Shown here in pieces: positions 1-32,000 of a stretch of DNA of 32,000 nt (position 1 is the first letter of the stretch; the number at the start of each line of letters is the position of its first letter). The notes under the pieces are model-generated. The model searched no databases, had not been told where the DNA came from, and worked only from the letters and a program-made list of their open reading frames with translations. The position numbers and the translations under genes are program-made. This stretch comes from Erysipelothrix inopinata (GTDB taxonomy: Bacteria; Bacillota_I; Bacilli_A; Erysipelotrichales; Erysipelotrichaceae), in contig NZ_CP060715.1 in assembly GCF_014396165.1 (NCBI RefSeq), forward strand, positions 1,410,001-1,442,000, written 5' to 3'.

Positions 1-99
1 AGAAACTGTACTTATAATTTCGTAGCCATAATAATCTCTTTCTAATAGAAGCGAAAGCACACATAATTCAAGAACACCTTTTTTGAATTGTGTATTCAT
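1..99 (-). CDS. PadR-family transcriptional regulator, N-terminal 33 codons only (gene continues off the left edge)
   Basis: Reverse complement of 1-99 reads [33 protein letters not shown] from the ATG at 99-97. KGxLExxVLxxL...YGYEI is the PadR winged-helix N-terminus. It is absent from the ORF track because it is truncated. Confidence 0.6.
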
Positions 100-272
100 A
101 TCGTCACCGCCTGGATAAATGGTACCACATAGTATCTTGCATTACAAGGTACCTTTCAATATTTATTAGTTAAATTGTAATTTGTTGTGTTTCATGCTTT
201 ATTTATTGAAAAACAATAAATAATTGTTGCGTTTTGAGAAAAATATGATATTATTTGATTGTGGAGGATGTT

Positions 273-743
273 ATGAAACGAAAAGAGTTTTATCTAATAT
301 CACAGATTTTAGCAGTTGTATTGATTTTAATTGGTATTGTTTTGGTCAACGAAATGCCAAAACAGATTCGAATCCAAATGACTGATCTTGATACAAATTC
401 GATCAAGATTTGGGTTGGGATTATATATCTAACTGCCGCAACATATTTTTTATCAGTTTATGAACTGGTGCGCATCATTCTGAGAACTAAAGCAACAGAA
501 ATAACTAATATCGAAAATGCAAAGCATTTTAAAAGGATTGCATACTATGCTCTCATTAACGCCATTATTTACATTGTCATGCTATTGATATTTACACTAT
601 CAAGCAATTTATCAAGTTTTGTATTCTTGATTGGCTTCAGTATTGTGGTAGTTGGTTTGGGTGCAAGTGCTATTTGTACCGTTTGTTCCTATCTAATTCA
701 AAAGAATTACAAATTAGAAGAAGAAAGTAGGTTGGTCATCTAA
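273..743 (+). CDS. Multi-pass membrane protein, DUF2975-like (partner of a YozG-type regulator)
   Basis: The ORF track gives 255..743. I prefer the ATG at 273 (MKRKEFYLIS...) with GGAGG at 263-267. The protein has several hydrophobic helices and no soluble domain. Its TAA stop overlaps the ATG of the next gene (TAATG, 741-745). The family call rests on context and memory only. Confidence 0.6.
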   Translation: MKRKEFYLISQILAVVLILIGIVLVNEMPKQIRIQMTDLDTNSIKIWVGIIYLTAATYFLSVYELVRIILRTKATEITNIENAKHFKRIAYYALINAIIYIVMLLIFTLSSNLSSFVFLIGFSIVVVGLGASAICTVCSYLIQKNYKLEEESRLVI

Positions 744-958
744 TGGGCGAGATTATTGTAGATCTAGATGTCATGCTTGCGAAAAGAAAAATGACCGTAA
801 CGGAACTATCGGAGTTGATTGGCATCACTATTTCGAATGTCTCGATTCTAAAGACTGGAAAAGCAAAAGCGATTCGTTTTGATACACTTGCGAAAATCTG
901 TGATGTCTTGGCATGTCAGCCAGGGGATATCTTACGATACGAAAAAGAGGATAATTAA
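743..958 (+). CDS. Short XRE/Cro-C1 family HTH transcriptional regulator (YozG-like)
   Basis: 71 aa. MTVTELSELIGITISNVSILKTGKAKAIRFDTLAKICDVLACQPGDIL is a typical short Cro/C1 HTH. The gene is translationally coupled to the upstream membrane protein. Confidence 0.85.
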   Translation: MGEIIVDLDVMLAKRKMTVTELSELIGITISNVSILKTGKAKAIRFDTLAKICDVLACQPGDILRYEKEDN

Positions 959-959
959 A

Positions 960-1190
960 ATGAAAAAATTATATAACTTTACGATTGGTCTAATACTATT
1001 AGGATTTATTTTACTAGCAATTAAATCTGCTTCCCCAGAATATATAGATGAACAGGGGATACTTCATGAAACATTTTATTTAATAGGTTTGGGTACTTTT
1101 AGCATATTGGGTGGTACTATTCTCACAATTATCAATGCAATTGTAATTAAACTAAGAAAGAAAACAACATTAAAACAAGTCTCAAACTAG
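960..1190 (+). CDS. Small two-TM membrane protein, unknown function
   Basis: The ORF track gives 879..1190. AAGAGGA at 945-951 and the ATG at 960 give a 76-aa protein, MKKLYNFTIGLILLGFILLAI...GLGTFSILGGTILTIINAIVI. It starts 1 nt after the HTH gene stop. Confidence 0.5.
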   Translation: MKKLYNFTIGLILLGFILLAIKSASPEYIDEQGILHETFYLIGLGTFSILGGTILTIINAIVIKLRKKTTLKQVSN

Positions 1191-1211
1191 TAATGAAAGT
1201 GGGGTGTTAAA

Positions 1212-1976
1212 ATGAAGCTAGATGGTAAAACAATACTTGTTACAGGAGTGAGTCGATTGGGTGGTATTGGAGCTGCAATTGCACTGAAGTTAAGTGAGTC
1301 AGGTGCAAAAGTTATCATCCATGGGCATAGTGATTTTGATATTGAAGCAAAGTATAGTGATTCGGACGATTCATTTCCTTCTGAGTTTTGCAAAAAACAC
1401 GAAAATATCTTTGTGGCGCCGTCTTCTGATCTCTCATCAGGACGTAACTGTGAGTCGCTAATAGAATTTGTAAATGAAAAGTACGGTGTAATACATGGAT
1501 TAGTCTTAAATCATGCTTATTCGACTCAAGGAAGTTTTGGTGAACTAAAAGAAGATGAGATAAACAAGCATCTTAATACGAATGTAACTGGCAATTTATT
1601 ATTAATTCAGAATTTTTCTGAACAATTGGTAGATGGTAATCGTGGTGCAATCACTTTATTTACAAGTGGTCAGTATCTCGGACCAATGACACAAGAAATT
1701 GCGTATGCAGTGTCGAAGGATGCAATCATTGGTATCACGAATCAGGCATCGTATGCTCTAGCACCTAAAAACATTCAAGTAAATGCCATAAACCCTGGAC
1801 CTACGGATACGGGTTATGCGAGTGGTGATGACTATGAACGGATTAAAAATATGTTCCCAGCAAAACGATGGGGAGTGCCAGAAGATGCCGCAAACTTAGT
1901 AGCGTTTTTACAAAGTGATGAATCGAGCTGGATAACAGGTCAAATCATTGCGAGTGAAGGTGGATTTACACGTTAA
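1212..1976 (+). CDS. Short-chain dehydrogenase/reductase (SDR) family oxidoreductase
   Basis: 254 aa. It has the Rossmann motif TGVSRLGGIGAAIA, the catalytic YAVSK (YxxxK), and NAINPGPTDT. Confidence 0.9.
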   Translation: MKLDGKTILVTGVSRLGGIGAAIALKLSESGAKVIIHGHSDFDIEAKYSDSDDSFPSEFCKKHENIFVAPSSDLSSGRNCESLIEFVNEKYGVIHGLVLNHAYSTQGSFGELKEDEINKHLNTNVTGNLLLIQNFSEQLVDGNRGAITLFTSGQYLGPMTQEIAYAVSKDAIIGITNQASYALAPKNIQVNAINPGPTDTGYASGDDYERIKNMFPAKRWGVPEDAANLVAFLQSDESSWITGQIIASEGGFTR

Positions 1977-2011
1977 AAAGACATTATCTCTTGCGGGATA
2001 ATGTCTTTGTT

Positions 2012-2620
2012 CTATATATCATAGTGATCAATGTTACTTCTAAATTCAAGGGTTGGGATCCCATCTTCAATTACTATTTTAGTGAGACTTGTTGATAATA
2101 TATCTTCTTGATCTCCTAAAAGTTCGAAGTCGTGGTTCATTAATTCTTGAATAATTAATTTTGATGTAATACGGTGGCTTACAAGTGCGATTGTTTGGCC
2201 CTGATGATTCTCTAATACATTTTTGACGAATGGTGAAACACGATCATTAACTTCGAGATAGGTTTCGCCATCAATAGGTTGATAGTGGATTGGATCTTTG
2301 AAAAAATTGTGCCATTGTTCTGGATATGTTTCATCAATCCAAGAAAAAGTTTTACCTTCCCATGCGCCCATGTTTATCTCTGCAATCGCATCAGATACAG
2401 CGAAGTCTCGATTAGGAAACACATGCTCAGCAGTCTCAATAGCACGTGGACTCGAACTTGAGTAAATGGCATCAATGTTGTGATTGCTCATTCTTTTAGC
2501 AAGACAATTTGCCTGAAAAACACCTTCTTCTGTAAGTGGTGAGTTAAGGCTTCCTTGCATTTTTTTCTCTAAATTCCATACTGTTTTTCCATGTCTAATA
2601 ATAAATATTGTAGTTTTCAT
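2012..2620 (-). CDS. Histidine phosphatase family protein (phosphoglycerate-mutase-like)
   Basis: 202 aa. It has the IIRHGKTVWN (RHG) motif and a second catalytic His in LVSHRITS. A GGAGG RBS lies just upstream on the minus strand. Confidence 0.9.
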   Translation of the reverse strand: MKTTIFIIRHGKTVWNLEKKMQGSLNSPLTEEGVFQANCLAKRMSNHNIDAIYSSSSPRAIETAEHVFPNRDFAVSDAIAEINMGAWEGKTFSWIDETYPEQWHNFFKDPIHYQPIDGETYLEVNDRVSPFVKNVLENHQGQTIALVSHRITSKLIIQELMNHDFELLGDQEDILSTSLTKIVIEDGIPTLEFRSNIDHYDI

Positions 2621-2711
2621 TCATTACCTCCAGAAATAGTATAATTCACTCTATCAAAATTTACGAATACATATTATAATAGTTACATATATTAATTGTA
2701 TGGGTGAAAAT

Positions 2712-3551
2712 ATGAATTTACATTGGTTAAAACTTTTTTATGTGGTTGCGAAAACAGGTTCCGTAACCCAAGCATCAAAGGACTTAGCGATAAGTCAGCC
2801 ATCTGTGACAGCACAGATAAAAAAACTGGAACAAATGTATCATGTACGTTTATTCCAAAAAGAGGGAAGATATTTAAAACTTACACCTGTAGGGGAAAGA
2901 CTATATAAGGAAGCTGCACAACTTTTCGAGGTTGATGTTCCTAAAATGGAATCTTTATTGAGACAAGAACAAGTTCTTAGAATCGAAGGGAACTTTTTAG
3001 CAATGCACTTATTACTACCAGATGCATTGAGATTATTACGAAATCATAATCATGATTTAAAAATCGAACACAGTGTTTCAGGGTCTAAGAAAGTTTTGGA
3101 TTCACTACGTCAAGGGCGCTGTGATCTTGCAATTATTAGTTCTGATCAGGAATCATTAAATTTGAAGAATGTAGAGACGATACGAATCTTTGAAGACCAA
3201 TTGATTTTAGCTTCGAGTTCAGAATCTGGATTAGAGAATCATCAGTTTGTCGTGGCAAGTTCAGACTCTCATTTGCGTGATGTTGTAAACAGATTTTGCG
3301 ATGAAGAGTTCGGGGCGATTTCACTTGAAGTAGAGAATACAGGCGAAATTGTGAATGCACTACTTTTCAATGCGGATATTGTCGGTCTTGTTCCATCTGC
3401 ACTGATTAGACGTTATCAAGATGGTCTTTACATTAAAGAAACAAGTATCAGTAATAATTATTTCATGTGTGTAAAGAAAAACCATCCGCAATATCAAGAA
3501 CTTGTTTCCTTTGCGAAACGAATTTCTGAAACGTTGAAGAAAAACGCTTAA
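2712..3551 (+). CDS. LysR-family transcriptional regulator
   Basis: The N-terminus MNLHWLKLFYVVAKTGSVTQASKDLAISQPSVTAQIKKLE is a LysR HTH, followed by a substrate-binding-like C-terminal domain. The gene is divergent from the phosphatase gene. I prefer the ATG at 2712 (GGGTGA upstream) over the track start at 2700. Confidence 0.9.
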   Translation: MNLHWLKLFYVVAKTGSVTQASKDLAISQPSVTAQIKKLEQMYHVRLFQKEGRYLKLTPVGERLYKEAAQLFEVDVPKMESLLRQEQVLRIEGNFLAMHLLLPDALRLLRNHNHDLKIEHSVSGSKKVLDSLRQGRCDLAIISSDQESLNLKNVETIRIFEDQLILASSSESGLENHQFVVASSDSHLRDVVNRFCDEEFGAISLEVENTGEIVNALLFNADIVGLVPSALIRRYQDGLYIKETSISNNYFMCVKKNHPQYQELVSFAKRISETLKKNA

Positions 3552-3589
3552 TCCAAAAGTTTGATACAAATTTTAAAAAGGAGAATTAT

Positions 3590-3814
3590 ATGGATCAGTC
3601 AAAAATTATATCTGTATTATCTGAGAATTTAAATGAGGGGTATCGAATTATTTATGAAGATGAAAGCTTATCGCCATCAATTGAATGGGTAGAATGGGTA
3701 TCCCAATCTGATGATGAAGAAGACTATATTGTCGAAGTAACATTTAGTGATGATTCAACAAAAACATTTCCAAAGGGCGTTAATCTTCGCCAAATATGGC
3801 ATGAAGATATTTAA
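3590..3814 (+). CDS. Small acidic hypothetical protein (74 aa)
   Basis: A strong AAGGAG RBS precedes the ATG, and a rho-independent terminator follows. I recognise no motif. Confidence 0.55.
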   Translation: MDQSKIISVLSENLNEGYRIIYEDESLSPSIEWVEWVSQSDDEEDYIVEVTFSDDSTKTFPKGVNLRQIWHEDI

Positions 3815-3842
3815 CGAAAATTTATTAGTAAAATAATGAGGC

Positions 3843-3882
3843 ACAACTACGATAAGTATCAATCATCGTGGTTGTTTTTTTA
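3843..3882 (+). terminator. Rho-independent terminator after the small acidic ORF
   Basis: ACAACTACGAT (3843-3853) pairs with ATCGTGGTTGT (3865-3875) with one G-U pair, followed by a T-run. Confidence 0.7.
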
Positions 3883-4042
3883 TTTTAGGACCTATCTAAG
3901 GTTTGCTATTCTCTCTATTTTTGCTTAATAATATTTTAACGCTTATCGTGTTATACTAAATCTATAAATTAATTGACGGATTTCAAAGAAAAAATTTTGA
4001 ATAATACAAATAAAGTAATGTCTGTGAATAAGGGAGGTATGT

Positions 4043-4909
4043 ATGGTTTATTTAAGATCATTTCAACTATTAAATGATATTGGTGAACAGAAAGTATATG
4101 AATCCGAACAAAGAAACATTTATGTAGACCGCTATCCACTAGGGATATTTCCAGCTAAGCAATTAGAAACATTGTCTTTTTCTCCGATCACTATTTTCTA
4201 TGGAAATAATGGATCGGGTAAAAGTACTATCCTAAATATCATTGCTCAAAAGTGTGAAGCAAAACGAATTACACCACTTAATAAAGGTGTGTTTTTTGAT
4301 AATTACGTTGAAAGTTGCGACTTTGAATTTGGAATTGATTTACCTCAGGAAATTAAGGTGATAACGAGTGACGATATTTTTGACTATCTCTTAAATATAC
4401 GTGCTATTAATACGGGAGTAGATCGAAAAAAAGAAATGTAGAGTCAACAGTACCTTGATGCTAAATATGATACGAGAGCAATAAATACTTTGGACACTTA
4501 TGATAGTTTGAAGGAAAAGGTAGAGGCAAGAAGTAAGACAATGTCTCGCTATGTTCGTGATAAGCTCATGACTAATACGTTACAAGAACAATCCAATGGG
4601 GAATCAGCGCTTATGTTCTGGCAAAAGGAAATAACAGAAAACAGTCTTTATATCTTAGATGAACCTGAAAATAGTTTATCTGCGGCAAATCAAAGAAAAC
4701 TCAGTAAGTTTATTGAAGAGTCAGCACGTTTCTATAACTGTCAATTTATATTATCAACTCATTCACCATTTTTGTTGAGCCTTACAGATGCAACTATTTA
4801 TGATTTAGATGAAGTTCCAGCAAAGACTAAGAAATGGCATGAACTTGAGAGTATTCAAGAATACCATAAGTTATTTCAAGAACGAGAGCATTTGTTCAAT
4901 AAGAAATAG
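4043..4909 (+). pseudogene. Stand-alone AAA/ABC-type ATPase (AAA_21-like) interrupted by a single in-frame TAG at 4439-4441
   Basis: Track ORFs 4043..4441 and 4490..4909 are in the same frame, and TAG is the only stop between them. Walker A (GNNGSGKST) is in the first half. Walker B (YILDEPENSLS) and STHSPFLL are in the second half. The first ATG has a GGGAGG RBS, but 4490 (TTG) has no convincing RBS. Confidence 0.75.
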
Positions 4910-4961
4910 TTTTTGTATCTCTTATTATTTTTGATTTTTTTACGCTATATAATCTAACTAT

Positions 4962-4996
4962 AAAAAAACCGTGGCTTCTTAGATGAGAGGTCACGG
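4962..4996 (-). terminator. Rho-independent terminator for the DUF2721-like gene (weakly bidirectional)
   Basis: A 7-bp GC-rich stem pairs 4969-4975 with 4990-4996. On the minus strand it is followed by a run of seven T (A-run 4962-4968 on plus). Confidence 0.55.
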
Positions 4997-5021
4997 CTTT
5001 CTATAAGTGAATGAAATGTAA

Positions 5022-5423
5022 TTATTCGTTTGTTTTGTCTTTCAAGTCATCCAGTTGAATTTGAAGTGCTTCAATAGAAATGCTGAGCTCTTTAAGTAAA
5101 TAAGTAAGCGATACAACGAGAAATACAAGACTGATAGTAAAAATAACTTTTGAAGCTAAGTATTGATGAAGCATAGAGAGTAGCATACTGATTGCTGCAG
5201 TAATAAATGAGAGGGCTCCACAAACTTGCATTTTTTTAATAATATCCATGCGTCGATTAAGGTTGGTAATTTGATCTAATATTTGTTTTTGAGGTGTTTC
5301 TCGATGCTTCTCATAAAGGTCTCGAATCAAACCAGCGAGAACAACAAAGCGGTTAGTGTAGGCAAGCATCAAGAGTGAAATTGCTGGAAAAACCAAAGCG
5401 GGTGTCTGTAATGTGAAATCCAT
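5022..5423 (-). CDS. DUF2721-like membrane protein
   Basis: 133 aa. The N-terminus MDFTLQTPALVFPAISLLMLAYTNRFVVLAGLIRDL matches my recollection of DUF2721. The protein has three hydrophobic helices and an AAGGAG RBS. Confidence 0.65.
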   Translation of the reverse strand: MDFTLQTPALVFPAISLLMLAYTNRFVVLAGLIRDLYEKHRETPQKQILDQITNLNRRMDIIKKMQVCGALSFITAAISMLLSMLHQYLASKVIFTISLVFLVVSLTYLLKELSISIEALQIQLDDLKDKTNE

Positions 5424-5558
5424 AATAATATCTCCTTATAACTTGTTTAAATCTTATCATGTTTGAACTTAACAATTCAATTCACTTGGGTTGAATTGTA
5501 AGCGAATACTCATTAAAATTAACATGGATGTGGAAATAGAAGAAAAGAGGTAACATCT

Positions 5559-6545
5559 GTGAGATATTTAATCAATAAGTCTACCAATCCATATTTTAAC
5601 TTGGCATTGGATGAATATGCTATGAAGCATATCGACTGTGATGAGGATTTCTTTTTCCTCTGGCAAAATGCGCCGGCAGTGATTGTAGGTAAAAACCAAA
5701 ACACACTGGAAGAGATAAACTTAAAGTTTATTGAGGAAAATGGCATTAAAGTGGCTCGCCGTGTATCAGGTGGTGGTGCAGTCTACCATGATTTTGGTAA
5801 TTTGAACTTTACGTTTGTTATTAACGTTGATGACCCAGGTAAAGTAAATTACAAAAAATATGTACAACCAATTATCGATGCACTCGATGCAATGGGGCTT
5901 CATGCTGAAGCTTCAGGACGAAATGACATTCTTGTTGATGGTTTAAAGATTTCAGGTAATGCTCAACGTATGGCTAATGGCAAACTTATGCATCATGGCA
6001 CCATCATGTTTGATGTTGATGTAGAAGATCTTGTACAAGCGCTTAATGTTGATCCAGATAAGATCACATCTAAAGGTGTGAAATCAGTTCGTTCCCGTGT
6101 TACAAACATTAAAGAACATCTACCAGAGGGAACTGATCTAGATAAATTTTGGGATGAACTTCATTATTTCCTTTCAAATAAGGGACAAGATAAAGAAATT
6201 ATCTTAACGGATGAGGACATTGCGAAAATTGAATTTGAAGCTGTGAACCGTTTTGGTACATGGGATTGGATTTATGGGAATTCTCCTGAATTTAATCTAA
6301 AAAATGGTGCTCGCTTTGCGGGTGGACGTGTTGAAACACTTGTTGATGTTGATGAAGGAAAAATTCAAGCAATCCGTTTTATGGGTGATTATTTAGGCCT
6401 TGAAGACGTCGCTGATATTGAAGAAAGACTAGTCGGAGTGCGTTTTGTACGCGATGATGTGTCAACAATTTTATCGCAATTTGACTTGAAAAAGTATTTT
6501 GGAGCAATTACTCAAGACGAAATTCTATCGTTATTATTTGATTAA
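5559..6545 (+). CDS. lplA: Lipoate--protein ligase
   Basis: 328 aa with a GTG start after AAGAGG. RRVSGGGAVYHDFGNLNF and GLKISGNAQR are BPL/LplA/LipB catalytic-domain motifs. The gene lies immediately upstream of the lipoylated PDH complex genes. Confidence 0.9.
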   Translation: MRYLINKSTNPYFNLALDEYAMKHIDCDEDFFFLWQNAPAVIVGKNQNTLEEINLKFIEENGIKVARRVSGGGAVYHDFGNLNFTFVINVDDPGKVNYKKYVQPIIDALDAMGLHAEASGRNDILVDGLKISGNAQRMANGKLMHHGTIMFDVDVEDLVQALNVDPDKITSKGVKSVRSRVTNIKEHLPEGTDLDKFWDELHYFLSNKGQDKEIILTDEDIAKIEFEAVNRFGTWDWIYGNSPEFNLKNGARFAGGRVETLVDVDEGKIQAIRFMGDYLGLEDVADIEERLVGVRFVRDDVSTILSQFDLKKYFGAITQDEILSLLFD

Positions 6546-6637
6546 TTGTTAATGTGAAAAGATATTTCACAAAATCATTCATATTCATTGAATGATAACA
6601 GGTATCATGTTACATTTAATATGTATTATTAAGCTAA

Positions 6638-7794
<1,157 letters not shown>

Positions 7795-7795
<1 letters not shown>

Positions 7796-8775
7796 TGGCA
7801 CAATTAACAATGATCCAAGCCATTACTGAAGCGCTTGACATTGCCCTTGAACGCGATGAAAATACATTAATCTTTGGTGAAGACGTTGGGAAGAACGGTG
7901 GAGTTTTCCGTGCTACTGACGGACTTCAAGAAAAACATGGTGAAGACCGTGTATTCGATACACCATTAGCTGAATCAGGTATTGGTGGACTTGCAATCGG
8001 ATTGGCTTTAGAAAAATATCGTCCAATTCCTGAAATCCAATTCTTCGGATTCGTATTCGAAGTTATGGACTCTGTTGTTGCTCAAATGGCTCGTACACGT
8101 TACCGTTTAGGTAATACACGTCAAATGCCTATTACAATTCGTTCGCCATTTGGTGGAGGGGTTCATACACCTGAGCTTCACTCAGATAACTTAGAAGGTC
8201 TTATGACTCAATCTCCAGGGATTAAAGTAGTTATTCCTTCAAATCCATATGATGCAAAAGGTTTACTCTTAGCATCAATCGAAGATAACGATCCTGTTGT
8301 TTACTTAGAACACATGAAGTTATACCGCTCATTCCGTGATGAAGTTCCTGAAGGATACTATACAGTTCCTCTTGGAAAAGCAAATGTTGTTACTGAAGGA
8401 AACGATGTAACAATCATTACTTACGGATACATGGTTCGTGAATCAATCAAAGCAGCTGAAACTCTTGCAAAAGAAGGAATCTCAGCAGAAGTTATTGACT
8501 TACGTACTGTATCTCCTCTTGATATTGAAACAATCGTAGCATCTGTAAATAAAACAGGCCGTATTGTTATGGTTCAAGAAGCTCAAAGACAAGCTGGTGT
8601 TGGAGCTGCTGTTATGGCTGAAATTGCAGAACGTGCAATTTTATCATTAAAAGCTCCTATCGGACGTGTTGCTGCTCCGGATACTATTTTCCCATTCGGT
8701 TTAGCTGAAAACGACTGGTTACCAAATGAAGAAGACATCCTCGCTAAAGTACGCGAAGTTGTCAACTTTGATTAG
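7795..8775 (+). CDS. pdhB: Pyruvate dehydrogenase E1 component beta subunit
   Basis: 326 aa, with [15 protein letters not shown] and [11 protein letters not shown] transketolase-like pyrimidine-binding motifs. Confidence 0.95.
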
Positions 8776-8789
8776 AGGAGGCAAAAATT

Positions 8790-10388
8790 ATGTCATTTAT
8801 ATTTAAAATGCCTGATGTCGGAGAAGGAATTGCAGAAGGCGAAATCGTACAATGGTTTGTAAAAGAAGGCGATTCAATTAAAGAAGATGAACCTCTATTA
8901 GAAATCCAAAACGACAAATTAGTTCAAGAAATTCCATCACCTGTTACAGGAACAGTTACAAAAATTCTTGTAGAACCAGGAACAGTATCACAAGTTGGTG
9001 ATAACTTAGTTGAGTTTGCAGCAGAAGGACATGCTCCAGCAGCTGCACCAGCAGAAGAAGCACCAGCACAAGCAGCTCCAGCAGCACCAGCTGCTTCAGG
9101 ATCAAGCAACTTTGTATTTAATATGCCTGATGTTGGAGAAGGAATTGCAGAAGGTGAAATTGTACAATGGTTTGTAAAAGAAGGCGACGCTATTAAAGAA
9201 GACGAACCTTTATTAGAAATCCAAAACGATAAATTAGTTCAAGAAGTACCATCCCCAGTTACAGGAACAATTGCTAAAATCTTAGTAGAACCTGGAACAG
9301 TATCAACAGTGGGTGATGCACTTGTTGAAATCGCAGCAGAAGGTCACGCACCTGCAGCTGCAACAGCTCCTGCTCAAGCACAAGCTCCAGCAGAACAAGC
9401 TCCTGCAGGAAACGGTAAAACATTCGCTAACAATACAATTGCAAACCGTGTTCTTGCAATGCCTTCAGTACGTCAATATGCACGTGAAAAAGGTGTCGAT
9501 ATTACTGCAGTTAATGCAACTGGAAAGCACGGACATGTTCGTAAATCAGATATCGATGCATTCTTAGAAGGTGGCGCACCAGTAGCTCAAACAGCACCAG
9601 TTGTTGAAACAGCAACTCAAACAGCAGCTACACCAGCGGCAACAGCAGCTCCTAAAGCAGCAGCTAAACCAGTAGTTGAAGCAGGTTCAGTAACTCGTGA
9701 ACCAATGTCACCTACACGTAAAGCTATCGCTAAAGCAATGGTTACAAGTAAAGCAACAGCACCACACGTTACAATCTTTGACGAAGTTGATGTTACAGCT
9801 CTTGTTAACCACCGTAAGAAATTCAAAGATGTTGCAGCATCACAAGATGTTAAGTTAACATTCTTACCTTACGTTGTGAAAGCACTTGTTGCTACAGTAC
9901 GTAAATACCCAGTATTAAACAGTAGTGTTGATGATGCAACTCAAGAAATTGTATACAAAAACTACTACAACATTGGTTTTGCAGCAGACACTCCTCATGG
10001 ATTGTATGTTCCAAACATTAAAAATGCAGACTCAAAAGGTATCTTTACAATTGCTAAAGAAATTACCGAACTTGCAGGTGCTGCAAATGATAACAAATTA
10101 GCATTGCCAGATATGCGCGATGGTACAATTACAATTTCAAATATCGGATCAGCTCGTGGTTTATGGTTCACACCTATCATTAACTATCCAGAAGTTGCAA
10201 TTCTAGGTATCGGACGTATCGACAAGAAACCTGTTGTCTTAGAAGACGGGTCATTAGGAGTAGGTAATGTCTTAGCATTATCACTTAGCTTTGATCACAG
10301 AATTATTGACGGTATGACTGCTCAATTAGCGATGAATGAAGTAAAACGCTTATTAAGCAATCCTGATATTCTATTAATGGAATCTTAA
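8790..10388 (+). CDS. pdhC: Dihydrolipoamide acetyltransferase (PDH E2) with two lipoyl domains
   Basis: It has two copies of ...[12 protein letters not shown]... (the lipoyl-lysine motif), Ala/Pro linkers, the subunit-binding domain [16 protein letters not shown], and the catalytic SFDHRIIDG. Confidence 0.95.
8808..9362 (+). repeat. Intragenic tandem duplication encoding the two lipoyl domains (units about 8808-9047 and 9123-9362, period 315 nt)
   Basis: [73 protein letters not shown] occurs twice. The DNA copies differ mainly at third codon positions. Confidence 0.9.
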
Positions 10389-10403
10389 TCGGAGGAATAG
10401 AAA

Positions 10404-11810
10404 ATGGTAGTTGGAGATTTAGCTTTAGAATTAGAAACAGTTGTTATTGGATCAGGTCCTGGTGGATATGTTGCAGCAATTCGTGCAGCACAACTTGGCC
10501 AAAAAGTAGCAATTATTGAAAAAGATGAAATCGGTGGTGTTTGTCTTAACGTAGGATGTATTCCTTCAAAAGCATTAATCAATGCAGGACACCGTTACCA
10601 AGAATCAATGAACTCACAAACATTCGGAATCACAGCAGAAAATGTTGCAATTGATTTCGAAAAAACTCAAGCTTGGAAAGACAATGCAGTTGTTAATAAA
10701 TTAACTTCAGGTATTGCTATGTTATTGAAAAAGAATAAAGTTCAAATTATCAAAGGAACTGCATTCTTTAACGATACACACCAATTACGTGTTGTGAATG
10801 GTGAAGAAGCACAATCATATACATTCAAAAATGCAATCATTGCTACAGGTAGCCGTCCAATTGAAATCAAAGGTTTCAAATTTGGTAAACGTATCATTGA
10901 TTCAACAGGTGGATTAAACTTAAAAGAAATTCCTAAGAAACTTGTTGTTATCGGTGGTGGATACATTGGTAGTGAGCTTGCAGGAGTATATGCAAACTTA
11001 GGTTCAGAAATTACAATTTTAGAAGGTGCACCTTCAATCTTGCCTCAATTTGATAAAGACATGATTAAACTTGTAACGAATGAATTTGAAAAGAAAAACG
11101 TTAAAATCGTAAACAACGCAATGGCTAAAGAAGCAAAAGAAACTAAAGACGGTGTTGAAGTCACTTATGAAGTAGACGGAAAAGCTGAAACAATTAGTGC
11201 TGACTATGTCATGGTTACTGTTGGACGTCGTCCAAATACAGATGACTTAGGACTTCAAGTTGCTAACGTTGAAACAAACGGACGTGGTTTAATCACAGTT
11301 GATAAACAAGGACGTACAAGCCAAAAACATATCTTCGCTATTGGGGATGTTGTTCCAGGACTTGCATTAGCTCACAAAGCATCATACGAAGCTAAAGTTG
11401 CTGCTGAAGCACTTTGCGGAGAAGATGTTGAAGTTGACTATGTCGCAATCCCTGCAGTTTGCTTTACAGATCCAGAACTTGCAACTGTTGGTTTAACAGA
11501 AAAAGAAGCAAAAGATCAAGGATTAAGCGTTAAAGTATCCAAGTTCCCATTCGGAGCTAACGGACGTGCATTATCACTTAATGCTTCAGAAGGATTTGTA
11601 CGCTTAGTATCAGAAAAAGAAACAGGACTTCTACTTGGTGGACAAGTAGCGGGTGTTGGAGCTAGTGATATTATTGCTGAAATCGGTCTTGCTGTTGAAG
11701 CACGTATGAATGTTGAAGATCTTTCATTAACAATTCATGCACATCCTACATTGTCAGAAACAGTTATGGATGCTTCAGAAATTTCAATTGGATTACCAAT
11801 CCACATTTAA
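10404..11810 (+). CDS. pdhD: Dihydrolipoyl dehydrogenase (E3)
   Basis: It has the FAD motif [17 protein letters not shown], the redox-active disulfide [13 protein letters not shown], and the C-terminal HAHPTLSE. Confidence 0.95.
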
Positions 11811-11828
11811 TTCAATAAATTATTACTT

Positions 11829-11857
11829 AAAAGAGCACATATTGTGCTCTTTTTTTC
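11829..11857 (+). terminator. Rho-independent terminator of the lplA-pdh cluster
   Basis: AGAGCACA (11832-11839) pairs with TGTGCTCT (11843-11850), followed by TTTTTT. Confidence 0.85.
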
Positions 11858-11901
11858 TGTTCATGTAACAAGCGTTTTCATAAAAATATCACTTTGAAAG
11901 A

Positions 11902-11916
11902 AATTTTCAGAAAAAG
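11902..11916 (+). promoter_or_regulatory. CodY-box-like motif 1
   Basis: AATTTTCAGAAAAAG matches the Firmicute CodY consensus AATTTTCWGAAAATT at 13 of 15 positions. Confidence 0.45.
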
Positions 11917-12131
11917 TTACAAATTTGGTGTGATTGTATTCCTATTTAAAGGTATATTGAGGATCTTTTATTGAAAAATAGATCTGCATCATTTATTCCT
12001 ATTTGCACTCTACAGTAGATTTAAACGCGTTCTGAGTGGTTATTTAGAATAAAACAAGAGAAATGTCAAGTGCAAATGTAAAAATATGCATATTCTTTCA
12101 TATAATTTACAATTGGTTTCATTTTTATGAT

Positions 12132-12146
12132 AAAGTTCTGAAAATT
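12132..12146 (+). promoter_or_regulatory. CodY-box-like motif 2, abutting the -35 of the opp-like promoter
   Basis: AAAGTTCTGAAAATT matches AATTTTCWGAAAATT at 13 of 15 positions. It ends 3 nt before the TTGACA. Confidence 0.5.
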
Positions 12147-12149
12147 GCA

Positions 12150-12177
12150 TTGACATTTTTTCTGAATACTATATAAT
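12150..12177 (+). promoter_or_regulatory. Sigma-A type promoter for the Opp-like operon
   Basis: TTGACA (12150-12155), a 16-nt spacer, then TATAAT (12172-12177). It lies about 50 nt upstream of the AGGAGG RBS and the ATG at 12229. Confidence 0.7.
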
Positions 12178-12228
12178 ACATTCATACAGTCAGAACAATC
12201 TGTATAGGAAACAAGGAGGAGTAGTTTA

Positions 12229-14025
12229 ATGAAAAAACTAATGCTTACATTATTAGCTTCATTACTCGTGCTAGCTGGATGTAGTTCCAAAGGGTCAGGA
12301 AATACATTAACAGTTGCTGCCCCTGACAAACTAAAAGGTGACTTTGTCGCAGGATTTAGTTCAGGAGCATACGATGCTTGGGTAATGAGATTAATGGGAA
12401 ATCTATCAACAGGAGCTTCAACACATTATGTTGATCGCGCTACTGGAGAATATAAAGTTAATCCAACAGTTGTGGAAAAACTTGACATCAAAGAAGGTGA
12501 AAATGGAAATAAAACATATTCATATACTTTGAAAGATGGACTTAAATGGTCAGATGGTGAAGCTATCACTGCAAAAGACTTCGTATTTAGCGTATTATTC
12601 CGTTCATTAGGTGAATGGCAAAATGTTGCTACAATGGATGCTGGAGCACAAGACCTACTTGGATATAAAGCATACCAAGACGGTAGTTCAAAAGAATTTG
12701 AAGGTGTTAAGTACATTGATGACAAACACTTTGAATTAACAATCGATGGTGAAAACCTTCCTTACTACTACGAACAAACATTCGCAGCAGTTACACCTGA
12801 TCCAGCACATGCTTGGATGAAGGATGCTAAATTTAATGCAAATGGTAATGGATTCGACAACACAGCAGAAGAAATTGCTGCAGGTGTTAAGAACGTTGCT
12901 GAAAAAGAACGTTATGCTCCAACAGTTACATCAGGTGCATATAAATTCGACAGCTTCAAAGATGATACAGCAGTTGTTGTGAAAAACGATAACTATGCAG
13001 GAAACTTCGAAGGCGAAAAAGCTAAAATTGATAAAATTGTAGTTCGTGTTGTATCTACAGATGTTCAAGTTCAATCCCTTGAAAAAGGTGAAATTGACAT
13101 GGCTCCAGGTATGATCGAAGGAAAACATATCAATAAAGCTAAAGAATTAGACTTACCAATGCATACTTACCCACGTAATGGATTTGGTAACATCGTATTG
13201 AAGGCAAATAAATTCCCTACAGACATTACAGAAGTACGTCAAGCAATGGGATTCTTATTAGACCGTCAAGAATTTGTTAACAACATTGCTGGTGGATATG
13301 CAAAAGTTGTTGATGGTCCTTACGGATTATCACAATGGTTCTATACAGAAAACCAAGATAAGATTGAAAGCCAACTTATCAAATATACATATAACTTAGA
13401 TGAAGCTAACAAATTGTTAGATAAAACTGAATTTATTTATGAAGCAGATGGAAAAACTCCATTTGATGCATCAAAAGCAAGTGACACAGCAGCTTACTAC
13501 CGTCATAATAAAGATGGTAAACAATTAGCTGTAAAACACTTCGGAACTGAAAAGAATGACATCTCTACATTAATCAATACACAGTTGAAACCATCAGCTG
13601 CTAAAGTAGGTATGAACTTCTCAATGGATACAGGAGATTTTGCTACACTTGGAGATTACATGCAAGGACGTAAGGAAAATGATTACAACTCATTTAACTT
13701 AGCAACATCGTTTACTGCAATTTATGATCCATATACAGGATTCCACTCTGACTGGGTTGGACGTGGTACAAACTGGTCAGACTTAGCTGATAGCGAATTG
13801 GATAACTTGATTATGTCAATGCGCCGTCACGAACCAACAGACCGTGAAGGATTCTCAGATGATGTAGTTAAATATATTGTGCGATGGAATGAATTACTTC
13901 CTTCAATTCCTCTATATTCAAATACATACCACGATATCTATGCTAAACGTGTAGAAGGTATGGATAAGATTACGCCATTACTTAACTGGGATCAAACCAT
14001 TGAATATATTTCGATAGCAAAATAA
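12229..14025 (+). CDS. ABC transporter substrate-binding lipoprotein, family 5 (OppA/DppA-like peptide binding)
   Basis: 598 aa. The signal peptide carries the lipobox LLVLAGC. Size and context fit a family-5 SBP, and it is followed by OppB, OppC, OppF and OppD homologues. Confidence 0.85.
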   Translation: MKKLMLTLLASLLVLAGCSSKGSGNTLTVAAPDKLKGDFVAGFSSGAYDAWVMRLMGNLSTGASTHYVDRATGEYKVNPTVVEKLDIKEGENGNKTYSYTLKDGLKWSDGEAITAKDFVFSVLFRSLGEWQNVATMDAGAQDLLGYKAYQDGSSKEFEGVKYIDDKHFELTIDGENLPYYYEQTFAAVTPDPAHAWMKDAKFNANGNGFDNTAEEIAAGVKNVAEKERYAPTVTSGAYKFDSFKDDTAVVVKNDNYAGNFEGEKAKIDKIVVRVVSTDVQVQSLEKGEIDMAPGMIEGKHINKAKELDLPMHTYPRNGFGNIVLKANKFPTDITEVRQAMGFLLDRQEFVNNIAGGYAKVVDGPYGLSQWFYTENQDKIESQLIKYTYNLDEANKLLDKTEFIYEADGKTPFDASKASDTAAYYRHNKDGKQLAVKHFGTEKNDISTLINTQLKPSAAKVGMNFSMDTGDFATLGDYMQGRKENDYNSFNLATSFTAIYDPYTGFHSDWVGRGTNWSDLADSELDNLIMSMRRHEPTDREGFSDDVVKYIVRWNELLPSIPLYSNTYHDIYAKRVEGMDKITPLLNWDQTIEYISIAK

Positions 14026-14047
14026 TTTATTTTTAACAGTTAGTTAG

Positions 14048-14079
14048 ACTATAAGAAGTGCTCAGGCACTTCTTATAGT
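14048..14079 (+). promoter_or_regulatory. Perfect 14-bp intercistronic stem-loop between the SBP and permease genes
   Basis: ACTATAAGAAGTGC (14048-14061), loop TCAG, GCACTTCTTATAGT (14066-14079). There is no trailing T-run. Confidence 0.7.
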
Positions 14080-14100
14080 TGCGTAATAAAGGAGAATTGT

Positions 14101-15075
14101 ATGTTAAAGTATTTAGTAAAACGAATTATTTCATTAATTCCTGTCGTGATTGTAATTTCAATCATGCTTTTCGGCTTTGTTAAAATTATGCCTGGGGATC
14201 CAGTTTTAGGAATGATGAATCCGAATATTAAAGATCCAGTTGAATATCAAGCTCAAGAAGCTCGTATTAGAGAACAACTAGGATTGGATAAATCTCTACC
14301 CGAACAATATGTTAAATGGGTAGGCAATACTGTTAAGGGAGACTTAGGGTTCTCATTATCAGAAAGAAAACCGGTTAAAGATGTTATTGGTAGACCTTTG
14401 CAGAATACTATTTCTGTAAACGTGATCGCGATTACGTTATCTTTTATCATATCGGTTATCGTTGGTATTAAATCAGCGGTTAAACGAGGCGGATGGTATG
14501 ATAAAACATGGCAAGTGCTATCAATTATTGGTATGTCTATGCCGACACTTCTTATATCGATTTTACTTATTTATGTCTTTGCAATTAAGTTAGGATGGTT
14601 CCCAACTCAAGGTATGCCTGTTCAAGGTATGACCTCTGGGTTCGCAAGCGTTGTAGAATGGATGAAATATGCAACACTAGTAATTATGACTCTAACCATT
14701 GGATCACTAGCTTCTACAATTCGTTACGTTCGTAACGCTATGATTGAAGTTCTTAATAGTGATTACATTCGTACAGCACGTGCTAAGGGACTTTCAAATA
14801 AAGTTATTATCTATTCACATGCATTTAGAAATGCTCTAATTCCTGTTGTTACAATTCTAGCAGGCTCAATTGCAGGTATCTTTGGGGGTGCCGCTATTAC
14901 TGAAAGAATTTTCTCATGGAACGGGATTGGATCTGTTCTAGTTTCTGGTATCAATAGCCGTGACTATCAGCTTGTTCTGGCAATTAACATTTTCTACGCT
15001 ATTATATCGTTAGTATCAAACGTGGTAATGGATATAGGATACGCATTAGTAGATCCACGCGTTAAATTAGATTAG
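14101..15075 (+). CDS. Peptide ABC transporter permease, OppB/DppB-like
   Basis: 324 aa. It has the N-terminal MLKYLVKRIISLIPVVIVISIMLF, the EAA-loop region DYIRTARAKGLSNKVIIYSHAFRNALIP, and six hydrophobic segments. Confidence 0.9.
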   Translation: MLKYLVKRIISLIPVVIVISIMLFGFVKIMPGDPVLGMMNPNIKDPVEYQAQEARIREQLGLDKSLPEQYVKWVGNTVKGDLGFSLSERKPVKDVIGRPLQNTISVNVIAITLSFIISVIVGIKSAVKRGGWYDKTWQVLSIIGMSMPTLLISILLIYVFAIKLGWFPTQGMPVQGMTSGFASVVEWMKYATLVIMTLTIGSLASTIRYVRNAMIEVLNSDYIRTARAKGLSNKVIIYSHAFRNALIPVVTILAGSIAGIFGGAAITERIFSWNGIGSVLVSGINSRDYQLVLAINIFYAIISLVSNVVMDIGYALVDPRVKLD

Positions 15076-15088
15076 GAAGAGGAAAGTT

Positions 15089-16969
15089 ATGAAAGATAAT
15101 AAAAAACCAGGAATTTGGTCAAGTATTAAATCCATGTTCTCTTCATTATTCTCATTTGGACGAAATAAAAGTGAAAAAGAATTGGAAGAAATGATTGCAT
15201 CGGATGATTTCGTTGTCAGTCCAACAAAACAGATAATTAAAAACTTCTTTAGCAATAAACTTGGGGTAACAGGACTTGTAGCATTTATCTTGATTTTTGT
15301 TACAGTCTTCGGTGTTGCAGCTACACAAGATTACAATATGTATGATTATGAGCCACTCTTAAAAAATATGGCTCCTGGCCGTAATTACCTAAAAGTTGAT
15401 AGTAACTTACAAGGTAAAAATATTGTTGAAATATCAAGTGGTTCATCATTTTCTGTAGCACTTGATGATCAAGGTAAAGTTTACTTCTGGGGTCAAAACC
15501 CATCAAAACGTTATAAACTTGATTCAATCCTTGATAAAACAAAAGGTAAGAAAATCAAACATATTTCAGCTGGTACTGATCATATTATTGCAGTAGCAGA
15601 GGACAATAGCATTATTGGTGTTGGTAACCGATCATTTAATCAAACTGAATTAAATATTGAAGTTCTAGATTCAAAGGTACAACAACAATTAAGAAATAAA
15701 AATATTGTTAAAGTGGGCGCAGCTCAAGAAATTTCTGTAATCTTAACTGAAGATGGATTCATTCATCCTTGGGGAAGTACAATGAATAGTGGATTGGATT
15801 CAATCCCTGATGAGTATCAAGGTCATGTTAAAGACTTTGAAATTGCACCTTATAGTATTATTCTTACCTTAGATAATAACTCACTTGCAGTTATTGGTAA
15901 CCAATCGAACGAGGTTGCTGCTATTCCTGCTGAACTGAAATCAGGAGAAGTTAATGTCGTAGACGTTAAAATTTCCGGAACTTCAGCAATTGCAGTTGAT
16001 GATCAAGGAAAAATGTACACTTGGGGATCAGGTCAAAAAGGAATGTTAACACTTCCTGATTTTGATTCTAAAGTTGTATCACTAACTAAAACACAAGCTA
16101 CTTTTAATGCTTTAACAGAAAAAGGAACAGTATACTCATGGGGAGCTGATAGATACGGACTTCTTGATGTTCCTACAAAAGTACAAGGAAGTACCAAAGA
16201 AATCTATTCTGATATGTTCCAAATGTATGCAGTTGATGGTTCTAATAACGTAACTAGCTGGGGTAACAAAGGATTCTTACTGGGTTCTGATGACTTCGGA
16301 CGTGATTTAGCAGAACGATTAATTCAAGGTGGTAAGATTTCGTTAACAGTTGGTGCTGTTGCGATGTTAATTTCTACAATTCTTGGTGTGCTTGTTGGAT
16401 TAATTGCTGGGTATTATGGTGGCCGTGTTGACAATATCTTAATGCGTTTCGCAGAAATTGTGAGCTCTTTCCCATTCCTACCATTAGCAATTACGCTCTC
16501 GTCATTAATGCCTACTGACATGCCGGATATTCAACGTATTGGTATGATCATGGTTATTCAAGGGGTTCTCTCTTGGCCAGGAGTAGCGCGTCTTGTTCGT
16601 GGGCAAATTCTTGCAGAACGTGAGAAAGACTTTGTTCTTGCTGCGCGTGCTCTAGGTATCAAAGAAAACAAAATATTAATCAAACATATCCTTCCAAGTG
16701 TCTTCAACTTCATTATTGTAAGTATGACATTGGGTTATGCGTCGAGTCTTCTATCTGAAGCAGGACTTTCATTCTTAGGATTTGGTGTTCGTGTTCCGGC
16801 TCCATCATGGGGTAACATGCTTACAAACGTAGCGAACACAACAGTTATTGAATATTATTGGTGGCAATGGTTGTTACCTGCTCTGTGTGTTATGTTAACG
16901 GCTCTGTCTGTTAACTTGATTGGTGATGCATTACGAGACGCAATGGATCCAAAATCGAATCAGAAATAG
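15089..16969 (+). CDS. OppC/DppC-like ABC permease carrying a ~300-aa RCC1-like repeat (beta-propeller) insertion in the first extracytoplasmic loop
   Basis: 626 aa. TM1 is about aa 58-78. Seven repeats follow with ...AG/SG..h.hAh.DdG.hY.WG... signatures (aa ~110-395). Then come the canonical LLGSDDFGRDLAERL motif, five TM segments and the EAA-type FVLAARALGIKENKILIKHILP. Confidence 0.85.
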   Translation: MKDNKKPGIWSSIKSMFSSLFSFGRNKSEKELEEMIASDDFVVSPTKQIIKNFFSNKLGVTGLVAFILIFVTVFGVAATQDYNMYDYEPLLKNMAPGRNYLKVDSNLQGKNIVEISSGSSFSVALDDQGKVYFWGQNPSKRYKLDSILDKTKGKKIKHISAGTDHIIAVAEDNSIIGVGNRSFNQTELNIEVLDSKVQQQLRNKNIVKVGAAQEISVILTEDGFIHPWGSTMNSGLDSIPDEYQGHVKDFEIAPYSIILTLDNNSLAVIGNQSNEVAAIPAELKSGEVNVVDVKISGTSAIAVDDQGKMYTWGSGQKGMLTLPDFDSKVVSLTKTQATFNALTEKGTVYSWGADRYGLLDVPTKVQGSTKEIYSDMFQMYAVDGSNNVTSWGNKGFLLGSDDFGRDLAERLIQGGKISLTVGAVAMLISTILGVLVGLIAGYYGGRVDNILMRFAEIVSSFPFLPLAITLSSLMPTDMPDIQRIGMIMVIQGVLSWPGVARLVRGQILAEREKDFVLAARALGIKENKILIKHILPSVFNFIIVSMTLGYASSLLSEAGLSFLGFGVRVPAPSWGNMLTNVANTTVIEYYWWQWLLPALCVMLTALSVNLIGDALRDAMDPKSNQK

Positions 16970-17003
16970 GTAAAAATTATGACAAACAAATTAGATAGTA
17001 AGG

Positions 17004-18497
17004 ATGGGGTTCTACATGACAGATAAATTAGATAACGATGTACTTTTAAAAGTAGAACATTTACAAAAGTATTTTCCAATTAAAAAATCGAGTGTATTCC
17101 AACGTCGTCAAGATTATGTAAAGGCGAACAAGGACATTACAGTAAATATTCATAAAGGTGAAACATTAGGACTTGTTGGTGAATCCGGATGTGGTAAATC
17201 AACATTTGGTCGTACATTAATTCAACTTTATGATCAAACCGGTGGTGTATCTCTATACTACGGTGAAAAGATTGAAGACATGATGCCTACATATGTTGGT
17301 AAAGTGTATAAATCAATTCCTAAGGTATTCGTAAAACATGATGCTGACTATGCTGCCTTAAAGGTATGCCAAGAAGCTATTGTTGGTAAATCAGGTGAAG
17401 AATTTCTTGAAGCAAATGAAGCTTTAAGATTGAAAACGATTGAGTACGAAAACACATACGGAAATATTTTCCGTCTTGCTGGAGGATTACTCGTAAGTAA
17501 AGATTTAAATGCTGTAAGTTCACTTCTTCTTAAGAAATATAATAAGGGGAGTGTTCTTGCAAAACTTAATAAAGAAATTGACTTAGAAAAGATGAGAGCA
17601 AGTGTACATGGCGAAGAATCTACAAAGAAATTAGAAGAACTTCGTGGTAATGCTGAAAATGCTAAAAAGGAATTGGATCTTGTGAATGCTGAAGTTGAAG
17701 CATTTAAAGAACCACTTAGAAGTCATGCTCAATTTGATGAGTATGAAGCACTTCTTGATGATGGTATTGATTTATCATGCCTTAATAAAAAAGAAATGCG
17801 ATTCTTACGTAAAGACTTACAAATTATTTTCCAAGATCCATATTCATCACTTGATCCACGTTTAACTGTAGGAAATATCATTGGTGAAGGTCTCATTGCT
17901 CACAAAATCTTTAAGAGTAATAAGAGTGAAGGATATACTGAATACATTCAAGATATCATGGAAAAATGTGGTCTCAAGAAAGAATTTATTCACCGTTTCC
18001 CTCACCAGTTCTCTGGTGGACAACGTCAAAGAATCGGGATTGCTCGTGCTTTAGCACTTCGTCCTAAATTCATTGTATGTGATGAAGCGGTTAGTGCATT
18101 GGACGTATCCATCCAATCACAAGTTATTAACTTATTACAAGATCTTAAAGACGAACACAATTTAACATACCTTTTCATTACTCATGACTTGGGTGTTGTA
18201 CGTTTTATTAGTGACCGTATTGGTGTTATGTATTTTGGTAACTTAGTAGAACTTGCTCCTGCTCAGGATATCTTTACAAATCCACAACATCCTTATACTA
18301 AAGAATTATTGGCTGCGATTCCAAGAATGGAAAAAGACCAAGCAGAGATTGAGAAACTTTTAGTTAAAGTTGATAATCCTGATTTTGACTTTACATTTAA
18401 AGAAACTGGTGAAGCAGATAAAGACTGGCATGAAGTATCTCCTGGACACTTTGTTGCATGTCGACTCTTAAATCACAGTGTTAAGGGAGGAAAGTAA
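17004..18497 (+). CDS. Peptide ABC transporter ATP-binding protein, OppF-like, with a ~170-aa internal insertion
   Basis: It has Walker A GESGCGKST, signature FSGGQRQR, Walker B FIVCDEAVSALD, H-loop FITHDL, and an oligopeptide-type C-terminal HPYTKELL. A K/E-rich block at aa ~88-255 separates the Walker A region from the QIIFQDPYSSL Q-loop. The true start is more likely the ATG at 17016 (MTDKLDN). Confidence 0.9.
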   Translation: MGFYMTDKLDNDVLLKVEHLQKYFPIKKSSVFQRRQDYVKANKDITVNIHKGETLGLVGESGCGKSTFGRTLIQLYDQTGGVSLYYGEKIEDMMPTYVGKVYKSIPKVFVKHDADYAALKVCQEAIVGKSGEEFLEANEALRLKTIEYENTYGNIFRLAGGLLVSKDLNAVSSLLLKKYNKGSVLAKLNKEIDLEKMRASVHGEESTKKLEELRGNAENAKKELDLVNAEVEAFKEPLRSHAQFDEYEALLDDGIDLSCLNKKEMRFLRKDLQIIFQDPYSSLDPRLTVGNIIGEGLIAHKIFKSNKSEGYTEYIQDIMEKCGLKKEFIHRFPHQFSGGQRQRIGIARALALRPKFIVCDEAVSALDVSIQSQVINLLQDLKDEHNLTYLFITHDLGVVRFISDRIGVMYFGNLVELAPAQDIFTNPQHPYTKELLAAIPRMEKDQAEIEKLLVKVDNPDFDFTFKETGEADKDWHEVSPGHFVACRLLNHSVKGGK

Positions 18498-18498
18498 G

Positions 18499-19452
18499 AT
18501 GAGTTTATTAGAAGTTAAAAACCTACATACCTACTTTGATACCAAACGTGGACTTGTTAAAGCGGTTAACGGTGTTTCTTTCTCAGTTGATGAGGGAAGA
18601 ACATTAGGAATCGTTGGTGAATCCGGTAGTGGAAAGAGCCAAACTGCAATGTCTATTCTTCAATTATTTGAATCTAATCAAAAAATCTATGATGGTGAAA
18701 TTATCTTTGATGGTGAAGTTATTTCTAAATATAACGAAAACCAATTAAGAAAAATTCGTGGTAATGATATCTCAATGATATTCCAAGAACCAATGACAAG
18801 TTTGAATCCTGTATTTACAGTTGAAAAACAAATCAGTGAAGTATTGATTCTTCACCAAGGAATGACCAAGAAAGAAGCATCTGTTAAATCAAAAGAGATG
18901 CTTGAAGCAGTTAAGATTCCTAATGCAGAACGCGTATTGAAATCGTATCCTCACCAACTTTCTGGTGGTATGAGTCAACGTGTTATGATTGCGATGGCAT
19001 TAGCATGTAATCCTCGTATTCTTATTGCTGACGAGCCAACGACAGCATTGGATGTTATCATTCAAGCTGAAATTTTAAAGTTGATGAATGATCTTAAAAC
19101 AAACTTTAAGACTTCAATTCTATTTATCACTCACGACTTAGGTGTTATTAGCCAAATGGCTGATGATGTTATTGTTATGTATGGTGGTAAAATTGTTGAA
19201 GCAGCTCCAATCATGTCAATTTTCAAGGATGCACGTCATCCTTATACAAAGCGTCTTATGGCAGCTTTCTTAAAGACTGACATCAATAGTCGTAAAGACC
19301 ACGATCAAGTCGCACCGGACCTCTATGAGGCTGAGAACGAAGTATTTGACTTCAAGAACTTCAGAGAGAACGGTGTTGCTGACTCAGATTGGCATCAAGT
19401 TGCTGATAATCACTTTGTAGCTGTAAACTTATTAAATAAAGAAAATGTTTAA
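18499..19452 (+). CDS. Peptide ABC transporter ATP-binding protein, OppD-like
   Basis: I prefer the ATG at 18499 (MSLLEVKNLHTYF...) after GGGAGG, rather than the track start at 18478. It has Walker A GESGSGKSQ, signature LSGGMSQR, Walker B ILIADEPTTALD, and HPYTKRLM. Confidence 0.9.
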   Translation: MSLLEVKNLHTYFDTKRGLVKAVNGVSFSVDEGRTLGIVGESGSGKSQTAMSILQLFESNQKIYDGEIIFDGEVISKYNENQLRKIRGNDISMIFQEPMTSLNPVFTVEKQISEVLILHQGMTKKEASVKSKEMLEAVKIPNAERVLKSYPHQLSGGMSQRVMIAMALACNPRILIADEPTTALDVIIQAEILKLMNDLKTNFKTSILFITHDLGVISQMADDVIVMYGGKIVEAAPIMSIFKDARHPYTKRLMAAFLKTDINSRKDHDQVAPDLYEAENEVFDFKNFRENGVADSDWHQVADNHFVAVNLLNKENV

Positions 19453-19630
19453 GTATCGAAAAAAGAAACTACTCACTGAGGAAGAAATCGATGCAAAGTT
19501 CAAAGATGTTGAACTTGAGAAAAATGACACTAAAGCAATGATTATTGCGGCACTGATAACGTTTTTACCAGTGATGGTCATGTTGATGGTTATCTTCTAT
19601 GGAGCAATATGGTTAATATTCATGCGTTAA
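19445..19630 (+). CDS. Small (61 aa) single-TM protein translationally coupled to the last Opp ATPase gene
   Basis: Its ATG overlaps the OppD-like stop (ATGTTTAA). It has a charged N-terminal half (KKKLLTEEEIDAKFKDVELEKNDTK) and a hydrophobic C-terminal helix. The operon terminator follows this ORF rather than the ATPase gene. There is no clear SD sequence. Confidence 0.45.
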   Translation: MFKYRKKKLLTEEEIDAKFKDVELEKNDTKAMIIAALITFLPVMVMLMVIFYGAIWLIFMR

Positions 19631-19636
19631 ACTAAA

Positions 19637-19676
19637 AACGAGCACTTATCGTCAATCGATAGGTGCTCGTTTCTTA
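19637..19676. terminator. Bidirectional rho-independent terminator between convergent operons
   Basis: A 15-bp stem pairs AACGAGCACTTATCG (19637-19651) with CGATAGGTGCTCGTT (19657-19671), with one G-U pair. T-rich tracts flank it on both strands. Confidence 0.85.
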
Positions 19677-19991
19677 TTTGAAGATTACTTCAGGATAACT
19701 AACTTTAAGTGTTTTCGCAAAGTTTTGATATTGATGCTGAGAGATTGAGTGATTCATGTTTTCATTGATTGTGTATTTAATTGTCTTAGAATGCGTAACA
19801 ATCTTTAACTTGCGAACCATGTTACTCTGTTCAAAAGGTGTACTCATTTCAATCTTTGTAATATTTGTATAGTTATAGCGAGTATCATTTATTTTAATTC
19901 CGTTTTCTAATACTTCGAAAGTTACTTTCTTTCGTGTTCCAATCAGAAACAGTACGATTGCAACCATGAACAAAACAAGAATTATCATCAT
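19674..19991 (-). CDS. Hypothetical membrane-anchored protein (105 aa), N-terminal TM plus a small soluble domain
   Basis: The ORF starts 5 nt downstream of the 371-aa gene stop. It has the TM helix MMIILVLFMVAIVLFLIG followed by a beta-rich-looking domain. I recognise no motif. Confidence 0.5.
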   Translation of the reverse strand: MMIILVLFMVAIVLFLIGTRKKVTFEVLENGIKINDTRYNYTNITKIEMSTPFEQSNMVRKLKIVTHSKTIKYTINENMNHSISQHQYQNFAKTLKVSYPEVIFK

Positions 19992-19996
19992 TACGA

Positions 19997-21112
19997 TTAA
20001 GTATGAAAAATCGAGTCTCCCAAAAATAATTGGGAGAAGATCGCAAGTGGTAATAAGGTGAATACTGATAGTAAGAATATAACGGTATTACGAGATTGTT
20101 GTGCTTTAAAAGTGAATTTTGTAGAAAGCGTTTCACGACTTTCATGGTCATCAAGTAAATGAGTAGATTGGTCATCAAGAAGCTGAATAAAGTTCAGGTA
20201 TTGAAGATCACCCAGAGGAATAAAATCTATGTTTATACCCGTTGTTCTGTGTTCCTTAGTATCAAGCGTAACGGTGAGTACAGTATACGTACTGGAACCA
20301 GCATGAGCATTTCGAATTGCCTTATACGAATAAACAACTTCTGATAACGGTGCATAGAAGAGTATTTCATTTTTATCTATAACCTCAAGAGTGCCATTTT
20401 CAACTTTGATTTGAAGGGAAGGTGTTAAGAACTCATAAAGTGATAATCCAATGAATCCAAGACTAAGAAGTCCAAATCCGCCCCACATTAGTGTTATGTC
20501 AGTGAATGAGTCAATGAATGATAAAAAGTCAAACCCTAATATGGATACAATCGCAATAATACCGATTGAGCATAGGAATACGATGCTGAGTCTATTAAAT
20601 ACGTTGAGAGTTTTCTGTGCATTGGATTTATAAAAGGTTACTTGATGTTCTTTCTTGAGATTGTGACGAACGATGATTTCTAGAGCAAGTGAAATCACGT
20701 TGATTGAGATTGTGATGATTGCACCTAATCCAACGGTACTCCACCCATTTAAATGTGAAAAGTCTCGATATAGAAGAAAAGAATCAAGATTGGCATTGTA
20801 TTCAATGGTAAAACTTCCATTATCGATATCGGTGAATGTAAATCCATTTTCAAAGGTTAATATTTCACCATCAATTAAAAAACTTAGATTGTCATAGGTT
20901 TTATCTGATTGTATACGAACAGGATTGGTGATGTTGTTGGCATCATCAATAGAAGAAATCGTAATATACTTTCCTGGATAAACATCAAAATACGAATAAG
21001 ACGTATCAACGAAGTCAAACTGTGTTTTAACTCCAGAGAAGGAAAGGGTGAGGATTGCGAGAACAATCCAAATCAATTTGTTTGCAAGTCGGAATGAATA
21101 TGAATTTTTCAT
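19997..21112 (-). CDS. Hypothetical polytopic membrane protein (371 aa)
   Basis: It has an AAGGAG RBS, an N-terminal signal/anchor (LIWIVLAILTLSFSG), a ~100-aa extracytoplasmic domain, several TM helices, a soluble insert and a C-terminal TM. I recognise no family. Confidence 0.7.
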   Translation of the reverse strand: MKNSYSFRLANKLIWIVLAILTLSFSGVKTQFDFVDTSYSYFDVYPGKYITISSIDDANNITNPVRIQSDKTYDNLSFLIDGEILTFENGFTFTDIDNGSFTIEYNANLDSFLLYRDFSHLNGWSTVGLGAIITISINVISLALEIIVRHNLKKEHQVTFYKSNAQKTLNVFNRLSIVFLCSIGIIAIVSILGFDFLSFIDSFTDITLMWGGFGLLSLGFIGLSLYEFLTPSLQIKVENGTLEVIDKNEILFYAPLSEVVYSYKAIRNAHAGSSTYTVLTVTLDTKEHRTTGINIDFIPLGDLQYLNFIQLLDDQSTHLLDDHESRETLSTKFTFKAQQSRNTVIFLLSVFTLLPLAIFSQLFLGDSIFHT

Positions 21113-21233
21113 TTAAAGCTCCTTGTAATGTAATATGACTATTTTATCAAATTGTTTTTGAATAGTGTATCATAGTGATGTTTGATTTTACTAATCTTAA
21201 TATTTCTATATTTTATGCACATTAAATCTAAAA

Positions 21234-21273
21234 ACATACAGTGTATGTTATAATTAGTTAGCCGACTAACTAA
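21234..21273 (+). promoter_or_regulatory. Promoter region of the marR-ABC operon with two perfect palindromes flanking the -10
   Basis: Elements in order: ACATACA-g-TGTATGT (21234-21248), TATAAT (21249-21254), and TTAGTTAG-ccga-CTAACTAA (21254-21273). The AGGAGAG RBS and the GTG at 21286 follow. Confidence 0.55.
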
Positions 21274-21285
21274 AGGAGAGATAGT

Positions 21286-21711
21286 GTGGATAATACATTA
21301 AGTAATTTGTTTCGAGAATTAGCACGAACACATCGTACTGCAGTTCAAGAATATCTCGACAATTTTGACTTGTTCATCGGACAACCTCGTTTTTTATTTG
21401 AACTTGAAGAACGTCCTGGAATAACGCAGAAGGAATTAGTGGATGCGTTACATGTATCGAAGGAAACGGTGTCAATTACTCTCAGCAGATTAGAGAATGC
21501 TGGGTTTATTCAACGAGTTGTTACTGAGAATGATCGTCGTAAGAAATCATTGTTTTTGTCTGCAAAAGGGGAAAAGGTTGTAGAACAATTGCATACTGAT
21601 TTTAATATGATTAATAACTTAATGTTTGTAAATCTATCAGAGAATGAAAAGTTGGTTTTGGAAGAATTATTTGAAAAAATGATTCTTGGTTTGAAAGAGA
21701 GGAGTCGATAA
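21286..21711 (+). CDS. MarR-family transcriptional regulator
   Basis: 141 aa with a GTG start. The winged HTH is GITQKELVDALHVSKETVSITLSRLENAGFIQRVVTENDRRKKSLFLSAKG. Confidence 0.9.
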   Translation: MDNTLSNLFRELARTHRTAVQEYLDNFDLFIGQPRFLFELEERPGITQKELVDALHVSKETVSITLSRLENAGFIQRVVTENDRRKKSLFLSAKGEKVVEQLHTDFNMINNLMFVNLSENEKLVLEELFEKMILGLKERSR

Positions 21712-21712
21712 T

Positions 21713-23446
21713 TTGAAATTATTTTATAAGCATTTTAAACCAGAGATTCCTATGGCTATATTAGGAATAATTTTTGTAGGAAGCGTCGCTTTCATTGAGT
21801 TGTATCAAATCCAGCTGATGGCTGAAATTATTGACACTGGGATTGCCCAACAAGACTTTTCAATCATTATGTCTGTGGGATTGAAAATGGTAGGATTAGC
21901 ATTATTGGGGGCAGTAATTGCCATGCTAGGACTCTATTTCCCATCGCAAGTTTCAAATAACTTTGCATTAAGTCTACGAGAAGATGTCTTTAAGAAAATT
22001 CAAACATTTTCACTTAAGAACATGTCTAATTTTCAAACTGCATCACTTGTTACCCGACTTACTAACGATATTAACTTCTTACAAAGAACGTTAATGATGG
22101 CATTAAGATTACTCGTAAGAGCACCTGTGTTCTTATTTAGTACTGTTATTATGACTTACATGATTAGCCCTGAACTATCATGGGTTATGCTTGCTGCTGT
22201 AGCATTTCTTTCAGTAGTACTTGCATATATTATTCATCAAGGGTTCCCTCGTTTTGTAAAATTACAAAAAAAGGTTGATAAGCTAAACCGTAAGGTTCAA
22301 GAATCATTGATGAACATTCGTGTTATTAAATCATTTGTTCGTGAAGACTTAGAAGACGAGAAGTTTGTTGAGGAAAATACTGAGAACTATGATGCAGCTG
22401 TAAGTGCAAACAACCTCATGGTTATCATGAACCCTGCATTAACTGCAGCAATTCACTTTGCGACACTTGTTATTGTATGGATTTCTGCATATCTTATCGT
22501 AGATGTACAATCAATTCATGTTGGGGATTTGTTGGTATTTATTAACTACTTAAGATTTACCATGTTCTCAATGTTCATGATTACAAACGTCTTGATGATG
22601 GTTTCTAGAAGTAAAGCATCGATAATTCGTGTTCGTGAAGTCATGACTACAGAACCTGATATTACTTCTAAAGATTCTGCAATTGTTCTTGATGACAATG
22701 TAGAAGGAGCATTAGCGTTTAATGATGTGACGTTCCGTTATTATGAAGGCGCTAATAATGTCCTTGAAAATATTAACTTTGAAGTTAAACCCGGTGAACA
22801 TATTGGGATTATCGGATCAACAGGGAGTGGTAAATCAACACTCATTAATCTAATGGTTCGATTACTTGATGTAAGTGAAGGATCTATCACATTAGATGGT
22901 ACAGACATTCGCGATATCGAATTGCATTCACTTCGTCGTCAGTTTGGATTCGTACCACAGAAAAACGTTCTCTTCACCGGAACAATTGGTGATAACCTTC
23001 GTTTAGGTAATGAAAATGCATCAGAAGAAACCTTAATTAGAGCAACACAAGCTGCTTCTATTTATGGATTCATTGAGGATAAAGAAAAAGGTTTTGATTA
23101 TCCAATTCAACAAGGAGGATCTAACCTCTCGGGAGGACAACGTCAACGTATGTGTATTGCACGTGCGCTTGTTATGAATCCTAAAGTGTTGGTACTTGAT
23201 GATAGTACAAGTGCACTTGATGCAGCAACAGAAGCACAAGTTAAAGAATCACTCAGCAAAATGTATTCTGATATAACGATTATTAGTATTGCTCAGAAAA
23301 TTAGTTCTGTAGCAGACAGTGATCGAATCCTTGTCTTAGATGAAGGATTGATTGTAGGAATGGGTGTTCATGAAGAACTCCTTGAAACATGTCTTGTTTA
23401 TCAAGAAATCTACAACAGTCAAATGAAGAAAGGAGAGATTGAATAA
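21713..23446 (+). CDS. ABC exporter half-transporter (TMD-NBD), subunit with degenerate Walker-B/H-loop
   Basis: 577 aa with a TTG start after GAGGAG. It has Walker A GSTGSGKST and signature LSGGQRQR. Walker B is VLVLDDSTSALD (Asp where the catalytic Glu is expected), and the H-loop is SIAQKIS (Gln instead of His). Confidence 0.9.
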   Translation: MKLFYKHFKPEIPMAILGIIFVGSVAFIELYQIQLMAEIIDTGIAQQDFSIIMSVGLKMVGLALLGAVIAMLGLYFPSQVSNNFALSLREDVFKKIQTFSLKNMSNFQTASLVTRLTNDINFLQRTLMMALRLLVRAPVFLFSTVIMTYMISPELSWVMLAAVAFLSVVLAYIIHQGFPRFVKLQKKVDKLNRKVQESLMNIRVIKSFVREDLEDEKFVEENTENYDAAVSANNLMVIMNPALTAAIHFATLVIVWISAYLIVDVQSIHVGDLLVFINYLRFTMFSMFMITNVLMMVSRSKASIIRVREVMTTEPDITSKDSAIVLDDNVEGALAFNDVTFRYYEGANNVLENINFEVKPGEHIGIIGSTGSGKSTLINLMVRLLDVSEGSITLDGTDIRDIELHSLRRQFGFVPQKNVLFTGTIGDNLRLGNENASEETLIRATQAASIYGFIEDKEKGFDYPIQQGGSNLSGGQRQRMCIARALVMNPKVLVLDDSTSALDAATEAQVKESLSKMYSDITIISIAQKISSVADSDRILVLDEGLIVGMGVHEELLETCLVYQEIYNSQMKKGEIE

Positions 23447-25239
23447 TGTCACAAAGATCAATTGTTATTGGACAGCATAAACCTAAGGACCAAAAGAAGA
23501 CGTTAAAACGACTTATTTCGTATCTAGGAGCATCTAAAGGACTCTTACTAAGTGTTATCATTGCTTCTATTATTGCGACTCTTGGTGGTCTCTATGGATC
23601 GTATGCAATCTCACCTTTAATTAAAATTATAGAGAGTGGATTAACAGGTACTGTTACTCAGGAGGTAATGTACCAACAGCTCTTTGGAAAATTAGTACTT
23701 CTCGCAATCGTATTTGCGCTTGAAGTTGTTGCAATGTATTATTCAGGACGCATGATGGTTAAAATATCACAACGTACTGTCGCAACCATTCGTAAAGAAA
23801 TGTTTGAACACATGCTACGAATGCGAGTGAGTTATCACGATGCAAATGCTCATGGTGATCTCATGAGTCGCTTTACTAACGACCTTGATTTAGTTGGTGA
23901 AGGATTGAATACAGCCGCTGCTTCAATTATCATTAATATTTTTACTCTAATTGGTACGATTATCGTTATGTTTATTTTAAGTCCAATTTTATCAGTTGTT
24001 ACGCTTGTTATTTTGCCGCTACTATCATTAATGTCTAATGTGATTGTGAAACGAAGTCGAATCTATTCGAAACGCCAACAAACATCTTTAGGTAAACTAA
24101 ATGGTTACATTGAGGAATCAATGGAAGGGCAAATGGTTATGCAATTGTTTAATCATGAAGAACAAGCTCAACAAGACTTTGGTGAGTTAAACCAAGTTTA
24201 TCGTAAGAACTCTCAATTTGCGCAAATTACATCTATCATGATTTATCCATTAATGCAAAACATCAATACAATCAGTTATGCATTGATTGGCATCGTGGGG
24301 GGATATCTCGCAATATTCCACGGTTTAAGTGTTGGAGACTTGGGAGCGTATGTAAACATGACGCGTACACAAGGAAAACCAATTAATGAAATTTCAAGTC
24401 AATTCACTACTTTACAATCAGCGATTGCTTCCGCAGAACGTATTTTCGAATTCCTTGATTGGGAACTTGAACCGGTTAGCGAAGATGACGTAATCTTAGA
24501 AAATGTCGTAGGTGATGTTCGCTTTGAGAATGTCGTATTTGGATATAATCCATCCAAACCTGTCTTGAAGGATGTAACTTTCTGGGCTAAACCAGGCCAA
24601 AAAATTGCGTTCGTAGGATCAACGGGTGCAGGTAAAACTACAATTACTAACCTGATCTCAAGATTCTATGATATCGATTCAGGTAAGATTCTTATTGATG
24701 GTCAAGATATTGATACTTTAAATCGTCTTGAACTTCGAAAACATATTGCGATGGTACTTCAAGATACGCACTTATTCAGTGGTACTATCATGGAAAACAT
24801 TCGTTATGGTAATCTAGAAGCGACAGATGAAGAATGTATTGCAGCCGCTAAACTTGCGAATGCACACCATTTCATAAAAATCCTAGAACATGGTTATGAT
24901 ACTGAAATATCTGGTGATGGAGATGACTTATCTCAAGGACAAAAACAACTCTTGAATATTGCTCGTGCAGCCGTAGCCAATCCAAGTATCTTGATCTTAG
25001 ACGAAGCAACATCGTCCATTGATACACGTACTGAAAGATTGATTGAAAAGGGTATGGATTCCATTATGGAAGGGCGTACCACATTCGTAATCGCACATAG
25101 ACTTTCTACGGTTCGTAATGCCAATGCCATTATTGTGTTGGAAAATGGACAAATCGTAGAACGTGGAGACCATGATGATCTCATGAAGCAAAATGGTCGT
25201 TATGCATCACTTTACACAGGTCAAACTGAATTAAGTTAA
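23446..25239 (+). CDS. ABC exporter half-transporter (TMD-NBD), subunit with canonical catalytic residues but degenerate signature
   Basis: 597 aa, with its ATG overlapping the upstream stop (TAATG). It has Walker A GSTGAGKTT, Walker B ILILDEATSSID, and H-loop VIAHRLSTV. The signature is LSQGQKQL instead of LSGGQ. Confidence 0.9.
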   Translation: MSQRSIVIGQHKPKDQKKTLKRLISYLGASKGLLLSVIIASIIATLGGLYGSYAISPLIKIIESGLTGTVTQEVMYQQLFGKLVLLAIVFALEVVAMYYSGRMMVKISQRTVATIRKEMFEHMLRMRVSYHDANAHGDLMSRFTNDLDLVGEGLNTAAASIIINIFTLIGTIIVMFILSPILSVVTLVILPLLSLMSNVIVKRSRIYSKRQQTSLGKLNGYIEESMEGQMVMQLFNHEEQAQQDFGELNQVYRKNSQFAQITSIMIYPLMQNINTISYALIGIVGGYLAIFHGLSVGDLGAYVNMTRTQGKPINEISSQFTTLQSAIASAERIFEFLDWELEPVSEDDVILENVVGDVRFENVVFGYNPSKPVLKDVTFWAKPGQKIAFVGSTGAGKTTITNLISRFYDIDSGKILIDGQDIDTLNRLELRKHIAMVLQDTHLFSGTIMENIRYGNLEATDEECIAAAKLANAHHFIKILEHGYDTEISGDGDDLSQGQKQLLNIARAAVANPSILILDEATSSIDTRTERLIEKGMDSIMEGRTTFVIAHRLSTVRNANAIIVLENGQIVERGDHDDLMKQNGRYASLYTGQTELS

Positions 25240-25244
25240 ATGTT

Positions 25245-25252
25245 ATATTATG
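25245..25252. repeat. Target-site duplication, left copy (ATATTATG)
   Basis: The identical 8-mer lies directly outside both inverted repeats. An 8-bp TSD is typical of the ISL3 family. Confidence 0.85.
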
Positions 25253-25278
25253 GGCTCTTGAAAATCTAGTGTTGGTGA
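25253..25278. repeat. IS terminal inverted repeat (transposase-distal end)
   Basis: GGCTCTTGAAAATCTAGTGTTGGTGA compares with the reverse complement of the other end, GGTTCTTTAAAATCTGGTGTTGGTGA. Confidence 0.85.
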
Positions 25279-25303
25279 ACTCCAATATTGATTTAGAGTC
25301 ACG

Positions 25304-25337
25304 GCTCCATCACATTAATTTGTGGTGGAGCTTTTTA
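25304..25337 (+). terminator. Inward-facing rho-independent terminator inside the IS end
   Basis: GCTCCATCAC (25304-25313) pairs with GTGGTGGAGC (25322-25331), followed by TTTTT. It is oriented to stop plus-strand transcription entering from the ABC exporter operon, and it overlaps the transposase stop codon. Confidence 0.55.
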
Positions 25338-26615
25338 TAATTGTAATGGTAACATTGTGTTGCTTATAAGTAAAACTCTCGCTCTAAAATTTGTGAATGA
25401 TCGATACCCGAATGCAATTCTCTTAATTACTTTTATTAAGTTATTAGTACCTTCTAATTTTCCGTTTGAGTATTCATAAGTAAGTGCATTAAGTATCGAT
25501 GTTTTATGATAGTTGAATGTATTGATTGTGGTTTGAATCGTCTTGGGTAGATGTTTGTAATTCTTGGATATTAAGTCTTCGAAATAGTCTATTTGCCTGT
25601 TATTGATAGAGAGCCGTATTCGCTGCATTAACCAATAACACTCTTCGAGTTCTTTTGAAGATCTCAAGAGTTCATCGACGACCTGTTGTTCAGTCATAAG
25701 ATGAGGGAAACACTTAAAGTGCTTATATTCTTTGTCATCTAAATCATCTTGAGTCATCATTAAGAGTTTCCAATACTTCTTCAATTTAGAGTAGTATTGT
25801 TTATTCTCTTTCATAACTTGCGTCCTTACAGAGTTGAATGATCGATTAATAAGCTGAACGACATGGAATCTATCGGTAATTATTTTAGCGTTAGGGAAAC
25901 AGGACTTTACGAGGTCGATATATCCTTTAAACATATCCATAGAAACAGTCTCTACTTGTTTTCTAACTTCAAGAGGGAATGAAAAGAAATAAGACTTGAG
26001 GAAACCAATATGACGATGCGTAAGGATATCCAGTATCTTACCTGTATCAGCGTCTGTAAAAATAAATGACATCTTACCCTTAACCTCTTTAACTGACTTA
26101 AACTCATCGAAGGATAGGTTCTTGGGCAAGGAATTGTGAGGTTGAATAAACTTTGAATTGATATTTGTGATCCAAGAGTTAATGGTAGTGTGAGAGATAT
26201 TATTACTCTTTGATATATCCCAAACAGAACGTTTTGTCTTAATTTCTAAAAGTACTTTATGATAGGTGTTCTTGGATATGGAGCAGTTTTTATCAACTAG
26301 GTTTGTTTGAGAGATAAATGTATGCGAACACATCTTGCAGTAATAGCGTTGTTTTTTAAGTTTTAAGTAGGTTGTGAAATTAGAACACTTTGGAAGTTTA
26401 ATTGTGACAGACTTAGTTCCGTTTTTAATAATAGAGTTATCTTGATTAATGCAACCACATTTTGTGCAATAATCGGGATGATCCGGAGAGTGTGTAGCGT
26501 ATACAACGTGAGATAAAACTCCTTTTATGACTTCTTGTTGAACACTTTCATCTGAAAAATGTATGGATTTGTCTTTAATATTAAGTAAAATTCGTGTATT
26601 ATTTTGATTGGACAT
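25335..26615 (-). CDS. ISL3-family transposase
   Basis: 426 aa. It has N-terminal zinc-finger-like CTKCGC...CKMCSH, then DRFHVVQLINR and the C-terminal NGKLEGTNNLIKVIKRIAFGYRSFTNFRARVLL, which are characteristic of ISL3 (IS1167/IS1165-like) transposases. Confidence 0.92.
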   Translation of the reverse strand: MSNQNNTRILLNIKDKSIHFSDESVQQEVIKGVLSHVVYATHSPDHPDYCTKCGCINQDNSIIKNGTKSVTIKLPKCSNFTTYLKLKKQRYYCKMCSHTFISQTNLVDKNCSISKNTYHKVLLEIKTKRSVWDISKSNNISHTTINSWITNINSKFIQPHNSLPKNLSFDEFKSVKEVKGKMSFIFTDADTGKILDILTHRHIGFLKSYFFSFPLEVRKQVETVSMDMFKGYIDLVKSCFPNAKIITDRFHVVQLINRSFNSVRTQVMKENKQYYSKLKKYWKLLMMTQDDLDDKEYKHFKCFPHLMTEQQVVDELLRSSKELEECYWLMQRIRLSINNRQIDYFEDLISKNYKHLPKTIQTTINTFNYHKTSILNALTYEYSNGKLEGTNNLIKVIKRIAFGYRSFTNFRARVLLISNTMLPLQL

Positions 26616-26723
26616 AGATGATGGATCCCTTTCTCTGGTTGTGGTGACTTTAGTATAGAGGATTTACTTATCTATGTCTTTTTTTATTATCTAAAATAAA
26701 AAAGTGTTGATGAGATAAATATC

Positions 26724-26749
26724 TCACCAACACCAGATTTTAAAGAACC
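26724..26749. repeat. IS terminal inverted repeat (transposase-proximal end)
   Basis: TCACCAACACCAGATTTTAAAGAACC is the reverse complement partner of 25253-25278. Confidence 0.85.
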
Positions 26750-26757
26750 ATATTATG
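26750..26757. repeat. Target-site duplication, right copy (ATATTATG)
   Basis: It is identical to 25245-25252. Confidence 0.85.
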
Positions 26758-26788
26758 AAGCCCACAATTAAGTGGGCTTTATTTTGTT
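26758..26788 (+). terminator. Original rho-independent terminator of the ABC exporter operon, now displaced by the IS
   Basis: AAGCCCAC (26758-26765) pairs with GTGGGCTT (26772-26779), followed by TATTTTGTTT. Confidence 0.8.
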
Positions 26789-26997
26789 TAGCCTTCCTAG
26801 GAATAGAAGGTAAGCAGATATATTTTTCAACATTGAGATGGGACGTTCAAGTAGGTTAAAGTCAGCACCATGCTCTTCGTATTTTTTTTGCTAGCAAATA
26901 TTATCATATTTTTACATGTAGTTTGAGTTTCACGTCCATATTTCATATGGCTTTACAAATTCTTTATTGGCCTTTACAATCATATTGAGGTGATATT

Positions 26998-27060
26998 ATG
27001 TATTTTGGTATCGATAAGCGTGTAAAATGCACGAGCTACTCAATTTTGATAATTGATTGA
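26998..27060 (+). CDS. Possible 20-codon small ORF (MYFGIDKRVKCTSYSILIID)
   Basis: A strong GAGGTGA SD lies 7 nt before the ATG. TTTACA-N17-TACAAT (26952-26980) lies upstream. There is no homology evidence, so it could be a leader peptide or chance. Confidence 0.25.
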   Translation: MYFGIDKRVKCTSYSILIID

Positions 27061-27143
27061 AGTAGCAATAATAAGAGTAAGACTACTTCAGAATTATTTT
27101 AATTGAGTTAGAAATCAATTTTAAAATAAAAGGAGTAATAATT

Positions 27144-27977
27144 ATGAATAAATTATCAATCAGCCGAGATGGCTACACATTAAATATATTAGATGATCGT
27201 AAAGGAAATGATATTCCTTTAATGATAGTCGGGAGTGCAGTATACTATCCGAAACTTTTTGTGAGTGACGTATATGACGATTTGAGTATTGTCTATGTTG
27301 ATCATAGAGGGTTCTCTGTGTCTACGGATGCGAATGCTTCATTTGAACTAAGAGATATCGTTGAAGATATTGAAGCAATACGCATTGAACTTGGAATTAA
27401 TAGTATGCACTTATTAGGTCATTCTGGTCATGGATTCATGGCGATGGCTTATGCTCAAAAGTATCCAGAACATGTGGAAACACTTGTACTCTCAAATCTT
27501 GCACCTATGAATACACAAGAACGACAAAATCAAAGTATTCAATACTTTGAAATGACTGCAACCGAGGAACGTAAACAGGCATTCTATAAAGCTTGGGAAA
27601 TCTTTCAAGAACAATTGAAATCAAATCCAACTGACCGTTTCTCGCTAATGAATATAGCAATGCAAGCTCATTCATTCTATGATTATAATTATGATGGTGC
27701 TTACTTGTGGGATGATGTCATCAACAACATGCCAGCACTTGATCATCTGTGGGGTGAAGCATTTGCGGTATATGATACAGCAGGATTTGTAGCTGAATAC
27801 TCAAAACCAATTTTGCTATTGTTATCAGAATATGACTACCTTGTTTCACCAACAAATCTTTGGAAAGACATTGTATTTGATAATGATAATGTGAGCTTTG
27901 GACAATTCAGTCAAAGCGGACACAATCCAATGTTAGAAGAACCCGTAAAATATCGCAAATTTTTAAACTTGTTATAA
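27144..27977 (+). CDS. Alpha/beta-fold hydrolase
   Basis: 277 aa. It has the nucleophile elbow LLGHSGHGFMAMAYA (GxSxG), a C-terminal SGHNPMLEEP carrying the catalytic His, and an AAAGGAG RBS. Confidence 0.85.
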   Translation: MNKLSISRDGYTLNILDDRKGNDIPLMIVGSAVYYPKLFVSDVYDDLSIVYVDHRGFSVSTDANASFELRDIVEDIEAIRIELGINSMHLLGHSGHGFMAMAYAQKYPEHVETLVLSNLAPMNTQERQNQSIQYFEMTATEERKQAFYKAWEIFQEQLKSNPTDRFSLMNIAMQAHSFYDYNYDGAYLWDDVINNMPALDHLWGEAFAVYDTAGFVAEYSKPILLLLSEYDYLVSPTNLWKDIVFDNDNVSFGQFSQSGHNPMLEEPVKYRKFLNLL

Positions 27978-27986
27978 TAATAGATG

Positions 27987-28017
27987 AAGAACCTTCTTAA
28001 TTTAGGAGGTTCTTTTT
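27987..28017 (+). terminator. Rho-independent terminator after the hydrolase gene
   Basis: AAGAACCTTC (27987-27996) pairs with GGAGGTTCTT (28005-28014) with one G-U pair, followed by a T-run. Confidence 0.75.
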
Positions 28018-28092
28018 AGGTATAAAGGGAGATCATTCAATTCTAAAGATAATATCTTGGAATCATGTTAGAATTGGTAGCGGAGGCATATT

Positions 28093-28725
28093 ATGAACGG
28101 AATAATTTTTGATTTAGATGGAACACTTTTAAATACAATTGCGGATCTTGGAAATAGCATGAATCGCATTTTGAAGAAATATAATCTACCCGAACATCCA
28201 TTGGATGCTTATACACTTTTTGTTGGAAATGGTATGAAGAAGCTTGTTGAAAGGGCTGTGGGAGAACATCCACAATTTGATGAAATTCTAGAAGCTTATT
28301 TAGATGAGTATCAAGAACACTATCTTGATGATTCATTACCTTATAATAATGTTATTGAAACTTTAAAGACATTAAATGAGAGAAAGGTTCCAATCGCAAT
28401 TTGTACAAACAAAAAACAAGTTTATACAGATAATATTGTGGAACATTTTTTTAAAGATATTAAGTTTGAAGCCGTAATGGGAGATCAATTTGATGGAAAA
28501 CACAAACCCAATCCTCACTCTGCATTAATTTGTGCTGAGAAGATGAACTGTAAACCTGAAAATATTTTATTTGTAGGTGATAGTAATGTTGATATGCAAA
28601 CTGCAAAGAATGCTAACATGACTCCGATTGGTGTTTCTTGGGGATTTCGAAGTGTTGAAGAGCTTGAATCTGAAGGGGCTTCACAAATTATTGATAATAT
28701 GAGTGAAATATTGAATCTTGTGTAA
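28093..28725 (+). CDS. HAD-superfamily hydrolase (phosphoglycolate-phosphatase-like)
   Basis: 210 aa. HAD motif I is IIFDLDGTLLNT, motif II is ICTNK, and motifs III/IV are K...FVGDSNVDMQTAKNA. Confidence 0.88.
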   Translation: MNGIIFDLDGTLLNTIADLGNSMNRILKKYNLPEHPLDAYTLFVGNGMKKLVERAVGEHPQFDEILEAYLDEYQEHYLDDSLPYNNVIETLKTLNERKVPIAICTNKKQVYTDNIVEHFFKDIKFEAVMGDQFDGKHKPNPHSALICAEKMNCKPENILFVGDSNVDMQTAKNANMTPIGVSWGFRSVEELESEGASQIIDNMSEILNLV

Positions 28726-28802
28726 TGAATTCACAAAGAATGCGATGAACATGTGGAGTTTCATTACAAATGATGATAAAATAAGGCGCGTAGGAGGATT
28801 TT

Positions 28803-30362
28803 ATGAGTAAAAAACCAGTAGTATTAGTCGTAATGGACGGTGTTGGATTAAGTGATACAGTTGAAGGAAATGCAGTTAAACAAGCATATACTCCAACTTT
28901 AGATAATTTAATGAAAACATGTCCTAATATTGAAATTAAAGCGCATGGAGACGCTGTTGGACTTCCAACAGATGATGACATGGGAAACTCTGAAGTTGGA
29001 CACAACGCTTTGGGTTCAGGTCAAATCTATTCTCAAGGGGCTAAACTTGTTGGCGAATCCATTGAAAACAATTCGTTGTTTGAATCACCAACTTGGAAGT
29101 GGCTTGTAGAAGAGAAAAGTAATACATTACATTTAATTGGATTGTTATCTGATGGTAATGTTCATGCTCATATCAAGCATGTTGAAGCATTAATTAAACA
29201 AGCTAAAAAAGATGGCGTAAAACGTCTTGCACTTCATGCTTTACAAGATGGACGTGATGTTGAACAACAATCAGCACTCATTTACATCAATCAAGTTCAA
29301 GAACTTATGGACTCACTAAATGATGATACATTTGAGGCATTTTTTGCTTCAGGTGGTGGACGTATGCTTGTTACAATGGATCGCTACGATGCTGATTGGG
29401 GCATGGTAGAGCGTGGTTGGAACACACACGTACTTGGTGAAGGACAACGTTTTGATTCAGCTGTGAGCGCAATCGAACACTTCCGTAACGAAGATCCATC
29501 ATTATCCGATCAATATATTCCAGCATGGGTCGTAGAAAAAGACGGGGAAGCAATTGCTCCTATTCAAGACGGCGATGCTGTAATCTTCTTCAACTTTAGA
29601 GGTGACCGTGCTTTAGAAATTTCAAAAGCATTCACAACCGATGCAAGCTTTGATAAGTTTGATCGTGTTCGTGTTCCTGACGTTAAATATGCAGGGATGC
29701 TTCAATACGATGGTGATTTAAAAATCCCAGAACACTTCTTGGTAGAACCACCACATATTGAAAACACCTTGACAGAGACATTAATTGCTAATAATCTTTC
29801 ATCATTCGCAATTTCAGAAACTCAAAAATATGGTCACGTTACTTATTTCTGGAATGGAAATAAACAAGAAAAATTATCAAGTACACTTGAAACATGGGTT
29901 GAAATCAAAGGGGACGATGTTACTTTTGATCAACGTCCATGGATGAAATCAGCAGAGATTACTGATGAAGTCATTAAAGCTCTTGATTCTAAAGAATATG
30001 ATTTTATTCGTATTAACTTCCCTAACGGGGATATGGTTGGTCATACAGGCGATATGCTTGCAACAATCATCTCAATGGAATCCGTTGATTTAGCCTTATC
30101 AAGACTCTTACCAGCTGTGAAACGTAATGAAGCAACATTAATCGTTCTCGCTGACCACGGTAACGCTGATGAAATGCTTGATAAAAAAGGAAATGTGAAA
30201 ACAGCACACTCCTTAAATCCAGTACCATTTATCGTTTACAACCGTGATGTTGAATTAAAACAAGAGGGTACATATGGACTTGCAAACGTCGCAGCTACTG
30301 TTGCAGACCTCTTAGATATTGAACCACATCAAAATTGGTTACCAAGTCTCATTAAGAAATAA
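28803..30362 (+). CDS. gpmI: 2,3-bisphosphoglycerate-independent phosphoglycerate mutase
   Basis: 519 aa. The motifs VLVVMDGVGLS, MGNSEVGHNALGSGQ (catalytic Ser), NFPNGDMVGHTG and LADHGNAD are typical of iPGM. Confidence 0.93.
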   Translation: MSKKPVVLVVMDGVGLSDTVEGNAVKQAYTPTLDNLMKTCPNIEIKAHGDAVGLPTDDDMGNSEVGHNALGSGQIYSQGAKLVGESIENNSLFESPTWKWLVEEKSNTLHLIGLLSDGNVHAHIKHVEALIKQAKKDGVKRLALHALQDGRDVEQQSALIYINQVQELMDSLNDDTFEAFFASGGGRMLVTMDRYDADWGMVERGWNTHVLGEGQRFDSAVSAIEHFRNEDPSLSDQYIPAWVVEKDGEAIAPIQDGDAVIFFNFRGDRALEISKAFTTDASFDKFDRVRVPDVKYAGMLQYDGDLKIPEHFLVEPPHIENTLTETLIANNLSSFAISETQKYGHVTYFWNGNKQEKLSSTLETWVEIKGDDVTFDQRPWMKSAEITDEVIKALDSKEYDFIRINFPNGDMVGHTGDMLATIISMESVDLALSRLLPAVKRNEATLIVLADHGNADEMLDKKGNVKTAHSLNPVPFIVYNRDVELKQEGTYGLANVAATVADLLDIEPHQNWLPSLIKK

Positions 30363-30366
30363 TTTT

Positions 30367-30410
30367 AAAACAAGTTTTGTTACATTGTTGTAGCAGAACT
30401 TGTTTTTATT
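30367..30410 (+). terminator. Rho-independent terminator after gpmI
   Basis: AAAACAAGTTTTG (30367-30379) pairs with CAGAACTTGTTTT (30394-30406), followed by T-rich sequence. Confidence 0.8.
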
Positions 30411-30462
30411 TGCTCAAATGTCGCACGCAATTTCTTTGTATAATTTGCTCGAATATTCACAT

Positions 30463-30481
30463 GACAATGACAATCACTCTC
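30463..30481 (+). promoter_or_regulatory. Fur-box-like sequence upstream of the ABM / iron-chelate permease operon
   Basis: GACAATGACAATCACTCTC matches the classical 19-bp Fur consensus GATAATGATAATCATTATC at 15 of 19 positions. It lies ~20 nt downstream of TGTATAAT (30437-30444). Confidence 0.45.
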
Positions 30482-30596
30482 TTTTAGACCCGTATTGGTT
30501 GTTTTTAGGACTAAACAAAGTGACTATGTGAAAATATTGATAATTTTAATTAATGTTTTGCTTGTTTCCCATTTGTACATATCATAGACTTTAATT

Positions 30597-30610
30597 ACAA
30601 ACTAGTTTGT
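30597..30610 (+). promoter_or_regulatory. Perfect 14-bp palindrome immediately upstream of the RBS of the ABM gene
   Basis: ACAAACTAGTTTGT lies 1 nt before AAGGAAGG and 17 nt before the ATG at 30627. The cognate factor is unknown. Confidence 0.35.
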
Positions 30611-30626
30611 CAAGGAAGGTGACCAT

Positions 30627-30929
30627 ATGTGTTATGTAGAAGTAAAACAATTTGAGTTGGTTAAGGGAACAGGACGTGCTTTCGCGGACAAGTTCTTTGA
30701 AACAACCGTTGTTCGAGGTGTTGAAGGGTTTAAAGATTTAAAAGTAGGTTTAAATGATGCAAGTTCTAAAGTTGATATTGTAATCATTACAATGATCTGG
30801 GAAAGTGAAGAAGCATTATTAACGTTTAAACGTGGGGATATTCATAAAGAATTACATCGTAATCGTAAGCCTAATCCAAATCTTGTGAAACATTCTTCTA
30901 CGCGCTACGAAATCGTTCATGAGCTCTAA
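30627..30929 (+). CDS. ABM (antibiotic biosynthesis monooxygenase-like) domain protein, 100 aa
   Basis: Its size fits a ferredoxin-like fold. The core VIITMIWESEEALLTFKRGDIHKELH resembles ABM/IsdG-like proteins. Its stop overlaps the downstream permease start by 11 nt. Confidence 0.65.
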   Translation: MCYVEVKQFELVKGTGRAFADKFFETTVVRGVEGFKDLKVGLNDASSKVDIVIITMIWESEEALLTFKRGDIHKELHRNRKPNPNLVKHSSTRYEIVHEL

Positions 30930-31881
30930 AACGCGTTCAATTTACGTATTTGTTTTTTTAGGTTTGTCACTTGCTTCAATTTTTATTGGTGCTAATGATA
31001 TCAACCTAAGTCAAATATTAAAGGGAGATGCACTGACATGGATGATTCTCATCGAGGGTCGCATTCCAAGGTATCTCTCAGTAGTGATGACCGGCATATC
31101 ACTTTCGATTGCCGGATTAATTATGCAAAGAATTTCTCAAAATCGATTCGTTTCACCCTCTACAGCCGTCACGATGGATGGTGCTCGTTTTGGAATTATC
31201 ATCTCATTAGTAGCATTTGGGAGCCTTTCGATTCAATCAAGAATGTTTTTTGCATGGTTGTTTTCTATGGTTTTCACAGTTTTGTTTATGATATTGATTC
31301 ATAAATTAAAATTTAAAAATGTTATTTTTATTCCATTATTGGGAATGATGTTGGGGATGATCGTTGACAGTATCACAACATTTATAGCTTTGAAGTATGA
31401 CCTAATGCAAACATTATCGGGGTACATGATGGGTTCCTTTACGTTTATATTGAAGGGGAGGTATGAATTACTATTTACCTCTATTCCTCTGGTACTCATT
31501 GCACTTTTCTATATTAAGCGATTCGCAATTGTCTCAATGGGAGAAGACTTTGCTAAATCGGTTGGTGTTCATTATGGAAGAACACTCATCTTAGGGGTCC
31601 TGGTTGTTTCTATGTTAAGTGCGTCTGTAGTGACAACAATTGGAACGATACCTTTCGTTGGATTGATCGTTCCCAACATGGTTTCCTATCTTTATGGTGA
31701 TAGTGATCGTTATGTAATTTTAGATACAGCTTTAATGGGAAGCATACTCCTACTGTTGTCTGATCTTATTTCGCGACTCGTTATATATCCTTATGAAGTT
31801 CCAATTGGACTAACATTAGGAGTTATTGGATCCTTATTTTTTGTAGTGATCCTCATACGGGGGTACCATGAAAAAGCATAA
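30919..31881 (+). CDS. Iron-chelate (siderophore/heme type) ABC transporter permease, FecCD family
   Basis: 320 aa. EGRIPRYLSVVMTGISLSIAGLIMQRISQNRFVSPSTAV is the FecCD-family signature region. The protein has about nine hydrophobic helices. Confidence 0.88.
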   Translation: MSSKTRSIYVFVFLGLSLASIFIGANDINLSQILKGDALTWMILIEGRIPRYLSVVMTGISLSIAGLIMQRISQNRFVSPSTAVTMDGARFGIIISLVAFGSLSIQSRMFFAWLFSMVFTVLFMILIHKLKFKNVIFIPLLGMMLGMIVDSITTFIALKYDLMQTLSGYMMGSFTFILKGRYELLFTSIPLVLIALFYIKRFAIVSMGEDFAKSVGVHYGRTLILGVLVVSMLSASVVTTIGTIPFVGLIVPNMVSYLYGDSDRYVILDTALMGSILLLLSDLISRLVIYPYEVPIGLTLGVIGSLFFVVILIRGYHEKA

Positions 31882-32000
31882 AACACTTTTACTCAGCCTT
31901 GTACTTATCCTGTCATTAGTTTATTTGTTTTACGGGATATCGATGAACAATATTAAGTATATTTTGATGCGAAGAGGATCGCGTTTGATTGCAATCTATG
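31868..32000 (+). CDS. Second FecCD-family permease, N-terminal 44 codons only (runs off the right edge)
   Basis: The ATG at 31868 overlaps the upstream gene by 14 nt. The product reads MKKHKTLLLSLVLILSLVYLFYGISMNNIKYILMRRGSRLIAIY. Paired permease genes are usual for this transporter class. Confidence 0.6.
   Translation, partial: MKKHKTLLLSLVLILSLVYLFYGISMNNIKYILMRRGSRLIAIY

Follow-up and report, generated by a model that had tools for sequence, protein, structure and literature searches.

Few bacterial transporters have been studied as well as the ABC importers of the Opp/Dpp type, which feed Gram-positive bacteria that are auxotrophic for amino acids and also bring in signalling peptides and cell-wall peptides. 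Some importer permeases, among them OpuA and GlnPQ, are fused to substrate-binding domains. In the solved DppBCDF and DppABCDF structures, the region between the first and second transmembrane helices (TM1 and TM2) is periplasmic; in DppB this region carries a scoop motif that enters the cleft of DppA and seals the outward-facing cavity (PMC12136057). MalE is bound by the P2 loop of MalF, an Ig-like domain of 186 amino acids (aa). The loop reaches about 3 nm outward, has a Kd of 7-22 μM for the solute-binding protein (SBP) and stays bound through the whole transport cycle (PMC6906923). A MalE-MalF fusion in Bdellovibrio joins the SBP covalently to the importer permease (PMC6906923).

Two described beta-propellers also bear on the locus reported here. 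BLIP-II is seven-bladed, with RCC1-like repeats of about 40 aa and three strands per blade (PMC4617170, PMC9218822); its entries are complexes with class A beta-lactamases, which it binds with picomolar affinity (PMC9218822). The ectodomain of the plant receptor kinase CRINKLY4 (ACR4) has seven RCC1/BLIP-II-like repeats of about 39 aa, modelled as a propeller with three strands per blade (PMC4617170).

How does our locus compare? The window, the whole 32,000-nucleotide stretch of Erysipelothrix inopinata DNA that was analysed, contains an oppA-oppB-oppC-oppF-oppD operon plus a small membrane-protein gene. Its oppC encodes a permease with a predicted seven-bladed propeller inserted between TM1 and the permease core. 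The features are as follows.

12150..12177, forward strand: promoter-like site of the sigma-70 type, TTGACA-16-TATAAT, upstream of oppA (consensus match only).
12229..14025, forward strand: oppA, a 598-aa family-5 solute-binding lipoprotein with lipobox LLVLAG-C (Pfam SBP_bac_5, E 3.1e-47).
14101..15075, forward strand: oppB, a canonical 324-aa permease (Pfam BPD_transp_1, E 6.3e-39; BPD_transp_1_N, E 6.6e-10).
15089..16969, forward strand: oppC, the whole gene of the propeller-insert permease (frame, Pfam, NCBIfam, homologues, AlphaFold2, Foldseek).
15266..15322, forward strand: TM1 of OppC, aa 60-78 (Kyte-Doolittle peak 2.59; model helix 57-79).
15410..16273, forward strand: seven-bladed RCC1_2/BLIP-II-type beta-propeller, aa 108-395, predicted to be extracytoplasmic (Pfam, AlphaFold2, Foldseek, alignment).
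16274..16966, forward strand: OppC core, aa 396-626, with the LGSDDFGRD motif, TM2-TM6 and the coupling helix (Pfam, NCBIfam; Foldseek TM-score on target 0.72 with E. coli DppC/OppC).
17004..18497, forward strand: oppF, a 497-aa ATPase with a helical insert of about 170 aa (aa 83-253; nt 17250-17762) (Pfam ABC_tran in two stretches, plus oligo_HPY).
18478..19452, forward strand: oppD, an ATPase, with its listed GTG start at 18478 (Pfam ABC_tran, E 1.3e-30).
19445..19630, forward strand: conserved 61-aa open reading frame overlapping the end of oppD (HMM built from five copies).
19636..19672, forward strand: terminator-like hairpin closing the operon (stem of 16 pairs, 7 of them G-C, and after it a T-rich tail).

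Pfam finds OppA, OppB and two oligo_HPY ATPases in the window, the gene set of an Opp-type operon. Judged by this content the operon is an Opp-type peptide ABC importer, with oligopeptide transport as its predicted function. The signal peptide and Cys19 of OppA are evident from its sequence, and the solved structures most closely related to it are those of peptide-binding OppAs (9p48, E 4e-26) and of Lmo0135. No site in the region matches the consensus better than the putative promoter, which agrees with it at 12 of 12 positions. The PDH operon upstream has a terminator-like hairpin of its own at 11829-11853. The true start of oppD is probably the ATG at 18499, because homologue alignments start at listed residue 8 and oppF ends at 18497. 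A search of the whole window for a leader RNA or riboswitch that might hint at the substrate returned no Rfam match of any kind.

The sequence-only reading of this DNA had claimed that its OppC is some 300 aa longer than canonical members, that the extra segment falls between TM1 and the LGxDxxGRD motif, and that the frame is continuous and the downstream core intact. Each of these claims holds. The gene is a single unbroken 626-aa frame for an intact OppC, running from a cytoplasmic N-terminus through TM1 and the propeller (aa ~108-395) into an ordinary OppC core. Aligned with ordinary OppC proteins of 297-344 aa, the insertion is clean: they read '...PS-xx-HW-LGTDxxGRD' where ours reads '...APG-(~297 aa)-KGF-LGSDDFGRD', and the propeller takes the place of 2-4 residues immediately ahead of the motif. 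The LGSDDFGRD segment aligns with the conserved segment of canonical OppC proteins, and hydropathy puts TM1 at aa 60-78 and TM2 at aa 421-439.

In profile searches BPD_transp_1 covers aa 433-622 of the core (E 1e-30; 107 bits, cutoff 26.4). The match to OppC_N, spanning aa 44-96, is marginal (E 6e-5; 23.3 bits, cutoff 23.9), and in the homologue set OppC_N is more widely seen: it matches 44 of 48 family members, at best with E 6e-11. Between the two lie RCC1_2 (E 6.7e-21; 73.9 bits against 22, in four stretches) and RCC1 (E 5.4e-12; 46.5 bits against 21.7), the order of domains that the sequence-only reading had predicted. Two further weak Pfam matches we regard as noise, one to a lactophage receptor-binding head domain (E 0.006) and the other to Tectonin (E 0.06, far short of threshold). 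Foldseek matches the modelled core to E. coli DppC and OppC and to M. tuberculosis OppC, with TM-scores on target of 0.70-0.73 and 32-42% identity; the core has an OppC-type permease fold. The best NCBIfam model, Opp4C, scores 308.9 bits (E 2.9e-92) against an equivalog cutoff of 350. None of the equivalog cutoffs (Opp4C, OppC, DppC, NikC and others in NCBIfam) is reached, and all but Opp4C fall far short. Because its score lies under every one of them, the 626-aa protein is, on profile evidence, a separate OppC subfamily rather than a named orthologue.

On which side of the membrane does the insert lie? It directly precedes LGxDxxGRD, which places it in the TM1-TM2 loop. Since that loop is periplasmic in solved relatives (PMC12136057) and the OppC N-terminus is rich in K/R (10 such residues in aa 1-57, ahead of TM1), the propeller should face the outside of the cell, as had been proposed.

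The propeller itself was modelled with AlphaFold2, run on OppC with 48 homologues. The model (pLDDT 86.7, pTM 0.78) shows seven sets of three strands, with pLDDT of about 90-96 in the propeller blocks: a closed seven-bladed propeller, confidently predicted. The seven blades listed from the letters are all present, with end motifs at W134, G178, W228, G270, W312, W351 and W391. They are 31-50 aa long and on average 24% identical to one another; the propeller contains no Cys. The original bounds of 15386-16273 (aa 100-395) were essentially right. High pLDDT extends to the short connectors (aa 80-110 and 393-400). These connectors, with the confident two-domain model (pTM 0.78), argue for a propeller fixed to the permease rather than tethered to it.

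What kind of propeller is it? WD40_RLD matches aa 106-330 with E 1.6e-31, at 110.4 bits against a curated cutoff of 150, and the match spans only model positions 138-340 of 363. By profile the insert falls outside the eukaryote-type RCC1-like domain and would be of the compact bacterial type. The model agrees: with three strands per blade, the predicted structure is of the compact BLIP-II type as opposed to the larger eukaryotic RCC1 type. Against the PDB, the top Foldseek matches are BLIP-II entries (3qi0, 3qhy, 1jtd; E 3.7e-18, TM-score on target 0.73-0.83), followed by the RCC1-like domains of UVR8 and RPGR; RCC1 is matched as well.

The architecture is widespread. A homologue search of the kind suggested with the original observation finds propeller OppC in at least 120 sequence clusters, and its carriers span three classes of Bacillota; each of the best 120 matches to the 626-aa protein is full length, at 45-100% identity. 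Among them are Erysipelothrix rhusiopathiae, which is pathogenic to animals and humans and has complete chromosomes among the clusters, and commensals of gut and skin, for example Anaerococcus and Sellimonas. It had been asked whether the architecture already forms a common, characterised family. Common in the databases it is; characterised it is not, as the proteins are named only 'ABC transporter permease subunit'.

This distribution settles whether the fusion might be an artefact of assembly or annotation, or a decaying gene. Only one other public assembly holds a 100% identical 626-aa OppC, and the sequence-only reading had named misassembly at the insert junctions as one finding that would overturn it. 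The same architecture nevertheless recurs in those clusters, including complete Erysipelothrix chromosomes of 1.8-2.5 Mb with the synteny of the window. The frame is unbroken, the fold is confidently predicted, and the G+C content of the insert, 0.33-0.39, equals that of the flanks and is uniform over the junctions. Misassembly is thereby ruled out, and we regard an artefact or a decaying gene as practically out of the question.

The full propeller is retained in all 48 aligned homologues, with RCC1_2 matched in every one. In a tree of the core region the propeller OppCs form one clade in 44 of 60 bootstraps, and in 60 of 60 together with their sister L012, a locus that lacks the propeller. 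We count this as evidence that the propeller has probably been maintained by selection across classes of Bacillota. Its sequence is far from uniform: mean pairwise identity in the family is 40% for the propeller against 68% for the core, and nearly all invariant propeller positions are structural G, W or P. This pattern argues against a conserved small-ligand pocket and would fit a variable partner.

It also bears on whether the propeller serves as a tether or spacer in the envelope, held by peptidoglycan, teichoic acid or another wall polymer and placing the transporter in or under the wall. An extracytoplasmic domain in Gram-positive lineages would suit such a role. So would the abundance of RCC1_2 repeats in giant bacterial proteins: with the propeller alone as query, a library of 1.84 billion representative proteins yields 28,324 at E <= 0.001, dominated by giant multi-RCC1 proteins that, from their size and repeat content, we take to be surface proteins. 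The weak Tectonin-like match points the same way. A polymer ligand, however, would be expected to leave conserved aromatic or charged residues on the surface, where conservation is instead nearly all structural; no recognisable wall-binding motif is present, and the Tectonin match is far under threshold. We think a tether improbable. In the same search, where giant proteins dominate the matches, no donor of the insert was found; the matches listed include two OppC fusions, P0189 and P0255.

The ATPase OppF carries an insert of its own, and the sequence-only reading had suggested that it and the propeller co-evolved as halves of one non-canonical Opp machine. Residues 83-253 of OppF are skipped in alignments to solved OppF and OppD proteins. 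The insert is modelled as four long helices (pLDDT 87.4), and in a structure search no solved nucleotide-binding domain covers it. The window does have both propeller and long OppF, as do 8 of the 10 propeller loci first examined. Each also occurs without the other. Three independent loci combine an ordinary OppC of 295-300 aa with a long OppF whose insert is homologous: one belongs to Atopostipes suicloacalis, another is a second operon of Erysipelothrix sp. HDW6C, and the third lies on a further contig. These OppFs have 476-496 aa and are 55-62% identical over 96-98% of the query. Conversely, L005, L010 and L083 pair a propeller OppC with a short OppF of 333-338 aa. The two inserts sit on opposite sides of the membrane, and a full-length OppF search finds more than 100 long OppFs, although a search with the OppF insert alone as query, probably limited by its word index, found none. 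The OppF insert is present independently of the propeller; co-evolution did not survive the comparison, and we consider a single two-part machine highly unlikely.

A small gene lies at the end of the operon. Its 61-aa product has a basic N-terminus, an EKxDxxAMIIAA motif and a single C-terminal TM helix, and it matches no Pfam or NCBIfam family. An HMM search places the gene immediately after the final ATPase gene of 15 propeller-type loci, counting the window, and of L012, which has no propeller; the same search finds it absent from about 68 canonical Opp loci and from L086-L088 and L009. The protein could be an extra subunit if the propeller were an independent receptor for a folded protein or other large ligand, which might come from a host, from a competitor or from the wall of the cell itself. 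Such a receptor would either gate the ATPase cycle, as a 'transceptor', or feed a second route of substrate selection, independent of OppA. We rate this quite improbable; if true, it would be a new principle of regulation or selection for type I ABC importers.

Which partner, then, might the propeller bind? We tentatively favour OppA, without putting the odds as high as even: the propeller would be a fixed protein-docking clamp for this lipoprotein. The nearest folds, BLIP-II, UVR8 and RPGR, were all solved with partner proteins, which is why we read the propeller as a protein-docking domain. OppA is suggested as the partner by the place of the propeller in the TM1-TM2 region, where the DppB scoop meets DppA, by the precedent of MalF-P2, and by the variable propeller surface, OppA being the least conserved subunit (27-58% identity). 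As a built-in docking module beside the OppA landing site on OppB/OppC, the propeller would hold or orient the lipid-anchored OppA. Alternatively, it might close the OppA-OppBC cavity from the side of OppC, with the DppB scoop motif sealing the other. In either case released peptides would pass from OppA into the channel and would not be lost by diffusion, in a cell that has no periplasm. MalF-P2 does likewise for MalE; here the fold and the loop would be different.

Genomic context is compatible with such a pairing. The window-type operon is found in 13 related loci, and every propeller locus examined has an adjacent oppA gene. Some propeller loci are flanked by genes for cytoplasmic-type peptidases (M3, S9, M29), which is consistent with peptide uptake. 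The OppAs of propeller operons have scattered small indels and no single extra contact domain. Mirror-tree comparison over 13 non-independent operons, at near-saturated distances, gives a partial r of 0.1-0.2 between propeller and OppA, which is not significant, and a modest, non-specific 0.35-0.55 between propeller and OppB/TM1. Canonical Opp systems do without such a domain, including a paralogue in an Erysipelothrix genome that also has the propeller Opp.

Several of these results could also be accommodated if the propeller recruited an extracellular protein other than OppA to the importer entrance, coupling the production of peptides, or their release from the cell wall, to uptake. The candidates would be a host protein, a peptidase that is secreted or anchored to the wall, and an enzyme that binds penicillin or has the beta-lactamase fold. 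The variable surface would suit any protein-protein interface, the lack of specific co-variation with OppA would be expected, and the presence of a canonical and a propeller Opp in one genome suggests a specialised role. The top structural match, BLIP-II, was moreover solved bound to beta-lactamase-fold enzymes; the identity between it and the propeller is, on the other hand, only 22-24%. No conserved gene for a secreted peptidase or penicillin-binding protein lies beside the operon, whose neighbours differ by lineage (PDH, V-ATPase, or cytoplasmic-type M3 or S9 peptidases). We regard recruitment, together with its candidate partners, as possible yet unlikely.

Whether it docks OppA or acts otherwise, a conserved propeller of about 290 aa on the permease implies an unexamined layer at the outer face of Opp/Dpp machines, one that could serve docking, sealing, recruitment or regulation. 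Its presence in E. rhusiopathiae and in commensals puts it within experimental reach, and it is a possible surface antigen or target for phages or antibodies. In full-text literature searches no paper turned up that links RCC1 to OppC or to an ABC permease, and a propeller-bearing permease appears never to have been studied. The sequence-only reading likewise knew of no described ABC importer with an extracellular propeller built into its permease. The propeller and its insertion site are what is new here; a built-in outer domain as such was already known from MalF-P2 (PMC6906923). With a second, non-homologous case beside MalF-P2, the question of why some importers carry their own docking domain becomes testable.

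Set against known systems, our OppC shares its core and operon gene set with the canonical OppC/DppC importers (E. coli OppBCDF and DppABCDF, M. tuberculosis OppABCD and DppABCD), whose OppC/DppC proteins have about 300 aa and no more than a few residues where ours has the propeller. The Cys clusters by which E. coli DppD and DppF bind [4Fe-4S] (PMC12136057) are missing from the ATPases of the window. The scoop of DppB/OppB occupies the pseudo-symmetric TM1-TM2 position in the partner permease, but it is a helix pair and loop of about 30 residues, disordered without DppA (PMC12136057), and not an autonomous domain of 290 aa.

Of the propellers, BLIP-II from Streptomyces exfoliatus is the closest solved fold and likewise an extracellular, bacterial, protein-binding scaffold; it is a free secreted protein, however, and its likeness to the OppC propeller is one of fold alone. 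CRINKLY4 also displays a propeller on the outer side of a membrane protein. It is eukaryotic, with the propeller N-terminal on a single-pass kinase and with regularly spaced Cys, whereas the Cys-free OppC propeller lies inside a polytopic transporter. SBP-permease fusions resemble OppC in having an extracytoplasmic domain covalently attached to the permease. There the attached domain is the SBP itself; the OppC insert, as modelled, is a propeller and not a bilobed SBP fold, and a separate oppA is retained.

A further known system is E. coli MalFGK2-E. MalF and our OppC are both type I importer permeases with an extra folded domain in a loop outside the cytoplasm, if the OppC fold is taken as predicted and its topology from the Dpp structures (PMC12136057). 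The two domains are non-homologous: P2 lies between TM3 and TM4 of a permease of the sugar-importer family, and the propeller between TM1 and TM2 of OppC. By analogy, MalF P2 would be the best functional counterpart for the role we propose for the propeller.

The opp operon in the window is compact, running from a promoter-like site through oppA-oppB-oppC-oppF-oppD and a 61-aa ORF to a terminator-like hairpin:

12150-12177, consensus promoter-like site
12229-14025, oppA, family-5 binding lipoprotein
14101-15075, oppB
15089-16969, oppC, one uninterrupted 626-aa frame
17004-18497, oppF
18478/18499-19452, oppD, two candidate starts
19445-19630 (+), 61-aa ORF
19636-19672, terminator-like hairpin

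The listed oppD start is a GTG at 18478 (+) that overlaps oppF by 20 nt. Because homologue alignments begin at residue 8, an ATG at 18499, two bases past the oppF stop, is more probably the true start. A search for riboswitches and leader RNAs was negative across the window. Between the operon and a MarR gene lie two convergent hydrophobic ORFs with no Pfam match, 19674-19991 (-) and 19997-21112 (-), of 105 and 371 aa; neither occurs in the E. rhusiopathiae region (L081; L numbers denote comparison loci from other genomes), which is syntenic in other respects. An ISL3-family transposase gene (25335-26615 (-); DDE_Tnp_ISL3, E 7.8e-56) lies downstream of two ABC exporter genes.

The sequence-only reading described seven RCC1-like repeats in a continuous oppC frame and expected RCC1 or RCC1_2 matches between OppC_N and BPD_transp_1. 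All seven repeats are present, the 626-aa frame has no interruption, and the Pfam matches do fall between those two domains:

OppC aa 44-96, OppC_N
from about aa 106 to 330 and further on, RCC1_2 (E 6.7e-21)
same region, RCC1 (E 5.4e-12)
same region, WD40_RLD (E 1.6e-31, under curated cutoff)
OppC aa 433-622, BPD_transp_1

The repeats, 31-50 aa each, are only 24% identical to one another on average, so the propeller is old and differentiated rather than recently amplified. G+C is uniform over both insert junctions.

Where does the propeller sit? By hydropathy, TM1 spans aa 60-78 and the membrane helix that follows it aa 421-439; residues 1-57 contain 10 Lys/Arg. We set the insertion point by alignment with ordinary 297-344-aa OppC proteins from Bacillus, Staphylococcus, Chloroflexota and one Mollicutes MAG. 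Canonical proteins read '...PS-xx-(H)W-LGTDxxGRD' at this site and the window protein '...APG-[~297 aa]-KGF-LGSDDFGRD', so that the propeller replaces only a few canonical residues. The insert thus lies, as had been claimed, between TM1 and the LGTDxLGRD-type motif, directly before LGSDDFGRD. The E. coli DppBCDF/DppABCDF structures solved by cryo-EM have their TM1-TM2 region in the periplasm (PMC12136057). This puts the propeller outside the cell, which bears out the predicted orientation. The same region of DppB forms a 'scoop motif' that enters the DppA cleft and seals the outward-facing cavity (PMC12136057), and the propeller therefore occupies the pseudo-symmetric position in OppC. A 363-aa OppC from an Omnitrophota MAG (L037, 2224-3315) carries ~60 extra residues at the same site, which may be a general insertion hotspot.

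AlphaFold2, run with an alignment of 48 homologues, modelled OppC with a mean pLDDT of 86.7 and a pTM of 0.78. The propeller blocks (pLDDT about 90-96) form seven sets of three strands, a confident prediction of the propeller fold, and the short connectors at both ends are also high-confidence; the propeller is rigidly attached beside the membrane-proximal LGxDxxGRD segment. Its top PDB match by Foldseek is beta-lactamase inhibitor protein II (3qi0, 3qhy, 1jtd; E 3.7e-18 to 5e-17; TM-score on target 0.73-0.83), followed by UVR8, the RPGR RCC1-like domain, WBSCR16, HERC2 and RCC1. RCC1 and BLIP-II belong to one propeller lineage, mostly bacterial (PMC9218822), and the three-strand blades agree with the BLIP-II/CRINKLY4 type, which has three strands per blade, not four (PMC4617170). 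The fold is of a protein-binding type. The propeller is acidic (pI 5.3) and lacks cysteines. The C-terminal half of OppC matches E. coli DppC/OppC and M. tuberculosis OppC/DppC (TM-score on target 0.70-0.73).

Searching 5.8 billion proteins gave 436 matches. The best 120 clusters all fall in the 604-632 aa range, with 93-100% query coverage, 45-100% identity and both RCC1-type and BPD_transp_1 Pfam domains; their source names are only 'ABC transporter permease subunit' or 'peptide/nickel transport system permease'. RCC1_2, WD40_RLD and BPD_transp_1 matched in 48/48 aligned members. Complete E. rhusiopathiae chromosomes are syntenic with the window (lplA, PDH E1ab-E2-E3, opp operon, MarR gene, two ABC exporter genes), which marks the window's host as related to Erysipelothrix. 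With the same architecture in those 120 clusters and this synteny, it is scarcely conceivable that the fusion is an artefact. Named hosts include Erysipelothrix rhusiopathiae, E. urinaevulpis, E. larvae, Erysipelothrix sp. HDW6C and Anaerorhabdus; a scan of species-representative genomes adds three Anaerococcus species, Sellimonas intestinalis, Candidatus Scatosoma, and Oscillospiraceae and Eubacteriales MAGs. The host classes are Erysipelotrichia, Tissierellia and Clostridia, and among the matches listed the window's OppC is no more than 61% identical to that of any named species. A MAG labelled Treponemataceae (L010, 6-788) holds a 5'-truncated OppC, 57% identical from window aa 366 on, last blade included; a short OppF and the small ORF known from the window come next. 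This copy reflects either a transfer between phyla or a mis-binned contig.

In a neighbour-joining tree of the OppC core region only (47 taxa, 60 bootstraps), propeller-bearing OppCs form one clade in 44/60 bootstraps, and in 60/60 together with the propeller-less sister L012, a Mollicutes MAG. These data fit one acquisition event, then prolonged retention and a degree of horizontal spread. Mean pairwise identity within the family is 40% for the propeller, 43% for the TM1 region and 68% for the permease core, and nearly every invariant position of the propeller is a structural Gly, Trp or Pro. The propeller has been retained long-term with a variable surface. Its fold is under selection, because no truncated or partial propeller occurs among full-length genes. 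The conservation pattern gives no sign of a conserved small-ligand pocket.

The closest solved relatives of OppA are peptide-binding proteins (9p48 OppA, E 4e-26; Lmo0135), and M3, S9 or M29 peptidase genes adjoin the operon in several loci; peptides are a reasonable default substrate. In L083, from the most abundant 618-aa cluster, Peptidase_M3 (PepF-like) and Peptidase_S9 genes (1165-4980) immediately precede the propeller-type operon, and in L084 a Peptidase_M29 gene (17608-17899) lies near one.

The oppA gene always adjoins propeller oppC. We suggest, tentatively, that the propeller docks OppA: built into the permease, it would serve as a docking or sealing element for that lipid-anchored protein, complementing the OppB scoop motif from the other side of the cavity. 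A proposed functional analogue is MalF P2, whose micromolar binding to MalE persists throughout the cycle (PMC6906923). An exploratory mirror-tree analysis of 13 operons gave a propeller-OppA partial r of 0.1-0.2, with no specific co-variation; the propeller signal with OppB and TM1 was modest and non-specific. No dedicated extra domain was found in OppA of propeller operons. Recruitment of another extracellular protein is unlikely, and a wall tether or spacer more unlikely still. In Anaerococcus (L003, L004, L006) OppA is much larger, 740-757 aa versus about 600, and OppC, 653-659 aa in all, has a longer N-terminus; L003 has two oppA genes in tandem.

The sequence-only reading also proposed that the propeller coevolved with an elaborated OppF. 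Relative to solved OppF/OppD chains, OppF aa 83-253 (17250-17762 (+)) form a ~170-aa insertion in the nucleotide-binding domain, modelled as four long helices (aa 96-126, 131-164, 168-201, 208-240; pLDDT 87.4) that match no solved nucleotide-binding domain or ABC ATPase. Long OppF is common, with more than 100 clusters of 476-507 aa; NCBIfam also matches that of the minimal mycoplasma (MMSYN1_0168). It occurs with ordinary 295-300-aa OppC in Atopostipes suicloacalis, the second operon of Erysipelothrix sp. HDW6C and L088, 55-62% identical to window OppF over 96-98% of its length, and propeller OppC is paired with short 333-338-aa OppF in L005, L010 and L083. Each elaboration thus occurs without the other; the proposed co-evolution is unsupported and an OppF-coupled machine most improbable, since the insertion does not track the propeller across loci. 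HDW6C carries canonical and propeller-type systems in one genome, which points to a specialised, not generic, role for the latter. The two ATPase genes run F-D in the window, in Erysipelothrix (L001, L081) and in canonical long-OppF operons (L086-L088), and D-F in all other propeller-type operons compared (L003-L011, L083-L085). Window OppF is 62% identical to the canonical-operon paralogue of HDW6C versus 51% to Anaerococcus long OppF. There are hints here that the ATPase gene pair was exchanged between paralogous operons.

The 61-aa ORF overlaps the oppD stop. Its product is basic at the N-terminus, bears an EKxDxxAMIIAA motif and has a single membrane helix at the C-terminus; it has no family match in Pfam or NCBIfam. 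An HMM built from five copies located the gene immediately behind the final ATPase gene in 15 propeller-type loci, counting the window, as well as in the sister L012, and not in about 68 canonical Opp loci, L086-L088 or L009. The gene is a marker of the subfamily, not of the propeller as such, and its product may form an additional subunit in this group of Opp systems.

Propeller OppC is real, conserved, unstudied and carried by a culturable pathogen, and its function is inferred. The built-in propeller had been put forward as new. A full-text literature search found no account of an RCC1-type propeller in OppC or an ABC permease, and in that literature the propeller and its insertion site are new; a permease-borne outer domain is already known from MalF-P2 and SBP fusions. 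A new principle would follow only if the propeller turned out to act as a receptor or regulator in its own right. MalF-P2 and the SBP fusions differ from the present system in lacking a beta-propeller, the TM1-TM2 OppC insertion site and an associated small membrane protein.
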